In this document: one piece after another, positions 1 to 64,000 of the stretch
Layout of the letters: each line of letters opens with the position of its first letter
How positions within the stretch are numbered: the stretch's first letter is position 1
NCBI GenBank assembly: GCA_963817955.1
Contig: CAWFQK010000004.1
Location: forward strand, 1,152,001-1,216,000
Reading direction: 5' to 3'
From: an uncultured Gemmatimonadaceae bacterium
GTDB lineage: Bacteria; Gemmatimonadota; Gemmatimonadetes; Gemmatimonadales; Gemmatimonadaceae
DNA length: 64,000 nucleotides
Notes under the pieces: generated by a model
Database searches by the model: none
Seen by the model: only the letters and a program-made list of their open reading frames with translations
What the model was told of the DNA's origin: nothing
Made by a program: the position numbers and the translations under genes

Positions 1-401
1 ACCCCCTCGATGAGTGGGAGCAATGCGTTGCCTCCGCTGCGCGCCGCGACCTGCTTGCCGGCACGGAAGCTCCAGAGCGAGTCACCGGTGTAGAGTACGC
101 CATTGCCGGCCGACGGCTCGCCGGTGTCGATGCGGAGCTGCGTGCCTCGGCCATCGGTGTAGCGAAGACTCTCATACCAGGTTGCCACGGATTCCTTCCC
201 GTCCGCGGCGCGCGTGGTAGTCTGTTGGGTGAACGTGAGCGACGTGAACCAGCGGCCTGCGTACGCGGCGTGCATCGCCTCGAGCAGCTCGCGCCCGGTC
301 AACGGCGTCGTCTGAGCGCGTACCGCGGACGCCGTGAGTGTAAGGAGCGCCACAGCGGCTCGTAGCAGGCGTCGCGGGATACGGATCCAGTGAGGCGTCA
401 T
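1..401 (-). CDS. Secreted conserved hypothetical protein, 3' end runs off the window (not in ORF track)
   Basis: Manual translation from ATG at 401: MTPHWIRIPRRLLRAAVALLTLTASAVRAQ...ELLEAMHAAYAGRWFTSLTFTQQT...TWYESLRY...LRID...GNGVLY. Signal-peptide-like N-terminus (VRA-Q); frame open to the window edge. Confidence 0.75.
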   Translation of the reverse strand, partial: MTPHWIRIPRRLLRAAVALLTLTASAVRAQTTPLTGRELLEAMHAAYAGRWFTSLTFTQQTTTRAADGKESVATWYESLRYTDGRGTQLRIDTGEPSAGNGVLYTGDSLWSFRAGKQVAARSGGNALLPLIEG

Positions 402-790
402 CAGATGATCTTGGTGAGAAGTTTTGCTTGTACTCGTCTGCCGCGTCCTGCGCGACGATCCAGCCAGGCTCGCAGATGTCGCTGCCGCCAACACAACCGC
501 GAACACCGCCTCGGTTGGTTCTCAGGGCGGCAGGACAGCGCCTCTGGCTGCCGATTCGGCCGATACCGGAGTCGATCAGGCGGGCCACGGACACGTGTTT
601 CCGGGCACTTTCTCCGTTTCGGCGTCTTACTGCGACGTTCAGCGACGTAGCAGGCCCGATCAGTCGAGGCACAGGCACATCCACATCGCCCACAGGCGTG
701 AACAGCGAGCCCACGGGCGCCGCAGGCACCACCATCACTGCCAAATCGGCGGCTACCGCCGGAATCAGCCCCCGCCTCTGTCCCCCGCCA

Positions 791-1375
791 TCAATAGATA
801 AAGGGAATCAACCGCTTCCGCGTGCTCATGAACTGTCGGTATGGCTCGCCTATCACCGCCAGGAGCGTACGCTCCTCGACGGCAATCCGATACAAGTAGA
901 CTGCCGTGGATGCGGCCAGGAGCACCAGAGCCGACGCCCAATTCCCCAACGCAATCCCGACGCCTGCAGTGAGTATGATGCCGGCGGTGTACGACGGATG
1001 GCGCACGATCCGATAAGCGCCACGATTGACAACCTGCTGGTCTGCATGGGCCCGGACGTCCCCGGTGAAGGACGAACCGAGCATCCTCCAGCAGTGCCGG
1101 CGAAGTAGGCTCCCCGCCACGAGGGTGGCGACGCCGGCAAAGAACGCGACTGTCCGAAGCGCCGGTGCGAATTGCAGAGCTCTAATCCCCGCGATCGAAA
1201 ACGCAGCAAAGAACGCGGCGCCTTGGCCGAGCATGATGACCTGAAGCGACTTGGAGTCAGACGCGCCTTGGGTGCGCCGTGCGCGCTGCGCGATGGCGAA
1301 TTCAGGCCGGTATGCCCAGAGAAAAGCGGCCCAGAACAGCAATGCGTAAGGCCAAACGAAAGGCAGCGGCTTCAT
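791..1375 (-). CDS. Isoprenylcysteine carboxyl methyltransferase (ICMT/PEMT) family membrane protein
   Basis: GAYRIVRHPSYT and RIAVEERTL...Y..F...KRLIPFIY motifs; GGAGGAG RBS before ATG 1375. Confidence 0.9.
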   Translation of the reverse strand: MKPLPFVWPYALLFWAAFLWAYRPEFAIAQRARRTQGASDSKSLQVIMLGQGAAFFAAFSIAGIRALQFAPALRTVAFFAGVATLVAGSLLRRHCWRMLGSSFTGDVRAHADQQVVNRGAYRIVRHPSYTAGIILTAGVGIALGNWASALVLLAASTAVYLYRIAVEERTLLAVIGEPYRQFMSTRKRLIPFIY

Positions 1376-1531
1376 GAACTCCTCCATCACAGGGCCGTTC
1401 CCCAATATGAGTGCAGCAACGGCGGCGAGCAATGCCGCGAGTCATGCATGACCGCTAGGTCTCTCGTAGCTGCGCGACTCCGAGGGTCACGACGGCGTCA
1501 GCCAGGAGATCCGCAGGATGACAGGCATCGT

Positions 1532-1552
1532 GTGTCCCGTGTCTCGTGTCTC
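1532..1552. repeat. Heptamer microsatellite GTGTC(C/T)C x3
   Basis: gtgtccc gtgtctc gtgtctc; same unit as at 15404, 29050, 43923 and 44251. Confidence 0.7.
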
Positions 1553-1636
1553 GCATCGCGTGGCAGCTTACCGCCAACTGTTCCCCGTCATACCTTCCCA
1601 CTATCCCGTTCGGGTCCGCGATAGCCGGAAGACACC

Positions 1637-1888
1637 ATGAAAAAAGAAGAAGCGGTGGAAGCAGTCGAACGTGCCGGTCACACGATCAACGACTTGAATG
1701 CCCGGGCCTGGGCGACGGCGTTCAATCCGACGGAGTACGGCTGGGGATCGAGCCTCCTGAGCATCGTCGCCATTCCGGTCATGAATGCCGCCACGATCGG
1801 CCATCTCGTGACGTCGGTTGTCGTCAAACAGGTGTCGCCGAACGTGTTCGACAGCTTGTCGAATCTCGGGGGAAAGAAAGAGCCGTAG
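1637..1888 (+). CDS. Small hypothetical protein (83 aa)
   Basis: Purine-rich RBS (ggaaga), ATG start, protein-like composition with one hydrophobic stretch. Confidence 0.55.
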   Translation: MKKEEAVEAVERAGHTINDLNARAWATAFNPTEYGWGSSLLSIVAIPVMNAATIGHLVTSVVVKQVSPNVFDSLSNLGGKKEP

Positions 1889-2134
1889 GACGCGCGGCGC
1901 TCCTCGGCGTGCCTTCCCAGGTGACGAGGCCCCGCTCGCCGTCGTCCATCCCCCGCACCTGAGCCTGTGATTCGCTGACGCGTGTGTCGCGCCAATCCCC
2001 ACACGCTCTCATCCGCGTCAGGCGATCGCCAGCCCGTCGTGTCGGGCAATACCGGCTCATGTTGTCACGATCACCCGACGCGAGAGTAGGCGCTGCGACG
2101 TTGTATTGCAGCGTCCCGTTGTGGTGGGTTCATC

Positions 2135-2686
2135 GTGACGCAGCCAGTCGGAGGCGCTCGATCCCTCGTGAAACGTACGACGCACTTCGTCCGGTTGTTC
2201 GGCCTCATGGCAATCGTGGCAGGCGGCTTTCTACGCGTGCGAGCCATGGCTGTGCCAAAGGACTTCGGCACCCTCGGCCACTTCAGGGCCAGCGCCATAC
2301 CAGAAGCTGCCGCCCGCGAGCCGCGGCACCTCGGCAGCCAGGATTGCGCCGATTGCCACGACAAGGTCTACGCGGCCTGGTCCGCGGGTAAACATTCCCG
2401 GTCGCCCTGTGAAAACTGTCACGGGCCTGGACTGCTGCATGTCAAGACGGTGAGCGAGGACTCGACCGCCGCGTATACGGATCCGATCAAACGGAACCCG
2501 TTGGCGCTGCGTCCCACGACTGGCATTCAAGAATGCAAATGGTGCCATCTCGCCACCTTTGAACGTCCGACCACGCTCAAATCCATCGCTTCGGTGCAAG
2601 AGCACATCACGCAGACGGGAGGCACCTTCACGCCCGCCTCCAAGTGCACCGACTGCCATGATCCTCACACGACGGTGGTGAAGTGA
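2135..2686 (+). CDS. Membrane-anchored tetraheme cytochrome c
   Basis: Four CxxCH motifs (CADCH, CENCH, CKWCH, CTDCH) and an N-terminal hydrophobic segment. Confidence 0.9.
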   Translation: MTQPVGGARSLVKRTTHFVRLFGLMAIVAGGFLRVRAMAVPKDFGTLGHFRASAIPEAAAREPRHLGSQDCADCHDKVYAAWSAGKHSRSPCENCHGPGLLHVKTVSEDSTAAYTDPIKRNPLALRPTTGIQECKWCHLATFERPTTLKSIASVQEHITQTGGTFTPASKCTDCHDPHTTVVK

Positions 2687-3510
2687 ACGCTGCGTCCAAT
2701 CCGTGGGGCAAGTCGGCAATCAGCCGCCGAGAGTTCTTCGAGAAATGCGCCGAGGCGGGGGCGCGCACATTCGTGTTCGGCGCGATCGTGTGCACCACGG
2801 CTAATCTGTTGTTGCCGTCAGATGCCGAAGCCCGCCCCTCCGGCGGCCAGGAGCCCGACGGCAAGGACGTCATCTACGGATTCCTGATCGACACCACCAA
2901 GTGCATTGGCTGCGGGTCGTGTGTCAGGGCGTGCAAGGCGGAAAACAACGTTCCCGACGGCTACTTCAGAACCTGGGTGGAGCAGTACGCGTTCTACGAG
3001 AACGGAGAGGTCACCGTGAACTCCGCCGACGGCGGCATGAACGGGTTCGCGGAGGCATTCAAGCAGGACCGGCCGGAACACTCGGACAAGCCGCCCGTGC
3101 GCGGTTTCTTCGTTCCAAAGCTCTGCAACCACTGCATCAACACGCCCTGCATCCAGGTGTGTCCCGTTGGGGCATCGTACCGGACGAAAGAAGGCGTGGT
3201 GCTCATCGATCCGCAAACGTGCGTCGGCTGCGGCTACTGCGTCCAGGCATGCCCTTTCGGCTCGCGCTTCCTGAACCCGGTGACGCACGTCGCCGACAAG
3301 TGTACGTGGTGCTACCACCGCATCACGAAAGGTCTGAAGCCCGCGTGCGTCGAGTCGTGCCCCGCCAAAGCCAGGATCTTCGGGAACGTCAGCGATCCGG
3401 CCAGCGAGATCAGTCAGCTGCTGGCAACGAACCGCGTGCAGGTGCTGAAGTCGTATCTCGGCACCAACCCGCGAACGCGCTACATCGGACTGGATTCCGA
3501 GGTGATCTAG
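2683..3510 (+). CDS. Tat-exported 4Fe-4S ferredoxin subunit, NrfC/TtrB/DsrO-like
   Basis: SRREFF twin-arginine motif; CIGCGSCVRAC, CNHC...PCIQVCP, CVGCGYCVQACP and KCTWC...PACVESCP; GTGA overlap with the upstream gene. Confidence 0.92.
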   Translation: MNAASNPWGKSAISRREFFEKCAEAGARTFVFGAIVCTTANLLLPSDAEARPSGGQEPDGKDVIYGFLIDTTKCIGCGSCVRACKAENNVPDGYFRTWVEQYAFYENGEVTVNSADGGMNGFAEAFKQDRPEHSDKPPVRGFFVPKLCNHCINTPCIQVCPVGASYRTKEGVVLIDPQTCVGCGYCVQACPFGSRFLNPVTHVADKCTWCYHRITKGLKPACVESCPAKARIFGNVSDPASEISQLLATNRVQVLKSYLGTNPRTRYIGLDSEVI

Positions 3511-3512
3511 CC

Positions 3513-4751
3513 GTGCATCACTACATCATCGAAGGCTACGTCCTTCCGAATCAGACGCACATCTACTGGACGATCATGATCGTCCTCTATCCCTACATCA
3601 CGGGTATCGTCGCCGGCGCATTCATCATCTCCTCCCTCTACCATGTGTTCCACAAGGAGGTGCTGAAGCCGGTCGCCCGGTTCGCCATGCTGATGGCGTT
3701 GGCGTTCCTGTTGTTCGCGCCCATGCCGTTACTGAACCACCTCGGGCACCCGGAACGCGCCTTCAACATCATGTTCACGCCGAACGTCACGTCGGCGATG
3801 GCCGGCTTCGGCTTCATCTATACGACGTATCTGATCATTCTCGTCGTCGAGATCTGGCTCCTCTATCGCTCCGACATCGTGTTGCTCGCCGCGAATGCGC
3901 GATCGCCATGGATGCGGCGGCTCTACTGGGTCCTTGCCCTTGGCGTGCTGGAAATCTCTGACGAGGCCAAGGCGCTCGACCGCAAAGTCATGCTGTTCCT
4001 CGCGGCGATCGGCATTCCGGCCGCGTGCTGCCTGCACGGCTACGTCGGCTTTCTCTTTGGGGCGATCAAAGCCAATCCCTGGTGGGCCAGCCCGCTCATG
4101 CCGGTCGTCTTCCTGATGAGCGCGATCGTCTCCGGTATCGCGATGGTCTTGCTCTGCTACCTGATCGTGCAGTGGGTGATGAAGCGGCCGGTCGACTCGG
4201 CGTGCACCCAGGCGCTCATGCAGTACGCGTGGGGGTTCCTGATGGTCGACGTCGCACTCGAGCTCCTCGAGTTGGTCAACCATGCGTACATGGCCAACGA
4301 CGACTGGAACATTCTGCACGCCCTGCTCAGTGAGAAACTGTTCGTGAGCATGTTCATCATCCAGTTCCTGATCGGCTCCGGGCTTCCGCTCGTGATCCTG
4401 GGACTGGCGGTCGTCTACAAGGACGCGATCGGCGATCGGATGCGCAACGCGATGGGATTCGCCGCGGGCATCCTCCTGCTGGTCCAGGTGCTCGCCATGC
4501 GATGGAACGTCGTCATTGGCGGGCAGATGTTCTCGAAGAGCCTTCGAGGATTCCTCAACTTCGACGTCGATCTCTATGGACGCGAAGGGCTGTTCGCCGC
4601 CGTCGTCCTGTTCTCACTCCCGTTCCTCGCGATGCTGCTGTTCTCGAGGATCCTGCCACTCTGGGGCCCGGTGTCGAGCGCGCCCGCGCGGTGGCTGAAA
4701 GAGATGCCGACGGAGCATCTCTCGTTGCGACATCATTCGGGATTCAAGTGA
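3513..4751 (+). CDS. NrfD/PsrC family quinol-interacting membrane subunit
   Basis: GTG start after the ferredoxin stop; W...IVLYPYITGIVAG, HLGHPERA, TSAMA and RWNVVIGGQ motifs; many TM helices. Confidence 0.9.
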   Translation: MHHYIIEGYVLPNQTHIYWTIMIVLYPYITGIVAGAFIISSLYHVFHKEVLKPVARFAMLMALAFLLFAPMPLLNHLGHPERAFNIMFTPNVTSAMAGFGFIYTTYLIILVVEIWLLYRSDIVLLAANARSPWMRRLYWVLALGVLEISDEAKALDRKVMLFLAAIGIPAACCLHGYVGFLFGAIKANPWWASPLMPVVFLMSAIVSGIAMVLLCYLIVQWVMKRPVDSACTQALMQYAWGFLMVDVALELLELVNHAYMANDDWNILHALLSEKLFVSMFIIQFLIGSGLPLVILGLAVVYKDAIGDRMRNAMGFAAGILLLVQVLAMRWNVVIGGQMFSKSLRGFLNFDVDLYGREGLFAAVVLFSLPFLAMLLFSRILPLWGPVSSAPARWLKEMPTEHLSLRHHSGFK

Positions 4752-4783
4752 TGTTGCGTGTCTTGCGCTGAGGAGGCGTTCGT

Positions 4784-5596
4784 ATGAGTAACCAATCCAT
4801 GACGTGGTTCGCCGCCGCGATCGTTGCGGCGATACTGATCAAGCTGGCGTGGCGGCTGGTGCAGCAGTACCAGGGAGGCGTGGTCCTGCGCCTGGGGCGG
4901 CTGAAGAGCGTTCGGCCCCCGGGCTTGAACCTGATCGTTCCCCTCATCGATCGCATGTATCTGATCGATACGCGGACGGTCACGCTCACGGTCGAGCCGC
5001 AGGAGGTCATCACCCGTGACAATGTCACCATCAAGGTCGACGCCGTCGTGTACTTCGCGGTCATCGATCCAGCGAAGGCGCTGCTGCAGGTGGTCGATTA
5101 CATGAAGGCAACGTCGCAGATCGCCCTCACGACGCTGCGCAGCGTGCTCGGCCAGTCGGAACTCGACGAGCTACTGGCGCATCGAGAGAAGATCAATGAC
5201 ACGTTGCGTCAGATCATCGACGGACACACCGAGCCGTGGGGAGTGAAAGTATCGGTGGTCGAGGTGAAGGACGTGCTGCTCCCGGAAGGGATGCAACGGT
5301 CGATGGCCGCGCAGGCCGAGGCCGAGCGCGAGAAACGGGCGAAGATCATTCGTGCAGACGGCGAGTTCATGGCCGCGGCAACGTTGGGCAAGGCCGCCCG
5401 CATCATGCGCGAAGAGCCGCCCGCACTCCAACTCCGCTATCTCCAGACGCTGGTGGAAATCGCCGGCGAAGGGAACAGCACGATCATTCCGCTCTCCATG
5501 GACATGTTCCAAGGGTTGAATGGCGTGCGGGCGAAGCTGATGCACGAGCACGAACACGAAGAAGACGAGTTGGCTTTTCCAGCCGGCATTCGGTAA
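4784..5596 (+). CDS. SPFH/stomatin-like (slipin) protein
   Basis: QEVITRDNVTIKVDAVVYF, TTLRSVLG, AEAEREKRAK and ALQLRYLQTL motifs; GAGGAGG RBS. Confidence 0.95.
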   Translation: MSNQSMTWFAAAIVAAILIKLAWRLVQQYQGGVVLRLGRLKSVRPPGLNLIVPLIDRMYLIDTRTVTLTVEPQEVITRDNVTIKVDAVVYFAVIDPAKALLQVVDYMKATSQIALTTLRSVLGQSELDELLAHREKINDTLRQIIDGHTEPWGVKVSVVEVKDVLLPEGMQRSMAAQAEAEREKRAKIIRADGEFMAAATLGKAARIMREEPPALQLRYLQTLVEIAGEGNSTIIPLSMDMFQGLNGVRAKLMHEHEHEEDELAFPAGIR

Positions 5597-5641
5597 GGCG
5601 CCACATCACGACATCACGCGATCTCGACAAGGACACCCATC

Positions 5642-5956
5642 ATGAAGACAACGACCCTGCTACTGGCAACCCCGATCCTGCTCGCATTCACCCAAACGCC
5701 GTCCGGCCAGGCTTCGTACGAAGCCAACTGCCGCAAGTGCCACGGAGCGCGTGGGGTAGCGCCCAAGGTGATGGTGACGAAGTTTCCGAAGATCACCACG
5801 TTCGACGCGGTCTTCTTCGCCAAGCGCACGGATGATTCCGTGATAGCAATTATGACGAAGGGGGGAGCGACCGCGGACATGAAGTCCTTCAAGGACAAGA
5901 TGTCGCGCGACCAGATGAAGGAAGTGGCGACCTACATCAGATCGTTCGCCAAGTAG
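5642..5956 (+). CDS. Periplasmic monoheme class I cytochrome c
   Basis: Signal peptide, YEANCRKCHG, and a probable distal Met in DMKSF. Confidence 0.88.
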   Translation: MKTTTLLLATPILLAFTQTPSGQASYEANCRKCHGARGVAPKVMVTKFPKITTFDAVFFAKRTDDSVIAIMTKGGATADMKSFKDKMSRDQMKEVATYIRSFAK

Positions 5957-6023
5957 CGTCCCGGTCGAAACCCGGATGTCCAACGCGCGGGCCGGGATGA
6001 CGGCACCGGTCGGCGCACTACGG

Positions 6024-6060
6024 AAAATGACGGCACGTGGGATCTACGTGCCGTCATTTT
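6024..6060. terminator. Bidirectional intrinsic terminator
   Basis: aaaatgacggcacgt...acgtgccgtcatttt perfect inverted repeat between convergent genes. Confidence 0.85.
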
Positions 6061-6067
6061 GCAATCC

Positions 6068-6817
6068 CTACTTCTTCAAGACCTTCCCGTCCTCGACCAG
6101 GACCGCATACGCGTAGCCCGAGCCGAAATCTTTGTTCGTGCGAACGATGCCCTTGGCGGTGATGATGTCGCCCTTCGTCGCGCCATCCATCGAGGTCACG
6201 AGGATATCGTTGGTCCCGTCCTTGGCGTCGCCGCTGCCGTCCTGTAGATGGATCCAGTTCTTGCCCATGACGGCTTCGTTGAACTTCACGACCGTACCGC
6301 GGATGGTGACAGACTTTCCAGCGAGGCTCGCCTTCTGGGCCCAAACCTCGCCTACCGTGCGGGCGTCAGCGCCAGTGGCCTTTTCCACCTTGCCCACGAC
6401 GACCGGCGCGGAGGACCCACCCGCGGCAGCATGCGCACCGGCGGCGCCGGTCGCGGCAGTATCCACCGGGGTCAACGTTCCAAAGTAGATCTCGGGGAAC
6501 GTGCGCTTCAGCGACTTGGATTCGAAGTTGGCCATCATCAAGGGGTCGTGAACCGTCACGGTGGTCCCATTCTCGACCTTGGCGGCAGACACCGCGGCCC
6601 AGACTTCGCCCGCGCTCGTCTTGATACGCATGTACGTGTAGCCGGCGGCATCCATGTGCTCCAGAACCGAACCGGTGAGCGGAGTTCCCGTCGCCGCGGC
6701 CGCAGCGGCTGGAGCAGCCGACGCCTGGCCGAGCGGGGTCTTGGCCGCGTCAGAGGACTTGGTCTGGCAGCCAACGACCGCCGTCGCGAGGAAGAGGGAG
6801 GAAAGGGCGCGACGCAT
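6068..6817 (-). CDS. NrfJ-like / OB-fold lipoprotein
   Basis: Lipobox VVGC; MDAAGYTYM...EVWAA; C-terminal OB-fold (GKNWIHLQDGSG, KDFGSGY). Confidence 0.75.
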   Translation of the reverse strand: MRRALSSLFLATAVVGCQTKSSDAAKTPLGQASAAPAAAAAATGTPLTGSVLEHMDAAGYTYMRIKTSAGEVWAAVSAAKVENGTTVTVHDPLMMANFESKSLKRTFPEIYFGTLTPVDTAATGAAGAHAAAGGSSAPVVVGKVEKATGADARTVGEVWAQKASLAGKSVTIRGTVVKFNEAVMGKNWIHLQDGSGDAKDGTNDILVTSMDGATKGDIITAKGIVRTNKDFGSGYAYAVLVEDGKVLKK

Positions 6818-6877
6818 AAAGGGGAGGCTCCTGGAAGGGACTGGGGGAAGGGACTCGAGAAATATATATGAGGGTTT

Positions 6878-7079
6878 GACGGCGCGAACTGCTAACGGCG
6901 CGAACTGCTAACAGCGCTGACTCCCTGACAGCGCTGACTCCCTGACAGCGCTGACTCCCTAACTACGCGGACTCCCTAACAGCGCTGACTCCCTAACTAC
7001 GCGACTCCCTGACTACGCGGACTCCCTGACTACGCGGACTCCCTGACGGCGGCTTTACGGCGGGACTCCCTGACTACGC
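6878..7079. repeat. Tandem 16-17 bp minisatellite, about 11-12 units
   Basis: Units gacagcgctgactccct / aactacgcggactccct / aacggcgcgaactgct, with no unique spacers. Confidence 0.9.
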
Positions 7080-7273
7080 CAAGCGCGTCGGGGTATGTAC
7101 TATGGCCATAGTTTACACGAGTGCATCGATGACTCAAGTTCGGTGCTGGCTCGCAAACGGATTGAGGTCGCGGACGCTCCCGCCGCGAGTATCGCGGCTC
7201 ATCGTTCCAACCGGATTCACTGAAACGGTATGGCCAGGATTCAAGCGTGAGATGAAGATTCCAGCACACGACG

Positions 7274-7840
7274 ATGTGGTCGCCAAGTGGCGCAGGATGC
7301 CAGGTGCGGCTGGGAAGTAGCGGCGCTCGGCGCGCGATCCCGCGACCACGCTATGGGGAGCATCGCGGGCGAGCTTTGGCGCTCGGCGCCGCGGCGATTC
7401 TCGTGTGTTTCGCATGCCATCGGACCAGGGCAAGCGCGACGCCAGCACCGGCCGTGCAATGGCCTCCGGAGAAACATTGCTGGTGGGCTGCGTACAGGAC
7501 GACGATGCCACCGGACTCGGTCGCGGGTCGATTCGAGGGGGCTCTCGCATCCATCGGGCTCTCGAGCGGGCGCACTGGCTCACTCGGTGATACAACATGG
7601 GCGCAGGCGGGACCGACGATGCTCGGAGACGAGCAAGGCAGCACTTTCGCAGCTCGGGTCGTCGCGATTCGGATGGGCGATAGCACGCGCTTTCGTGCGT
7701 TCGTGGCCGCTGACACGATTGTTGGTGGGCGGTTGATTGCCATGTGTGGTGAGATCATGAGTCGTGCGGCGCTTCGCGCGATTGCTCCACGGGCGCAGGA
7801 GCCCGACGACTCTACTCCGCGTTGGCGACGACGGCTATAG
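7274..7840 (+). CDS. Hypothetical exported protein (start uncertain)
   Basis: Hydrophobic segment ALALGAAAILVCFAC followed by a globular-looking region. Confidence 0.5.
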   Translation: MWSPSGAGCQVRLGSSGARRAIPRPRYGEHRGRALALGAAAILVCFACHRTRASATPAPAVQWPPEKHCWWAAYRTTMPPDSVAGRFEGALASIGLSSGRTGSLGDTTWAQAGPTMLGDEQGSTFAARVVAIRMGDSTRFRAFVAADTIVGGRLIAMCGEIMSRAALRAIAPRAQEPDDSTPRWRRRL

Positions 7841-7963
7841 GCTTGCCGTGCTGCAGCCATGTGGTATCAGATGGCAAGTGCGGTCGCAAGAGCTCGTTCA
7901 CAGACTACCGCGACACGCCCGTCCACTGCGGCGTTGGGTAGAAGGCGGTTATGAGCACTGAAC

Positions 7964-7990
7964 AAACCTCGGCTGTAAGCCGAGGGGTTT
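7964..7990. terminator. Hairpin, possible terminator
   Basis: aaacctcggct-gta-agccgaggggttt. Confidence 0.5.
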
Positions 7991-8456
7991 GGGTCGGCTA
8001 GAGCCAACCTATAGGGAGCTTACGGCCCGTGCGATTAGAGACGTTACACGCCACGGGCGCTGCGGCGGCTCACGACGCGAGTGGATCCAAACCCCGAGCG
8101 TATCCGCCGCGCACTGAAGAGGAGCGCGCCGGGTGGCGCGTCTGGCGAGGTACTCTGCGGTGGCGTCAAGACGATTGGGTCTTGCGCGAGGAGATGCGGA
8201 CGCGACCGGCGGCCACCGAACCCGCGTCACTACGCTTCGCCGCTTTGGATCGTCACTATTTGACAAGCATGCCATCGGGTTCTATGGTCAAGAAACGAGA
8301 TTCGGTTTTTGGAGGCGGCATGGTCTATCGCACCACGGAGCGAGGCGGGTGGATGCTCCGTGCACGTGGGACCCGGTCGCCGCAGGTCGAGCGCATCGTA
8401 CGCATGGCGTGGCGACTCGCTGTGAAACGCGGGCGCGAGCTCGAGGACCAGCCGCG

Positions 8457-9695
8457 ATGACCGTCTCCGACCTGTCCGTCGTGCGCTGGTTCGCGTCGCC
8501 CGTGTTGGCGACGCCTGGCGCCACTCGTCGTGCGCGAGTGCTGTGGAGAATGTCCTGGTCGCTCTGGAGCCTGCTCGCCGCGGTGCTCATCGCGTCGGGC
8601 CTGCTCGCACCCGCGATGCTGGCACGCCGGCTCGTCTCGCTCGCGCTCGTCGCTGCGCTCGTCATCTGCCTTCACATGGTGAACCGCCGCGGGCGCACCA
8701 CGTTCGCGAGTTGGCTGCTCGTGCTCGGACTGATCGCCATCGTAACCCAGCGCGCTTGGCAAACGGGAGGAGTGCATGCTCCGGTCGCGCTCTTCTACAT
8801 GATGATCGTCTTCATGGCTGCTGGATTGCTCGGCATCCGCGGCAGTCTCGCGGTCGCCCTCGCCTGTGTCGCCAGCAGCACTCTCCTTGCCGGCGCCGAG
8901 CTCGGGGGCCTGCTCGTGGTACCGGAAACGACTACTTCGACGCCGACCCAGGGCTTCGTGACGACGATGGCGGCCATCGCGATTGCCGTGCTGTGGCCCA
9001 TGCTCTTGTTTCGCCAGGCTGAGGAGAGGGCGACCGAGGAGATCGTCAACATGTTCGTGCACGACATGCGCTCGCCGCTTACGATCCTGTTCGCGCGACT
9101 TTCCATGCTCAGGGCAGACATTCCAGACCGCGCGGACGTGGCGGAGCATATCGACGCAATGATGGCGGAGGCAATGCGCCTGAACCTGATGGCGAACAAC
9201 CTCCTCGAGGTAAGCCGACTCGAAAGCACGAGCCTCCCGCTTCATCGGGTGCCGTTGAATGTCTCGGCGCTCGCGCCCGACGTCGCCCGAACACTCGCGC
9301 CGCTCGACCCCTCGCGTCACATCGAGGTGCGAGCCTCCGTCCCCGTGATCTGCACGTGCGATGCTGGGCTATTGCGACGCATCATCGAGAATCTCCTGAG
9401 CAATGCGATCAAGCACGCTCCGGAGGGTGGCCATGTTGTCGTCGAGGTCACTCACACGGGAGCCAACGTCCGCATTATCGTGGAGGACGATGGTCCGGGC
9501 GTGCCGCCAAAGGACCGGCATCGGATCTTCGAGCGGTACTCGGCGAAGAGCTCTCGCGCACTGAGTGGACATCATTCCGTTGGCCTGGGACTCGCCTTCT
9601 GCCGCCTCGCCACGGCAGCCCACGGGGGTCGGATATGGGTCGAGGAGGCGCATCCGCACGGCAGTCGCTTCGTCGTTGAGTTGCCGGCCGGCTGA
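8457..9695 (+). CDS. Membrane-bound sensor histidine kinase
   Basis: Several N-terminal TMs; H-box FVHDMRSPL, N-box ENLLSNAIKH, G1 VEDDGPG, G2 GLGLAFC. Confidence 0.93.
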   Translation: MTVSDLSVVRWFASPVLATPGATRRARVLWRMSWSLWSLLAAVLIASGLLAPAMLARRLVSLALVAALVICLHMVNRRGRTTFASWLLVLGLIAIVTQRAWQTGGVHAPVALFYMMIVFMAAGLLGIRGSLAVALACVASSTLLAGAELGGLLVVPETTTSTPTQGFVTTMAAIAIAVLWPMLLFRQAEERATEEIVNMFVHDMRSPLTILFARLSMLRADIPDRADVAEHIDAMMAEAMRLNLMANNLLEVSRLESTSLPLHRVPLNVSALAPDVARTLAPLDPSRHIEVRASVPVICTCDAGLLRRIIENLLSNAIKHAPEGGHVVVEVTHTGANVRIIVEDDGPGVPPKDRHRIFERYSAKSSRALSGHHSVGLGLAFCRLATAAHGGRIWVEEAHPHGSRFVVELPAG

Positions 9696-9709
9696 ACTGG
9701 GGCATTCCA

Positions 9710-11536
9710 ATGACTTCGGTGCAGCCAGCCACAAGCACGCATGTCGGACACATAGCCGGACGCGCGCCCCGACTGATCTTTGACTTTCCGTCTCCGAACG
9801 GTGGGACGGAACGACTCTCGTTCACAAACCCGATCGCCACGCTGATCGCGGAACAGCATGGTGACGTGCTGCGCGCCCTCGCGGATGCCGAATGGCACGC
9901 CAAGCAGGGCCGGTTCGTCGCCGGGTTCGTGTCCTATGACGCAGCGCCGGCGTTCGAACCCGCTATGCGGATCGCCGGGCGCGCACCGACCCCGCTCGTC
10001 TGGTTCGGAGTGTTCGACCGACCACGCGATCTCGGGACGGTCGGCGCACTGCCCGATTCGTCCGCACGCGAACCGCTGCACTGGACTCCGAACACGTCTC
10101 GGACCGACTACGACAACGCCATCGAATGCATTCGCGCAGCGATCGGCGCTGGCGAAGTCTATCAAGTGAATCACACGATCCGCTTGCGGGCGCCATGGGC
10201 GGGCGATGCGTTGGCGCTGTATGAGCGATTGCGCACCGCACAGGAGACGCGGTACGGCGCCTTCGTGGACATCGGCCGTTTTCAGGTGGTCTCTGCCGCC
10301 CCAGAATTGTTCTTCGCCCGGGTGGGCGACCGCATCGAGACTCGGCCAATGAAAGGCACGGCTCGCCGGGGCCGATGGCCGGACGAAGATCGTCGGATGC
10401 CCGACGCGCTGGCGCGTTCCGAAAAGGACCGCGCCGAGAACCTCATGATTGTCGATCTTCTCCGGAACGACATCGGCCGGCTCGCGGAGATCGGCTCGGT
10501 GCATGTTCCCGCGTTGCTGACAGTAGAGCGCTATCCCACCGTGTGGCAGTTGACGTCGACCGTGGCTGGCACGGCGCGGTCCGGAGTCTCGCTCACCGAC
10601 ATCTTTGCCGCTCTCTTTCCTTGTGGTTCGGTCACCGGAGCACCGAAGATCGCGGCCACCCACCAGATCGCGCGCCTTGAGCCCGACGCGCGGGGCGTGT
10701 ACTGCGGCGCGGTCGGCATCATCCGGCCTGGTGGCGACTGCTGTTTCAACGTCGCGATTCGGACCGCGATCGTAGACGCTGAACGCGCGGTGGTGGAGTA
10801 TGGCGTTGGCGGCGGAATCACCTTCGACTCGACGGCCGCCGGCGAATACGACGAGGCGCTCGCCAAGAGCGCCATTCTCACCGCACCGGTTCGAGAGTTC
10901 GCGCTCATCGAGACGATGCGGCTCGTTGATGGCGTGTACGTGCGCCGCGACCGCCATCTCGCTCGCCTGTCAGCGTCGGCGGCGTATTTCGGATTCGCCG
11001 ATCCAACCGAGCACGCACGGGCCGCGCTCGACGCGCATGCCGCCGGGAAGCCACGGGGCTGCTTTCGCGCTCGACTCCTTGCCAGTCGCAACGGCGCGGT
11101 CGACGTCGACTCCGTGCCGTTCGACGAAGGCCACATCAACACGCACCACACGATCCTCGTCTCCCTCGCACACGGAGTCGTCGACTCAGCCGATGTATTC
11201 CTCTTTCACAAGACCACGGACCGCACGGCGTATGATCGGGCACGGGCCGACGATCCCGCCGCGGACGACGTCATTCTGATGAACGAGCGCGGCGAGCTGA
11301 CTGAGCTCACCACCGGCAACCTTGTCATTGAGGTCGGCGGACGCCGCTATACGCCGCCGCTCGACTGCGGATTGCTCGCCGGGGTGTTTTGCCGGGAACT
11401 GCTGGAGAGCGCGATGATCGAGGAGCGTGTGCTACGCCTCGACGATCTTCACCGTGCCAGCGCCATCTGGCGCGTCAGCTCGCTACGCGAATGGACGCCC
11501 GCGCGACTCAGCCAGGCGGGCGACTCCGGCGCATAG
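9710..11536 (+). CDS. pabB: Aminodeoxychorismate synthase component I fused to class IV aminotransferase-like ADC lyase (PabB-PabC)
   Basis: YQVN, PELFF, RPMKGT, KDRAENLMIVDLLRND and FPCGSVTGAPK; C-terminal LIETM, HKTT, NERGELTE and GLLAG. Confidence 0.92.
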   Translation: MTSVQPATSTHVGHIAGRAPRLIFDFPSPNGGTERLSFTNPIATLIAEQHGDVLRALADAEWHAKQGRFVAGFVSYDAAPAFEPAMRIAGRAPTPLVWFGVFDRPRDLGTVGALPDSSAREPLHWTPNTSRTDYDNAIECIRAAIGAGEVYQVNHTIRLRAPWAGDALALYERLRTAQETRYGAFVDIGRFQVVSAAPELFFARVGDRIETRPMKGTARRGRWPDEDRRMPDALARSEKDRAENLMIVDLLRNDIGRLAEIGSVHVPALLTVERYPTVWQLTSTVAGTARSGVSLTDIFAALFPCGSVTGAPKIAATHQIARLEPDARGVYCGAVGIIRPGGDCCFNVAIRTAIVDAERAVVEYGVGGGITFDSTAAGEYDEALAKSAILTAPVREFALIETMRLVDGVYVRRDRHLARLSASAAYFGFADPTEHARAALDAHAAGKPRGCFRARLLASRNGAVDVDSVPFDEGHINTHHTILVSLAHGVVDSADVFLFHKTTDRTAYDRARADDPAADDVILMNERGELTELTTGNLVIEVGGRRYTPPLDCGLLAGVFCRELLESAMIEERVLRLDDLHRASAIWRVSSLREWTPARLSQAGDSGA

Positions 11537-11594
11537 CCTGGCGCCACGGACCTCGCCCGAGTGATCGCGAGCCGACATCATACAACCTCAAACG

Positions 11595-11634
11595 AGAAAC
11601 CGCCGTGACCCAATCGAGGATCACGGCGGTTTCT
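11595..11634. terminator. Bidirectional terminator hairpin
   Basis: agaaaccgccgtga...tcacggcggtttct between convergent genes. Confidence 0.8.
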
Positions 11635-11657
11635 GCCACATCGGTCACGCCAGCACG

Positions 11658-14600
11658 CTACTTGGAATCGATCTTTCTCCCGGCATTCAGATTATCAAAG
11701 TTCATAATCGTATTGAACACCAGCGGGTACGTCCCAATCGTCTCCCCTCTATAAACGGGATTGATCGAGAACAGCACCACGTGCCCCTTCTCCAACGGCG
11801 AATCGACCACCGCCGCCCGCTGCGCGATGTCTCCGCCGCCGTTGAGCAATCCGGAAACCAACAGATCGCTCTGGGTCGAATACCGCAGCGCCACACGCGG
11901 ACGCTGATCCGGCGGAATGATGTTGAGCGGCGACCGCAGCATCTCGTCCGTCACCGGGGCGTACTGCCACGGCTGGACGGTCTGACGCGGCGGCGCCTTG
12001 AAGCGATCCTCGAGCGCCGGCCTGCCCTGCACTTCATCCACGTCGTCCGGGGTGCCACGGCCGGTCTCGCGCGAGCCACCGGCGCCGCCGCGACCACCAC
12101 CACCGCCGCCACCACCCCGCCCACCCTTCGTGGCGCTCACGCTGAAGCTCTCGCCGCCGTCGGTGTACGCGGCAATGCCGTCCGCAACGCCATACACGAT
12201 CGGCGATGCATCATCCACCAGGTGGGTTCTCAGGAATGAACCGGTCACCGTGCCCCGGGCGGCAACGTTGTAGCTCACGCCGTTCGTTAGACCGTATTCG
12301 ATCGCGAACTGGCTCGAGCCCACGGCGCCGATGTACACACCGCCGTTCTTCACGAAACGCTCGATGTTCTCCAAACCCTGCCAGCCGAGTCCGGGACGCA
12401 TGTCGTCGGTCTGAGCCCATGTGCCGATGTTCGGCGTCTCCGGGGTGTTCTTCCACGGAATGGGGTTGCGCCACATCGGCATGCCCTGAATCACCTGCGC
12501 CGGGCTGCCGCCGCCTGGGCCAAAGATGATGACGTCGTACTTGGCGTTCAGATCAGGGACCTTCGCGACGTCTGCCGTGCTCAGGTAGTCGTACGGAATG
12601 CCGTTCGCGTCGAACGCGTAGCGCCACCAGCCTTCGGTCTGGGTGTTCTGCCAGGTGTGCATGATCACAATGCGCGCCGCACGCACGGGATGGGTCTTCA
12701 CGCTCGGCGCCGCCGCTACCGCGGCCACCTTGAGGCCCAGGTCCTTGGCCGCCGCGTCGAGGTCGGACTGCGATATCCCGCGAATAATGAAGGAACCGCG
12801 GTTGTACTTGGTGCCGCCCGCATCGAATGCCTCTTCAGCCGCCTGGATGTCGGCGCCCTTGAGCTTGTAGCGGAGCGTTGCCAGCGCGTTGTCGCCGTTC
12901 GCGTTCACGACGAATGTGCTGCCGCTACCCGTCACGCCGCCGGCCACTTTGACTGGGCCCTTCACCAGCTCCATCGCCGCGGTCAGCACCTTGGGATCGG
13001 TGACGCGCACGGCCTGCACCGCGAACCCTTCGGGGAAGGTCCAGCCAGTGTCGTCGTATGGGCTCTTCTGCGGATCGTTCGGCGCCCAGTACTGGTAGTC
13101 GAGTAACGCGTCCGCGATGCGGCTGAACGGCTGGTCCATTCGTACGATGTAGGTCCCAGCCGGAAACTCCTTGGTGGCGGGACTCGCCGCACGGGGCTCG
13201 GCCGGCGCACCGGCTTGTTCGGCTGGGGCTGCACCTCGCCCGCCACGACCGCCACGGCCGCCGGCGGCCACGACCTTCACCGGCATGTTCACCGTGAATG
13301 GCGCGGTGGCGCGGCTGATCTCGACGCGCTGCTTCTGGAGAATGCGCAGCAGTTCGGCCTGAGAGCCGGGGCGGGGATCGTTGGCCGTGAGGATGTACGC
13401 AGCAGGGCCTTCGGTCTTCGCCTTGGCGATGGAGCGCTTGCTCTTCTCGTAGAAGTTCTCGAGAATGAGTCTCCGGTTGTTGGCGATGTAGTTGAGCGAC
13501 ACGAGCAAGCCGGTCTGCTCGTAATTGTTGTTGTTGCGCAGCGACCAGTTCACGCGCGGTAGCGGCGGGTCCTGCTTGAACCAGCTCCGCTGGGTGTCGT
13601 TGGGGCCGAGGATGCGCTCCTGCGTGTCGGCCGATCCCCCGTTGCCAAATGTCTCGTAGAGACGGCTGATGCCGTTGTGCGTAGCCGCGATGAACATGAG
13701 GTAGCCCGGCGACCAGGTGTCGAAGGTGCCGTGGGCGAACACGCCGGGCATGCCGTAGCGTGTCATCTCCTGCACGTTGTTCCAGCCGATCATCTGCCAC
13801 TCGTTCGTCAGCAGCGGATCGAGCCAGGAGTTGTACGGGCCGTCGCCAATGGTGTTGTCGTACAGATACGCCACCGACTCGTGGAGGTCGTGCAGGAGCT
13901 GCGCGTGCCAGTCCACGAAGGTGTTGAGCACGTTCTCTGTGAGCTTGAGCGTCATGCCCATGGCGTCACGGTTGTTGTCGTGCCGCACGTAGTGGCCCCA
14001 GTAGACCGCGTCCGGCACGGTCAGGCCGGGATGCGCCAGCTTCCACTTGTAGACGTCCACCACGCGATCGCGTCCGTCCACTTCGACGATCGGCGTGATG
14101 AGCGTGATCACATGATCGCGGATGTTCTTGACGTACGGGCTCTCGTCCACCGCCAGGCGATAGGCAAGCTCCATCAACGCCGTAGGCGCGCCGGCTTCGG
14201 TGGAGTGAATGGTGCCCGTGATGTAATAGACGGGCGCCGCGGTGTTCGCGATTTCGCCAGCCAGCTTGTCGTTGAAGCCGATGGTGCGCGGGTCGGCCAG
14301 TTTCCCCAAGGCCGCCTTGTTCGCGTCGAGCTTGGACATGAGCGCTTCGGAGGCGACAGCCACCGCAATGTGCTCGCGACCCTCCTCCGTGGTGCCGATC
14401 GAATACACCCGCACGCGACCGGGGAGCGCTTTGGCGAGCATGCGCATGTACTCGTAGACCTCCTTTGAGTACGGCAGCTTGCCCGGCGCGCCGGCGATAT
14501 CGCCGAGTACGGCAGTGGGCGTCGGCACGCCGGCGCGGGCCGGCATGTAGTCGACGAGCGGTGAGAGGAAGAAGGATTCGGTGGTGTACTCCTTGATCTT

Positions 14601-14741
14601 CTTCGTGTACTCAACGTCGATCGGCTGGCTGGGATTGCGGCCCGGCGTGGAGGCGGCCGGATCACCCTGCGCGTGGAGCTTGGCGGCGGGAGTGACGGCC
14701 AGGAGGGCCAGGATACTGCAAATAGCGGATGAACGCCGCAT
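11658..14741 (-). CDS. Secreted M14 family zinc carboxypeptidase with C-terminal GATase-like domain
   Basis: Signal peptide; IHSTE (HxxE), DNNRD and DLHE motifs; Gly/Arg-rich inserts. Confidence 0.88.
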   Translation of the reverse strand: MRRSSAICSILALLAVTPAAKLHAQGDPAASTPGRNPSQPIDVEYTKKIKEYTTESFFLSPLVDYMPARAGVPTPTAVLGDIAGAPGKLPYSKEVYEYMRMLAKALPGRVRVYSIGTTEEGREHIAVAVASEALMSKLDANKAALGKLADPRTIGFNDKLAGEIANTAAPVYYITGTIHSTEAGAPTALMELAYRLAVDESPYVKNIRDHVITLITPIVEVDGRDRVVDVYKWKLAHPGLTVPDAVYWGHYVRHDNNRDAMGMTLKLTENVLNTFVDWHAQLLHDLHESVAYLYDNTIGDGPYNSWLDPLLTNEWQMIGWNNVQEMTRYGMPGVFAHGTFDTWSPGYLMFIAATHNGISRLYETFGNGGSADTQERILGPNDTQRSWFKQDPPLPRVNWSLRNNNNYEQTGLLVSLNYIANNRRLILENFYEKSKRSIAKAKTEGPAAYILTANDPRPGSQAELLRILQKQRVEISRATAPFTVNMPVKVVAAGGRGGRGGRGAAPAEQAGAPAEPRAASPATKEFPAGTYIVRMDQPFSRIADALLDYQYWAPNDPQKSPYDDTGWTFPEGFAVQAVRVTDPKVLTAAMELVKGPVKVAGGVTGSGSTFVVNANGDNALATLRYKLKGADIQAAEEAFDAGGTKYNRGSFIIRGISQSDLDAAAKDLGLKVAAVAAAPSVKTHPVRAARIVIMHTWQNTQTEGWWRYAFDANGIPYDYLSTADVAKVPDLNAKYDVIIFGPGGGSPAQVIQGMPMWRNPIPWKNTPETPNIGTWAQTDDMRPGLGWQGLENIERFVKNGGVYIGAVGSSQFAIEYGLTNGVSYNVAARGTVTGSFLRTHLVDDASPIVYGVADGIAAYTDGGESFSVSATKGGRGGGGGGGGRGGAGGSRETGRGTPDDVDEVQGRPALEDRFKAPPRQTVQPWQYAPVTDEMLRSPLNIIPPDQRPRVALRYSTQSDLLVSGLLNGGGDIAQRAAVVDSPLEKGHVVLFSINPVYRGETIGTYPLVFNTIMNFDNLNAGRKIDSK

Positions 14742-14943
14742 GACGGGACCTCGCTAGGGAACTTGGCAGGAGGAAGTGCGCTGGAAAGGTGCTTGGCGTT
14801 GGCGGAAGGCGCTAGTCGTTCGTACGCACCGGAAGGAGGGGGCGCTGGGAGTAGTGGCCGGCCCTCCCTGTTCCCCGATAGGCAGACCGGCCAAACCGCC
14901 GCAGGTTGGGGGCGCAGAACCCACTCTAGCGGAGCTCCTCTCG

Positions 14944-15402
14944 ATGTGGAAAGACTTCAAGGCGTTCATCATGCGCGGCAACGTCATGGACCTCGCGGTG
15001 GCGGTAGTCATTGGCGGCGCCTTCGGCACGATCGTGAAATCCCTGGTCGATGACATCATCATGCCGCCCATCGGCCTGATCACCGGAAAGCTGGACTTCT
15101 CCAGTCGTTTAGTGGTGCTCAAGGCAAGCGAAACGGTGCCGCCGCCCTATTCGACGCCCGCCCAGGCAAAGGCGGCAGGGGCCGTGACGCTCAACTACGG
15201 AACGTTCGTCAACAATGTCATCGCCTTCCTGATCGTCGCGGCGGCGGTGTTCCTGGTGGTGCGCATCGTGAGCCGCTTGTACGCCAAGCCGGCGCCACAG
15301 ACGGCCAACACGAAGGCATGCCCCCGATGCACGATGCCAATTCCGAAGGCTGCGACACGGTGCCCGCAGTGCACGTCAGATATCGTGGGGGCAGGCGTCT
15401 GA
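14944..15402 (+). CDS. mscL: Large-conductance mechanosensitive channel with C-terminal zinc ribbon
   Basis: FKAFIMRGNVMDLAVAVVIGGAFGTIV, NYGTF; tail CPRC...ATRCPQCTS. Confidence 0.95.
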   Translation: MWKDFKAFIMRGNVMDLAVAVVIGGAFGTIVKSLVDDIIMPPIGLITGKLDFSSRLVVLKASETVPPPYSTPAQAKAAGAVTLNYGTFVNNVIAFLIVAAAVFLVVRIVSRLYAKPAPQTANTKACPRCTMPIPKAATRCPQCTSDIVGAGV

Positions 15403-15403
15403 G

Positions 15404-15501
15404 GGGACACGAGACACGAGACACGAGACACCGAGACACGAGACACCGAGACACCGAGACACGAGACACCGAGACACCGAGACACCGAGACACCGAGACA
15501 C
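15404..15501. repeat. GAGACAC(C) 7/8-mer microsatellite, about 13 units
   Basis: Fills the gap between convergent mscL and L,D-transpeptidase. Confidence 0.95.
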
Positions 15502-15509
15502 GCGCGATT

Positions 15510-16250
15510 CTATTGACGTGACACCATGATCGAATCGAGCGCCATCGATGCCCCGCGTTGCGGCACCCGGTATATGAGCCGTCGAACGCTCGCCGAGTCT
15601 ACTCGGGCGGTATCGACACCGTGGGCGAGCAACGCGTCGTACACGGCGGCACGTAACGAGCGGCGGGACAGGCCGTAGATGTCGCGGTAGACCAGCACGC
15701 GTCCGGCGCGTATCTCCACGAGGTCGTATCGGATCTCGATCGGGATCGGGTCGTCCAATGCCAGCTCTCGCGTCGTCACGGAGTCGGCGGCCAGGCGATC
15801 GACCTCGGCTTCGCTGAGCAGCGGAGTACCGTAGCGGTGGACCAGGCGGGCCAGATCGATCGCGTCGGCGGGCCGCATGCGGATGCAGCCGTGCGACGCG
15901 GCGGTGCCGATGGAGCTCACGGCCGGTGTTCCGTGCAGAAAGTACATGGGCCGGAAATTGAGCTTCACCCGGCCCATGGGGTTGGTGGGACCCGGTGGCG
16001 TTGGCCGTTCCTTGGCCGCCCAGGGGCTATTCGGCGGAATCCACCATGGGTTCCATTCGATGCTGTTGATGGCGAAACTGCCGCGCGGCGTCGGATATCG
16101 TGGCATTCCCGGCGCAATCGAGGCAGTGCGGACGAGCGAGTCGGCGACGAACGCCTCCAGCCGGTACGCCGGAAGGTTCACGACGACACGCATCGGCTGT
16201 TGGAACCAGCCGAAGAGGGCTGCGAACGTCAGAATCCAACCCGATCCCAT
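15510..16250 (-). CDS. L,D-transpeptidase (YkuD family)
   Basis: VNLPAYRL, PTPRG, WNPWWIPP, NPMG, LHGT...SHGCIRM. Confidence 0.92.
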   Translation of the reverse strand: MGSGWILTFAALFGWFQQPMRVVVNLPAYRLEAFVADSLVRTASIAPGMPRYPTPRGSFAINSIEWNPWWIPPNSPWAAKERPTPPGPTNPMGRVKLNFRPMYFLHGTPAVSSIGTAASHGCIRMRPADAIDLARLVHRYGTPLLSEAEVDRLAADSVTTRELALDDPIPIEIRYDLVEIRAGRVLVYRDIYGLSRRSLRAAVYDALLAHGVDTARVDSASVRRLIYRVPQRGASMALDSIMVSRQ

Positions 16251-16375
16251 CTGAGATTCCTGGTGTGAGCGCGCGCCGGAACGATGGCGACAATTTGTGC
16301 GATGCCGCGCCCGCACGGAGTCGGCGATTGATCGGCGCGTCGTAGGGAAAGAAGACCGCCGCGAAGCGGTCGCAG

Positions 16376-16391
16376 CGGCAAGGTTTGTGCA
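16376..16391 (+). promoter_or_regulatory. Possible sigma-54 -24/-12 promoter
   Basis: cGGcaaggtttgtGCa: GG-N10-GC about 45 bp upstream of ATG 16434. Confidence 0.35.
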
Positions 16392-16433
16392 TCGCCGTTG
16401 AGATTTTGTGTTCGGGCGACACCGGGGGGCTGA

Positions 16434-17135
16434 ATGCCTGCGGCACTTCATGCAACGAGCGGGACGCACATCATCGAGATCGCCAACGGGGTAACGCTCA
16501 CCGGAGATCTCATAATTCCCGCCAATGCCAAGGGCTTGGTGATCTTTGCGCACGGGAGCGGGAGCAGCCGGCTGAGCCGGCGCAACCAGCGCGTGGCGGC
16601 CCGGCTGCACGACGGCGCGCTCGCCACATTGCTGTTCGATCTGCTCACGATCGCCGAAGACGTGATCGACGAACGGAGCGCCGAGCTGCGGTTCGACATT
16701 CCGCTGCTCGCCGAACGACTGGTGCAGGTCACGGCGTGGGCTCAGGCCCAGCCCGCGACGGCTCCGCTTCCCGTCGGATACTTCGGCTCGAACACCGGCG
16801 CCGCCGCCGCACTGGTTGCCGCGGCTATCCGGCCGGAGCGCGTTCACGCCGTGGTTTCGCGGGGCGGACGGCCCGATCTGGCGGGGCCATACCTCCCTCA
16901 CGTGAAGGCGCCGACGCTGCTCATCGTGGGCGGCAACGACGCGCCGGTGATCGGCATGAACCAGACGGCTCTGGAGCGGCTCTCCGCTACGCCCAAGGAG
17001 CTCGTGATTGTCCCCGGTGCGTCACATCTGTTCGAGGAGCCTGGCGCGCTGCACCGCGTGGCCGCGCTCGCTCTACGCTGGTTCGAGCGGTACCTGGGAG
17101 ACGCGCCATCGCTGAGTGCAGCGGCGTCATCCTGA
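16434..17135 (+). CDS. Alpha/beta hydrolase (dienelactone hydrolase-like, PRTase-associated type)
   Basis: FAHGSGSSRLS, GYFGSNTG, VVSRGGRPDLA, VGGND and GASHLFEEPG. Confidence 0.9.
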   Translation: MPAALHATSGTHIIEIANGVTLTGDLIIPANAKGLVIFAHGSGSSRLSRRNQRVAARLHDGALATLLFDLLTIAEDVIDERSAELRFDIPLLAERLVQVTAWAQAQPATAPLPVGYFGSNTGAAAALVAAAIRPERVHAVVSRGGRPDLAGPYLPHVKAPTLLIVGGNDAPVIGMNQTALERLSATPKELVIVPGASHLFEEPGALHRVAALALRWFERYLGDAPSLSAAASS

Positions 17136-17184
17136 AGATCCTTTGGTCGGTTCGCTTCCTCAGCACCATTCAACGGAGGCTCAA

Positions 17185-17883
17185 ATGAAGACCAGGATTG
17201 CAGCACCCGCCTTCGTGGCGGCGCTCATGGCCGGAAGCATGCTGGGATGCAACCAATCGTCGGAGCAACAAAAACGTGCCGCGGACAGCGCCGTGGCCGC
17301 GGCAAAGACGCAGGCCTCGACGGTGGCGGGAGAAGTGATCAGCGCCCGCCGCGAGGCGCAGGGATTCTTCGACAGCGCGCACACCAGCTTCGTGGCGAAG
17401 AAGTACAAGGAGGCAGCAGCGAGCCTGCATGAGGCTGCAATCTTCGCGCGCCAGCAATCCGACAGCGCGACTGGCGCGGCGAAAACGGCGCTCGCCAAGT
17501 CAGCCGACGAAATCGAAAACCTCTCGACGCGCGTGGCGCGAGGCCGCGTGACGTCGGTCCAGACCGTGGACCGCGCATTCGCGCGCATGCAGCTCGCCGA
17601 GGCGCAGCATCACTACGGGCGCGCGATGGCGGATTGGGTCAACACCAACGCCGGTGCGGCGAGCGCCGAGTTGACGATGAGCATCGATCACTTCGAGCGC
17701 GCCGTTGCCGACGCCGGCCTCAAGCTCACATCCGAATCGAACGCGACCGTCATGGACATGAGAAACCTGGCCGCCGATCTCGCGAAAGGGGTCAAGGTGG
17801 ACAGCTCGGCGTTCGAGAAAGAACTCGATGCGTTCGACCGGGAGATTCAGCACGTTTCCACCAAGGTGTCCGCGTCGAAATGA
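17185..17883 (+). CDS. Helical lipoprotein, possibly YfdX-like
   Basis: GGAGG RBS; lipobox MLGC; Ala-rich helical body. Confidence 0.7.
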   Translation: MKTRIAAPAFVAALMAGSMLGCNQSSEQQKRAADSAVAAAKTQASTVAGEVISARREAQGFFDSAHTSFVAKKYKEAAASLHEAAIFARQQSDSATGAAKTALAKSADEIENLSTRVARGRVTSVQTVDRAFARMQLAEAQHHYGRAMADWVNTNAGAASAELTMSIDHFERAVADAGLKLTSESNATVMDMRNLAADLAKGVKVDSSAFEKELDAFDREIQHVSTKVSASK

Positions 17884-17897
17884 CCCCGCGGAAGGCG

Positions 17898-18842
17898 TCA
17901 GGCGAGCTCGCGTAGTGAGCCGCCCCTGATGAGGTGGCCGATCGCCGTGGCCACGAGTGGCGCGATCGACACGACCTCGGCGTCGAGTCGCGAGGTCGTG
18001 TCGCCGCGCGGCTCTATGCTATCGGTCACCAGCAATGTGCCGACACCGGCGCGGGACATCTTCTCCAACGCGCCCGGCGCAAACACGGCATGCGTTGCCG
18101 CGACCACGATGTCGGGTAGCACTCCCGCCTCGCGCAGCACCCGCACGCTCTCGGCAATCGTTCCGCCGGTACTGATCATGTCGTCGATGATGATCGCGCG
18201 GCGCCCGGCCACGTCTCCCGTAATCCGGCTGACGCTCACCTCGCTGCCGCCCGTCCGCCGCTTGTGACAAACCGCGACGGGCAGCACCAGGCTCGCTGAG
18301 TAGCGGTTGGCCAGTCGAAGGGCACCCAGATCAGGCGCGACGATCACCCCATCCGCGCCCACGCGCGAGCGTAGCGCCTCCGCGAGTGCCGGGATCGCGG
18401 TGAGGTTGTCGACCGGAACCCGAAAGAAGCCCTCGAGCGCCGGGGTGTGGGCGTCCACTACGACTACGTGGTCGATGCCGGCGCGCTCGAGCAAATTGCT
18501 CACGAGGCTGGCCATGATCGGCGTGCGGCGTCCGTCGCGCCGGTCGGAGCGAGCGTAGCCAAAGTACGGAACGATGGCGACGATACGGGCGGCGTCGGCA
18601 CGCCGGCACGCGTCGGCAATGGCCAGCAATTCCACGAGATGATCGTTCACCGGCGGGGACGTGGCGGCAACGAGGATGACGTCGCGCCCGCGCACCGTAT
18701 CGTCGAGCTGCACCGACACCTCACCATCGGGAAAACGCTCGACGGTACAGCCGGCAAAGGGCAGCGCCAGCTGGCGCTCCACCAACGCCGCCAGTGCGCG
18801 GCTGGCCGATCCGGCGACGAGTGTTGGCGTGGTCTCGTGCAT
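17898..18842 (-). CDS. prs: Ribose-phosphate pyrophosphokinase
   Basis: FPDGE, PYFGYARSDR, VAPDLGA and IIDDMISTGGT. Confidence 0.93.
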   Translation of the reverse strand: MHETTPTLVAGSASRALAALVERQLALPFAGCTVERFPDGEVSVQLDDTVRGRDVILVAATSPPVNDHLVELLAIADACRRADAARIVAIVPYFGYARSDRRDGRRTPIMASLVSNLLERAGIDHVVVVDAHTPALEGFFRVPVDNLTAIPALAEALRSRVGADGVIVAPDLGALRLANRYSASLVLPVAVCHKRRTGGSEVSVSRITGDVAGRRAIIIDDMISTGGTIAESVRVLREAGVLPDIVVAATHAVFAPGALEKMSRAGVGTLLVTDSIEPRGDTTSRLDAEVVSIAPLVATAIGHLIRGGSLRELA

Positions 18843-18982
18843 GACACTCTCCCTGTGGCGTGGAGTCCACACCATACAGTTGCACATGCGGCACAGGAGG
18901 GGAGTCCGTGGACGCACGCGGTCACGTCAGGAATATATCGTTGAAGAATCCTGACACCCCGACTCATGGCCACCGACAGCGA

Positions 18983-18998
18983 CGGACGCATTCTTGCG
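18983..18998 (+). promoter_or_regulatory. Possible sigma-54 -24/-12 promoter
   Basis: cGGacgcattcttGCg: GG-N10-GC with TTGC, about 25 bp upstream of ATG 19022; preceded by inverted repeat gtcagga...tcctgac. Confidence 0.4.
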
Positions 18999-19021
18999 AT
19001 ATCGTGCGTCGGGAGGAATAC

Positions 19022-20002
19022 ATGGCCGCGACCACGAGAGCCTTGTTGAGCATCGCATCATTATCCAACGCCGAAATCGCCGCGCAATTGGACGGAGTCG
19101 CCAACCTGCTCGAGGAGCAGCACGCGAGCCCATATCGCGTGCAGGCGTGGCGCGGCGGCGCGGTGAGTGTCCGGCGTCTGTCGCGGCCCGTGCGCGATCT
19201 GTTACGCAACGAGGGACTGGAAGGCCTGGACCGTCTTCCCGGCATTGGACCGGCGCTGGCGCGTGCCGTCCGTGAGCTCGCGGACACGGGTCGCCTCTCG
19301 ACGCTCGAGCGGTTGCGCGGCGAGAGTGATCCCGTGGCGGTGCTCGCCGCGGTGCCCGGCATTGGGCCAACCCGGGCCCAGCGCATTCACGATTGGCTGG
19401 GCGTGGACACGCTCGAGCAGCTCGAGGCGGCGGCACATGACGGGCGGCTGGCGCGCGTCAGTGGGCTCGGCGATAAGCGGTTACGCAGTGTTCGCTCCTG
19501 GCTGGCGGCGCGGCTGCAGGCGCGCCGGCGGCCCGGAGATGACGTATCGCTCCCCACGATCGAGGAATTGCTCGACGTCGATCGCGAATACCGCGAACGG
19601 GGCGGCGTGGACGATTTGCCGAAGATCGCTCCACTCCGCCACAATCCCCAGGGCGAACGCTGGCTCCCCATTCTGCACACGATGCGCGGCACACGGCACT
19701 ACACCGCGCTGTTCTCAAACACGGCTACCGCACACCGGCTGGGCCGCGCACACGATTGGGTCGTGATCTACTTCGATGGTGGCGACGGCGAGCGGCAGTG
19801 CACAGTGGTCACGTCGCTCAAAGGTCCGATCGCCCGCCGACGGGTCGTTCGCGGCCGCGAAGATGAATGCGTTACACACTATCATCGGGCCGCGAACGAG
19901 GCGTTGCTGGGCCGGATGGCTACGCGACGCCGCTGGTCTGTGTGCCCACGCGATCAGCCCCCTTCGCCGACATCGCATTCCGAGGTTCTTCAGTCACGGT
20001 GA
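19022..20002 (+). CDS. Helix-hairpin-helix protein: PolX-like N-terminal domains plus uncharacterised C-terminal domain
   Basis: NAEIA...LLE...PYRVQAWR, LPGIG, VPGIGP and VSGLG; no polymerase DxD motif recognised. Confidence 0.85.
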   Translation: MAATTRALLSIASLSNAEIAAQLDGVANLLEEQHASPYRVQAWRGGAVSVRRLSRPVRDLLRNEGLEGLDRLPGIGPALARAVRELADTGRLSTLERLRGESDPVAVLAAVPGIGPTRAQRIHDWLGVDTLEQLEAAAHDGRLARVSGLGDKRLRSVRSWLAARLQARRRPGDDVSLPTIEELLDVDREYRERGGVDDLPKIAPLRHNPQGERWLPILHTMRGTRHYTALFSNTATAHRLGRAHDWVVIYFDGGDGERQCTVVTSLKGPIARRRVVRGREDECVTHYHRAANEALLGRMATRRRWSVCPRDQPPSPTSHSEVLQSR

Positions 20003-20909
20003 CCGGGCGGCGGAGCAGCACCGGCAGTCCGCTCGCCCGAATGACCTTGTCGGCGACGCTCCCCATGACGAGGCGCGACATACCACGGCCGTGGGTGGAC
20101 ATGGCAATCGCATCCACCTCGTGGGCGTGCGCCGCATCGATGATCGCCTGTGCGATCCGGGGATCCACGACGACCTCGCTCTTCACGTCGGTGACGCCGC
20201 GCTCGGCAAGCGAGCTGACGGCAGCGGCCATTTCCTTCTTCGCCTCCGCCACGAGGGGCCGCGTCGCGGCGTCATCGGGGATGAACGGCGTCGCTGCGTA
20301 CGGCATGCCTACGTCCGTGATGATGAGCGGCACCGGCTGCACCACCCGCAGGAGGAACAGCCGCGCGTCGTTGCAGCGTGCGAGATCGCACGCCGGCCCG
20401 AGCGCACTCGCGGCAAGCGCAGATCCGTCGAGCGGCACCAATACCCGCTTGAACAGCTTGCGCGGCGCGCGGCGCGCACCCTTGGTCTTCGCCGCACGGA
20501 GCATCAGGACGGGAACGGCGGAGCGCCGTATAACCCCGTCCGCCACGCTGCCGATCCAGGCGCGGCTGATGCCCGTTCGACCGTGCGACGTCATCACGAT
20601 GAGGTCCGCGCGCACGTCGTGCGCGCGCGCACAGATCATCTCGACGCACTCGCCACTGACCACCGCGTGCGTGGTCGGGACCGCTGCCCCGGTCTCGATC
20701 TCGACCGCGGTGGATGCGAGGTACTTCTCTTCGTCCTTCCACTGCTCGGCATTCCATGGGCCGTCGTTGAAACCGGCGAACGGGAAGGGCTGATGCACCA
20801 GCGTGACATCAATCGCCGCAGCCGACGCGCGTGCGATGGCCGCCGAAATGCCAATAGCCTCCTCGGCGAGGGCCGAGCCGTCGAGTGGAACGAGTATGCT
20901 CTTGAACAT
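19920..20909 (-). CDS. Tandem-domain universal stress protein
   Basis: Two Usp domains: ILVPLDGS...MTSHGRTG...GSVAD and VLVPLDGS...MSTHGRG...GSVADKV. Confidence 0.95.
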   Translation of the reverse strand: MFKSILVPLDGSALAEEAIGISAAIARASAAAIDVTLVHQPFPFAGFNDGPWNAEQWKDEEKYLASTAVEIETGAAVPTTHAVVSGECVEMICARAHDVRADLIVMTSHGRTGISRAWIGSVADGVIRRSAVPVLMLRAAKTKGARRAPRKLFKRVLVPLDGSALAASALGPACDLARCNDARLFLLRVVQPVPLIITDVGMPYAATPFIPDDAATRPLVAEAKKEMAAAVSSLAERGVTDVKSEVVVDPRIAQAIIDAAHAHEVDAIAMSTHGRGMSRLVMGSVADKVIRASGLPVLLRRPVTVTEEPRNAMSAKGADRVGTQTSGVA

Positions 20910-21065
20910 TGACGTCTCCAGGTGGGAGCTGAACGCTCCGACGATACCTGCCCCCCGCAACCGCCGCAGTCGGCGTTCGCGGCCATTGAGTGCGCATTCG
21001 CCTGTGGTGATCGTGGGCGAAGCGCTGACCTTCTCCGCACCATTCACGATGAGGATCACGCAATC

Positions 21066-21488
21066 ATGATCAGCAACCACCCCTCCGGAGGTCTGGGAAA
21101 CGGCGCCGCCACGCCCGCCGAGGAACAGCGCGTCATTGCCGAGGAGGAACGAACGTCAGGCGAACGGGAGCGCCGCCACGAGGAGGATTCTCGGCGGATG
21201 GCAGAGGAGCACCGCGCCGAAATCGAAGCACGGCGCGTCGAAGCGGAGAAGATCCGGAAAACGGCGGAATCGGCACGCGCGGTCGCCGAGGAAGCACGCC
21301 AGACCGCGGAGGAAGCACGGGACATCGCGGAGAACTCGCGAAAGCAGGCCGAGGCGGCGCGCAAGGAGTTACAGGCGCTCGAACGCGATCAGCATGAACA
21401 GCGGGAAGTCGTGCGCGAGATGCAGCAGACGCTGCAAACGCTGGAGGATAGCCAGGCGGAGCGCGGCGGGAAGAAGCCACGGGGCTAG
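21066..21488 (+). CDS. Charged coiled-coil hypothetical protein
   Basis: GAGGA RBS; E/R/A-rich heptads (AEEARQT AEEARDI AENSRKQ). Confidence 0.65.
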   Translation: MISNHPSGGLGNGAATPAEEQRVIAEEERTSGERERRHEEDSRRMAEEHRAEIEARRVEAEKIRKTAESARAVAEEARQTAEEARDIAENSRKQAEAARKELQALERDQHEQREVVREMQQTLQTLEDSQAERGGKKPRG

Positions 21489-21507
21489 CTGGAAGGCAGA
21501 CGGGCGT

Positions 21508-24351
21508 TTACGTCGGATCGCGCAGTCGCGACACAGCCGCCGCCTCCAAACGCGGCTCGCCGCAATGCTCGGCGATGGCGGCCGTCGCCCGATTCCGCAG
21601 ATCGACCGCTCCCTTCCAGCCTGATTCCGTGGCGCGAAGCGGCTCGCCGATCCAGACGTGCACGATCCCCGGATGCGGAATGTGCGTGTCGGCCGGCAAC
21701 ACTTGTCGCGAGCCGCTCAGCGCGATCGGGATGACGCTCGCGCCCACGGAGACGGCGGTCTCGAAAGCGCCGAGCCGGAACGGCCGCAATCCACGCACGC
21801 CGGAGAATCCGCCTTCCGCAAAGAACGAGCTGCGCCTCCCCGCCGCGGAGTCGCTGCTCGATCGACTGCGCGTCAGCGACGCTCTGCTCAACGTGCCAAC
21901 GATCGACGGTAATGTGCCGGCCACGCCTCGCGATCGCGCCGATCACGCGCCAGGAGAGAATCTCGGTCATCGCCACGAACACGAAGTCCATGGGCAGCGT
22001 GGTGAGGAGGACCGGCGTGTCCGCATACGACGTGTGGTTCGTCACCAGCACCACCGGGCCGCGCGGCGGCAGGTGCTCCGCGCCCTCGCGCTCCACGCGA
22101 CAGCCGCTGATCGCTAGCGCAATACGCGCCATGAGCCGGCACAACCAACGCACGGGCTGCCCCTCCGGCACGGCGTATATGAGCACGAGAAACAGCGGCC
22201 CGAGCAGCAGCGAGCGCCAGGCTCCAGACGGCAATGAGATAGGTCGCCTGCAGCACGCGCCCCACCCGCCGTGCCACCCGGCGCGCCGTCTGCGCGACCG
22301 CTCCCAGCGCTAGGCCGAGGCGGAGTTTGAACGGTACGAGGCGTCGGCCGCTGATGCGTCCCGCCTCATACGCTTCGCGCGCCGCCGCGCGCCGGATCTT
22401 ACCGCTCGGCGTCTTGGGCACCACGCCCGGCGGCACGATGCATACGACGTCGGGCGGCAGCCCGACCTGGCTCGCGACACGCGCGATCGCCTCGTGCTCC
22501 AGCCGGTCGCGCTCGTCGCTCGACGTGGTGTGCGACTCGGCGAGCACGATCAGACGCTCGGTTCCGCTCGTTTCGTCGGCGATGCCGAACGCTGCCACGC
22601 ATCCCTTGCGAATGCCGTCGATTCCGCCGACCACGTCCTCGATCTCCTGCGGCACCAGGTTGCGGCCGCCCTTGATGATGAGATCCTTCACACGCCCGGT
22701 GATGTAGAGCTCGCCCTCTCCGTCAGATCGCACATCGATACGCCAGGTCGCCGCTGTCGATCCAGCCATCAGGCGACATGACGCGCGCAGTGGCCGCCGG
22801 ATTCCGATAGTAGCCGGCCATGCACGACGGGCCGCGGAACAGCAGCCGGCCGACCACGCGTTCGGCCACGTCGTGTCCGCCGTCATCGATCAACCGCACC
22901 TCATGCTCGGGGAGTGGACGTCCGACGGAAACGAAATGCAGGGGGGCGATGCTGTCGTTCGTCGCCGGCAGCGCGCGCCCGTCGAGAGCGAACGGCTCAC
23001 GCTCGACCGAATCGATGCGCGGCGCGCGTCCCACCGGCGGGAGCGAAAGTGCCACCGCGCACTCGGCGAGTCCGTAGACTGGAAACATCGCTTCGCGGCG
23101 AAAACCGTAGCGCTCGAACCGACGAGTGAACCGATCGATCGTTGCCGCACTCACCGGTTCCGATCCGTTCGACGCCAATCGCCACGACGAAAGATCCAGC
23201 CCCGTCAGCGACTCGTCGCGGATCTTCCGCACGCACAACTCGTAGGCGAAGTTCGGCGCGGGGGAGAGCGTGGCGCGCTGTTGATGGATGGCCCACAGCC
23301 AGCGCTCCGGCCGGGCGAGAAAAGTGAGCGGCGACATGAGCGTGAGCGGAAGGCCGTGCACCATGACGTTGAGCCAGGTGCCAATAAGCCCCATGTCATG
23401 ATAGAGCGGCAACCAACTCACGGCGGCGTCGGTGGGGACCATCTCCACGCCCGCCGCAATCGCGCGAATGTTGGCTAGCAGATTGTCATTCGATAACAGC
23501 ACCCCTTTCGGGTCGCCCGTGCTGCCGGACGTGTACTGGATGAGCACAGGGTCCGCGCCCTGGCCTACGGACGGCGAAATCGGATCGGCGCTGGTCCGCA
23601 GCGCGTCGGCCGTGACCACGGTGTGGAGCGCTGGTGCCTCGTGCCGGAGCAATCGTGCCACGCCCGTTGCCTCGGGCATGGCGATGAGCACGCCAGACTC
23701 GGCGTTGGCGAGAATGCCCGCCTGACGCTGGAGGTATTCGCCGATGCGATCGAGACGGGCCGGCGGATACAGCGGCACGGCAATGCCGCCCGCGGCGAGC
23801 ACACCCATGAAGGACTGAAGGAAGTCGAGCCCCGTGGGCAGCATGATCGCGACCGTTTCGCCGCGCTTGACGCCGCGTGCCGACAGCGCCGCGCCAATTC
23901 TCATGGCACCATCCCAGAGCTCGGCGTAGGTCACTCGCTGAGCGCCGGCCTCGCCATACAGGAATACGTGGACGCGCGCCGGCTCGGCCGTCGCGCGGGT
24001 ACGGAGTGCCTCGACGAGTGTTGGGAGGTCGCCCGTCTGAAGCGCGGCAGCGGGAGCGGGAGTCGGCGCCGCAACGCCGGGGCCGGCCCCGCGCAGCGGC
24101 GGAGCGTGTGGAAGCGCGCGCGCGATGTCGCGCGCCGTCTCGAGCAGGAGAAAGCTGTCGGCGAGCTCGCGCTGCAACGCCGCCTCCAGGCGCATCAGGA
24201 GCTCGACACGTTCCAGGCTACCCAGTCCGATGTCCCGTTCGAGCGACGCGGTAGGCGTCACGGCGTTCGCGGCGCGATCGCCGCCGAGTTCGCGCGCCAG
24301 ATCGCGAACGACGGCGACGACCTGCTCCTCGACCGTACCGTCAGACATCAA
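21508..24351 (-). pseudogene. ACP - fatty acyl-AMP ligase - PlsC acyltransferase fusion, broken by three frameshifts (pseudogene or sequencing errors)
   Basis: ACP GLGSLERVEL; QYTSGSTGDPKG, WLPLYHDMGLIG, YGLAE and GDLAY in one frame; GELYITGRVKD...PKTPSGK in the next; NHTSYAD in a third; FFAEG...FRLGAF in a fourth. Confidence 0.85.
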
Positions 24352-24390
24352 TCATGACCTCGTCGTCGTCAGCGGAGGGGTCTGAACGAG

Positions 24391-25005
24391 CTAGTCGCCC
24401 CGGCCGAAGTCCTTGTCGTGGTTGAAGACGTACGTCCGCACGGCGAGCTTATGGTCTGCCGCGGCCCTGGCAATGTCCAGGGCGCTGACGAGCCCAACGA
24501 GACTGTCGCCATCGGTGACGAGCACGCGATGGATGCCTTTGCGGTTCATCAACTCGGCGGCGGCGGCGGTATCGGCGTTGGCCGATAGGGTGCTCAACGG
24601 TGCGCGCGTCATGACCTCGCTCACGTCGTGCTCCTCGAGGGCGTTCCACTCGGGGCCATCCACGCTCGTCATGCGCTCCGCGACATCCGCACCGACATCG
24701 TCCCACATGTCCGAGAAGTACGCGCTCGCCGGCTCGCGTTCATCTTCCACATCCTCTTCGACCGATGCATCACCCCAGACGTCCGAGTCATCGCGGTAGG
24801 GATCTCGCTGCGTCGGCACGCCAGACAGCGCGCTGGCGAATGTCATGAGGTCATTGCCCGTGACGACGCCAATCAGCCGTCCACCGCTCACAACGGGGGC
24901 GCCACTCACGTGGTTTCGACCCAACAGTTCCATCGCTTCACGCACCGATGTTTCCGGAGAGACGGTGAGGACATCGGTCGACATGATCTCGCGCAGCCGC
25001 AACAT
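24391..25005 (-). CDS. CBS domain protein with acidic inter-domain insert
   Basis: LREIMSTDV...SGAPVV...GVVT; VSEVMT...IHRVLV...GLVSALDI. Confidence 0.9.
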   Translation of the reverse strand: MLRLREIMSTDVLTVSPETSVREAMELLGRNHVSGAPVVSGGRLIGVVTGNDLMTFASALSGVPTQRDPYRDDSDVWGDASVEEDVEDEREPASAYFSDMWDDVGADVAERMTSVDGPEWNALEEHDVSEVMTRAPLSTLSANADTAAAAELMNRKGIHRVLVTDGDSLVGLVSALDIARAAADHKLAVRTYVFNHDKDFGRGD

Positions 25006-25077
25006 GATCCACCTCCTGGTGACTGGAAGGTGTGTGGCAGCCGATCTTCCGAGCGTCGGTATATGCCCCCGGCGCGA

Positions 25078-26172
25078 TCAGGCTTTGCCCGCCCCCAGTG
25101 CGCCTTCGATCATGACAAACTCGGCGACGTTGTCAGACGTGACCACGCCCGCCAAGTGTCCATCCGCGAGCACCGGCAACGTGTGACAGTGACATTCGCG
25201 CAAGCGTGCCAACGCCCGCGCCACGGGTTCGTGCGGCGTCGCGGTACTAAAGGACTCATCCATGGCGTCGGCGACGCGCGAATCTCGTCCCAGTCGCGCC
25301 AGGCCGGCGAGCAGGGCTCCGCGCGTCAACACGCCAATCACGTGGCCCTCGACGACCACGGGGAAGTCGTGCTGGAATCCGGCGAGCACGTGATGCAGCG
25401 CCACGTCAAGCGTGTCGGTGGGCTCGAGCGTTTCCACATCTCGAATCATTACGCGATCCACCGTCACGCCGGACAGAAAGGAGCGTTCCTGCAGGCCGGT
25501 GGACTCCGCGGCTGCGCCCAGCCACACGAACAATGCGATCACGACGAGAAATGGGTTGTAGAACAACCCGACGATCCCGAACAGCAGCGCAAAGGCGCGT
25601 CCGACGCGAGCCGCCGCCTCGGTGGCGCGCAGATACGTAGTGCGCAACGCGAGCGCGGCGCGCAATACTCGGCCGCCATCCATGGGGAATGCGGGCAGCA
25701 GATTGAACACGAGCAGCGAGATGTTCACCCACATGAGCTGGGCGGGCAGCGCGCGGCCCCCGCCATGTTGGAGCGTCTCGTTGGTGAGCGTCGCCGGCAA
25801 GCCGAGCAGACCTACCACGATGTAGAGGATCAGGATGATGCCGAGCGTGACGGCCGGCCCCGCTAGCGCGATGGCCAGTTCCTGCTTCGGCTTTTCCGGA
25901 ATGAACTCCAGTCGTGCGACGCCACCAATGGGGAGGAGTGTGATGTCGCGTGTCGGTACGCCAAACCGCCGGGCCGTGAGCGCGTGCCCGAACTCGTGCA
26001 GCACGACGGACGCGAACAACGCGATCGTGAAGATCAGCCCCTGTGCCGCGCCCGCGACGGTGCCGGTCTGACGATAGGACACGAGTGCCAGCCACGCGAG
26101 CAGGATGACGAACGTCGCGTGAATTCGCAGATCGATGCCGCCGATCTTGGCCACCTTCCACGACCACTTCAT
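25078..26172 (-). CDS. Site-2 protease (M50) with CBS pair, Rip3-like
   Basis: HEFGH, LLPIGG, AGP and FNLLPAFPMDGGR motifs; C-terminal CBS domains. Confidence 0.95.
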   Translation of the reverse strand: MKWSWKVAKIGGIDLRIHATFVILLAWLALVSYRQTGTVAGAAQGLIFTIALFASVVLHEFGHALTARRFGVPTRDITLLPIGGVARLEFIPEKPKQELAIALAGPAVTLGIILILYIVVGLLGLPATLTNETLQHGGGRALPAQLMWVNISLLVFNLLPAFPMDGGRVLRAALALRTTYLRATEAAARVGRAFALLFGIVGLFYNPFLVVIALFVWLGAAAESTGLQERSFLSGVTVDRVMIRDVETLEPTDTLDVALHHVLAGFQHDFPVVVEGHVIGVLTRGALLAGLARLGRDSRVADAMDESFSTATPHEPVARALARLRECHCHTLPVLADGHLAGVVTSDNVAEFVMIEGALGAGKA

Positions 26173-26202
26173 CGATCCTCCCCGAGATGGATGGATGAAC
26201 GT

Positions 26203-26910
26203 TCAGCTGACGGGAACCGCCTCTTCCCCGTCCCCCTCGACCAACTGTGCTGATGCAGACGCCGAGAGTCCAACCGTCGCCCGCGCGAGTATCCTCTGCA
26301 CTTCTGAGTCCAGCACCTGCGGAAAGCTGTCGTACCAGATTCCGATCGCGTAGAGGTCGCCCGGGGTAACGACGCAGACGAGCTCGTCCCCTTCGCGACG
26401 GAGCTCGGCGACCACTGACAGTTGCGCGACTGGAACAGCGAGCACCAGCCTCGCCGGCTGCTGGGCGCGGACGACGGCAATGGCGGCCCGCACGGTGGCG
26501 CCGGTCGCGATCCCATCGTCAACCAACACGACCGTTCGCCCGTGGAGCACCGGAGCAGGGCGGGTGTTGCGATAGAGACGCTCGCGGCGGTCGAGCTCCA
26601 GCCGCTGGAGCGCGGTCGCCTCCTCGAGCAAATCGCTCGTGACACCGCTTGCCATGATGATGTCGTTGTTCAGGACGCGCACCTTCCCCGCGCCAATCGC
26701 ACCCATCGCAAGCTCCTCGTGCCAGGGAACCCCGAGCTTGCGCACGTTGAGGACGTCGAGCGGTGCGCCAAGCGCGTGCGCCACCTCATACGCCACCGGC
26801 AGCCCACCGCGCGGAAGGCCGAGCACGATGACATTCTCATCTTTCAAATGGCCGAGCAACGCGGCCAGCTTGCGGCCTGCGTCTGCTCGGTCGATGAACC
26901 GCTTGGGCAT
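26203..26910 (-). CDS. Putative phosphoribosyltransferase
   Basis: F.DR.DAG, LGLPRGG, VRKLGVP.HEELAMGA and VLVDDGIATG. Confidence 0.92.
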   Translation of the reverse strand: MPKRFIDRADAGRKLAALLGHLKDENVIVLGLPRGGLPVAYEVAHALGAPLDVLNVRKLGVPWHEELAMGAIGAGKVRVLNNDIIMASGVTSDLLEEATALQRLELDRRERLYRNTRPAPVLHGRTVVLVDDGIATGATVRAAIAVVRAQQPARLVLAVPVAQLSVVAELRREGDELVCVVTPGDLYAIGIWYDSFPQVLDSEVQRILARATVGLSASASAQLVEGDGEEAVPVS

Positions 26911-27067
26911 GGTCCCCCCCTTGCCTGTGTGGTCAGGTACACCATGCGGCCCGTGCCTGCGTGCGCGCGTCGGGAGAAGCCTGAACTCGCAACGCCGGAC
27001 CCCGACGCCAGAATAATGACAGGCGCGTATCGTGGGTCGCTGGCAAACCACAACCACGAGGCACCAC

Positions 27068-27523
27068 ATGAAAGCGCGAGACATCATGACCTCCAATCCA
27101 CTCGCCGTCACGCCCGGCGAACCGATCTCCCGGGCGGCCGAGCTCATGCGCGACGTCGACGTCGGGCTCATTCCCGTCGTGGACGATACCAAATCGATGC
27201 GTCTGGTCGGCGTCATCACCGACCGCGACATCTCCGTACGCTGCGTGGCAAAGCAGCACAGCCCGTCCTGTGTGATCCGCGACCACATGACGAAGGGGCC
27301 AATCGACACGGTGCGGCCGGATGACGACGTCGAGACCGCCCTCTCGCTCATGAAACGCGATCAGGTGCGGCGGATCCCCGTCGTGTCAGAGGACAACCAT
27401 CTCGTGGGGATCATCGCACAGGCGGACCTGGCGACCACGCTCGGGCCGACGCAGCCACAGCAGGTTCAGCAGGTGCTGGAGCAGGTCTCGCAGCCACGCG
27501 AAACGATCACGCCAATACCATGA
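27068..27523 (+). CDS. CBS domain protein (Hrp1-like)
   Basis: MKARDIMT, VGLIPVV, GVITDRDI, QVRRIPVV and GIIAQADL. Confidence 0.92.
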   Translation: MKARDIMTSNPLAVTPGEPISRAAELMRDVDVGLIPVVDDTKSMRLVGVITDRDISVRCVAKQHSPSCVIRDHMTKGPIDTVRPDDDVETALSLMKRDQVRRIPVVSEDNHLVGIIAQADLATTLGPTQPQQVQQVLEQVSQPRETITPIP

Positions 27524-27554
27524 CGCGCCGCATGCGGGACACCCCGGCGACTGC

Positions 27555-28262
27555 TTGCTGAACAGGAACGCGCTCGAAGTCGAGCATCTGTTCGTTCGGC
27601 TCGGCGGCACCGACATCATTCGCGATCTGTCATTCGCGGTGCCGGCGGGCACGTCCCTGGCCGTGATCGGGCCAAACGGCTCGGGCAAGACCGTGCTCGT
27701 TCGTGCGCTCATTGGCTCGCTGCCCTCGTCGGGGATCATCCGATGGGCGCCGGGGACGCGTCTTGGCTACGTCCCGCAGAAGCTCGATCTCGAGCGCGAT
27801 CTTCCGGTCACTGGGCGGGACCTGTTGGAGGCCCGCGCGCGCCTGGCGTCGGCGTCACTGTCGTGCGTCGCGCCGGCGCTGGCGCGCGTGGGACTGCTGC
27901 CCGTAGTGCTCGAGAAGCCGCTGGGGACGTTGTCGGGCGGACAATTTCAACGTTTACTCATGGCGTTCGCGCTGCTGGCGGATCCCACGGTCTTGCTGCT
28001 CGACGAGCCGACGACCGGCGTCGACGAGCCGGGACAGGAGCGTCTGAACGATACGATCCGGCGGTTGCAGGCCGATGGGGTCACCGCGCTCATGATCTCG
28101 CACGATCTGAGCGTGGTGTTTCGATTCGCGACCAACGTCCTCTGCCTGGCACGCGAGCACACTTGTTTCGGCATCCCACGTCAGATCCTCACGCCGGAGG
28201 TGCTCGCCGAGGTGTACGGCGATCCCGTAGGAGTGTTCGTGCATGACGGCCCTTCCCGCTAG
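27555..28262 (+). CDS. Metal (Zn/Mn) ABC transporter ATP-binding protein, ZnuC-like
   Basis: GPNGSGKT, GYVPQK, LSGGQFQR, LLLDEPT and SHDL. Confidence 0.9.
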   Translation: MLNRNALEVEHLFVRLGGTDIIRDLSFAVPAGTSLAVIGPNGSGKTVLVRALIGSLPSSGIIRWAPGTRLGYVPQKLDLERDLPVTGRDLLEARARLASASLSCVAPALARVGLLPVVLEKPLGTLSGGQFQRLLMAFALLADPTVLLLDEPTTGVDEPGQERLNDTIRRLQADGVTALMISHDLSVVFRFATNVLCLAREHTCFGIPRQILTPEVLAEVYGDPVGVFVHDGPSR

Positions 28263-29016
28263 TGCGGTCGCGCTCTCGGCATCGATGGCCGTGGCCGCCG
28301 GTCTCATCGGGGCGTTCGGGTTGATGCGGCGTATGACGCTCGCGGCGGACGCGCTGTCGCACGTGGCCCTGCCGGGCATCGGGGTCGCCCTGCTGCTCCG
28401 TCTGGATCCGCTCGTTGGCGCGCTCGTCGCACTCGTCGCCGGTGCGCTGCTCATCTGGACCCTCGAGCGCCGAACGCGCCTCGCCACCGAAACGGTCATC
28501 GGTGTCGTGTTTTCAACCGCCCTGGCGCTCGGCGCGATGCTCTCCACGGGCGAGGAATTGATGGACGCCCTGTTCGGCGCACCGGGCACGTTATCGAGCG
28601 CCGAACTGTTCGCCGGCCTGGGCGGCGCGGCCATGGTCGTCCTCTTCGTGCTGCTCGCCCGCGACCGGTTGATCGTGCTCTTTCTCTCGTCGGACATCGC
28701 GCGGACCACCGGCATAAAGGTCAATCGCCTCAACCTGCTCTACCTGTTGGCGTTCGCGCTGACGGTGGCACTTGGGCTGCGCTTCCTGGGCGCGCTGCTC
28801 ATGGGATCGTTGATGATCATTCCGCCAGCCACTGCTCGGCGGCTGGCGCGCAACCTCACGGGTATGCTGGCTTGGTCGGTCGCCGTCGCCGTCCTCTCCA
28901 CCATTACTGGTGCGTGGCTGGCAGCGCGAGGCGGTCGGCAGCCGGGGCCGATGATCGTCTCCGTCGCGGCAGTGTGCTTCTTCTTGAGCCTGGCGGGTGG
29001 GCGAAGGGCTGCGTGA
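28243..29016 (+). CDS. Metal ABC transporter permease (ABC-3), ZnuB-like
   Basis: RRMTLAADALSHVALPG, LFG and GALL...IIPPATAR. Confidence 0.9.
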   Translation: MTALPASAVALSASMAVAAGLIGAFGLMRRMTLAADALSHVALPGIGVALLLRLDPLVGALVALVAGALLIWTLERRTRLATETVIGVVFSTALALGAMLSTGEELMDALFGAPGTLSSAELFAGLGGAAMVVLFVLLARDRLIVLFLSSDIARTTGIKVNRLNLLYLLAFALTVALGLRFLGALLMGSLMIIPPATARRLARNLTGMLAWSVAVAVLSTITGAWLAARGGRQPGPMIVSVAAVCFFLSLAGGRRAA

Positions 29017-29017
29017 T

Positions 29018-31097
29018 TCAGTCCGCCACGCCGGCCGGTGCGAGCAGCCGTGTCCCGCGTCTCGTGTCTCGTGTCCCGTGTCTCGTGTCCCGACGGGATG
29101 ACACAGACCGTATTGATGAGTATCGGCCGGATGCATCCACAGTTGAAGTGGGAGCACCGTCGGCGCGCAATTGGAAGGCTCCAATGAGGTTGTGCATGGT
29201 TGCGGCCTGGTCGGACAACGCATGCGCGGCGCTCGCCGATTGGTCGGCATTCGCGGCGACGTTCTGCGTGACGATGTTGACCTGATCGACCGCGGCGTTC
29301 ACCTGGCGAATGCCATCCGCTTGCTGCGCGGTGGCCGCGGCGATTTCGGCGACGACCTCGCCGACTTTGTGTGTCTGCTGGTTGATCGATTCAAGGTGTG
29401 CCAGTACTTCGCTATTTCGGGCGACACCGAACTCGACGCGGGCAGCGGACTCCTCCATCAGCTCCGTCGTGTGCTTGGCCGCGTCGGCGGCGCGCCTCGC
29501 CAACGCGCGGACTTCTTCCGCGACTACGGCAAAGCCCCTTCCGGCCTCGCCGGCGCGCGCTGCTTCGACCGCGGCGTTCAGCGCCAACAGATTCGTCTGG
29601 AACGCGATCTCGTCGATCGTCTTCACGACGGTGGCCGTTCGGTCGGCCGACTGCTGGATCGACAGCATCGCGGCGGTCAGGTCGTTCATGCTCGCCACAC
29701 CGGCCGACGCGCTCTCCCCCGCCTGTTGGGCCATCGTCCGCGCATCCTGCGCGTGCGAGGCCGTTCTGTCGCGTCATGGCCGAGATCTCCTGGAGCGTGG
29801 CGGCAACCTCTTCCAGCGAACTCGCCTGCTGCGTGGCGCCCTCGGAGAGCGAGTGTCCACCGGTGGCAATCTGATCGCTCGCCGCTGAGACCTGTTGCAC
29901 CGACGTGGTGACCTGGATCAAGGTGGTGCCGAGCGCGTCGGCAGTGGCGTTCATCGCGGTCTTGATGTGGGCGTGGTCGCCGCGGTAGTCGCCCTCGATG
30001 CGCGCGCGGAGGTCGCAGGCAGCCCATTTGTCTAGCACGGCGGCTGCTTCGGCCATCGGCGAGACAACCGCATCGAGCGTGTCGTTCATGCCCTGCATCA
30101 GTTCCAGGTAGGCGCCGCTGAAACCCGCCGTCTGACCTCGGGCGGACAACCGTCCCTCGCGTCCGGCCGTGGCCAATGCACGCGCCCTCTCGACGAGCGT
30201 GAAGATCGTGGTGCGCAACTTCTCAAACGCCTGTCCGAGCGAGTCCTGCGATGAGCGCACGACGACGGCCTGTGACAGATCGCCAACGCTGATTCGCGCG
30301 GCCGCCGCGGCAAGCTCGCGCTGCGACGCGATCATGGAATTGAACGACGCGCCGAGGACTGCAACCTCGTCGCGACCGGTGATCACGATAGTCTGATCGA
30401 GGTCGCCCGTCGCCAACGCGTTCGCCGCCTGAGTGAGCCGTCCCAACGGTCGGGAGATCAGTCCGGACACCCAGAAGCCAAGCGCCACCGCGATCCCGAC
30501 GGCCAGAAGACTCGTGACAATCATCATCCAACTGGCTTGTCGGGCGACCGCGGCGTTCAATTCGGCGCTGCTCTTGGCTCGCCGCAAATTGAGAACGACG
30601 AGCTGCTGGAGTGCACTGTCGGCCAGCGCGGCAGGGTTCGCCGGATCCGTGAGCGACCGCATTGCATCGTCGCGGCGTCCGGCGCGCGCCGCTTCCGCCG
30701 CCGCAATGCGATAAGGCTCGGCGCGAGCCTCCATCGCTTGGAACGCCCCGAAGGCTGTGCTGTCTTCGGCGTCGGCCAGGTTCGCACCGTACAAGCCGCT
30801 CACCGAGTCGAACCTCACCTTATACGCTGTAGACTTGGTCAATGCCGCATCGCGTTCGGCTGGCGCATCGGCGAGCACCGCGTCGCGTAACGAGACGCGC
30901 ATGGCTCTGAACGATGATTGCAGGTCGCCGGCCCACGCGACTGGCACGGTGACATGAGAGTACAGCTGGGCACCAGCCTGTTGTACGCGACGAATCTGTG
31001 TGGTCCCGATCGCGCCGACGAGGGCGGCGAGTAGTGCAAGCCCGGTATAACTGCTCCCAAGCTTTGTGCGGATCGGCAAGTTGGCGAACCACTGCAT
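29018..31097 (-). pseudogene. Methyl-accepting chemotaxis protein (4HB sensor, HAMP domains) with a frameshift near 29760
   Basis: The N-part reads to [22 protein letters not shown]; the signalling domain [37 protein letters not shown] continues in another frame. Removing one G from aacGgcctcg restores [10 protein letters not shown]. Confidence 0.85.
29050..29091. repeat. Heptamer G(T/C)GTC(C/T)C x6
   Basis: Lies in the MCP 3' tail, near the convergent junction with the permease. Confidence 0.8.
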
Positions 31098-31306
31098 GGT
31101 CTAGCCCCGAATGAATGAGAGCAGTATTCAGTACATTGCCTCGCGGGCGAAGGCTCGAGAGATGTCAGAGCACGCTACCGCGATCGGACACGCAACCGGC
31201 GCGTCCGTGCATGAGAATCGGCCGATCTTTTGTGCAGCAGCTTACAGCGAGCTAAAATCCTGCTCACAGTTTTGTGAGACTCGGCCCCACTTTCTCGCAC
31301 TGGTTC

Positions 31307-31993
31307 ATGAGAATTCTGGTCATCGACGACGACGAGACAGTATCGCGCTGGGTCGCGAAGGTGCTGACCGAAGCCGATCACGCGGTCGACATCGCATTGA
31401 CTGCGGAGGCAGGGCGTACGCTCGCGCTGTCGATGGACTACGATCTCGCTCTGGTCGATCTCGAGCTGCCAGACGGGAGCGGGCTGAGCGTCATTCACGA
31501 GATCCGTCGTGGCGGCAAATCCATGCCTATCATCATCATCAGTGCTCGCGCGGATGACGAAGGCACCATCGCCGGGCTCGATGCCGGCGCCGACGACTAC
31601 CTTATAAAGCCAGTCGCGAACGGGGTGCTGCGGGCACGAGTTCGTGCCGCGCTTCGACGCGGTGGGGCGACGACCATGGACGCGCTGATCGTTGGCGAGC
31701 TGGAGATGGACCGCCTCCACCACGTGGTCCGCGCCCGCGGCAATCCACTCACCGTCAGTCCCACGGAGTACCGCTTGCTCGAACATTTCATGCTGCGCCC
31801 GGAGCAGATGGTCACACGGTCCGATCTGCTCGAGCGTGTGTGGCACATTCAATTCGACACGCAGACGAACGTGGTGGACACCACCGTGAGCCGACTGCGG
31901 CAAAAGCTGAGCGCAGCCGTAACGACGCCGCACCTCCGCACGGAGCGCCGTGTCGGCTATGTACTCACGAGCGTGCTGGCAACCGGATGCTGA
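31307..31993 (+). CDS. OmpR/PhoB family response regulator
   Basis: MRILVIDDD, DLELPDGSG, GADDYLIKP, EYRLL and NVVDTTVSRLRQKL. Confidence 0.95.
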   Translation: MRILVIDDDETVSRWVAKVLTEADHAVDIALTAEAGRTLALSMDYDLALVDLELPDGSGLSVIHEIRRGGKSMPIIIISARADDEGTIAGLDAGADDYLIKPVANGVLRARVRAALRRGGATTMDALIVGELEMDRLHHVVRARGNPLTVSPTEYRLLEHFMLRPEQMVTRSDLLERVWHIQFDTQTNVVDTTVSRLRQKLSAAVTTPHLRTERRVGYVLTSVLATGC

Positions 31994-34311
31994 TTCCCTT
32001 TCTCGTCGCGTTCCAGCTCGCCGCGAGCGCGCCGTCGCCGTCGCCGTCGGCGTCGGCGTCGGCGTCCCCCGTCTACAACGGCCGCGCCGGACAGATCACG
32101 CTGGCACCGCCAAAGATCCAGGCCGACGTCACTATCGACGGACGACTCGACGAGCCCGTGTGGCAGCAAGCGGCGCTGCTCACGGGGTTTTCGCTGTACC
32201 ACCCGGCCGACGGCCGCCCGGCGCCCGACTCTACAGAGGTGCGCGTCTGGTATTCGGCAGATGCGATCTATTTCGGCGTTCGCGCCTTTCAATCCAAAGG
32301 CAGCGTGTCGGCCACGCTTGCCGATCGCGACCGGGTGAGCGCCGATGACAACGTCGAGATTCATCTCGACACGTTCGATGAGCGCAATCGCGCGCTGGTA
32401 TTCATCGTCAACCCGCTGGGCGTGCAGGCCGACGGCACAAAGAGCGAAGCGGGCGGATTCATTCCCGGCTCGAACGTCGAGCCAGGGCAGAACGATCTGA
32501 GCGCCGACTTTGTCTGGCAATCCAAGGGACACGTCGAGGACTGGGGATACGAGGTGGAGATCCGCATTCCGTTCAACAGTCTGCGCTATCGGTCCGCCGC
32601 GGTGCAGCGCTGGGGTATCCAGATCGATCGCCATGTCCAGCACAGTGGATACGAAGAGACATGGACACCGGCCATACGCGCGTCAGCATCGTTCATCTCG
32701 CAAGCGGGGCGGCTCACGGATCTCCACGGTCTGCAGCACGGCCAGCTCGTCGAGCTGAATCCGGAGGTGACGAACACGGTGAACGGGAGTCCCTGCTGCG
32801 CCACGACACCAGGATGGACCTATAAGGCGGATCCGCAGGTCGGTGGTAATCTGCGTTGGACGATGGGAAGTAACGCGGTGCTGAACGGCACGGTGCGTCC
32901 CGACTTCTCGCAAGTGGAGGCAGACGCAACGCAGATCGCGGCGGATGAGCGGTTCGCGCTGTTCTACCCGGAGAAGCGCCCATTCTTCGTCGAGGCGCTC
33001 GACCAGTTCAACGTGCCAAACACACTCGTCTACACGCGCACCATCGTGCGTCCCGACGCCGCGCTCAAGCTCACCGGCAAGGTCGGACGCGCCGACGTCG
33101 CGCTGCTGTCGGCACTCGACGAAGCACCGTCGGCCAACGGATCTGGTAAGCCGATGGCGGACATCGTCCGGCTGGCTCAGAACTTTGGCGAACAGTCGTT
33201 GGCAGGTCTGTTGTACAGCGACCGCGTCAGCAACGGGCGGACAAACCGGCTCCTTGGCGGCGACACGCACATCGTGTTCGGCGGAAAGTATTTCGCGCAG
33301 TTCCAGCTCGCCGAATCGATGACAGATACCAACGGCGCGACACAACGCGGACCAATGTGGGAAGCCGTGCTCGATGGAACGGGACGCAGCTTTGGCTTCC
33401 ATTACAACGTGATCGGCATCGACAAGGACTTCCGCGCCGACAACGGCTTCGTTCCGCGCACCGGGTTCGTAGAGCCGAACGCCTCCAATCGCTACACATG
33501 GTACGGGCAGCCGGGCGCAGTCGTCGAGCGGTTCAACGTGTTCGGCACGGTAACCGGCCTGTGGAACTACGGTGATTTCTTCAGCGCTCGCAGTCTGCTC
33601 GAGGACAAGGCATCGGCGGCAATGGAGCTCACGGTACGCGGCGGCTGGAGCGTGGGCGTTACGCCGAAAATTTCCACATACGCGTTCGATCCAAGCGCGT
33701 ACACCTTCACGCCCAACAACCGCGTAGAAACGCTCACGAGCCAGTTCAGCATCTCGACACCGCAGTTCCAGAAGTTCGCCGCGTCGGCAGAAGCGACGAC
33801 GGGCAACGACGTGGATTTCATCGAGACCTCGCGCGTGCGGCGGATGGACTACAGCGCGTCCCTCGACCTGCGTCCGAGCTCACGCCTCCGCGTGAGCGCG
33901 ACGTACGTGAGTAGCGCGCTGACGCGCCGGATCGACGGCGAGCTGTCCACGTTCACGCGGATCCCACGGCTCAAGATAGAGTACCAGCTCGCCCGCCCGG
34001 TGTTCGTGCGGGTCGTGTCCCAGTACACCGCCACCAACCGGGAACCGCTGCGGGATCCGCATACGGGACAGATCCTCCTGCTGGGGCCATCCCAGACGCC
34101 GTCGACGCAGAGCTCGAGCAACATCCTGCGCACGGATTGGCTGTTCTCGTACCGGCCGGCGCCGGGCACGGTGTTCTTCCTCGGCTACGGCGGCAGTCTC
34201 GACGAACCGGATCCCTTGGCGTTTCAACGACTGCGCCGGACGAGCGATTCGTTCTTCGTGAAAGCATCCTACGTCTTTCGGATGCCTATTCCGGCAGGCG
34301 GAGCGGAGTAG
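31987..34311 (+). CDS. CBM9-like / DUF5916 outer-membrane-type protein
   Basis: IDGRLDEPVW, F.VNPLGVQAD, EIRIPFNSLRY, PDFSQVEAD and EKRPFF; beta-strand-rich C-terminus (FFVKASYVF). Confidence 0.85.
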   Translation: MLIPFLVAFQLAASAPSPSPSASASASPVYNGRAGQITLAPPKIQADVTIDGRLDEPVWQQAALLTGFSLYHPADGRPAPDSTEVRVWYSADAIYFGVRAFQSKGSVSATLADRDRVSADDNVEIHLDTFDERNRALVFIVNPLGVQADGTKSEAGGFIPGSNVEPGQNDLSADFVWQSKGHVEDWGYEVEIRIPFNSLRYRSAAVQRWGIQIDRHVQHSGYEETWTPAIRASASFISQAGRLTDLHGLQHGQLVELNPEVTNTVNGSPCCATTPGWTYKADPQVGGNLRWTMGSNAVLNGTVRPDFSQVEADATQIAADERFALFYPEKRPFFVEALDQFNVPNTLVYTRTIVRPDAALKLTGKVGRADVALLSALDEAPSANGSGKPMADIVRLAQNFGEQSLAGLLYSDRVSNGRTNRLLGGDTHIVFGGKYFAQFQLAESMTDTNGATQRGPMWEAVLDGTGRSFGFHYNVIGIDKDFRADNGFVPRTGFVEPNASNRYTWYGQPGAVVERFNVFGTVTGLWNYGDFFSARSLLEDKASAAMELTVRGGWSVGVTPKISTYAFDPSAYTFTPNNRVETLTSQFSISTPQFQKFAASAEATTGNDVDFIETSRVRRMDYSASLDLRPSSRLRVSATYVSSALTRRIDGELSTFTRIPRLKIEYQLARPVFVRVVSQYTATNREPLRDPHTGQILLLGPSQTPSTQSSSNILRTDWLFSYRPAPGTVFFLGYGGSLDEPDPLAFQRLRRTSDSFFVKASYVFRMPIPAGGAE

Positions 34312-34345
34312 AGAACGGCTCCAGTCCAATGCACGGAGGCGTCGG

Positions 34346-34954
34346 TTACATGTACTTCCAGTTTCGCGGCTTCCCTTCGGACATCCATTCGATGGCCTGT
34401 GCGAGTCGGCGCGCGCGCGTGTCCTCGCCTTTGGCGCTGGCGATCCATTCAACGTACTCACGCTTTTGGCTCGGAGGGAAGCTCTCAAAGGTGGCGTGAG
34501 CCTTCTTGTTCTTGCTGAGCGCCGAAAGGAAATACGCCGGAATCTCGGTCGGCTTCTTCGCCCGCTTCGCCTGGTTCGTCCGTTTCGCTGGGACCGCAAC
34601 GGTGCCGCCGACCTCGTTGAGCGCCATCAGCTGCTTCACCCAGCCGGTAAACACTTTCTTTGATGGAAGATCGGATACCGTCGTCAGGCGGCCGAGCTGC
34701 CCCATCGCCTCGTTGTTCGCCGCATCGCCCACCACGCGACTTCCTTTCCAGAACGTTACCGTTGCGTGATGCTTGAAGCCGGCCATCATGCAGAGAATGC
34801 CGTGATACATGAACGCCGGCATGCCCCACTTGACCGTTTCCTCACAATCGGGACAGGCCAGGTGTACGCGCGCGCGAACTTCCAGGAGGATCGGCTTGGC
34901 GAAGTCGGCGGAGGTGGCGATGTACGCGTCGATGCGCTTATCGGTCTTCGGCAT
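34346..34954 (-). CDS. DUF1801 / YdeI-OmpD-associated family protein
   Basis: IDAYI, EETVKWGMP and REYVEWIASAK..TRARR. Confidence 0.9.
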   Translation of the reverse strand: MPKTDKRIDAYIATSADFAKPILLEVRARVHLACPDCEETVKWGMPAFMYHGILCMMAGFKHHATVTFWKGSRVVGDAANNEAMGQLGRLTTVSDLPSKKVFTGWVKQLMALNEVGGTVAVPAKRTNQAKRAKKPTEIPAYFLSALSKNKKAHATFESFPPSQKREYVEWIASAKGEDTRARRLAQAIEWMSEGKPRNWKYM

Positions 34955-34960
34955 GTCCGC

Positions 34961-37024
34961 TCACCAGATGCGCGGTGTGACCGAGGCGGGCCGTACCATC
35001 GGATCTCCAGCCTTGCAGCCGAAGGCGGCGGCAAATGCCGGGATGTTCGACAGCGGGCCGTTCACGCGCCAGCGCTCCGGCGCGTGTGGATCGACGGTGA
35101 CACGGTTCTTCATCGCCTCGGGCCGCGTGTGGCTGCGCCAGCTCTGCGCGTAGGAGACGAAGAAGCGTTGTTCGGGCGTGAGCCCGTCGATCGCGCCAGG
35201 CCGGCCGTTGCGTTTGAGCGCGAGCTGCAGCGCATCGTACGCCGTGAGCAATCCGCCGTAGTCGGCAATGTTCTCACCGAGCGTGAGTTTGCCGTTCACG
35301 TGGAAGGTGTCGATCTGCACGTACCCGTTGAACTGATCCACCACTTTCTGCGCTTCCTGAGTGAAGTGAACGGAATCGCTCGACGTCCACCAGTCGCGCA
35401 GGTTGCCCTTGGCGTCGAAGTGCCGACCCTCGTCGTCGAAACCATGCGTCAGCTCGTGCCCCGCCCAGCTTCCGCCGAGCGAACCGTAGTTGGCCGCATC
35501 GTCGGCTTTGGGGTCGAACGTCTGCGGCGCGAGTGCGCCGGCAGGAAAGACCATCTCATTCTTGGTCGGGTCGTAGTATGCGTTCACCGTGGGCACGGTC
35601 ATGTCCCATTCCGTCAGATCGACCTTCGCGCCCGGCCGGTTGATCGTGCGCTTCCACTCGAATGCACTGGCGCGCGCCACGTTGAGGACGAACGGTCCTT
35701 CAACCGACTCGAGCTTGGAGTAATCCCGCCAGGTGTCGGGGTACCCAACCTTCTCGTGCATCAGCGACAGCTTCGTGAGCGCCTGCTTCTTGGTCGTGTC
35801 CGACATCCAGTCGAGTTTGCGAACACGTTGCCCGAACGCGGTGCGGATGTCGTCGATCAACGCCTTGGCACGCGCCCGCGCCGCGGGCGGAAAGGTCTTG
35901 GCAACGTACGCCTGGCCAAGCGCTTCACCGATCATATTGTCGGTGGTCTGGAGACAGCGCTTCCATCGCGGCAGCAGCATTTTTGCGCCGGTAAAGCGTG
36001 ACGAGAACGAGAAGTTTTCGTTGACGAACGGACTGCTCAACCAGGGCGATGCGTCGGAGATGGCGTGATAGCGCAGGTACGATTTCCAGTCGTCGATCGG
36101 CGTCTGCGTCACCAGAGCGTCGAGCCGCTTGAAGAAGTCAGGTTCGGCGACGTTGACCTTCTTCACCGGCACGGAGAGCCCGACGTCGTGGAAGTACGCG
36201 ACCCAATCGACGTTCGGCGTCATTGCGTGAAACTGCGCGAGCGCCATCGGGTGGTCCGCGGCGGAAGGGTCGCGGCGAGCGACGCGCTCCATCGATGCCT
36301 TGGCGAGCTCGGTCTCGAGCGCGAGAATGCGTCCAGCCTGCGCACGCGCTCGCGCCGCATCGGCGCCGGCCAGTGTCAGCAAACGCGTGATGTGCTCCAC
36401 GTAGGCGGTGCGCATGGAGTCGGACGCCGGGTCGGTCTTGAGGTAGTAGTCGCGATCGGGCATGCCCAATCCCCCGCGGTCGAAGCCGCCGAGGTAGTGC
36501 GCAGCGTCATGGATATCGACGCCGGCGCCGTAGGAGAATGCGACGTCCGCCCCCTCCATCTGGAGAACAGCGATCTCGTGCAATAGCGAGGCGCGAGAGT
36601 CGATGGCGTCAATCGCGCCGAGCGTCGGCGTGAGCGGCGTGATGCCCGCCTGCTCGGCGGCCGTCGAATCCATGCACGAACCGTAGAACGTGCCGAGCTT
36701 GCGCTCTGTACTCTGCGCCGGAAGCGACCTGCGCTTTGCCATCGCCTCGTCGAGCACCGAGCGCACGACGAGCTGATTGCGGTCGCTCATGTCGCGCCCA
36801 ACACCCGACGATGCATACGCGGCTGGGATGGTGTCGCGCGCAAGCCAGGTGCCGTCGGCGAAATCAAAAAAGTCCGTGCAGGCATTGGCCGACCGATTCA
36901 TGTACTGCGGATCGATGACCTTGAGCGGCAGTAGGGGCGGCGCCGCTGCCGGGGCACGCTGGGCGCGGGCTATCACGGGGACGGCGAGCAGGGTCAGAAG
37001 AAGTGCCAGAGTCGAGCGGCGCAT
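34961..37024 (-). CDS. M13 family metallopeptidase (neprilysin/PepO-like)
   Basis: C.DFF.FA.G.W, VNAYY, HELTHGFDD, GENIAD and DPHAP. Confidence 0.95.
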   Translation of the reverse strand: MRRSTLALLLTLLAVPVIARAQRAPAAAPPLLPLKVIDPQYMNRSANACTDFFDFADGTWLARDTIPAAYASSGVGRDMSDRNQLVVRSVLDEAMAKRRSLPAQSTERKLGTFYGSCMDSTAAEQAGITPLTPTLGAIDAIDSRASLLHEIAVLQMEGADVAFSYGAGVDIHDAAHYLGGFDRGGLGMPDRDYYLKTDPASDSMRTAYVEHITRLLTLAGADAARARAQAGRILALETELAKASMERVARRDPSAADHPMALAQFHAMTPNVDWVAYFHDVGLSVPVKKVNVAEPDFFKRLDALVTQTPIDDWKSYLRYHAISDASPWLSSPFVNENFSFSSRFTGAKMLLPRWKRCLQTTDNMIGEALGQAYVAKTFPPAARARAKALIDDIRTAFGQRVRKLDWMSDTTKKQALTKLSLMHEKVGYPDTWRDYSKLESVEGPFVLNVARASAFEWKRTINRPGAKVDLTEWDMTVPTVNAYYDPTKNEMVFPAGALAPQTFDPKADDAANYGSLGGSWAGHELTHGFDDEGRHFDAKGNLRDWWTSSDSVHFTQEAQKVVDQFNGYVQIDTFHVNGKLTLGENIADYGGLLTAYDALQLALKRNGRPGAIDGLTPEQRFFVSYAQSWRSHTRPEAMKNRVTVDPHAPERWRVNGPLSNIPAFAAAFGCKAGDPMVRPASVTPRIW

Positions 37025-37176
37025 GGGCGAGGCGGAATGGGGATTTTGAGCGTGCACCTTCAATATGGTGCCGGGCGGCGCGGTGCGGGGAGATCCGAGC
37101 TCGCGGACCCTGGTCCTGGTGCGAATTCGTACCCTATCGATAGGTTCAGACTGCTGTCACTCGCACCCGAACGATC

Positions 37177-38823
37177 ATGACGATCCGCACCATCCTCGCA
37201 ACGCTGATCTGGATCCCGGCCCTCGTCCTCGGTCAGGATTCGGCCAAGAAGACCTTCACCCATGCCGACACGCTGCGTGGGAGCAACGGTCCCGGACGCG
37301 TGTGGTGGGACGCGTCGTTCTATGACTTGCATGTCACGGTCATACCGGCCGACAGCAGCATTCGCGGGCATAACGCCATTCGATATCGCGTGCTCAAACC
37401 GGCGAAAGAGATGCAGATCGATCTCCAGGTGCCGCTCGAGGTAGATAGCGTAGTGCAGGACGGGCGCCAGCTCGTGTATCGTCGCGACGGCAATGCCTTC
37501 TTCGTCTCGCTCACCGCACCACAGCCCAAGGGCGCGTACAAGACGCTCGCCGTCTACTACCATGGCAAGCCACGCGCAGCCAAACGGCCGCCGTGGGATG
37601 GTGGCTTCATCTGGCAACACGATAGTTTGGGCAACCGCTGGATCGCGACGGCGAACGAAGGACTTGGCGCAAGCGTCTGGTGGCCCACCAAGGACTATCT
37701 CGCCGACGAGCCGGACAGCCAACGCGTGGCGATCACCGTGCCGGACTCCATGATCGACGTATCGAATGGGCGACTGCGTGCCACGACGCACAACGCGGAC
37801 GGCACGACGACGTTCGAGTGGTTCGTCGCCGATCCGATCAACACCTACGATGTCGAGGTGAACGCCGGGCAATACGCGCATTTCGGCGACGTCTACAACG
37901 GCGAAAAGGGCAAGCTGACGATGGATTTCTGGCCGCTCGCGTATCACGTCGATACGGCGCGCAAGCAGTTCGCGCAGGCGGTGCCAATGATGAAGTGCTT
38001 CGAGCATTGGTTTGGCCCGTATCCGTGGTACGCGGACGGCTACAAGCTGATCGAGGCGCCGCATCTCGGCATGGAGCATCAGAGCGGCGTGGCGTACGGC
38101 AACCGGTACAAGAATGGCTACATGGGGCGCGATCTCTCCGGCACAGGTTGGGGAATGAAGTGGGACTTCATCATCGTGCACGAGAGCGCGCACGAGTGGT
38201 GGGGGAACAGCATCACGGTGAAGGACCCGGCGGACATGTGGGTGCACGAGAGCTTCGCGAACTACGCCGAGGGACTGTACACCGAGTGCCAGGATGGCAA
38301 ACAAGCGGGCGCCGAGTACATCATCGGGAGCCGACGCAACATCAGGAACGACGCGCCCATCATTGGCCATTACGGGGTGAATTCCGAGGGCTCGGGTGAC
38401 ATGTACTACAAGGGCGGCAGCATGCTCCACCTCATCCGCCAGCTCATCGGCAACGACGAGAAGTGGCGGGCCATCCTGCGCGGACTGCAGTCGACGTTCG
38501 GGCACCAGACGGTGACCGGCGCCCAGGTGGAGGCGTACATCAGCACCCGCTCAGGACTGCCCCTGCGCCTGGTCTTCGATCAATACCTGCGGACGACGAT
38601 GATACCTGTTCTTGAATACCGTCGTGCTGATGGCCGCCTGGCATACCGTTGGAGCAACGTCGTGCCGGGGTTTGCGATGCCCGTACAGGTGGCGATTGGC
38701 TCGCGCGCCGCCTGGCTCAAGCCAACGACCACGTGGAAGACGTACCCGCAGCCGGTGGCCGCGGAGGATTCGATCGTAGTGAGTCGAGATTTTCTCGTGC
38801 AGGAAAAGCAGATCACGCCCTGA
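37177..38823 (+). CDS. M1 family aminopeptidase, secreted
   Basis: GMEHQ, HESAHEWWGN...WVHESF and YYKG. Confidence 0.93.
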   Translation: MTIRTILATLIWIPALVLGQDSAKKTFTHADTLRGSNGPGRVWWDASFYDLHVTVIPADSSIRGHNAIRYRVLKPAKEMQIDLQVPLEVDSVVQDGRQLVYRRDGNAFFVSLTAPQPKGAYKTLAVYYHGKPRAAKRPPWDGGFIWQHDSLGNRWIATANEGLGASVWWPTKDYLADEPDSQRVAITVPDSMIDVSNGRLRATTHNADGTTTFEWFVADPINTYDVEVNAGQYAHFGDVYNGEKGKLTMDFWPLAYHVDTARKQFAQAVPMMKCFEHWFGPYPWYADGYKLIEAPHLGMEHQSGVAYGNRYKNGYMGRDLSGTGWGMKWDFIIVHESAHEWWGNSITVKDPADMWVHESFANYAEGLYTECQDGKQAGAEYIIGSRRNIRNDAPIIGHYGVNSEGSGDMYYKGGSMLHLIRQLIGNDEKWRAILRGLQSTFGHQTVTGAQVEAYISTRSGLPLRLVFDQYLRTTMIPVLEYRRADGRLAYRWSNVVPGFAMPVQVAIGSRAAWLKPTTTWKTYPQPVAAEDSIVVSRDFLVQEKQITP

Positions 38824-38826
38824 TCC

Positions 38827-39870
38827 ATGTCTGCCACTCGCCGACTACTCGGACTCGCGTTGCTCCTGGCGGCGGAGCCCCGCCCCGCTGCTGGCCAGAA
38901 GCTGGAGGCGCTATGGTACTCGACCGACGGCGAAGGGAGCACGCAGAGCTTCCTCGCGCACGCCGATCAGATCTCGATCGTGTCGCCACAGGTGTTTTCC
39001 ATCGATAGCCTCGGCGTCATCTGGGGCAAGGTTGATCCGCGCGTGGTGGCAAGGGCGCGAGAGAAAGGCGTTCAGGTCGTGCCGCTGGTGATGAACCCGG
39101 GGTTTGATCAGCCCACCATTCATCGCATTCTCACCGTCGCCGACGCCCGGCATCGGGCGATCGAGAACCTCGTCGCGCTCTGCCGCGACAATCATTTCGA
39201 CGGCATTCAGTTCGACATCGAGAATGTCAACGTCGCCGATCGGGATGCCTTGACGAGCTTCATGCGCGCATCTGCCGAGGCGCTGCACCGGGTGAATTGT
39301 TCGGTGTCGGCGGCGGTGGTGCCGCGCAGCGGCGAGTTTCCCGGTTCGACGAGCTACCATCGCTGGATCTACGAGAACTGGCGCGGGGCGTACGATTACA
39401 AGGCGTTGGCCGACGCGCTGGACTTCATCTCCTTCATGACGTACGCGCAGCACACCGGCGGAACGCCGCCTGGGCCAGTGGCGGCGTATCCATGGATGGA
39501 GGACGCGCTCAAGTACGTGCTCGCACTTGGCGTCGCACCATCGAAAATCTCGCTCGGCCTGGCCGCCTACTCTGACTGGTGGTATCCGGTCTTCGAGCCG
39601 GCCACCGGCCCACGCATGCGCGGGAGCGACATCTCGTACGCCGTCGCGACGGGACTACTCGCCAAGCATGGCGTGCAGCCGATCTGGGACGATCGCGACA
39701 AGTCGCCATACGCCTTCTGGAGTGAGGACGGCGTGAACGAGTTTCTATGGATGGAGGACGCGCGCGCCTTCGCCGCGAAGCTGGCGCTGGTGCGCACCTA
39801 CAAGCTGCGCGGGTATTCCGTATGGGTCCTCGGACTCGAGGACCCGGCGGTGTGGACGTTGCGGAAGTGA
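38827..39870 (+). CDS. Glycoside hydrolase family 18 (YaaH/SleL-like)
   Basis: FDGIQFDIE (DxxxDxE), MTY, SKISLG and GYSVWVLGLED. Confidence 0.9.
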   Translation: MSATRRLLGLALLLAAEPRPAAGQKLEALWYSTDGEGSTQSFLAHADQISIVSPQVFSIDSLGVIWGKVDPRVVARAREKGVQVVPLVMNPGFDQPTIHRILTVADARHRAIENLVALCRDNHFDGIQFDIENVNVADRDALTSFMRASAEALHRVNCSVSAAVVPRSGEFPGSTSYHRWIYENWRGAYDYKALADALDFISFMTYAQHTGGTPPGPVAAYPWMEDALKYVLALGVAPSKISLGLAAYSDWWYPVFEPATGPRMRGSDISYAVATGLLAKHGVQPIWDDRDKSPYAFWSEDGVNEFLWMEDARAFAAKLALVRTYKLRGYSVWVLGLEDPAVWTLRK

Positions 39871-39905
39871 ATGGAGAGGGGGATTCCAACCGAGCCCCCC
39901 CGTGT

Positions 39906-40358
39906 TCACTCTGACACGGTGTAGCGCACCTGCACATCAGCGGTCGCGACCGCGACCGTGCCGAAGAGGGGTCACCGCCGCTTGAAACCTTCGATGAGCG
40001 CGGCGGCTCGCGAGGCGTCCGTGCCGAACAGCGTGAACTCGACCTGCACGCTGTTGAATGTCGTGAAGTCGGTGCGCACTTGCTTCGCGCGATCGACCCC
40101 GCCGCGAATCTGCACCGCAACGCCGCGTAACGGCACGCCCTGTTCGCGCGCGAGCACCGGCACCAGCTCGGCACCGCAGGCGGCAACGGCGGAGAGGAAG
40201 ACTTCGGTCGGCGTGACTTCCTCGCCGGGGCAGCCGTTCTGCTCCGGGCCATCGATAATGAAGTGGTGGTTACGCGCGCCGCACAGCACCCGTCCAAACA
40301 CGTCAGTGGACCGGGCGGTGGCGGTGTACTCGCGAAGCGTGGGTGTCGGAGTCGTCAT
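39906..40358 (-). CDS. OsmC/Ohr family protein, probable selenoprotein (in-frame TGA at 39972-39974 read as Sec)
   Basis: P.E.FLSAVAAC first Cys; read-through gives FKRR-U-PLFGTVAVATADVQVRYTVSE*, supplying the conserved second C-P position; hairpin follows the TGA. Confidence 0.85.
39937..39964 (-). promoter_or_regulatory. Bacterial SECIS-like element
   Basis: mRNA UGA-CCCCUCU-UCGG-CA-CGGUCGC-GGUC-GCGACCG-CUGA: 7-bp perfect upper stem with a GGUC loop 20 nt after UGA. Confidence 0.75.
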
Positions 40359-40534
40359 GGCGGGAGGACGTTTGCACAGTTCAGGGCAGCCTGCCTCATA
40401 ATACGTAAGTGGCGCCCGGGCTTTCGGCTATGCCCCACTGGTCGATAGCCGAACGGCAGCCGATAGTCCGCCCCCAGCGAATGCCTCTCCCAAACCGTAG
40501 GTTTAGTAGCTCTTCCTCTCCCCTACTCCATAAT

Positions 40535-43500
40535 ATGCGTCGAATCACCCCGATCCTCGCCGCGGCGCTCGCGCTGGGATTCGCCCAGTTCGCGGCCGGC
40601 CAGCTGCCCCTCCCTGCCGACTCCGTTCTCGTTCGCTCCCTGGCATTTCGTTCGATTGGACCCGCTGTCATGTCGGGCCGCATCGTCGATGTGGCCGTGA
40701 CGGATTCCAAGATTGCCCGCGGCCACATTGGTAACGTCATCTACGCCGCGGCGGCAACGGGTGGCGTCTGGAAGTCCACCAATGCCGGCGTGTCGTGGAC
40801 ACCCGTGTTCGACTCGGTGCGCACCGGTTCCATTGGCGCGGTGGCCGTGGCCCCATCGAATCCTGACATCGTATGGGTTGGCACCGGCGAATCGAACAAC
40901 ATGCGCAGCTCCTCGTGGGGCACCGGCGTCTACAAGTCGATCGATGGCGGACGCACCTGGTCGAGCGCCATGCTCCCCAAGTCGCAGCACGTTGGCCGTA
41001 TCGTCATCGATCCGCGCGACCCGAACGTGGTGTACGTCGCGGCGCTTGGTCCGCTCTGGACGTCCGGGGGTGAGCGTGGTCTGTACAAGACCACCGACGG
41101 GGGAAAGACGTGGACGAACACGAAAGAGATCAGCAAGTACACGGGATTTGCCGAGATCGTGATGGATCCGTCGAACCCCGACGTGCTCTATGCGGCGGCG
41201 CAGGAGCGTGAACGGAAAGAGTACGGCTTTCTGCCCGCGGGCCCGGAGAGCGGCATCTACAAGACGATCGACGCGGGGAAGACGTGGACGCATCTCACGC
41301 AGGGCCTGCCAACCGGCGACATCGGCCGTATTGGCATGAGTGTTTGCACATCGCGCCCGAATGTGGTGTACGCCATGATGCACGCCAATGCGCCGATGAA
41401 CGGTCTCTATCGCAGCGATGACGCCGGAAGCAGTTGGCGCCTGGTGAACGACCAGAACGGCACGGCATGGTACTACAGCCAGGTGCGCTGCGACCCGACG
41501 GACCCCGATCACGTGGTCACGCTCAACGCGGCGTCGCGTGAATCGCACGACGGCGGCAAGACGATGCAGCCCTTTGCCGCGGGCGGTGTGCATAGCGATC
41601 ATCACGTGCTCTGGTTCAACGACGACAACCCACAGCACATGATCCTGGGCGGCGACGGCGGCCTGTACATGACGTGGGACGCCGGGCGCACCTGGGATCA
41701 CGTCGAGAGCATTGTCGCCGGCCAGTTCTACACCGTGGCCGTGGACGATGCGCAGCCGTTCTACAACGTGTATGGCGGCCTGCAGGACAATCAGTCGTGG
41801 GGAGGGCCGAGCCGGACGCGCAATGCGTTCGGGCCGACGAATGCCGACTGGTTCCGTATGGCCGGCGGCGATGGCTTCTATGCCGTGCCGGATCCGCGCG
41901 ACTTCAATTACGTCTACGCCGAATCGCAGACCGGGGGCGTCGTGCGCTACGATGCGCGCACCGGGCAGCAGAAGAACATCAAGCCCGTGCCAAAGGCGGG
42001 TGAGAGACTGCGCTACAACTGGAGCGCGCCAATCCTGCCGTCGCGTCTCGACGCCAAGACGGTGTACATGGCGGCGAACGTGCTCTTCCGCTCGCCCGAT
42101 CGCGGCGACACGTGGGAAGCGATCAGCCCCGATCTCACGCGCAATATCGACCGCAACATTCTGCCGATCCGCGGCGCGAGGCCTGATTCCACGGCGCTCG
42201 GCCGGAACGAAGGGACGGCGGAGTTCAGCAACATCACGACGATCGATGAGTCGCCGTTCCGCGCGACCCTGCTCGCGGTCGGCACCGACGACGGCCTGAT
42301 CCAGGTGACGCGCGACGGCGGCAAGACGTGGACGAGGTCTGACAAGTTCCCCGGCGTGCCAGACACCACGTACGTCAGCCGAGTGTCGTGGTCCAAGGCG
42401 AACGAGGGTACGCTGTACGCGACACTCGACGGCCATCGAAGCAATGACTTCAAACCGTACGTGCTGAAGAGTGCCGATTACGGCAAGACGTGGACGTCGA
42501 TCGCGAGCAATCTCCCCGACGGCGGTTCCGTGCAGGTGATTCGCGAGGATCCGCGGCAGGGCAACCTGCTGTTCGCCGGCACCGAGTTCGGTGTGTACTT
42601 CTCCATCGACGCGGGCGCGAAGTGGACGCAGCTCAAGAGCGGGCTGCCGGGCGTTCCGGTGGACGACATCCAGATCCAGGCGCGAGCGAACGATCTGGTA
42701 CTCGGCACGCACGGACGCGGCATCTACATTCTGGACGACATCACGCCACTCGAGCAGCTCGCGAAGGCGAAGGAATCGACGGTCGCGTTTGTCTATCCCG
42801 TTCAGGACGCGCTGCTCTTCCAGCCAAACGGGAGCCGCACCTCCGGAATGGGTACGCGTGGCTTCGCCGGACAGAACCCTGATCCGGGCGCGCGCATTTC
42901 ATATTTGCTCAAGGACGTGGCGCCTGGCGCGAAGGTGTCGCTGTCGATCCTCGATGCCAGAGGCACAGTCGTACGCGAGCTCCCAGCGAGCAAGACGGCG
43001 GGACTCTATCGCACGATGTGGGACATGCGTGTCGGCCCGCCGCTCACTGGACCGGTGGACACGCTCGCGTTGCAGAACGGTGGTCGCGCGGGTGGTCGCG
43101 GTGCCGCTGGTGGTGGTGGTGGTGGTGGTGGTGGTGGTGGATTTGGTGGCGGCCGGGGCGGCGCCGGTGATCCGACGTTCCAGACGATTCCTGGCCGTTA
43201 CGTCGCGCGCCTCACGATCGCACCGACGACGGGTACGCCGACGGTGCTCGAGCAGTCGTTCAACCTGACGAAGGATCCAATGGTCGTGCTGAGCGAGACG
43301 GAGCTCAAGCAGCTCTACGCGTTCCGTCTCGACGTCGTCAGCGCTCAGCGTTCGTTACGCGAGAAGCAGGCACAGCTCGACACGGCGCAGCGTCTCTATG
43401 CGGCCGCGAAGCGCGCCGCCGATACATCGGGCGCAAAGGTGACGCCCGCGATCAAGGCGCAGCTCACCGCCGTTGAGAAGGAGCTGGCGGACATCACGCA

Positions 43501-43921
43501 CGAAATTGGCGCAGCACAGGGCGCGGGACGCGGCGGACGTGGCGGCCCCCCGGCCGGCGGTGCTCCTGCCACCAACGCCAGCGCACCTGCCGGCCGCGGT
43601 CGCGGCGCCAGCGCAGTCCAGGCGGGCGCGCCAGCCGCCGGGCGTGCTACAGGCGCGGGAGCCGGAGCCGGAGGCGTGACTGACGAAGAGCAGAATCCCA
43701 CCGCACCAGCCGCGCCGCAGAACATACAGGCGAGACTCGGCACAACGACGGAAATGCTCAACGTACCATTCAACCCGAGTCCCGCGCAGAAGAAGACGCT
43801 ACAGACCGTACCCGCCGAGCTGGCGAAGCAGAGCGAACGTGTGAAGAAAGTGACGAGCGATCAGCTCCCAGCTCTCATCAAGGCGTTGAAGGACGCGGGG
43901 GTTGAGGTCAAGCAACTGTAG
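40535..43921 (+). CDS. Secreted VPS10/BNR-repeat beta-propeller protein
   Basis: RSIGPAVMSGRI; many S.D.G.TW BNR repeats; GGLQDN; C-terminal helical and Gly/Arg-rich region. Confidence 0.9.
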   Translation: MRRITPILAAALALGFAQFAAGQLPLPADSVLVRSLAFRSIGPAVMSGRIVDVAVTDSKIARGHIGNVIYAAAATGGVWKSTNAGVSWTPVFDSVRTGSIGAVAVAPSNPDIVWVGTGESNNMRSSSWGTGVYKSIDGGRTWSSAMLPKSQHVGRIVIDPRDPNVVYVAALGPLWTSGGERGLYKTTDGGKTWTNTKEISKYTGFAEIVMDPSNPDVLYAAAQERERKEYGFLPAGPESGIYKTIDAGKTWTHLTQGLPTGDIGRIGMSVCTSRPNVVYAMMHANAPMNGLYRSDDAGSSWRLVNDQNGTAWYYSQVRCDPTDPDHVVTLNAASRESHDGGKTMQPFAAGGVHSDHHVLWFNDDNPQHMILGGDGGLYMTWDAGRTWDHVESIVAGQFYTVAVDDAQPFYNVYGGLQDNQSWGGPSRTRNAFGPTNADWFRMAGGDGFYAVPDPRDFNYVYAESQTGGVVRYDARTGQQKNIKPVPKAGERLRYNWSAPILPSRLDAKTVYMAANVLFRSPDRGDTWEAISPDLTRNIDRNILPIRGARPDSTALGRNEGTAEFSNITTIDESPFRATLLAVGTDDGLIQVTRDGGKTWTRSDKFPGVPDTTYVSRVSWSKANEGTLYATLDGHRSNDFKPYVLKSADYGKTWTSIASNLPDGGSVQVIREDPRQGNLLFAGTEFGVYFSIDAGAKWTQLKSGLPGVPVDDIQIQARANDLVLGTHGRGIYILDDITPLEQLAKAKESTVAFVYPVQDALLFQPNGSRTSGMGTRGFAGQNPDPGARISYLLKDVAPGAKVSLSILDARGTVVRELPASKTAGLYRTMWDMRVGPPLTGPVDTLALQNGGRAGGRGAAGGGGGGGGGGGFGGGRGGAGDPTFQTIPGRYVARLTIAPTTGTPTVLEQSFNLTKDPMVVLSETELKQLYAFRLDVVSAQRSLREKQAQLDTAQRLYAAAKRAADTSGAKVTPAIKAQLTAVEKELADITHEIGAAQGAGRGGRGGPPAGGAPATNASAPAGRGRGASAVQAGAPAAGRATGAGAGAGGVTDEEQNPTAPAAPQNIQARLGTTTEMLNVPFNPSPAQKKTLQTVPAELAKQSERVKKVTSDQLPALIKALKDAGVEVKQL

Positions 43922-43922
43922 T

Positions 43923-44327
43923 GGGACACGGGACACGGGACACTGAAACTCACAACTCACGACTCACAACTGGACACCCGAACCTCGCCGACCGGCGATA
44001 GTGGCCTGCGAGCCAGGCGCCCTGGTGCGCATGACCCGTATACTCACAACTCACAACTGACAACTGACAACTGACAACTGGTCACTGGTCACTGTACCCG
44101 CGATGGCTGTCATCTTGAGCGAAGGACCTGGGAGATCGGATTGGCTCCGTGTTTTGACCGGCGGGATGTCGCTGGCTGTCCCGTAGCGGTCGGCCCGCCG
44201 GTCGGCGAGTTCCGAGTTTCCAGTTGTGAGTTGTGCGTTGTGAGTTTCCCGTGTCCCGTGTCCCGTGTCCCGTGTCCCGTGTCCCGTGTCCCGTGTCCCG
44301 TGTCCCGTGTCCCGTGTCCCGTGTCCC
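43923..44327. repeat. Composite palindromic intergenic element: ~75 bp imperfect inverted arms built from GGGACAC and CACAACT heptamers around a dispersed core
   Basis: 43923-43997 is the near reverse complement of 44196-44270; (GTGTCCC)x11 at 44251-44327. Confidence 0.85.
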
Positions 44328-44341
44328 GTTACGCGGTCCCG

Positions 44342-45202
44342 CTATGCGTCTAACTCGATTCCCGCCGCACGTACGTTTTCTTCCAGGTGCTTCACCTGTG
44401 ATGTGCCGGGAATGACGAGCATGGCGGGTGAATGGGCGAGGAGCCAGGCGAGGGCGACTTGGAGGGTGCTCACGCCTTTTCGCTTCGCAATCTCCTGAAC
44501 CCATGACGGTGCGCCTCCCTCGAGCGAGCCGGCGGCGAGCGGAAACCAGGGGATGAAGGCCATGTCGTGCTCCTCGCAGTAGATGACGACATCTTCCCAC
44601 TGCCGCTCTGCGACGTTGTACTTGTTCTGCACAGAGGCGATGGGCACCACCTTGCGCGCCGCCTCGATCTCGTCAACACCGACCTCGGACAGACCAACGT
44701 GCCGCACCTTGCCTTCGCGCACGAACTCGGCGAGCGCACCGAATTGCTCGTCGGCCGGCACCTTCGAGTCTATCCGGTGGAGCTGCCATAGATCGATCCG
44801 GTCGAGCTTGAGGCGGCGCAGGCTTCCGTCGAGCGCCTTGCGCAGATACTTGGGATCGCCGTTCGGGGTCCATTTGTTCGGACCGGGCCGCTCGAGGCCG
44901 CCCTTCGTCGCGATGACGAGCCCCGCTGGGTAAGGACGCAGCGCCTCAGCGATGAGATCTTCGGAGACGTACGGTCCGTACGAGTCTGCAGTGTCGATGA
45001 AGTCGACGCCAAGTTCTGTGGCACGCCGCAGGACGCGGATCGCTTCGTCGCGATTTGCGGGCTGCCCCATGATCCCATGTCCGGTGATGCGCATGGCGCC
45101 ATACCCCATGCGATTCACCACAAGGTCGCCGCCGATGGTGATCGTTCCCGCCTGAGCGGCTGGCGTCTTTGCGCGGTCGTTGGTTGCGTCCTGTGTTTGC
45201 AT
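44342..45202 (-). CDS. Aldo/keto reductase
   Basis: [31 protein letters not shown] and IPGTS...HLEEN. Confidence 0.95.
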
Positions 45203-45336
45203 CACGAATGCTCCTTGCGTGCTGACGTGTGGGCGCCAAGGTGCACGAAACGATCCTTCGCCGTAAGGGAAGCGGTAACGAATTCCCAACAAGAACCCGA
45301 TAGCGGCCCGATCGCCGTCCTCTCCACCTTCCGCGC

Positions 45337-46158
45337 ATGACTTCAACACGCGATCGCGATTACGTGCTCGGCACGCATGACGAAGAGGTGATGCGCCTGG
45401 GCCTGCAGCACAACGTCTGGCGGCCACGCGCGCTGGCAGCGTGGTATCGCGCGGGCTTCAACGTTGGACAGACCATTCTCGACGTCGGCAGCGGACCGGG
45501 GTATGCAACCCTCGATCTCGCGGAGCTCGTAGGACCAACCGGACGTGTCATAGCGGTCGATCGGTCGCGCCGATTTCTCGACGCGCTGGAGGAGCGCCGC
45601 GATGCCCGTGGACTCGAGCATGTCCGCGTGATCGAAGCCGACCTCGACGACGTGTCCTTCGACGCGGCGAGCGCGGACGGGGCGTGGTGTCGCTGGGTGC
45701 TCGCCTTTGTGCCGCGCCCACGCGACCTGCTGGCGCGCGTCGCACGTGCGCTCAAACCAGGTGCCACGTTTGCAATCCATGAATACTTCGACTACGCCGC
45801 GTGGCATGTCATCCCACGCTCGCCGCTGTTCGAGGAATTCGTCAGCGCGACGATCGACAACTGGCGGCGCAGCGGAGGCGAACCGGACATCGGACTCGAG
45901 CTGCCGCGCTGGCTCGAGGAACTCGGTTTCGAGATCACAGTCATCCGGCCGATCATCGACGTGATCTCCGCCCGCGATTATGCCTGGCAATGGCCGACAA
46001 CCTTCATGCAGATCGGCTTGCAGCGGCTCGCCGAAACGGGCGCGATTCCACAAGATCGCGCCGCATCGATCGGCGCCGAGCTACGTCAGATTTCCGACTC
46101 GACAACGGCACGAATGATTACGCCTGGAGTGCTCGAGGTGGTGGCGCGGAAACGGTGA
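45337..46158 (+). CDS. Class I SAM-dependent methyltransferase
   Basis: [14 protein letters not shown] and ALKPG. Confidence 0.92.
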
Positions 46159-47275
46159 GCGGCGTTGGCCCGCGCTCGGCAATGAGGCGCAGCAGGTCGT
46201 TGTACACGCCGGCGGCGGTAACCGCCGGCCCGGCTCCTGGCCCGGTGATGACGAGTGGCTGCGCCTTGTAGCGCCTCGTGGTGAAGGAGAATTGGTTGTC
46301 GGTCCCATGCAGCAGGCTGAGCGGATCAGTCGCCGGTACTTCGGCCAGTCCCACGCGGACACTGCGACGGGTGGCGCGAGCGCGATAACGCAACACCGCA
46401 CCGCGCGAACGCGCCGCCTCCACTCGCGCCGCCCAAACAGCGTCGAGCTCAGGCATGCGTGCCAGGAATTCGTCGATCGCTACGTCCTGCAACGACCGCG
46501 GAACGAGGGATTCGACGCGCACCGCCTCGAGGTCGCCGCGGAACCCGATGATGCGTCCGAGAATCAGCGCCTTGCGCGCAACGTCGAGTCCAGACAGATC
46601 GACGCGCGGATCAGGCTCGGTGTATCCGGCCGCAATCGCATCACGCAGCGCCGTGGAGAAGCTGGTGCCTCGTCCGAGTTGGCCGAAGACGAAACCGAGC
46701 GTGCCCGACGGACAACCCTCGATGGCACTCACACGATCGCCGGCGTCGATCAGTTTGCGCAGTGTGTCGATGACCGGTAGTCCGGCGCCGACGGTGGCTT
46801 CGTGCAGAATTTCAGCACCGCCCGCCCGCGCGATTTCATGAAGCTGGTCGACACGCGCTTGCGCGCCGGCGATCGGCACCTTGTTCGCCAGGATGACGTC
46901 CCACCCACGTTCGAGCACGATCTCGAGGATGTGCTGCGTATCAGCGGCCGTTGCGTCGACGATCACCGGGCGTCCCGCAAGTCTCGCCGACATGAACGCG
47001 ACGGCGTCGGCGGGACTGGCGCGCAGACCGAGCGCGGAGGCATGCAGTGGCTGCCCGCTCTTCTTGTGCGCACAGAGCGCGATCAACGAGCGACGCGACA
47101 GGCCTTGGGGGTCGATCACATAGCCGGTTCGGTCCACCAGTCCGCATACCCGAAGGCGCGACGAAATGCCGTTCTTCGTGGAGGTGAGCTGGCCGAGCAG
47201 CTCTCGGCCGATCGACCCGACGCCCAACAGCACGACGTCGGTACTTCGGAATTCGTATCTGGATAGGTCGCTCAT
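46118..47275 (-). CDS. Stand-alone homoserine dehydrogenase (ThrA/MetL-type HSDH domain)
   Basis: GVGSIG, ANK, EATVGAGLPVI, SGTL, GYTEPDPRVDLSGLDVARK and GPGAG..VTA; GAGGAG RBS before ATG 47275. Confidence 0.92.
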   Translation of the reverse strand: MSDLSRYEFRSTDVVLLGVGSIGRELLGQLTSTKNGISSRLRVCGLVDRTGYVIDPQGLSRRSLIALCAHKKSGQPLHASALGLRASPADAVAFMSARLAGRPVIVDATAADTQHILEIVLERGWDVILANKVPIAGAQARVDQLHEIARAGGAEILHEATVGAGLPVIDTLRKLIDAGDRVSAIEGCPSGTLGFVFGQLGRGTSFSTALRDAIAAGYTEPDPRVDLSGLDVARKALILGRIIGFRGDLEAVRVESLVPRSLQDVAIDEFLARMPELDAVWAARVEAARSRGAVLRYRARATRRSVRVGLAEVPATDPLSLLHGTDNQFSFTTRRYKAQPLVITGPGAGPAVTAAGVYNDLLRLIAERGPTPLTVSAPPPRALQA

Positions 47276-47301
47276 GTCGTTCTCCTCGATCGTTGGCGCA
47301 C

Positions 47302-47338
47302 AAAGAAAAACCCCCGATTCTCGCGCGAGAATCGGGGG
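47302..47338 (-). terminator. Attenuator terminator upstream of homoserine dehydrogenase
   Basis: CCCCCGAUUCUC-GCGC-GAGAAUCGGGGG followed by UUUUUCUUU, about 27 nt before the start codon. Confidence 0.88.
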
Positions 47339-47367
47339 GGGTGAACAGCGGATGCGTGCTCGATGAG

Positions 47368-47460
47368 CTATGTGCGCATGCGTCGTCGTCCGTCCGTTCC
47401 TCTCGCGAGGCAAGCGGCCGCCATGGACATTCGCATCTGCATTTGACACATCGAGATCAT
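47368..47460 (-). CDS. Met-rich leader peptide (30 aa)
   Basis: MISMCQMQMRMSMAAACLARGTDGRRRMRT*: 7 Met, 6 of them in the first 13 codons; ends 30 nt before the terminator. Confidence 0.75.
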   Translation of the reverse strand: MISMCQMQMRMSMAAACLARGTDGRRRMRT

Positions 47461-47484
47461 CGATCGTCTTTGTTGATTGCATGA

Positions 47485-47522
47485 AAACAGAAAAGCCCGG
47501 ACGAGTGACAGCCGCCGGGCTT
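47485..47522 (-). terminator. Hairpin plus U-tract, probably the terminator of the upstream pseudokinase transcript
   Basis: aagcccgg...ccgggctt followed by ttctgtttt on the minus strand. Confidence 0.6.
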
Positions 47523-47620
47523 GTCGCGTTTTAGCACTTTGTTTTACGTGGCGGCAATGGGCGGCAAATCACCACGAGCATTCAGTTGTCCGGAGACATT
47601 AACCCAATTCCAACGATCGG

Positions 47621-49276
47621 TCAAGAGTGCACTGGCGCTGTACGCCCGCCGGTGGTGTCGGATGGCTGCGTATTGGCGCGTAGCATCTGCTCCAACTCTC
47701 TCACACGAGATGGCGACCAGTCAGCGAGGCACTGCGCCCGGACACGCGCGTACACCGGGCCATCCCCTACGTCGCGGCACGCGGCCTCGCGGTCGTTCAT
47801 CCACTTCCGTTGCTCGACACGCAGTTGCTCAACGGATGGCGGGTCGGGGTCGCCGGGCTGCGCATTTGCTCGACGTCGCAACGCCGAGATCAGCCGCTGG
47901 TAGACCGCGTTGAGCGGCCCATCGTTGCGCTCGATCGCCGCGGACAGACAGGCGCGCTGGTCCGCCGCGTCCGGCGCGTCGCACGCGGCGTCCGTGATCG
48001 CGGGCTTGGTCACGAGCGTGTCGAGCGAGACCGGCGGTGTGGGCGCCGGCATGCGGACTATCGGCGGGGTAATGCCGGGCTCGTGACGCCGCGTCGTGGG
48101 CGGCGCGATCGGATTTATCGGATACAGCGGAATGACGGTCGGCGGAATGCTCGCTGGCGGCGCGACCTGCTGCGGCAATGGTGCCATTGGTTGCGTCTCC
48201 GGCGTTGGGATTGGTGAGACGATCACCGGTTGCTGCGGCATGGGTGCGGGTGGCGAGTCGACGATCGCCGTGTCGCCCGGATGCAGCGCAATGTCGCCCG
48301 ACGCGAGGCTGCTGGTGTCGTTCAGCGTGCTACCGATCTCGTCGGAAGACGAGCGTTGGCGCAACAGCACCCCCAGCACACCGAGGATCGCGATCACCGC
48401 CACCGCCGTCGCGACGCGTGCGCCGAATCCGTACGGCCGCTTCACGATGATCACTGCGGGTTCGTCGGACGGCCCCGCCGGCATGGTGGATGCCGCAGCG
48501 GCCGGCATCGCCACCTCGACCGCAGCGCCAAGTGGGGCGAGCGACGCGATGTACGCCGCGACATTGCGCGGCGGAGCGCCGCGGTCGCAACGGATCAACG
48601 CGTCGGTTTCCTCTATGACGTGCGCCGGCAGGCCGGGACGCACGTCGGCGAGTGCCGGCGCCCGAGGTTCATTGCGGCGATGCCCGCTGAGCATCTCGTA
48701 CGCCAACCGCCCGATCGTTGCCGCGTCGTCGCAGGCGTCGGGGAGCGCGCCGGCGCGCAGCGGAACGGGATCGAGCGCCAGCAGCACCCGACCGCTTCCC
48801 TGCTGGAACACGAGCGCGTCCTCCGACACGTAGCGATGCACCACGTTATTGGTGCGCGCCCACTCGAGCACCGATTGCACCTGCTCGAGCGTCGTCGCCA
48901 CACGAGGCAAGGGCATAGGACCGGCGGTATTCACGAGCTGTCCGAGCGTGGAGCCTCGCACGCGCGCGCGCACGATCGCGAATGCGCCGTCGTCCAACCA
49001 CCGCCCCTCGATGACCGGAATCAGATTCGGATGGCGCAGCACGGTCAGCGCGCGCGCGTCCGCTGCGAAATGCGTGAGGCTGTTGTGGTCCCCGGTGCTG
49101 CCTGAACCGCTGGGCGGGCGCACCATCGTGATCGTGACGTCGCGGTTGAGCGCGAGATGCCGCGCGAGATACGTCCGCGAGTCGCCTGATCGGTGGAGCT
49201 CGGTCAGGATCTGATAATCATTCTCGAGCGTGCCCCACGCGGGAAACCGATCGTCCGTCGGGCTCTGCATGTGCAT
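47621..49276 (-). CDS. Ser/Thr pseudokinase - TM - Pro-rich linker - DUF1311/LprI-like domain
   Basis: Y.ILTEL, YLARH..LNRDV and LRHPNL; catalytic motifs degenerate; C-terminal C...LNAVYQRL...EQRKW..R...C. Confidence 0.8.
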   Translation of the reverse strand: MHMQSPTDDRFPAWGTLENDYQILTELHRSGDSRTYLARHLALNRDVTITMVRPPSGSGSTGDHNSLTHFAADARALTVLRHPNLIPVIEGRWLDDGAFAIVRARVRGSTLGQLVNTAGPMPLPRVATTLEQVQSVLEWARTNNVVHRYVSEDALVFQQGSGRVLLALDPVPLRAGALPDACDDAATIGRLAYEMLSGHRRNEPRAPALADVRPGLPAHVIEETDALIRCDRGAPPRNVAAYIASLAPLGAAVEVAMPAAAASTMPAGPSDEPAVIIVKRPYGFGARVATAVAVIAILGVLGVLLRQRSSSDEIGSTLNDTSSLASGDIALHPGDTAIVDSPPAPMPQQPVIVSPIPTPETQPMAPLPQQVAPPASIPPTVIPLYPINPIAPPTTRRHEPGITPPIVRMPAPTPPVSLDTLVTKPAITDAACDAPDAADQRACLSAAIERNDGPLNAVYQRLISALRRRANAQPGDPDPPSVEQLRVEQRKWMNDREAACRDVGDGPVYARVRAQCLADWSPSRVRELEQMLRANTQPSDTTGGRTAPVHS

Positions 49277-49357
49277 CCTGCGCAAAAAAAACCAGTGGCG
49301 CCCGTCCTTCGGACGCCACTGGCAGAGTCATGCGGAAACCGTGCCCGCTCTTCTCAA

Positions 49358-50311
49358 TTACGCGGAAGCTTTGGCGGCGCGCTCGGCGCGAACATTGGTC
49401 AGCCAGCCGTACGGGTCTTCCGTCGCCCCGCGGACGAGGTCGAGGAAGTGCTGCTGAATCTGTGTCGTGATGGGCCCGCGGCGGCCCGCGCCGACCTGAA
49501 TGCGGTCGACGCTGCGCACGGGCGTGACTTCCGACGCCGTGCCAGTGAGGAAGATCTCGTCCGCCGTGTACAGGAACTCGCGCGGCAACTCCTGCTCGCG
49601 CACCGGAATGCCCATGTCCTGCGCGAGCGCGATGACCGTGTTGCGTGTGATGCCGTGCAGCAGCGTGCCGTTGATGGTTGGCGTGTACAGCGTGCCCTTG
49701 TGGACGAAGAACACATTCTGTCCGGAGCCTTCGCTGATCATGCCGCCTGGCGTCAGGGCGATGCCCTCGGCGTAGCCATTGCGCAACGCCTCCATCTTGA
49801 CGAGCTGGCCGCTCAGATAGTTGCCGGCCACCTTCGCCATGGTGGGAATGGTGTTCGGCGCCATGCGCGCCCACGTCGAGACGCAGGCATCGACGCCGTT
49901 CTCCAGCGCGCCCTCGCCGAGGTACGCGCCCCACGGCCAGCACGGGATGTAGACCTCCACCGGGCTGTCACCCGGGACCATGCCAGACGCGCCATAGCCG
50001 CACAGCACCATGGGGCGGATGTAGCACGAATCAACGTTGTTGCGTTCGACAACCTCGCACGCCGCGGCGACGAGCTCGTCGATCGAGTACTTCACGTCCA
50101 TCCGGTAGATCTTGCAGGTGTCGAGTAGCCGCTGGAGGTGATCTTCGAGACGGAAGATCGCTGGACCACGCGGGGTGCTATAGCATCGAATGCCTTCAAA
50201 TGCGGCGGAACCGAACTGCATCGAATGCGCGAGCACGTGGACGGTTGCATCTTGCCAGCGGATGAACTCGCCGTCGCGCCAGATCCACTCGGTCTCGTTG
50301 AGCTTGGCCAT
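49358..50311 (-). CDS. ilvE: Branched-chain amino acid aminotransferase
   Basis: FEGIRCY, YIRP, AKVAGNY, EGSGQN, LHGITR and FLTGTASEV. Confidence 0.95.
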   Translation of the reverse strand: MAKLNETEWIWRDGEFIRWQDATVHVLAHSMQFGSAAFEGIRCYSTPRGPAIFRLEDHLQRLLDTCKIYRMDVKYSIDELVAAACEVVERNNVDSCYIRPMVLCGYGASGMVPGDSPVEVYIPCWPWGAYLGEGALENGVDACVSTWARMAPNTIPTMAKVAGNYLSGQLVKMEALRNGYAEGIALTPGGMISEGSGQNVFFVHKGTLYTPTINGTLLHGITRNTVIALAQDMGIPVREQELPREFLYTADEIFLTGTASEVTPVRSVDRIQVGAGRRGPITTQIQQHFLDLVRGATEDPYGWLTNVRAERAAKASA

Positions 50312-50406
50312 GAAATCCTCGGAGTAGGCGTCCCTGCCCAGTTCGGGCGGGCGGTCTGAGAAATATGGCGAAATACCGGACAGAGCGCGAACTGCGTGTG
50401 TCCCGC

Positions 50407-50805
50407 TTACACTCCGTCCGGGCGCTCAGTGCGACGACCAGCAAGCCACTCGATAGCCGCCAAGAGCCGCGGGATGGGAATGGGCTTCTGGAACACGAGC
50501 CAGCGCCCCGGTGCCCCGGAGAGGTCCCAGAACTCGTCGGTCCAGCCACTCACGTACAACGTAGGGCGGTCACCGATGCGCGCACCGATCTCTCGGGCGA
50601 GCTCGGCGCCGTCGGCGTCGGGAAGCGCAATGTCGAGCACCAGCACATCAATGGCGCCCTCGAGCCGGTCGAGCACGGCAAGGGCAGCCGCGCGGCTGCT
50701 TGCAGTCTCCACGTCGAAACCGTGGCCGCGAAGAATCTCGTCATACGCCGAGCAGATTTCCGGGTCATCGTCGACAACCAGAACGCGTACTTGCGGCTCA
50801 GTCAC
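50407..50805 (-). CDS. Single-domain response regulator
   Basis: VLVVDDD, VLDIALPDADG, YVSG and FQKP. Confidence 0.9.
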   Translation of the reverse strand: MTEPQVRVLVVDDDPEICSAYDEILRGHGFDVETASSRAAALAVLDRLEGAIDVLVLDIALPDADGAELAREIGARIGDRPTLYVSGWTDEFWDLSGAPGRWLVFQKPIPIPRLLAAIEWLAGRRTERPDGV

Positions 50806-50973
50806 TCAGCGAAAGGCAGGAGATTAGGCATGATCTAGAACACAGCGTGACACGCACAGCAAAGTCTAGTGAGGAGCGACCGAATCGTGCCACCTCTGAA
50901 TCGTACTGGCGCTGAACGTTCGCCCAGGAATTGACGTATACAGTGTGAAGCCCTACGACAATTCGGAGCGCAC

Positions 50974-52011
50974 GTGTTTCCCAAGAGACTGCATACATCG
51001 CACGCTATTCGTGGCGTGTTTCTCCTCGCGGCCGCGGCGGGGTTCGGCGGCCTCACTGCTGCCGCTCGTCCAGTATCACGCTTTGCCCCTGGACTGTCGT
51101 TTCGCATCAACGCCTCCACGCGTATCTATCCCGGCGACATACCGCGCGGCACCGAAGACGAAGTGATGCGCGGTCGCGGGATCGCGGCCGACCGCCGCGC
51201 ACGGATCGAGTTCCTCGCCTTCACGCCGGCGCCGCAGGGCGTTACGACCGACGACTACCTCATTGCGGCCGATTCCGGTAAGGCGTTCGTACAGCACCCG
51301 AGCGGCAGCAGCTTCACGCCGGCGAACGACAGGTTCGGCGGACCGGCGGTCATTGCGCTGTCCAGGATTCTCGGCGGCGGACGTGGCGGTGGCGGCGGGG
51401 CGGGTCGTTCGGACTCGACGGGCGGCGGAGCTCGGGCCGGTGGCGCTGGGCGGGGTGGTTTCGGGGGCCGTGGCGGCGGTGGCGGCCCGCCAGGAGGTGC
51501 TCGCGGTGGCCGTGGGCGTGGACGAGGTAGCCTTGGGGACTTCCTGAGCCAGATCCAGTTGCTCGACGTCAGCTTCAAGATCGAGAAGCTCGGCGGCGGC
51601 GACATGGTGGACGGCCGGCCGACGCAGCACTATCGCGTCACGAGCGACTACCGCGTGGTCTGGGGCGACCAAGGATTCCCGGCACACGCCGTGACCGAGA
51701 TCTGGACGTCGCAGTTGCCAACGCCCATCCCCAATCCGTTCGAGCCACTCATTGTGGCCGAGCAGTCCACCGATGGACCGCTGATCGAATACGCGCTCAA
51801 GCTGCGCGCCGTGCGTTCGCAGGTGGAGGGCACGCCGGTGAAGGTTGTCACGACCACAACGCTCGGGAATGTCCGCGATATCATCGGCTTCCAGAGTCTT
51901 CTCGGAAGCGATCCCACCGTGGACAAGCTCACGGTGGTGCAACAGACGCAGATCACGAACATCCAACCAGCGGAAGTGGATCTCAAACTGTTGACAGTGC
52001 CGGAGGCGTAG
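50974..52011 (+). CDS. Exported hypothetical protein with a long RGG-rich insert
   Basis: Signal-like N-terminus; ...RARIEF; about 50 aa of GGRG tract; VDGRPTQHYRV, TEIW. Confidence 0.75.
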   Translation: MFPKRLHTSHAIRGVFLLAAAAGFGGLTAAARPVSRFAPGLSFRINASTRIYPGDIPRGTEDEVMRGRGIAADRRARIEFLAFTPAPQGVTTDDYLIAADSGKAFVQHPSGSSFTPANDRFGGPAVIALSRILGGGRGGGGGAGRSDSTGGGARAGGAGRGGFGGRGGGGGPPGGARGGRGRGRGSLGDFLSQIQLLDVSFKIEKLGGGDMVDGRPTQHYRVTSDYRVVWGDQGFPAHAVTEIWTSQLPTPIPNPFEPLIVAEQSTDGPLIEYALKLRAVRSQVEGTPVKVVTTTTLGNVRDIIGFQSLLGSDPTVDKLTVVQQTQITNIQPAEVDLKLLTVPEA

Positions 52012-52395
52012 AGGGAACCGGGGCGCTGGACCGCGGCGGATGCTCTTCACCGAGATCAGGTGACATTGAGTCGTCGGACTCTGGTCGCTCGTCGTATTAG
52101 CTACGGGTGATGGGGAGGCCGGGGGATGATGACCGGCGATGGCGTCGTCGCGGTCGTAGACCCGCTCTTGATGTCTGACCAGCGCTCGTGGCGCCGCGAC
52201 GCCTCGGCCATCGCGGCCGCCGTCCGGCATCCGCCTGCGTCGCTGCGGCGGAGCGTTTCCAAGGTGCTGTCTTCGCGGTATTTCGTATGGCCTTCAGGTG
52301 GCCATGAGGACGCTGAAAAAGAACTGCACCACGGCGAGCGCCGGACGCGCCGGAGTAGAAAGCGAGCAACCGGCGTGAGACGTGTCGCAATTTCC

Positions 52396-53700
52396 GTCGG
52401 ACGCGACGGAATGGTCGTCGGACGCGACGGAAACGTCGTCGGGAATGACGGAATGGTCGTCGGGAATGACGGAATGGTCGTCGGAACCGACAGACTCGCG
52501 TTCGGAAGAATCGGAGCCTCGTTCAGACCGGTCGGTGTTTGCGTGAGAAGCGATGGTCTTGCGTGTCACGCGAGGGGTCCGTCCTCGACGCGAGCGCCTG
52601 CGCGCTTCACGATCGGGCGTGGGGCCTGCACAAGAGACGATTCCATCGGCTAGGTCAGCCATCCCTGCTGTTACGTCAGCCATCCCTGCTGAACGCGAGC
52701 GACTGGGTCCTGAACGCCGAGCCATTGCCTGTGGACGCGGACCCATTCCAGGTTGACCAGGATCTATTCCACGTCGACACGGGTCTATTCCACGTCGACG
52801 CGGGTGAGTCCCTCGTGGCATCGCGCGAGAGAGGCCTCAACGGCCGAGAGTCTGACGTTGACGGCGACGACTCCTCACGTGACGCCGGTCGATCCCTCCG
52901 GCACGGCGCGCAGTTGGTGGTGAGCACGCGGGCATCCGAGCTGAACGAGCCGGAAAGCCTCCTGGACGGCCGCGAGTCCGATGTTGACTGCGAGGAGTTC
53001 GTGCTTGCACGCGAGCCGTTCGTGCTTGACCGCGAGGGGTTCGTGCTTGACCGCGAGGGGTTCGTGCTTGACCGCGCGCCGTGCCATCTCACCACGGGCG
53101 AGTCACCCCTCGACGCGCGTGGGTTCCCCTCGACCGGAAGGACTCCGCCCTGACCGAGACGCACTCTCAGGTGGACGTCATGGCATCCCAGCGAACGGAG
53201 CGAGGATTGTGGGTGGACGCGCGGGAGAGGGGTGTTGACGAGAGACGGTCCGATGTGGGGCGAGCGGCATTCGGGCTCGACACCGGGGTGTTCCCTCTTG
53301 ACCGGAGTGACTCCGCCCTGAACAGCGGCTGGTGCGAGCTGGACACGCCGGAGTCCCTGCTCGACCGGCGCTCATTCCGTCTCGAGACAGCGAGGACTTC
53401 CACCTGCACACGCGTGAATTCGGTCGAGACAGCGAGGACTTCCACCTGCACACGCGTGAATTCGGTCGAGACAGCGAGGGATTCCCTATGAGCTGGCGTG
53501 GATCCCACCTGAACACGCGGGCATCCCCTCTGCGCGCCGACCGATTCCCTCTCGGCACGGTCGCATCCCCTGTGGGTACCGATCGATTCCCTCTCGACAC
53601 GCTCGCATCCCGTCGGAGTAGCGATCGATTCCCTCTCTACGTGCTCGCATCCGCTCGGGGCGCCAATCGATTCCTTGTCGCCGCCCGCTCGTCCCGCGAT
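52396..53700. repeat. Degenerate 21-bp (locally 42-bp) periodic array, roughly 60 units
   Basis: gtcgggaatgacggaatggtc x2, gttcgtgcttgaccgcgaggg x2-3, and a 42-bp duplication at 53382-53478; translates as (L/V)Dxxx(F/S)x heptads in shifting frames. Confidence 0.8.
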
Positions 53701-53993
53701 GATCGTAGTCCTATATATTAGTTTCGAAAACGAGGGCTCAGCGCAAGTGCCAATGTGACCGATTGACCAAAACCGACATCTCGTGAGCGTTTCAGCGTTA
53801 GGACTTAGTGGAGAGGGACGTCAGGCCCGCGTCCCCGAACCCGCGAGAAGGTCATTGAGGCGCTTACGCAAGAACTGCAAAGGTCACCAGCATCAGGGCG
53901 TCTGGCTCGCAAACCGGTAAAGCGGCGACCGGTACAGCGCGTGGATTGGGCTCCGGATGCTGACCGGCTGGATGTCGCTGGCTGCTCCGTAGC

Positions 53994-54174
53994 GGCGGTA
54001 GTGGACAGCGAACCAGGCACCCTGGTGCGCATGACCCGTATACTCACAACTCACCACTGATCACTGACCACTGTCACCCGTCTTCCCGATCGCTTGATCC
54101 TGCCTGGCCACGACCAGCCATCCCGTCGGCCGCCCATCACAGAGATCCTTCGCTTCGCTCAGGATGACAGCCAT
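53994..54174. repeat. Second copy of the dispersed intergenic element
   Basis: ccaggc(a/g)ccctggtgcgcatgacccgtatactcacaactcac matches 44013-44054; agatccttcgcttcgctcaggatgacagccat matches 44103-44129 inverted. Confidence 0.85.
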
Positions 54175-54229
54175 TGCTCAGGAAGCCAGGCCTCCCATAT
54201 CTCGTGTCTCCGAACCTTCGCGAAGATTA

Positions 54230-55690
54230 CTAATACCACCCGATCGGCTGCTCGTTGAGATTGATGTGCACCTGCTTGACGTGCAGGTACTCCTCGACGC
54301 CCCATTTGCCTAGTTCGCGGCCAATGCCGCTCTGTTTGTAACCGCCCCAGGGCGCTTCGACGAACGTGGGCTGCATGTGGTTCACCCATACGATGCCGGC
54401 GCGTAGGCGCTTCACCGTTCGCATCGCGCGAAAGATGTCGCGTGTCCAGACGGCGGCAGCCAGTCCGTAATCGCTGTCGTTGGCGATGCGAATTGCATCT
54501 TCCTCGTCGTCGAATGGAATGACGGCCGCCACCGGGCCAAAGATTTCCTCACGGGCGATGCGCGCCGAGTTGTCGACGTCATAGAAGATCGTCGGCTCCA
54601 CGAACAGGCCGGCGTCGAGTCTATCGCCACGGGCACGACCACCGCCAAGCGCGAGCTTCGCTTCGCCACGCCCAATCTGCTGGTACTGGAGCACGCGATC
54701 CAGCTGCTCGCGGCTCACCAGTGGTCCCATCTTCGTCTTGCGGTCTATCCCCGGGCCAAGCCGGATACCGCGCGCCTTCTCTACCATGGCGTCGAGGACG
54801 CGCTTGTAGATTGACCGCTCGACCAAGATACGACTACCCGCCGAGCACACCTCGCCCTGGTTGATGAACAGTCCGAACAACGCCCCGTCGACGCTCGCCT
54901 CGAAATCGGCGTCGGCGAACAAGATGTTGGGCGACTTGCCTCCGAGCTCGAGCGAAATCTTCTTGAGCGTGTCTGCCGCTCCGCGCATGATGCTCTTGCC
55001 AACCTCCGCGCTTCCCGTGAACGCAATCTTGTCGACGTCACGGTGCGTGGTCAGCGCAGCACCCGTGGCGCCGTATCCGGTGACCACGTTGACCACGCCG
55101 GGTGGCAGGCCAACTGACACGAACTGACGCGCCAACTCGAGGATCGTGAGCGGTGTCTGCTCGGCAGGCTTGAGCACGACAGTACACCCCGCGCAGATCG
55201 CCGGAGCAATCTTCCAGGCAGCCATGAGGAGCGGATAATTCCACGGAATGATCTGTCCGCACACGCCGATCGGTTCGCGCAGCGCCAGGCTCAGCGCATT
55301 GTCGGGCACCGGGACGACGTCGCCGTGGATCTTCGTTGCCAGGCCGCCATAGTACTCGAAGCACGTGGCGACGTCGGCAATGTCGAACTCCGACTCGACG
55401 ATCGGCTTGCCGTTGTTGATCGTCTCCAACTCGGCGAGCTCGCGCGCGCTGTCGCGCACCGCCTGCGCGAGGCGGAAGAGAATGCGGCCTCGCTCCTGCG
55501 CCGTTACGTCCTTCCACGGCGACGAATCGAACGCACGCCGCGCGGCGGCCACGGCTCGATCGACGTCGACACCGTCGCCGTCCGGAACGCGGGCGATGAC
55601 ATCCTGCGTCGCAGGGTTGATGACATCGATCAGGACGCGCGAGTGCGGCTCGGCGAACTGCCCGTCGATGTAGTGGCGCAGCGAAGTCAT
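54230..55690 (-). CDS. Aldehyde dehydrogenase (betaine/aminoaldehyde-type)
   Basis: IIPWNYP, KPAEQTP, FTGS, LELGGKSP, NQGEVCSAG, EEIFGP and GGYKQSG. Confidence 0.95.
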   Translation of the reverse strand: MTSLRHYIDGQFAEPHSRVLIDVINPATQDVIARVPDGDGVDVDRAVAAARRAFDSSPWKDVTAQERGRILFRLAQAVRDSARELAELETINNGKPIVESEFDIADVATCFEYYGGLATKIHGDVVPVPDNALSLALREPIGVCGQIIPWNYPLLMAAWKIAPAICAGCTVVLKPAEQTPLTILELARQFVSVGLPPGVVNVVTGYGATGAALTTHRDVDKIAFTGSAEVGKSIMRGAADTLKKISLELGGKSPNILFADADFEASVDGALFGLFINQGEVCSAGSRILVERSIYKRVLDAMVEKARGIRLGPGIDRKTKMGPLVSREQLDRVLQYQQIGRGEAKLALGGGRARGDRLDAGLFVEPTIFYDVDNSARIAREEIFGPVAAVIPFDDEEDAIRIANDSDYGLAAAVWTRDIFRAMRTVKRLRAGIVWVNHMQPTFVEAPWGGYKQSGIGRELGKWGVEEYLHVKQVHINLNEQPIGWY

Positions 55691-55810
55691 TCGGGATAGT
55701 GAAGAAGAAGACGCGACGACGGAATGTTTCAAGGAGTAAGTATTGCGGGATGGGATCCCGAGCGTCAGGTTGGACGCGTCCCGCCCAACCTCTTTTCTCC
55801 GGCCATTCCA

Positions 55811-57325
55811 ATGCGAGCTCGCACCATCCTCTCCGTGGTTCTCGCGACAGCCTCCGCTGCGACCTCTCTGGCCGCGCAGACGCGCCCCGTAAGCGGCGCC
55901 CGGCCTGGACGCCTCATCATCCGGAACGCCATCGTCGTGGACGGCAACGGCACGCCGGCCAAGGGACCGTTCGACATCGTTGTCCAGGGGACCACGATCA
56001 CGCAGATGGTGGCGCTCGACCCGGTGGCGCTCGCGCGCGGGGGCTCGAGCCGCCGTCCGCGCGCGGACGCGAACACTGCCGAGATCGACGCGACCGGCAA
56101 GTACGTGCTCCCGGGGCTGATCAACGTCCACGCGCACATGCAGGACGAGCGCGCCGGCACACCCCAGCCGATCGAGTACGAGTTCAAGATTTGGCTGGCT
56201 TGCGGCATCACGAGCGTGCGCGACGTTGGCAGCGACACGCGGAAGGCGCTCGCCTGGCGCGACTCCAGTTCGAAGGGCACGATAGCCGCGCCGCGAATCT
56301 TCATCTATCCGCAATTCGGCCGCCCGACCAACGCCGACTCGGCTCGCGCCCACGTGCGTGCGCTCAAGGCGATGGGCGTGGATGGCATCAAGCTGCTCGG
56401 CATCGATCGCGACATCATGCAGGCGATGGAAGACGAGGCGCACAAGGAAGGACTTCGCGTCGCCCACCACGTTGGCGTGGAAGAAACGACGGCCTGGGAC
56501 GACATCCATTTTGGCACGACGAGCATCGAGCACTGGTACGGCATTCCCGACGCCGCGATCCCCGACGGCGTGCAGAACTTTCCCTCGTCCTACAACTACA
56601 ACAACGAGACGGATCGTTTCCGCTGGGCGGGACACCTGTGGCGCGAAGCAGATCCGGCGCGCCTCTCGATGGTGCTCGACTCGATGGTGGCGCACCACGT
56701 CGCGTGGGTGCCGACGCTCGATATTTACGAGGCAAGCCGCGACCTGCAGCGCGCACGCACCCAGCCGTGGTTCGCCGACTATCTGCACCCCACGCTCGAG
56801 GACTACTTCCGGCCCGATCCGGCAAACCACGGATCGTACTTCATCGGCTGGACCTCGACGGACGAGACGTTCTGGAAGGAGAACTACCGGATCTGGATGA
56901 ACGCGGTACGTGACTTCGAGCGAAAGGGCGGCCTCGTGGGCGCTGGCGACGACGCAGGCTTCATCTACGAGATGTACGGCTTCGGCCTGCTGCGGGAGCT
57001 CGAGCTGCACCAGGAAGCCGGGTTCAACCCGATCAAGGTCATCCAGCACGCGACGTTCAACAACGCGCGCATCCTCGGCAAGGAGACGGAGCTGGGCCGC
57101 GTGCGCCAGGGATTCCGGGCCGACCTGATCGTGGTGAACGGGAATCCACTAGAGAACTTGAAAGTGCTCTATCCCACGGGCGTGGACGACATGAAGGACG
57201 GCAAGGCCGTGCACACCGGTGGCGTGGAGTGGACGATCAAGGACGGCATTCCCTACCACGGGCCAACGCTGATGAAGGACGTGAAAGAGATGGTCGCCAA
57301 GGCGAGAGCGGAACGGGCCAAGTGA
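55811..57325 (+). CDS. Secreted amidohydrolase family protein
   Basis: Signal peptide; IDATGKYVLPGLINVHAH; ELE; ADLIVVNGNPL. Confidence 0.9.
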   Translation: MRARTILSVVLATASAATSLAAQTRPVSGARPGRLIIRNAIVVDGNGTPAKGPFDIVVQGTTITQMVALDPVALARGGSSRRPRADANTAEIDATGKYVLPGLINVHAHMQDERAGTPQPIEYEFKIWLACGITSVRDVGSDTRKALAWRDSSSKGTIAAPRIFIYPQFGRPTNADSARAHVRALKAMGVDGIKLLGIDRDIMQAMEDEAHKEGLRVAHHVGVEETTAWDDIHFGTTSIEHWYGIPDAAIPDGVQNFPSSYNYNNETDRFRWAGHLWREADPARLSMVLDSMVAHHVAWVPTLDIYEASRDLQRARTQPWFADYLHPTLEDYFRPDPANHGSYFIGWTSTDETFWKENYRIWMNAVRDFERKGGLVGAGDDAGFIYEMYGFGLLRELELHQEAGFNPIKVIQHATFNNARILGKETELGRVRQGFRADLIVVNGNPLENLKVLYPTGVDDMKDGKAVHTGGVEWTIKDGIPYHGPTLMKDVKEMVAKARAERAK

Positions 57326-57338
57326 CGGACAAGTAGCA

Positions 57339-57366
57339 GGCGCGCCGGGCTTTCGCCCGGCGCGCC
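57339..57366. terminator. GC-rich hairpin between convergent genes
   Basis: ggcgcgccgggc-tttc-gcccggcgcgcc. Confidence 0.75.
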
Positions 57367-57378
57367 AGGAACGATCCG

Positions 57379-60300
57379 CTACCGATCCTTCATTGGTGCC
57401 AGGACAGAGACATCGCCCGGTGCAACGCGCACCACACGAAGCACCTGTGTCTGTTTCTGACCATTCACGTCGAGCACTACGCGATACTCGCCGGTCTCCA
57501 CGCTCTGGTTGGCGCCTCGGCCAAAGCCGCCCCCACCCCCGCCACCGCCGGCGCCGCGTCCGCCTGCGCCGCCGCGTCCCGCAGCCTCTTCGCGTTCCGG
57601 CGCCGTCGGGCTGCCCGTGGTATCCGCAGCCGCGATAGACTCAGCCGGCCGTGGATTGAATCCCGCAGGGAAGCCGGCCACGTTCACCGGACCCTCGGCC
57701 GCGCCGCGCCCGCCGCCAAACCCGCCCGCACCGCCTCGACCGCCGCCCGCGAATGTTTGATTGCCGGTGGCGACGAGATTCCATGACACGCGGTTCACGC
57801 CGGACACGTTCGTCCCAGTGAGCCGCGCGATGGTATCGCCCGCCGCGTTGACAATCATCACGTGTGGCGCCGAGGCCGCCGGCGCCGCGAGGCGATACTC
57901 GATGTCCGCGCCGCTCGAGCCGCCATCGCCCTTCCACGGCCGCTGCGCACGCGTCTCCGAGCCGGCCAGCATCTGGCCGGACGCGAATGCCACCGTCGGC
58001 GCGAACAGGTGGGCCGGCGCCGACAGCGCAGCCGCGGTCATCTGCTGCAGCGGTGCGACGTCGAGAATCTGCACGGCACGGCCATGCGTCGCGGCAATCA
58101 ACTCGTGATCGCGCGGGTGAATCTTGAGATCGAACACCGGCACCGTCGGTAGATTGCTCTCGAGTGGGAACCAGCTCTGCCCCTTGTTGAGCGACGCGAA
58201 AACACCCGTCTCAGTACCCGCATAGAGCAGATTCGCATTGACAGGATCTTCGCGAATCACATAGACACTGCCCGGCCGGTCGGTGGGCAGATTCGACGCG
58301 ATCGAGTGAAACGTCTTGCCAAAATCGTTCGAGACGAACAGGTAGGGCTTGAAGTCGTTGCGCCGGTGATTGTCGAGCGCGACATACACCGTGCCCAAAT
58401 CAAAGTGCGACGGCTCGACGCCACTGACCTGCGTCATCGACGGCACGCCAGCAAAGCGGTCACTGAGATCCTCCCAGCGGCCGCCATCGTTCCGCGTGAG
58501 CCAGACCTTGCCGTCGTCGGTACCGACGTAGAGCATCCCGGCGCGCATGGGCGATTCAGTCATGACGACGATCGTAGCGTTCTCTTCGGCGCCGGTTGCG
58601 TCTCGCGTGATGCCCCCCGATGCGTCGGAGGCCGCATTGCCCTCGGCATCGAACCCACTCGATACCCGGAGCCACGTGGGGTCGTGCGCCGTGAGGTCGG
58701 GCGAGATGGCAATAGGGTCGCGCCCTTTCTTCACCGATTTGAACACCTTCTCGGCGCCACTGTAGAATACGTTGGCATCGTGCTCGGATAGGAAGAACGG
58801 AGTGTTCCAGTTCCAGCGAAGCGCGACATTGGGATCGGACATATCGCGGTTCATGCGCACGCGAATGTCGGCGATCTGCTTTGATTGTTCCGCGGTGAGC
58901 TGCCCACCGGCCGCCTGCGCCTTGATCGCCGCAATCTGTCCACCGTACGTCGCGATGTTCACCGTGCGCGGACGGATGTTGAGGACTTCGCCGCTCACGA
59001 CGTTTCGGCGGGTGATGTTGCCGCCCTGGGACTCGTAGTACACGAGGTTCGGGTCGATCGGATCCTGCGCCGTATAGAGGCCGTCCGCGGCGTTCACCGC
59101 GAACCAATCCGTCATCTGCAACTGGCCGTTCCGCCGGCGACTCCACCCACACGAGGAGCCGTTGTCCTGCAGACCGCCGCACACGCGATACGGCACCTGG
59201 TAGTCGTAGCTGACGACGTAGAACTGGCCCATGGCCATGTTGTTCATTGAGTCGTACGTGCCGCCGCGATCCCAGGTCTGGAAGATTCCTGCGTCACCGC
59301 CAATGATGTAGTGCTCGGGATCGTTCGGATCGATCCACATGGCGTGATAGTCTTCATGGTTCCCGACCATGCCCGTGCGCCACGAGTACCCGCCATCATC
59401 AGAGAACTGAAAATCCACTGCCATGCGGTAGATGCGATTGGGATTCTTCGGATCCACCCGCACCTGCGAGAAGTAGAACGGCCGGTTGTCCACGGTGCTC
59501 ATCCACTTCCAGGTGCGGCCGGCGTCGTTCGAGCGGTACAGACCACTCAGCAAGCGCTGCGGTTTCGCTCCGCGCGCCGAATCCGCCTCCACCATCACAT
59601 AGACGATGTTCGGATCGCTGTGCGCGATCTGAATGTTCATGCGACCCTTTTCCGTTTCCGGAAAGCCGCCGCCCTTGATCTCGCGCCAGCTCTTCCCGCC
59701 GTCGGTCGTCTTCCAGAGCGCCGACCCCGGTCCCCCGCTCTTCAGAAAGTACGGTCCGCGCGACCGCTCCCAGGACGCGGCATACAGCGTGTTCGGATCC
59801 CGCGGGTCCATGGCCACGTCGATGAAGCCCGCCTTGTCGCTCACGAACTTGCTGAGCTGCCAGGTCTTCCCGCCGTCGACAGTCTTGTAGAGGCCACGCT
59901 CGGCATTCGACGACCATGTGGCGCCGACCGCTGCGACATAGGCAATGTCCGGATTGGTCGGATGAACGATGATGCGCCCGATGTGCTGGGTCTTCTCGAG
60001 CCCCAGCGACTGCCAGGTGATGCCGCCGTCGATGGACTTGTACATGCCCCACCCCGGCGCGACGCTGTTGCGCGAGTTCCCTTCCCCCGTGCCGGCGTAA
60101 ATGATCTTTGGATTGCTCGGCGCAATGGCGATGTCGCCCATCGACGCAATCGGGCCTTTCTCCCAGAGCGGGATGAACGTGGTACCGGCGTTGATCGTCT
60201 TCCAGATGCCGCCGGTGGCGCCAGTGACGTAGAACACTTTCGGGTTCTTGGGATCGCCTTCGACGTCGGTGATTCGCCCAGCCATGTTCACCGGGCCAAT

Positions 60301-60402
60301 GGAGCGCCAGCGCATGGTCGCGAGCGTAGCGGCGTCCGGCGTTTGAGCCGCGAGCTGGGTCGCGGCGGCCGAGAGGAGGAGGAGCGAGGTTATCGGTCGC
60401 AT
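57379..60402 (-). CDS. Second secreted VPS10/BNR-repeat beta-propeller protein
   Basis: WRSIGPVNMAGRI, BNR repeats, GGLQDNG and ATHGR; RGG-rich tail. Confidence 0.9.
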   Translation of the reverse strand: MRPITSLLLLSAAATQLAAQTPDAATLATMRWRSIGPVNMAGRITDVEGDPKNPKVFYVTGATGGIWKTINAGTTFIPLWEKGPIASMGDIAIAPSNPKIIYAGTGEGNSRNSVAPGWGMYKSIDGGITWQSLGLEKTQHIGRIIVHPTNPDIAYVAAVGATWSSNAERGLYKTVDGGKTWQLSKFVSDKAGFIDVAMDPRDPNTLYAASWERSRGPYFLKSGGPGSALWKTTDGGKSWREIKGGGFPETEKGRMNIQIAHSDPNIVYVMVEADSARGAKPQRLLSGLYRSNDAGRTWKWMSTVDNRPFYFSQVRVDPKNPNRIYRMAVDFQFSDDGGYSWRTGMVGNHEDYHAMWIDPNDPEHYIIGGDAGIFQTWDRGGTYDSMNNMAMGQFYVVSYDYQVPYRVCGGLQDNGSSCGWSRRRNGQLQMTDWFAVNAADGLYTAQDPIDPNLVYYESQGGNITRRNVVSGEVLNIRPRTVNIATYGGQIAAIKAQAAGGQLTAEQSKQIADIRVRMNRDMSDPNVALRWNWNTPFFLSEHDANVFYSGAEKVFKSVKKGRDPIAISPDLTAHDPTWLRVSSGFDAEGNAASDASGGITRDATGAEENATIVVMTESPMRAGMLYVGTDDGKVWLTRNDGGRWEDLSDRFAGVPSMTQVSGVEPSHFDLGTVYVALDNHRRNDFKPYLFVSNDFGKTFHSIASNLPTDRPGSVYVIREDPVNANLLYAGTETGVFASLNKGQSWFPLESNLPTVPVFDLKIHPRDHELIAATHGRAVQILDVAPLQQMTAAALSAPAHLFAPTVAFASGQMLAGSETRAQRPWKGDGGSSGADIEYRLAAPAASAPHVMIVNAAGDTIARLTGTNVSGVNRVSWNLVATGNQTFAGGGRGGAGGFGGGRGAAEGPVNVAGFPAGFNPRPAESIAAADTTGSPTAPEREEAAGRGGAGGRGAGGGGGGGGFGRGANQSVETGEYRVVLDVNGQKQTQVLRVVRVAPGDVSVLAPMKDR

Positions 60403-60569
60403 GGAGGATTGAATGTCAGGGGTGCACATACTATTCAACGCGCGATGGACGCTCGGCGCTGTAATACACGCGCATCCTTCTCACGCGAGGTAATTGGCGT
60501 CAGATTCGTTCGCCGCGCAAATCACTCGGCGATCGGTACGCGGAGCAGTGAGCTGTATTAGCTTTACAT

Positions 60570-61982
60570 GTGTCTTTCTCATCTCTCAAGCTCCACCGCG
60601 ATCTGCTACGCGGAATCAAGGAGCTCGGCTTCACCCGCCCCACGCCCATTCAGGACGACGCGATTCCCGCGGCGATCGACGGGCGAGACGTTCTCGCGTG
60701 CGCAGCGACCGGAAGCGGCAAGACCGCTGCGTTCCTGCTGCCCATTGTCCATCAACTGATCGACAAGCGGCGCGGCACCACGCGCGCCCTCGTCGTTACG
60801 CCTACCCGCGAACTCGCCGCACAGATCGTCCAGGAGTTCGAGCAGCTCACGGTGCATACGCCTGTCACGGCGGCCGCGGTATTCGGCGGCGTCGGCATGG
60901 GACCCCAGGAGCATGCCTTCCGTACCGGCGTCGATGTCCTCGTCGCCACACCCGGACGCTTGCTCGACCATCTCAAGCATTCCTACGCCAAGCTCGACGG
61001 TATCGAGCATCTCGTGCTCGATGAAGCCGACCGGATGCTCGACATGGGATTCCTGCCGGATATCAAGCGCCTGCTGAAATATCTACCGGCCAAACGCCAG
61101 ACGCTCTTTTTCAGCGCCACGATGCCGGCGCCGATCCTCGCGCTCACGCGCGACCTGCTCCATAACCCGGCGACGATCAATCTTCAACGCAAGCAGGCGC
61201 CCGCCGCGGGCATCACGCAGGCGATCTACCCAGTGGCGCAGGAGCTCAAGACCTCGCTCCTCCTCGCATTGCTCGAGCGCAATATCATGCAGGAAGCGCT
61301 CGTGTTCACACGCACCAAGCACCGCGCCAACCGCCTGTGGGAGTACCTCAACAAGCGCGGGATCAACGTAGCACGTATCCACGGGAACCGCTCGCAGGCA
61401 CAGCGCACCGAAGCGCTCGATGGGTTCAAGGGCGGACGTTACCGCGTCCTCGTTGCCACCGACATTGCCGCGCGCGGCATTGACGTCGAAGCACTCGGCC
61501 ACGTCGTCAACTTTGACGTGCCTGGGGCGCCGGAAGACTACATCCACCGCGTGGGCCGCACGGCGCGCGCCGAGCTGACTGGCGAGGCGTTCACCTTCGT
61601 GTCACCCGAGGAAATGGACGACCTGCGCTCCATTGAGCGCGCGATTGCCAAGGCGCTGCCGCGTGTGACGCTCCCCGATTTCGACTACTCAGCCAAACCT
61701 GCCGCCAAGCTCGAGGTGCCGATTGCCGAGCGCATCGCGGCCATTCGTGCTCGCAAGGCAGACGAGCGCGCACGCGCCAAAGCGAAAGCGGCGCGTGGAC
61801 CGGCCCCGGCCCGGCCTAGATCGGGAGCCGCCGCAGCCAAGAGTGAGTCGGGTCCTAGCGACGGTGCGCGCAGTAGGTCACGACGTCGCCGCGGTAGCAG
61901 CAGCAGCGGTGGCGGAAATACCGGTGCTGGAGGGGGGCATCGCTCCGGCGGCCGCGATTCACGCGGACCCTACGCGGACTAG
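60570..61982 (+). CDS. rhlE: DEAD-box RNA helicase, RhlE-like
   Basis: Q motif PTPIQ, TGSGKT, PTRELA, TPGRL, DEAD, SAT, ARGID and HRVGRTAR; basic tail. Confidence 0.93.
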   Translation: MSFSSLKLHRDLLRGIKELGFTRPTPIQDDAIPAAIDGRDVLACAATGSGKTAAFLLPIVHQLIDKRRGTTRALVVTPTRELAAQIVQEFEQLTVHTPVTAAAVFGGVGMGPQEHAFRTGVDVLVATPGRLLDHLKHSYAKLDGIEHLVLDEADRMLDMGFLPDIKRLLKYLPAKRQTLFFSATMPAPILALTRDLLHNPATINLQRKQAPAAGITQAIYPVAQELKTSLLLALLERNIMQEALVFTRTKHRANRLWEYLNKRGINVARIHGNRSQAQRTEALDGFKGGRYRVLVATDIAARGIDVEALGHVVNFDVPGAPEDYIHRVGRTARAELTGEAFTFVSPEEMDDLRSIERAIAKALPRVTLPDFDYSAKPAAKLEVPIAERIAAIRARKADERARAKAKAARGPAPARPRSGAAAAKSESGPSDGARSRSRRRRGSSSSGGGNTGAGGGHRSGGRDSRGPYAD

Positions 61983-62284
61983 GGGACGTCGGTCTCGCTG
62001 CGCCGCCGGATCACCGGCGGCACAGCAGACCGCACCTCGAGCGACGGATCGAGCGACGGATCGAGCTCGGCGCCCGCGCGGTCGAGACTTTCACCGCGCG
62101 GGAGGGAACGCCCTCCGCCGCGCAACCAGCGAGACGCAGCCACACCTACGCCCAGCACGCCACCAGCGACGGCGAGCGTAGCGAGCAATGCGAATCCGAC
62201 CATGAGGAGCGCAGCCCCGAGGCCGAGGGCCACGACGCCGAGCCCGGTGGCAGCGGCGCGATTGCGGACGGTGAAGGTGGGCAT
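61979..62284 (-). CDS. Small membrane protein
   Basis: Long hydrophobic stretch; 4-bp overlap with the rhlE stop. Confidence 0.6.
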   Translation of the reverse strand: MPTFTVRNRAAATGLGVVALGLGAALLMVGFALLATLAVAGGVLGVGVAASRWLRGGGRSLPRGESLDRAGAELDPSLDPSLEVRSAVPPVIRRRSETDVP

Positions 62285-62342
62285 GAAGTCAAAAGAAATA
62301 GGAATGGACGCGAGTCGCTAGCCCGAATTTCTCACATCGCTA

Positions 62343-62372
62343 TTGCTAAACGGCTGCCTGCGGTGGTATAAG
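62343..62372 (+). promoter_or_regulatory. Transposase promoter (sigma70-like)
   Basis: TTGCTA-N18-TATAAG with TG at the extended -10 position. Confidence 0.6.
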
Positions 62373-62417
62373 GGCTTTATCTAGAAGACCTTAACATCCA
62401 CTGCGAGGCAGCCGTTT

Positions 62418-63821
62418 ATGCAGACAGAGTGTACGGCGGACACCCTGCAATTTCAAGCGGTCGGCGGGCGGGCGGTACGTGCCCGGTTTGACGGCGGTGC
62501 GCTGACCTCCGATGGGGGGGCGGTGCTCCTGCGCGAGGTGGATCGGGCAACGGGGATCCTTGGACGTTTCGCGGACTGCTTCACCGACCACCGCGATCCG
62601 GCGCGCGTGACGCACTCGGTGGTGGCGCTCGTGCGGCAGCGGGTGTATGGGCTCGCGCTCGGCTACGAGGATCTGAACGACCACGACGCGTTACGGCGCG
62701 ATCCGCTCCTGGCCGTGCTCGCGGAGGCTGACGATCTCACCGCGCCGCTGGCGGGGAAGAGCACGCTCAACCGCCTCGAACTGAGCGCGGCCACGGTGGG
62801 CGGACAGGAACGCTACAAGAAGATCACCGTGGATCATGCGGCGATCGACCGGCACCTGGTCACGCTGTTCCTCGAGGCCCACGCCACGCCGCCCGAGGCG
62901 ATCGTGCTCGATCTCGACGCCACGGACGATCCGGTGCACGGCGAGCAGGAGGGACGTTTCTTTCACGGCTATTACGGCCACTACTGCTACCTGCCGCTCT
63001 ACATCTTCGCTGGCGAGCATCTGCTGTGCGCGCGCTTGCGGTCGGCCAGCATCGACGCGAGTGCGGGGAGTGTGGACGAACTCACGCGGATCGTCGCCCA
63101 GGTCCGGGAGGTGTGGCCGGACGTGCGGATCACGGTGCGGGCCGACAGTGGCTTCTGCCGCGAGACGATCATGGCGTGGTGCGAGCAGCAGGCAGTGGAC
63201 TACGTGCTGGGGCTGGCGAAGAACACGCGCCTCACGGCGCGGATCGCCGACGAGCTGCGCGCGGTCGAGACCGAGAGCGTCGCCACCGGCACGCCGGCGC
63301 GGTGCTTCGCGGAACTGACCTACGAGACCCTCGACAGCTGGAGCCGCGTGCGGCGGGTGGTGGCCAAGGCGGAGTATCTGCCCACGGCAGGCGCCAGTGG
63401 CGAGGGTAAAGCGAACCCGCGCTTCGTCGTGACCTCGCTCCCGATCGCGGCGCTCGACGCCCAGGCGCTCTACGAGGAGCTCTACTGCGCGCGCGGCGAG
63501 ATGGAGAACCGGATCAAGGAGCAGCAGCTCATGCTCTTCGCCGATCGCACGAGTGCGGCCACGATGCGGGCGAACCAGCTCCGGCTCTATTACTCGTCGC
63601 TCGCGTACGTCTTACTGCACGCGCTCCGGCGGCTCGGCCTCGTCGGCACCGATCTCGCGCGGGCGCAGTGCCAGACGATTCGGCTCACGCTTTTGAAGAT
63701 CGGGGCGCGCCTGCGGGTGACGGTGCGCAACGTCTGGCTCGCGCTGGCCACGGGGTGCCCGCACGCGGCGCTCTTTGCGCGTGTACATGCCACCCTGGTC
63801 GCGCTGCCGATGCGCCGCTAA
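62418..63821 (+). CDS. IS1380 family transposase (DDE_Tnp_1_4)
   Basis: FDGG.LTSDGG, GYEDLNDH, LDLDATDDPVHG.QEG, RADSGF and YCARGEMENRIKE. Confidence 0.97.
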   Translation: MQTECTADTLQFQAVGGRAVRARFDGGALTSDGGAVLLREVDRATGILGRFADCFTDHRDPARVTHSVVALVRQRVYGLALGYEDLNDHDALRRDPLLAVLAEADDLTAPLAGKSTLNRLELSAATVGGQERYKKITVDHAAIDRHLVTLFLEAHATPPEAIVLDLDATDDPVHGEQEGRFFHGYYGHYCYLPLYIFAGEHLLCARLRSASIDASAGSVDELTRIVAQVREVWPDVRITVRADSGFCRETIMAWCEQQAVDYVLGLAKNTRLTARIADELRAVETESVATGTPARCFAELTYETLDSWSRVRRVVAKAEYLPTAGASGEGKANPRFVVTSLPIAALDAQALYEELYCARGEMENRIKEQQLMLFADRTSAATMRANQLRLYYSSLAYVLLHALRRLGLVGTDLARAQCQTIRLTLLKIGARLRVTVRNVWLALATGCPHAALFARVHATLVALPMRR

Positions 63822-64000
63822 CGCATAGGCGCCTCACCGCCCTCGCCGGATCCCTCCCGTCGCACACCGCCGCGGGGGACACTCGTCGTCGCCCGGAGCG
63901 CCGCGCACGCGAGCGATCGCCCCGTCTACGCGAAAAACTGACCCCCTGGAGTTCGCGCCGCGCTCATATTCCACGCGAACACGGCGCGCATCCCGCACCG

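Follow-up and report, generated by a model that had tools for sequence, protein, structure and literature searches.

An apparent stop codon in a small antioxidant-enzyme gene of an uncultured Gemmatimonadaceae bacterium almost certainly encodes selenocysteine (Sec), at the second of two active-site Cys positions. The gene belongs to a widespread subfamily of soil bacteria whose members are truncated by annotation pipelines. The gene lies on the reverse strand (40358–39909) of the 64,000-nucleotide stretch of DNA analyzed here (the window). With a probability of about 0.88, we propose that it specifies a 150-residue selenoprotein of the OsmC/Ohr fold with a recoded UGA at codon 129 and a Cys61/Sec129 pair, which would likely act as a hydroperoxide reductase. 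OsmC-like selenoproteins were already described in 2005, with Sec at the first, peroxidatic Cys; the placement of Sec at the second Cys, as found here, is a new variant.

The in-frame UGA and its homologous column

Translated with genetic code table 11, the open reading frame 40358..39972 (reverse strand) gives a protein of 128 aa with the terminus ...GFKRR-TGA. Reading this TGA as U yields the 150-aa product that the initial annotation had claimed, ...FKRR-U-PLFGTVAVATADVQVRYTVSE, with a second TGA, at 39908–39906, as its stop, and neither a frameshift nor any other stop occurs elsewhere in the 150-codon gene (Table 1). The coordinates and sequences given earlier for the ORF, the UGA, the open frame beyond it and the hairpin were all correct on re-reading. 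The N-terminus, MTxPxxTLREY, is common to the 150-aa protein and its homologues.

Table 1. Coordinates of the proposed selenoprotein gene and its elements within the window.
Feature	Position	Strand	Details or basis
Proposed complete CDS, OsmC/Ohr-fold selenoprotein, 150 codons	39909..40358	-	ATG 40358-40356; Sec = residue 129
In-frame UGA, codon 129, U-P motif, second active-site Cys position	39972..39974	-	Homologue column, alignment with Ohr 9jxc, Sec machinery
Read-through tail, residues 130-150 (PLFGTVAVATADVQVRYTVSE), predicted last helix and last strand	39909..39971	-	Open frame, codon entropies, model
SECIS-type hairpin inside the CDS	39941..39958	-	5' arm 39958-39952; loop GGUC 39951-39948; 3' arm 39947-39941
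True stop, TGA, without a SECIS-type hairpin behind it	39906..39908	-	Direct reading of the sequence
Cys61 codon, first active-site Cys, central helix (peroxidatic position in Ohr/OsmC)	40176..40178	-	Alignment and model

Across 87 related loci in species-representative genomes, the column of UGA129 carries TGA in 81, TGC in five and TGT in one; where a sense codon is present it encodes Cys exclusively, never Trp or Gly. The cultured Anaeromyxobacter soli SG29 (locus L067) is among the carriers of the TGA form. In line with the suggestion in the initial annotation that homologues might carry Cys at this position, full-length database proteins with Cys at the TGA column show GFKRR-C-PLYGTV, and the full-length Cys forms among the database homologues read GFKRRCPLYGTV across the TGA region. 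Among the best 120 database relatives, 73 have Cys at the UGA129 column and 46 end exactly at this site. The Cys of the C-P motif of Ohr (PDB 9jxc) aligns with UGA129 as well.

Downstream of the TGA, the frame remains open for 18–26 codons in 81/81 TGA-form loci, with the tail PLYGTVAVAT.... Analysis of codon-position entropies showed fixed first and second positions and variable third positions (1.0–1.8 bits) at codons 130–131 and 140–144; the third position of codon 133 reached 0.95 bits, and codon 132 varied about equally at its second and third positions. Given this protein-level conservation of the tail, homologues continue past the TGA column rather than ending at it, as the initial annotation had considered they might.

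The database protein of the locus itself (P0004) has 128 aa, as do the NCBI/ENA-sourced entries among the relatives that end at the site, in agreement with the earlier claim that standard pipelines truncate the gene. Such systematic truncation at 128 residues removes an active-site residue together with the last helix and strand, and a curated subfamily model would correct many records that carry the labels Gemmatimonadota, Acidobacteriota, Chloroflexota, Pseudomonadota (Burkholderiales), Myxococcota and Binatota.

The gene is solitary, set between unrelated genes, and its neighbors encode a GH18 enzyme, a sortilin/BNR protein and an M1 peptidase. Conserved flanking genes were not found across the related loci, where no cluster of flanking ORFs extends to more than 7/87, and therefore neither an operon partner nor a reductant can be proposed. 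A scan for promoters and terminators picked up no terminator and a single promoter-like site, which is on the opposite (+) strand, and was uninformative. The public runs listed for the locus comprise no RNA-type run and four DNA-type runs with shares of 0.06–0.18, figures that say nothing on expression. The tree of the subfamily was obtained by a quick search and midpoint-rooted, and we therefore make no claim as to whether Sec or Cys is the ancestral state. Because TGA forms exceed Cys forms by 81 to 6, the alignment suggests that selenium-dependent peroxide defense may be common in soil bacteria; in the text of a 2026 selenoprotein review, 'soil', 'Gemmatimonad' and 'Acidobacteri' have 0 occurrences.

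A SECIS-type hairpin and the Sec machinery

The hairpin CGGUCGC-GGUC-GCGACCG, which the initial annotation had described with its loop 20 nt past the UGA, was borne out by direct reading. It begins 13–14 nt 3′ of the UGA and has a GC-rich stem of 6–7 bp, the conserved core being the inner 6 bp (39957–39942). These six core pairs are formed in 80/80 distinct TGA-form sequences, and two to three of the pairs have changed in a compensatory manner: pair 24/39 occurs as GC (72), AU (5) or CG (3), and pair 25/38 as GC (59), AU (13) or GU (8). Changes on both sides of a pair were counted in 24 cells vs 5.2 ± 1.8 in shuffles (0/500 shuffles reached this count), while control positions slid along the alignment paired in 19–57% of cells, and RNAalifold independently predicts the identical hairpin. 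The tetraloop is RGUY, its G and U being invariant, and synonymous third positions are frozen within the hairpin (0–0.5 bits, codons 135–138) as compared to 1.0–1.8 bits outside. An intact hairpin of the TGA-form kind was found in 0/6 Cys forms, one of which (L028) keeps 4/6 core pairs, and in another (L032) a different palindrome encloses a loop of 2 nt.

In the whole genome, 17 of 119,348 TGA trinucleotides have a 7-bp Watson-Crick stem with an NGUN tetraloop at 11–19 nt, and by this count the hairpin is beyond chance. The global minimum free energy of the 86-nt region around the UGA is not more stable than that of shuffles (z = −0.19); taken by itself, the single-sequence fold therefore carries little weight, and it is the comparative data that bear the case. 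An Rfam scan matched no family to the hairpin (best 16 bits vs gathering scores of at least 46). We also considered an extended structure with a 5-bp lower stem and an AC bulge, in which three of the five lower pairs are unpaired in 46–67 of 80 sequences; since the lower stem and bulge are not conserved, the element is a plain short hairpin without a bulged nucleotide. Its geometry, with a 20-nt gap, an RGUY tetraloop and a stem kept in 80/80 sequences, agrees with the bacterial SECIS rule of 16–37 nt from UGA to apical loop, as given in PMC10778597, and with the small apical loop holding a G described in PMC1088965. These 18 nt, which also code for T-V-A-V-A-T, would amount to a small recoding module open to comparison from phylum to phylum, and because the SECIS lies inside the CDS, the whole recoding unit could move between phyla in one piece.

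A genome scan for TGA with a similar hairpin was tried as a selenoprotein finder and set aside, as it returned 36 matches and missed selD. Apart from the OsmC gene, the flanking translations of the scan matches resemble the non-coding-frame noise of a GC-rich genome.

The Sec machinery that a Sec codon implies, and that the initial annotation had anticipated elsewhere in the genome, is encoded there in full: selA (545.3 bits), selB (312.5 bits, or 346.5 with a C-terminal piece joined), selD (376.1 bits) and tRNA-Sec (73.8 bits) all score above their curated cutoffs. The selD gene has an in-frame TGA of its own, within the SelD-family match, and the organism is therefore likely to produce one or more further selenoproteins. 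A SECIS consensus shared by the OsmC gene and selD was sought and rejected, the region after the selD UGA folding differently. Among the other TGA-form genomes tested, selA was found in 7/7 (above cutoff in six, and as two adjacent pieces in G271). It is also present in the Cys-form genomes G131, G277 and G094, and co-occurrence of the machinery therefore does not discriminate within the subfamily.

Together, the Cys column, the conserved tail, the hairpin and the Sec machinery support the claim that the UGA encodes Sec. That UGA129 is instead a real stop, giving a truncated 128-residue OsmC-like product with the hairpin serving as a terminator, stability or translational signal, is hardly tenable: gene callers yield exactly this 128-aa product and a GC-rich hairpin lies just past the UGA, but the 21 codons that follow are conserved as protein, with third-position wobble outside the hairpin, and stay open in all TGA-form loci. 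Moreover, Cys-form homologues translate the same region, where the model places the fold's final helix and strand, 0 sites with a terminator-like T-run were found in the scan, and the 128-aa product would be without the second active-site residue. Were the TGA a TGC/TGT Cys codon altered in a nonsense pseudogene or by faulty sequencing or assembly, one changed base would account for it, and a same-genus relative (G131) does have the Cys form. This reading is nevertheless effectively refuted by the recurrence of the same TGA in 80 further loci, from independent assemblies with labels in at least seven phylum-level groups and with the hairpin co-conserved, and by a gene otherwise free of frameshifts and stops. 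We regard as very improbable that UGA129 is read through without selenocysteine, by near-cognate Cys/Trp insertion or local reassignment of TGA. Such a reading can point to the W at the residue-129 position of database protein P0005, probably the product of a gene caller using a TGA=Trp table, but TGA is the commonest stop of the genome, closing 1231/2013 open frames of at least 400 codons, and no code reassignment is therefore involved. The gene itself ends in a TGA stop, the Sec machinery is complete, a SECIS-type hairpin is in place, and the sense codons of homologues at the column are those of Cys.

Fold, active-site residues and proposed chemistry

The 150-aa protein matches the Pfam OsmC family (PF02566) over residues 45–135 with 38.9 bits vs a cutoff of 27.5, and its AF2 model has a pLDDT of 88.2 and a pTM of 0.83. 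A Foldseek search with the model gave 51 PDB matches at E ≤ 1e-3; all among the matches listed are OsmC/Ohr proteins (TM 0.50–0.65), and their high rmsd fits what would be expected for a monomer model of a domain-swapped dimer. In the model, Cys61 lies within helix 50–73, and the tail forms a helix (130–138) and a strand (141–149) with pLDDT ~95. The assignment to an OsmC-family selenoprotein made in the initial annotation thus stands as regards the OsmC/Ohr fold and Sec, with the refinement that Sec is placed at the resolving, not the peroxidatic, Cys of Ohr. Its term 'peroxiredoxin-like' is apt as a description of the likely function but not of the fold, which is OsmC/Ohr and not Prx.

Four residues, R23, E52, C61 and U/C129, are invariant in 66/66 full-length sequences, and they match the Arg/Glu/Cp/Cr set of Ohr as set out in PMC5962072 and PMC5384416. 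Arg23 lies in the β1-β2 loop, as in Ohr, and sequence position together with secondary structure suggests that R23 and E52 are the equivalents of Ohr Arg19 and Glu51. Also invariant are H32, N41, D89 and R90, and nearly so H31 and Cys43 (in NGCPGE), none of which is common to the aligned Ohr chain 9jxc. The best PDB sequence match is the uncharacterised protein 2pn2 (E = 0.0015).

From sequence and comparison, we infer that a ribosome arriving at UGA129 would meet the hairpin 13–14 nt downstream with SelB-GTP-Sec-tRNA(Sec) bound to it; selenocysteine would be delivered to the A site and 21 more codons translated, up to the hairpin-less TGA stop. Sec129, at the C-P position, would then take the place of the resolving Cys (Cr) of Ohr/OsmC, with the invariant Cys61 as its peroxidatic partner (Cp). 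The most likely chemistry would be that of a hydroperoxide reductase cycling via an intramolecular 61–129 selenenylsulfide, instead of the Ohr disulfide, which a thiol donor would subsequently reduce; here, peroxidase activity is inferred from the conserved residues alone. To our knowledge, the position of Sec129 is always the resolving one in characterised OsmC/Ohr members. Sec at this position is unusual, and a simple transfer of the Ohr mechanism is therefore uncertain. At somewhat less than even odds, the protein might follow an Ohr/OsmC cycle with altered roles, in which either Sec129 attacks the peroxide and Cys61 resolves, or Cys61 attacks and the selenenylsulfide is recycled at a higher rate or through another reductant.

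It is unlikely, although worth weighing, that the gene product, while truly a selenoprotein, is no peroxidase, with the Cys61/Sec129 pair engaged in disulfide or persulfide reduction or in S/Se/metal handling, and with Sec129 as the primary nucleophile. This reading draws on the very low scores with curated Ohr models (18.8 and 21.3 bits), on a best PDB match that is itself uncharacterised, on the invariant H32, N41, D89 and R90 and near-invariant H31 and Cys43 that the aligned Ohr chain lacks, and on the absence among the related loci of a conserved neighbor gene pointing to a reductant. A poorly characterised third Ohr/OsmC group also exists, according to PMC5384416. On the other hand, the Ohr-type quartet of Arg, Glu, Cys and Cys-or-Sec is kept in every one of the 66 sequences, whereas the 'Ohr-like' group of uncertain activity is, by the account in PMC5384416, without the Arg and Glu, and the fold matches OsmC/Ohr peroxidases throughout.

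Relation to known SECIS elements and OsmC/Ohr families

The SECIS of E. coli fdhF has GGUC in its loop and contains a bulged nucleotide. The GGUC loop of the present hairpin (39951–39948) is, as we take it, identical to that loop. Like fdhF-type elements, the hairpin is located inside the ORF directly after the UGA, at a distance of 20 nt that falls within the 16–37 nt range, and has a conserved loop G. In contrast to them, only the 6-bp stem and tetraloop are conserved here, with no conserved bulge or lower stem and no Rfam match. No description linking a GGUC loop to SECIS or SelB was found in the open-access literature.

The proposed selenoprotein resembles Ohr, represented by the Xylella fastidiosa enzyme and by PDB 9jxc/9jx6, in its predicted fold and in the placement of its two redox residues, which lie ~60–68 positions apart, the first on the central helix and the other within a C-P motif. 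It also shares the Arg in the β1-β2 loop and the Glu before the helix that are reported in PMC5962072 and PMC5384416. It differs in having Sec for the resolving Cys, a near-invariant extra Cys43 and an HHF motif. Sequence similarity to 9jxc is marginal (E = 0.27), and the protein scores far below the Ohr subfamily models (TIGR03561, 18.8 bits vs 88.85; NF052637, 21.3 bits vs 240). Among the matches listed in searches of the open-access literature, no Sec-containing Ohr was found, and nothing relevant on Gemmatimonad selenoproteins, as judged by title.

The OsmC-like selenoprotein family of marine metagenomes was described by Zhang, Fomenko and Gladyshev in 2005 (PMC1088965), and OsmC-like selenoproteins have the motif UxxT in the tables of the reviews PMC9312934 and PMC13188914. 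The UxxT family was the only one found for OsmC selenoproteins in open-access text, although the supplements of selenoproteome surveys could list the second-Cys subfamily. The corresponding model, NF041052 ('OsmC-related (seleno)protein'), gave 30.8 bits with the protein and 24.1 bits in the genome search vs a cutoff of 95 bits, and a profile search found no member above this cutoff in the genome. The 150-aa protein also lacks the Sec at the first Cys (UxxT/S, central helix) by which NF041052 members are recognized.

The two groups have in common the PF02566 fold, a SECIS inside the ORF, Sec at one of the two active-site Cys positions and the coexistence of Cys homologues. In the NF041052 members L122 (161.5 bits) and L123 (148 bits), the TGA replaces the first Cys (LAF-U-LLT and GF-U-MFS, respectively) and Cys is kept at the second; in the 150-aa protein the arrangement is the reverse, with Cys retained at the first position and Sec occupying the second (RR-U-PLF). 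Accordingly, the Sec of L122 and L123 aligns with Cys61 and their Cys with U129, at an identity of ~18% to the 150-aa protein. A well-studied peroxidase fold with Sec in place of the resolving Cys would offer a clean system for the contribution of selenium, and the sister family NF041052, in which Sec takes the peroxidatic position, provides a direct comparison. If the altered roles of Sec129 and Cys61 considered above hold, each member of a single redox pair would have acquired selenium independently in the OsmC fold, and the two Sec positions would represent a natural experiment on what selenium contributes at each.

Reading frame and homologues at the UGA codon

Translation confirmed the starting point of the initial annotation, namely that the ORF track of the OsmC-type gene ends at a TGA after FKRR and that the frame stays open beyond it to 39906. 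TGA is the main stop of long frames in the window's genome, closing 1231 of the 2013 open frames of at least 400 codons, and the OsmC-type gene itself also ends in TGA, so the code is not reassigned.

Features of the OsmC-type gene, its surroundings and the selenocysteine machinery (window coordinates, or those of contig C4 of the window's own genome, G000; L, loci)
Feature	Position	Strand	Score (bits)	Remarks
Table-11 ORF	40358..39972	-		128 residues, ending ...IEGFKRR-TGA
In-frame TGA	39974-39972	-		if taken as a residue, 21 further open codons, PLFGTVAVATADVQVRYTVSE
Hairpin CGGUCGC/GGUC/GCGACCG	39958-39941	-		read directly; UGA to stem 13 nt, UGA to loop 20 nt
Closing stop, second TGA	39908-39906	-		ends the frame after the read-through tail
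GH18 gene				flanks the OsmC gene, which is alone on the - strand between its two neighbours
Sortilin/BNR gene	40409-43921	+		flanks the OsmC gene; 1170 residues
selA			545.3
selB			312.5		346.5 including its C-terminal piece
selD	G000 C4:449343-450454	-	376.1	loci L010/L015; the span covers selD and tRNA-Sec together
selD in-frame TGA	C4:450424-450422			inside the SelD-family match
tRNA-Sec	C4:449343-449436		73.8	adjoins selD

A protein search returned 2925 relatives, and the best 120 were inspected at the column of codon 129. Among these 120, 73 are full-length with Cys (GFKRR-C-PLYGTV), 46 stop exactly at GFKRR, and one, the 152-aa metagenome entry P0005, carries Trp. The window's own 128-aa database entry is one of the 46, as expected from the earlier claim that annotation truncates this gene. 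The Trp of P0005 most likely reflects a TGA-form gene called under a genetic code in which TGA is Trp, a further route by which the OsmC subfamily gets mis-annotated.

At the DNA level we compared 87 loci, seven from 301 genomes of the same phylum (the seven that have the gene) and 80 from a species-representative genome collection. At codon 129, 81 of the loci have TGA, five TGC and one TGT, so that Cys does occupy the TGA position in homologues, as the initial annotation had proposed to check. Rather than ending at the TGA, which would have spoken against selenocysteine (Sec), the open frame of all 81 TGA forms runs on for 18-26 codons and encodes the conserved tail PLYGTVAVAT-x-DV-x-V. Third-position entropy is 1.0-1.8 bits at codons 130-131 and 140-144, where the first two positions hardly vary, and 0.95 bits at codon 133; at codon 132 (Tyr/Phe), the second position is about as variable as the third. 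The substitution pattern after the UGA is that of translated sequence.

No conserved neighbour gene was found, the biggest cluster of flanking ORFs covering 7 of the 87 loci. The adjacent sortilin/BNR-repeat protein has a long low-complexity stretch rich in Gly (GGRGAAGGGGGGGGGGGFGGGRGG...) and a C-terminal region rich in Ala and Gly. Only about 50 nt separate the predicted GTG start of its gene from that of the OsmC gene on the opposite strand. In two genomes of one genus (G171 and G271; loci L025:1501-1947 (-) and L026), an ORF with a GGCFWC motif begins a few codons past the stop of the TGA-form OsmC gene. From this motif we take the ORF to resemble methionine sulfoxide reductase A, and the two genes possibly form a local oxidative-stress pair; the arrangement was not seen in the window.

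A conserved hairpin downstream of the UGA

The hairpin proposed in the initial annotation was recovered with the same sequence and spacing. Its geometry fits two rules for bacterial SECIS elements, 16-37 nt from the UGA to the apical loop (PMC10778597) and a small apical loop with G (PMC1088965). A hairpin of such form after a TGA is rare by chance: of the 119,348 TGA trinucleotides in the window's genome, 17 have a 7-bp Watson-Crick stem with an NGUN tetraloop 11-19 nt downstream. The global fold of 86 nt around the site is no more stable than shuffles (z = -0.19), so the case cannot rest on single-sequence folding.

Comparative evidence came from A3, a gapless alignment of 80 distinct TGA-form sequences. 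The six inner pairs are formed in all 80 sequences and the outer seventh in 49. The three loop-proximal pairs are invariant, and the others vary as G-C 72, A-U 5 and C-G 3 (columns 24/39), G-C 59, A-U 13 and G-U 8 (25/38), and U-A 69 and U-G 11 (26/37). Cells altered on both sides number 24; shuffles give 5.2 +/- 1.8, and none of 500 attains 24. In a control with the 3' arm shifted by 1-3 columns, 19-57% of cells pair versus 94.5% in register. RNAalifold on its own gives the same 6-bp hairpin. Compensation is visible at the protein level, where Val135 changes to Ile together with Thr139 to Val (ACG-AUC...GCG-GUC). Within the hairpin, synonymous third positions are frozen (codons 135-138, 0-0.5 bits), whereas outside it they are not, which indicates an RNA constraint on top of the coding constraint. 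An intact hairpin of the RGUY-loop kind is absent from all six Cys-form loci; one of them (L028) retains four of the six core pairs, and the palindrome found in another (L032) is a different one, with a loop of 2 nt. The window sequence could also form a lower stem with an AC bulge, but this extension is not conserved, and Rfam models gave no match to the hairpin.

The loop is GGUC in 71 of the 80 sequences and AGUU in nine, with the middle G and U invariant. Its first and fourth nucleotides (A3 columns 30 and 33; window 39951 and 39948) co-vary perfectly, as G...C in 71 and A...U in nine; the AGUU loops belong to Burkholderiales, Chloroflexia, some Acidobacteriota and a delta-proteobacterial MAG. 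Pairing of these positions around a 2-nt loop is sterically unlikely, and the co-variation may reflect SelB contact or shared ancestry.

Selenocysteine machinery and distribution

The initial annotation implied a selABCD set elsewhere in the genome (4.53 Mb, nine contigs, 94% complete), and this was borne out: selA, selB, selD and tRNA-Sec all lie on the window's contig, each above its curated cutoff. The in-frame TGA of selD falls in the motif RCAG-U-AAKLG, presumably the usual Sec/Cys site of SelD, so the organism probably makes at least one other selenoprotein, SelD itself; the fold after the selD UGA differs from the OsmC hairpin. We also found selA in all seven other TGA-form genomes tested, above cutoff in six and as two adjacent pieces in G271 (C9:116519-117698; 233 and 264 bits), a split that is a frameshift or assembly error. 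Since selA is present in the three Cys-form genomes too, its co-occurrence supports the Sec reading without discriminating.

By record titles, the majority of TGA-form loci are from Gemmatimonadaceae; others are from Acidobacteriota (Ca. Angelobacter, Terriglobia, Thermoanaerobaculia), Chloroflexia, Burkholderiales, Propylenella, Ca. Binatia, a delta-proteobacterial MAG and the isolate Anaeromyxobacter soli SG29. Within the window's phylum, the gene occurs in 7 of 301 genomes, all of one family, as four TGA and three Cys forms, the latter including a genome of the same genus (G131). On a quick maximum-likelihood tree (151 sequences, Sec/Cys site masked, midpoint-rooted), the Sec/Cys label changes at least eight times, three of them forced by well-supported branches; the two forms have therefore interconverted repeatedly, with no direction claimed from this root.

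The Cys column, the conserved tail and hairpin, and the Sec machinery support the original reading of the TGA as Sec, giving a 150-aa OsmC-family selenoprotein. With the UGA, conserved tail, conserved hairpin and Sec machinery all present, sequence comparison argues strongly for a real, annotation-truncated selenoprotein gene, one of a widespread subfamily in which Sec takes the place of the resolving Cys.

Predicted structure and comparison with known OsmC-like selenoproteins

When read through the UGA, the gene encodes 150 residues that score 38.9 bits against Pfam OsmC (PF02566; cutoff 27.5). An alignment of 66 full-length relatives was the basis of an AlphaFold2 model (pLDDT 88.2, pTM 0.83), in which Cys61 is on a long helix (50-73), residue 129 separates helix 115-128 from helix 130-138, and the last strand spans 141-149. 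A Foldseek search of the PDB yielded 51 matches with E <= 1e-3; those listed are all OsmC/Ohr entries with TM 0.50-0.65 (1lql, 2egt, 6mjn, 2onf, 1ml8, 2pn2, 1ukk, 1nye, 9jx6, 1n2f, 1zb9 and others); their high rmsd would be expected from a monomer model of a domain-swapped dimer.

According to two studies of Ohr (PMC5962072, PMC5384416), the peroxidatic Cys (Cp; Cys61 in Xylella Ohr) sits on the central helix, Cys125 is the resolving Cys, the loop joining strands 1 and 2 holds the catalytic Arg, and a Glu is found about ten residues before Cp. The window protein shares this layout: strands 8-17 and 24-28 flank R23, and the helix has E52 at its start and carries C61. This puts the UGA where Ohr has its resolving Cys. 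Residues R23, E52, C61, U/C129 and P130 are among those invariant in all 66 relatives, and PDB sequence alignment with Ohr chain 9jxc puts its C-P cysteine on the TGA position and its helix cysteine on Cys61. The protein falls outside the curated Ohr models (18.8 versus 88.85 bits). A third cysteine, Cys43 (codon at window 40230-40232; motif NGCPGE), is near-invariant in the subfamily (Phe in L024 and Ala in L067; alignment A4) and lies in a low-confidence model loop (37-41/31-50), the counterpart of the Ohr Gly-rich loop near the active site; the subfamily also has an HHF motif.

In the mechanism we propose, SelB would bind the hairpin and direct Sec to codon 129, yielding a 150-residue protein that would dimerise as other OsmC/Ohr proteins do. 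Hydroperoxide would be reduced by Cys61, activated by Arg23 and Glu52, or by Sec129 itself; the oxidised residue would condense with its partner into a 61-129 selenenylsulfide, to be reduced by a thiol donor.

OsmC-like selenoproteins as a kind are known. They were predicted in 2005 from the Sargasso Sea metagenome, as three COG1765 sequences with the redox motif UxxT (PMC1088965), and this family is still the sole OsmC entry in the searchable parts of the 2022 and 2026 selenoprotein catalogues (PMC9312934, PMC13188914). Within the literature searched, neither the Sec position described here nor the spread across soil bacteria seems to have been published. The UxxT family is modelled by NCBIfam NF041052 (cutoff 95 bits), which has no member above cutoff in the window's genome. 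The window protein lies outside it because it shows neither of the two defining features tested, scoring 30.8 bits and lacking Sec at the first Cys. Genuine members came from another phylum, where 2 of 301 genomes had one (L122, 161.5 bits; L123, 148 bits). Each contains one TGA, located at the first cysteine (LAF-U-LLT; GF-U-MFS), and has Cys at the second position. Aligned with the window protein, their Sec falls on the Cys61 column and their Cys on the Sec129 column. Of the two residues of this redox pair, the subfamily described here therefore has selenium at the one where the UxxT family has sulfur.

Follow-up and report, generated by a model that had tools for sequence, protein, structure and literature searches.

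Methionine genes are usually described as being controlled by MetJ/MetR, SAM riboswitches or T-boxes and, to our knowledge, leader-peptide attenuation has no place in that account. The trp, his, thr, leu, ilv and pheA attenuators of E. coli combine a short ORF with clustered codons for the regulated amino acid, RNA segments with 1:2, 2:3 (antiterminator) and 3:4 (intrinsic terminator) pairings, and regulatory codons at which a stalled ribosome leaves segment 2 free. The leader described here, which precedes a stand-alone homoserine dehydrogenase gene (hom) of an uncultured Gemmatimonadaceae bacterium, resembles them in these respects. On the other hand, hom-type leaders use Met codons (in relatives also Cys codons), which none of those operons use, most of their Gemmatimonadota members lack a Shine-Dalgarno sequence, and the element sits behind a riboswitch. 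In addition, a ribosome at the hom-type stop codon does not cover segment 2 (it stands 16-33 nt beyond), and there is no match to an Rfam leader family. The metE gene of Bacillus clausii is preceded by tandem SAM and AdoCbl riboswitches. Like that tandem, the hom leader appears to place two independent terminator-based switches in series as a two-input gate; unlike it, the second sensor would be a translating ribosome that reads tRNA charging rather than a ligand-binding RNA.

Three further groups of leaders come close. The metZ and metA genes of S. meliloti have SAM-II riboswitches (RF00521) of Alphaproteobacteria (PMC9373788, PMC1273637), and metA has a second, unexplained terminator downstream of its riboswitch, where the authors could predict neither a second riboswitch nor an antiterminator (PMC9373788). 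As in these Alphaproteobacteria, the hom aptamer scores above the cut-off and is followed by a terminator ahead of methionine genes. Unlike at metA, the host belongs to the Gemmatimonadota and the second terminator is part of a conserved uORF/antiterminator module. In Streptomyces lividans TK24 a leader peptide, “metL”, with a Cys/Met-rich end (...CMCRRMCAF) has been proposed for metNIQ; it was called methionine-dependent, it is leaderless, and the authors found no typical intrinsic terminator (PMC8079986). It shares with the hom leader a short Met-rich ORF before a methionine gene; in contrast, it controls an importer rather than biosynthesis, has no riboswitch and shows no sequence relation. 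Attenuators with Cys codons include the mycobacterial polycysteine sORFs (bioRxiv 10.1101/834739), the cys leader ORFs of Actinobacteria (PMC1262725) and uORFC-8-2 before cysS in Rhodobacterales, where a hairpin holding the Cys codons is combined with an intrinsic terminator (PMC8632094). These too control downstream genes through sulfur-amino-acid codons in a uORF but, as described, they use Cys only, belong to other phyla and genes, and none stands in tandem with a riboswitch. In the literature that we searched, with subscription journals and bioRxiv supplements outside it, we found neither a Met-codon attenuator with a terminator nor a tandem of a riboswitch and a leader peptide.

The window is the whole stretch of DNA that we analyzed, 64,000 nt of contig CAWFQK010000004.1, and all features given below lie on its minus strand. 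The hom gene (46118..47275) encodes 385 aa with Pfam domains PF00742 and PF03447; in the NCBIfam ranking, the homoserine dehydrogenase part of bifunctional AK-HSDH I/II came highest. Its start codon ATG (47275-47273) and the Shine-Dalgarno sequence GAGGAG (47287-47282) together occupy 47273..47287. Read from its sequence, the leader upstream of these sites appears to hold two premature-termination switches in series, a SAM-II riboswitch first and a Met-codon uORF second. We consider it likely that the second switch is a ribosome-mediated Met(/Cys) attenuator working in tandem with the riboswitch. A preliminary description had proposed a Met-codon attenuator before hom. Comparative evidence supported the Met leader with its choice between terminator and antiterminator, but the leader reads as a tandem two-sensor device rather than as a single attenuator.

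The leader begins with a likely sigma-70-type promoter (47596..47624), in which a -35 element TTGACC (47624-47619), sharing bases with the stop codon of the gene upstream, is separated by 17 nt from a -10 element TAATGT (47601-47596). Another 20 nt lead to the P1 strand of the aptamer. The pattern TTGACN-17/18-(T/C)AnnnT occurs 18-21 nt from the aptamer in 17/17 loci of the metX/metY/hom riboswitch subtype. A consensus promoter scan did not list TTGACC-17-TAATGT because its -10 element matches TATAAT at only 3/6 positions. The promoter suggested previously, TTGCCG-N18-TAAAAC (47557-47528), is present as letters; it lies inside the SAM-II aptamer, however, and is not the promoter.

The aptamer itself (SAM-II, SAM_alpha, RF00521; 47514..47585) was identified by cmscan with 37.1 bits against a gathering score of 36 (E 1.8e-6, model positions 1-79 of 79). 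Aligned to the consensus, it has the P1 strands CGUGGU/GCCACG and has kept the letters of the loop GAUUUG and of the 3' tail AAAG..GCUAAA; it is thus predicted to be capable of forming the pseudoknot. The genus has 44 SAM-II matches, of which 39 exceed the cut-off, in 28/31 genomes, and 17 of the loci carry the subtype motif GTGGT[GC]ATTTGCCGCC. Directly 3' of the aptamer lies terminator 1, the riboswitch expression platform (47479..47525), with a stem-loop at about 47525-47490 and a U-tract at 47489-47479 (-16.9 kcal/mol). A hairpin with a T-tract occupies this place in 43/44 of the SAM-II matches in the genus. This is the hairpin with a U-tract (47485-47522) previously raised as a caveat to the attenuator; it does exist, at about 47525-47479, and is the riboswitch's own terminator. 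In the minimum-energy fold computed without the pseudoknot, GGUGAUUUGCCGCC of the aptamer pairs with GGCGGCUGUCAC of terminator 1, which makes this pairing a candidate antiterminator of the first switch. With SAM bound, the pseudoknot would hold the strand that otherwise pairs with terminator 1, terminator 1 would form and transcription would end near 47479.

Transcripts that pass the first switch would carry a leader ORF of 30 codons and a stop (MISMCQMQMRMSMAAACLARGTDGRRRMRT, 47368..47460), with Met at codons 1, 4, 7, 9, 11, 13 and 28; six Met in the first 13 codons had been described correctly. Five of these codons (4, 7, 9, 11 and 13) form the sensor, segment 1 (47422..47451), within which AUGCG (47436-47432) pairs with CGCAU (47382-47378). 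In the six frames of the 4.53-Mb genome (64% G+C), only four windows of 13 stop-free codons hold at least 6 in-frame ATG, the hom leader among them, and at least 6 Met/Cys in 9 codons were found in 18 windows, with the genome's two leaders among these rare windows. Judged by these counts, the Met cluster is beyond chance. The peptide differs from that of three relatives at 3/30 residues, and its C-terminal part, GTDGRRRMRA, is conserved.

Downstream of the uORF lies terminator 2 (47302..47338), with a stem at 47338-47311, whose left arm is segment 3, and a U-tract at 47310-47302. The stem has 12 pairs, 8 of them G-C, a loop of 4 and the tail TTTTTCTTTG (-22.8 kcal/mol), in agreement with the 12-bp terminator first noted there. 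In the genus, 14/14 loci with the uORF have a terminator 24-34 nt past the stop codon, and 0/3 subtype loci lacking the uORF have one at the corresponding position. Segment 2 (47390..47410) consists of the 3' half of an inner hairpin and GGAACGGACGG and begins 17 nt past the last sensor Met codon; across 23/23 leaders the corresponding distance from the last Met/Cys codon is 11-23 nt (median 17). Segment 2 has two alternative partners, segment 1 with the inner hairpin, or the left arm of terminator 2, the latter pairing being the antiterminator.

The antiterminator strand proposed earlier, CGCGAGAGGAACGG (47407-47394), did give the best computed duplex with the terminator's left arm between these regions. 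Taken alone, the duplex of the hom leader does not exceed what chance would give (-19.0 kcal/mol, with shuffled partners at -15.0 +/- 3.0 and 107/1000 of them as good). Among 24 sequences, all with an antiterminator duplex of -15 to -36 kcal/mol, it is the weakest (-15.1 kcal/mol), and 16/23 foreign partners pair better. Across the leaders, segment 2 pairs at -23.7 kcal/mol with its own segment 3, -21.2 with those of other leaders and -17.3 with shuffled ones, a modest gain. In the alignment of the 24 sequences, 86.8% of cells are paired in the terminated state and 16/26 pairs have changed on both sides; slid controls reached 31-53%, and 0/500 shuffles were as good, a count that overstates independence as the aligned sequences are related. 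For the antiterminator, 86% are paired compared to 48-67% in slid alignments, with 6/12 pairs changed on both sides. The comparison of relatives' upstream regions called for at the outset thus showed conserved Met-rich uORFs and terminator/antiterminator pairings with compensatory changes.

Folding of the alternative structures, also called for, did not separate the two states at equilibrium. With the right arm of terminator 2 still missing and no ribosome present, the antiterminator already belongs to the minimum-energy fold in 10/14 leaders, while in the full-length RNA the terminator wins in 14/14 even under the constraint of a stalled ribosome. The choice would therefore have to be kinetic. 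It had been suggested that full translation covers the antiterminator strand. The geometry is against this, since the stop codon of the hom uORF lies 19 nt beyond that strand (16-33 nt past segment 2 across leaders), and re-pairing of the strand with the Met-codon strand behind the ribosome is therefore the more likely route to termination.

We infer from these data that SAM binds the aptamer, that the uORF is translated and that ribosomes stall on it while the RNA folds in the following order. When Met-tRNA is ample, the ribosome would proceed to the stop codon, segment 1 would re-pair with segment 2 behind it, terminator 2 would form and transcription would end near 47302. When charged elongator Met-tRNA is scarce, the ribosome would stall on the Met codons and cover segment 1 together with the inner hairpin's 5' half. 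Segment 2, starting 17 nt downstream, would be left free to occupy the left arm of terminator 2 by pairing, and the polymerase would read on into hom. The short Met-packed uORF would thus probably sense methionine supply through ribosome stalling. As the two switches are in series, expression of hom should need both low SAM and poor charging of Met-tRNA (in relatives also of Cys-tRNA). However, methionine starvation also depletes the initiator tRNA, which would block translation of the leader and favour termination, and this counts against the model.

The tandem design is common to related Gemmatimonadota. Within the genus, a Met-rich uORF (at least 4 Met in 15 codons) stands behind 14/17 riboswitches of the metX/metY/hom subtype compared to 0/27 of the metH subtype. 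At least four families in the phylum carry the uORF-terminator module, either by itself or downstream of SAM-II. Outside the genus, 12/17 leaders are preceded by a SAM_alpha match (9 above the cut-off); the remaining 5/17, all before metY-type genes, have no SAM_alpha at E <= 0.05. Closely upstream of three leaders (L083, L097 and L098) a promoter-like TTGACA was seen by eye. The leader is followed by metX, metB, hom, metY and the genes for aspartokinase, a ThrC-like protein and an FMN reductase, and a RimK-like ligase gene also carries the module. At one locus, L102, a SAM-II riboswitch is followed by a uORF of Cys/Met codons with antiterminator and terminator ahead of a ThrC-like operon. Cys codons are interleaved with Met codons in leaders outside the genus, and the Met-only specificity first proposed does not hold across the family, many members of which have this mixture.

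A scan of the phylum with the leader model led us to inspect 23 new loci, which do not include L116, L118, L123 and one further place that has no locus. Seven were Met/Cys leaders, three had His-run uORFs before hisG and one had a Leu/Val-rich uORF before an isopropylmalate-synthase-like gene, these last two kinds with the same hairpin-terminator layout as the Met leaders. Two loci lay upstream of glutamate-synthase genes, and ten were ordinary gene ends or tRNA with terminators. In the family scan, L087-L091 and L093 were false, being apparent coding sequence without the module, and L086, where no ATG-rich ORF accompanies the hairpin and terminator, was kept out of the leader count. A pattern scan of genome contigs gave at least 80 loci; the full leader was present in only 8 of those listed, whose records are titled Gemmatimonadaceae, Gemmatimonadetes or “bacterium”, and the module peptide was missing from the remaining 72, among them about 30 Burkholderia records with a conserved MRMRMG stretch. 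Among 16 loci of relatives that contain hom, Rfam gave no match at E <= 0.1, because hom is the third gene there and the leader lies beyond the 1.5-kb flank, or because matches fell below the stricter filters.

The leader could instead be read as RNA that works without translation, the region between the terminators being a second riboswitch or a protein-binding leader in which the AUG triplets belong to helices and their frame is incidental. The structure is strongly conserved and covarying, and stop-free frames of 30 codons are common at 64% G+C. No Shine-Dalgarno sequence precedes the hom uORF, and about 22/29 uORFs (counted by eye) lack anything like one, while the main genes have strong ones. 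Met codons also lie inside the conserved helices AUGCG with CGCAU and CUCGAUG with CAUCGAG, and part of their conservation is therefore structural. The frame of the triplets, however, argues for translation. Counted past the start codon in the sensor parts of 29 leaders, ATG triplets are distributed over frames 0/+1/+2 as 117/1/0; frame 0 was preset as the Met/Cys-richest, which is a bias, though not one that yields 117:1. TGY triplets outside ATGY gave 39/6/5 in the same leaders (L101, where another ORF had been picked, is outside both counts). Indels in the genus are multiples of 3 inside the uORF and not so after its stop codon. The number of Met codons ranges from 3 to 15, one genome having expanded the run to 15 in frame without loss of the module, and other lineages replace or supplement Met with Cys codons of both spellings. 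Apart from one 5-bp helix, little conserved structure belongs to the sensor part itself. No Rfam family matches the region either: in a cmscan of 46800-48000 at E <= 10, only SAM_alpha passed, with no Thr, His, Trp, Leu or Phe leader family and no T-box, and the sole match of the uORF-terminator part was NsiR1 (22.5 bits against 39), a resemblance of the terminator only. An untranslated RNA is therefore unlikely. The reading-frame signal is a direct observation, as are the sequence elements, their conservation, their co-occurrence and the covariation.

It could also be speculated that the uORF is translated but does not sense Met-tRNA, acting instead as a general sensor of translation or coupling, or encoding a nascent peptide that arrests on SAM or another metabolite, as in the SAM-dependent arrest at Arabidopsis CGS1. 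The conserved C-terminal part of the peptide would fit such an arrest, as would the tandem with a SAM sensor in a system that already reads SAM. However, segment 2 and the helices overlap the C-terminal codons, and this explains at the RNA level why these codons are conserved. The sensor part varies freely save for its Met/Cys codons, and codon identity matches the Met/Cys genes downstream just as His codons go with hisG. We give this explanation slightly less credence than the untranslated RNA. Less probable again, and to our minds very doubtful, is a TRAP-like protein which, loaded with Met, SAM or Cys, binds spaced AUG/UGY triplets and needs no ribosome. The triplets do repeat at 3, 6 and 9 nt just upstream of the antiterminator strand, much as (G/U)AG is repeated in the trp leader of B. 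subtilis. Spacers in TRAP sites measure 2-3 nt, though, while here every spacing is a multiple of 3, the ORF starts with an in-frame ATG and its stop codon keeps a conserved position. That His and Leu leaders in the phylum share this layout also speaks for a general mechanism based on the ribosome. Finally, a chance ATG-rich stretch beside an ordinary terminator, for which the modest energy of the hom leader's own antiterminator might speak, is refuted by the comparative data, as the stretch is rare in the genome, is conserved at 13 further loci within the genus as well as in other families, and co-occurs with terminator 2.

The core idea of a Met-codon leader thus survives, with uORF and terminator 2 always found together, ATG triplets that keep their frame and structures that covary. 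On balance, we favour the broader view that the Gemmatimonadota possess an undescribed family of Met/Cys-codon attenuators with intrinsic terminators, alone or behind SAM-II, and that the tandem controls the synthesis of homocysteine and methionine as a gate with two inputs (low SAM AND poorly charged Met/Cys tRNA). If so, sulfur amino acid synthesis would be under the control of tRNA charging in a phylum without T-boxes in that role. The tandem would join a cofactor signal (SAM) and a signal of translation capacity (Met-tRNA) on one transcript and would make a metabolite riboswitch and a ribosome-mediated attenuator a documented pair for the first time. In this natural example, methionine would be sensed through stalling during elongation even though initiator Met-tRNA is needed as well, which raises the testable question of how such a device functions when the starved amino acid also initiates the leader peptide. 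At about 170 nt, the module offers a compact experimental model. It also flags genes of the Met/Cys regulon in the poorly studied Gemmatimonadota, namely hom and those for aspartokinase, the ThrC-like protein, the RimK-like ligase and the FMN reductase.

The genomic setting of hom lends further support to the Met-codon leader. In relatives, the orthologous hom lies in a metX-metB-hom operon behind the same leader. A deletion of metX-metB fused hom to the leader in our genome: the Shine-Dalgarno sequence and start codon of hom come from the 5' end of metX, codons 1 to about 9 are of metX origin, and the deletion junction lies at about 47250-47242.

The 345-nt intergenic stretch between a gene with an LprI domain (49285-47621, domain match) and hom, encoding a stand-alone homoserine dehydrogenase (HSDH; 47275-46118, PF00742 and PF03447), holds a leader whose elements all lie, like both genes, on the minus strand. 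By sequence it begins with a promoter-like TTGACC-17-TAATGT (47624-47596), followed by a SAM-II (SAM_alpha) aptamer matched by Rfam (47585-47514) and a hairpin with a U-tract seen in sequence and folding (terminator 1, about 47525-47479). A 30-codon leader ORF (uORF, 47460-47368), a 12-bp hairpin with a U-tract (terminator 2, 47338-47302) and GAGGAG then lead to the hom ATG. Sequence comparison indicates that this leader is a real, conserved element, and we consider it most likely, with good confidence, to be a SAM-II riboswitch followed in tandem by a Met(/Cys) ribosome-mediated attenuator. The preliminary description had proposed a lone Met-codon attenuator before HSDH; that module is conserved, covarying and in frame, but it is preceded by the riboswitch. 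The uORF, with six Met in its first 13 codons, is present as described on re-reading the sequence, and terminator 2 and its complementary stretch (47407-47394) are exactly as reported. Such Met runs are rare: in a six-frame scan of the genome (4.53 Mb, 64% G+C), only four windows of 13 codons contained at least six in-frame ATG, this uORF among them.

The aptamer is a full-length SAM_alpha match (37.1 bits, E 1.8e-6; the gathering score is 36). The promoter previously assigned, TTGCCG-N18-TAAAAC, sits within it and is not upheld; the second hairpin with a U-tract does exist, although the aptamer directly before it had been missed. In the minimum-energy fold of 47592-47479 without the pseudoknot, GGUGAUUUGCCGCC of the aptamer pairs with GGCGGCUGUCAC of terminator 1, a pairing that would serve as an antiterminator removed on SAM binding. 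A scan of the source genome with Rfam found three SAM-II aptamers: one before metH (PF02574) with aptamer and terminator only, the one in the hom leader, and a third upstream of an O-acetylhomoserine sulfhydrylase gene (TIGR01326, 610.8 bits vs 495.1). The last locus has a tandem layout like that of hom, comprising a near-consensus promoter TTGACA-18-TATACT, aptamer, terminator 1, the uORF MRLTPLAMPMCMCLMCVPPYGRDGRVPRTRAGD, terminator 2, and a Shine-Dalgarno sequence ahead of the gene.

Of 31 genomes of the genus, 28 contained RF00521 matches; these numbered 44, with 39 scoring above the cut-off. We fetched all 44 loci, which form two subtypes, metH (27) and hom-leader (17). No Met-rich uORF was found in any of the 27 metH-type loci; five gave weak extra hairpin-plus-T matches, which from their offsets we take to lie inside the metH coding sequence. 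The search among relatives suggested in the preliminary description showed that the Met-rich uORF is conserved, both in further families and in 14/17 loci of the hom-leader subtype, with 4-9 Met per 15-codon window and terminator 2 located 24-34 nt 3' of the uORF stop. The remaining three had neither uORF nor terminator 2 at the equivalent place. A promoter-like TTGACN-17/18-(T/C)AnnnT was present 18-21 nt upstream of the aptamer in all 17. In the uORF-bearing relatives (n=12) the leader is followed by metX (for the partial sequence, MetX was the top NCBIfam match), and one operon read whole consists of metX, a cystathionine gamma-synthase gene (TIGR02080, 571 bits vs 505) and hom. Three relatives share the leader peptide MISMRRMQMRMSMAAASLARGTDGRRRMRT, which differs from that of the window at 3 of 30 residues; in one genome of the genus the peptide reads MRTIMSMTMRMMRMMRMTMRMTMRMTMRMTT..., and 15 in-frame Met codons precede the hairpin.

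One unlikely reading is that the leader is a purely structural RNA whose uORF is not read as codons. A Shine-Dalgarno-like sequence is absent before the window's uORF and before about 22 of 29 uORFs (counted by eye), which counts against translation; the structural genes behind the leaders, unlike most uORFs, have strong Shine-Dalgarno sequences. However, a purely structural RNA would not hold triplet periodicity through a five-fold change in repeat number. Across the sensor parts of 29 leaders (one left out, the richest frame being taken as frame 0), ATG after the start occurred 117/1/0 times in frames 0/+1/+2, and TGY outside ATGY 39/6/5 times. Both Cys codons occur in the uORFs, and indels in the genus are multiples of three inside the uORF but measure 1, 2 or 5 nt after its stop.

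The attenuator reading is also consistent with the predicted RNA structures. The terminated state, aligned in 24 sequences, consists of a helix AUGCG/CGCAU, an inner hairpin and terminator 2, with 86.8% of cells paired; none of 500 shuffles was as good, and pairing fell to 31-53% with the partner slid. In the antiterminator, the left arm of terminator 2 (segment 3) pairs with segment 2, which comprises the 3' half of the inner hairpin and ...ACGGACGG and is in effect a copy of the terminator's right arm. Here 86% of cells were paired, compared to 48-67% when slid, and the duplex was -15 to -36 kcal/mol in 24/24 sequences. Covariation, proposed earlier as a check, was evident in both structures, with changes on both sides in 16/26 terminated-state and 6/12 antiterminator pairs. 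In 23/23 leaders, 11-23 nt (median 17) separate the end of the last Met/Cys codon from segment 2; the uORF stop lies 16-33 nt 3' of segment 2, and terminator 2 starts 22-33 nt after the stop. With a ribosome stalled at the final sensor codons, the Met-codon strand (segment 1) would be covered together with the 5' half of the inner hairpin, and segment 2 would stay free. In the window itself the antiterminator is weaker than in any other member of the set and does not outperform shuffled partners, and equilibrium folding gave no distinction between stalled and free states. The 1:2 fold (-40.6 kcal/mol) and the nascent fold with the antiterminator (-44.4) differ little in energy, so the outcome must depend on the order of folding, as is held for the trp attenuator.

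Covariance models built from 14 genus leaders (R1) and from 24 leaders (R2) matched 17/151 sampled genomes of the family and 27/151 of the phylum, respectively; on inspection, genuine uORF-terminator members occur in at least four families. Non-genus uORFs mix Met and Cys codons (...MSMPMPMCMC..., MGCHACTMCMCMCCM..., ...LMCMCMMCQC...). They precede hom (2), MetX-like (4, including L086, a degenerate copy without an ATG-rich ORF) and metY-type (5) genes, and genes for an aspartokinase, a ThrC-like PLP enzyme, an FMN reductase and a RimK-like ligase. A differently built hom lies immediately 3' of the tandem leader in another genus. SAM_alpha lies upstream in 12 of 17 non-genus loci (nine above cut-off), while the other five, all metY-type, had none at E <= 0.05. 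A promoter-like TTGACA was seen by eye closely 5' of the leader in three loci (L083, L097, L098). The uORF and its terminator thus form an independent module, found either by itself or downstream of SAM-II. Among 80 loci listed by a pattern scan (one genome per species), eight had the full leader, all titled Gemmatimonadaceae, Gemmatimonadetes or 'bacterium'; the other matches listed were without the module's peptide. The Burkholderia loci (L124, L125, L128 and about 30 others) were rejected as chance pattern matches unrelated to the leader; many species share a conserved ...GRRAEMRMRMG... stretch of variable frame length, probably non-coding or antisense sequence.

Directly behind SAM-II plus Met/Cys leaders, we also observed a RimK-like ATP-grasp gene (two loci by eye, family match checked for L080) and an NADPH-dependent FMN reductase gene (one locus; the loci are L080, L082 and L085), which suggests roles in sulfur or methionine metabolism.

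The start of the window's hom resembles that of metX. The stretch from terminator 2 to about the ninth hom codon (MSDLSRYEF), Shine-Dalgarno sequence and ATG included, aligns with the metX start of a relative (MSELPDYEV), the metX-derived part of the hom start being 47287-47242 (minus strand); from ACCGAC onward, the window aligns with the same relative's hom. No ortholog of that relative's metX or metB was found in the source genome (94% complete; best tblastn identity 31% and 43%). Together these alignments and absences suggest a deletion: loss of ~2.1 kb of metX-metB appears to have joined the leader and first metX codons to hom. The source genome encodes a bifunctional aspartokinase-HSDH as well (40% identity), and hom of relatives lies in the metX operon; the HSDH of the window is therefore the methionine-operon isoenzyme, in agreement with the earlier proposal that it is Met-dedicated.

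Leader-peptide attenuation and SAM-II riboswitches are each already known; their variant here is new. Full-text literature searches found neither a Met-codon attenuator with a terminator nor a riboswitch-plus-leader-peptide tandem. The nearest published items are a 'metL' peptide, leaderless and rich in Cys/Met, proposed to precede metNIQ of S. lividans and described without a terminator (PMC8079986), Cys-codon attenuators (PMC1262725, PMC8632094, 10.1101/834739), and the S. meliloti metA SAM-II riboswitch, with an unexplained second terminator behind it (PMC9373788).

Other leaders were recovered by the R2 search. Loci L104, L105 and L106, in other families (hit regions about 1500-1655), carry His-run uORFs (HHRHGH, HHHHGH, HPHHHHG) and a terminator before hisG, and L107 a Leu/Val-rich uORF and terminator before an isopropylmalate-synthase-like gene. 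By sequence these look like classical attenuators, so classical ribosome-mediated attenuation appears to be in use in the phylum. Two loci (L115, L120) share a leader before glutamate synthase large-subunit genes (GATase_2), containing TTGACGAATGCA...TGCATAATAAT, a small ORF and a terminator.

Elsewhere in the window, several frames at about 44140-44350 give repeated VSRVPCP / GHGTRDT units, which suggests a short tandem DNA repeat lying between an aldo-keto-reductase-like ORF and a large upstream gene. At their 3' ends (46118-46158), hom and a convergent methyltransferase ORF (45337-46158, Methyltransf_11/25) have 41 nt in common.
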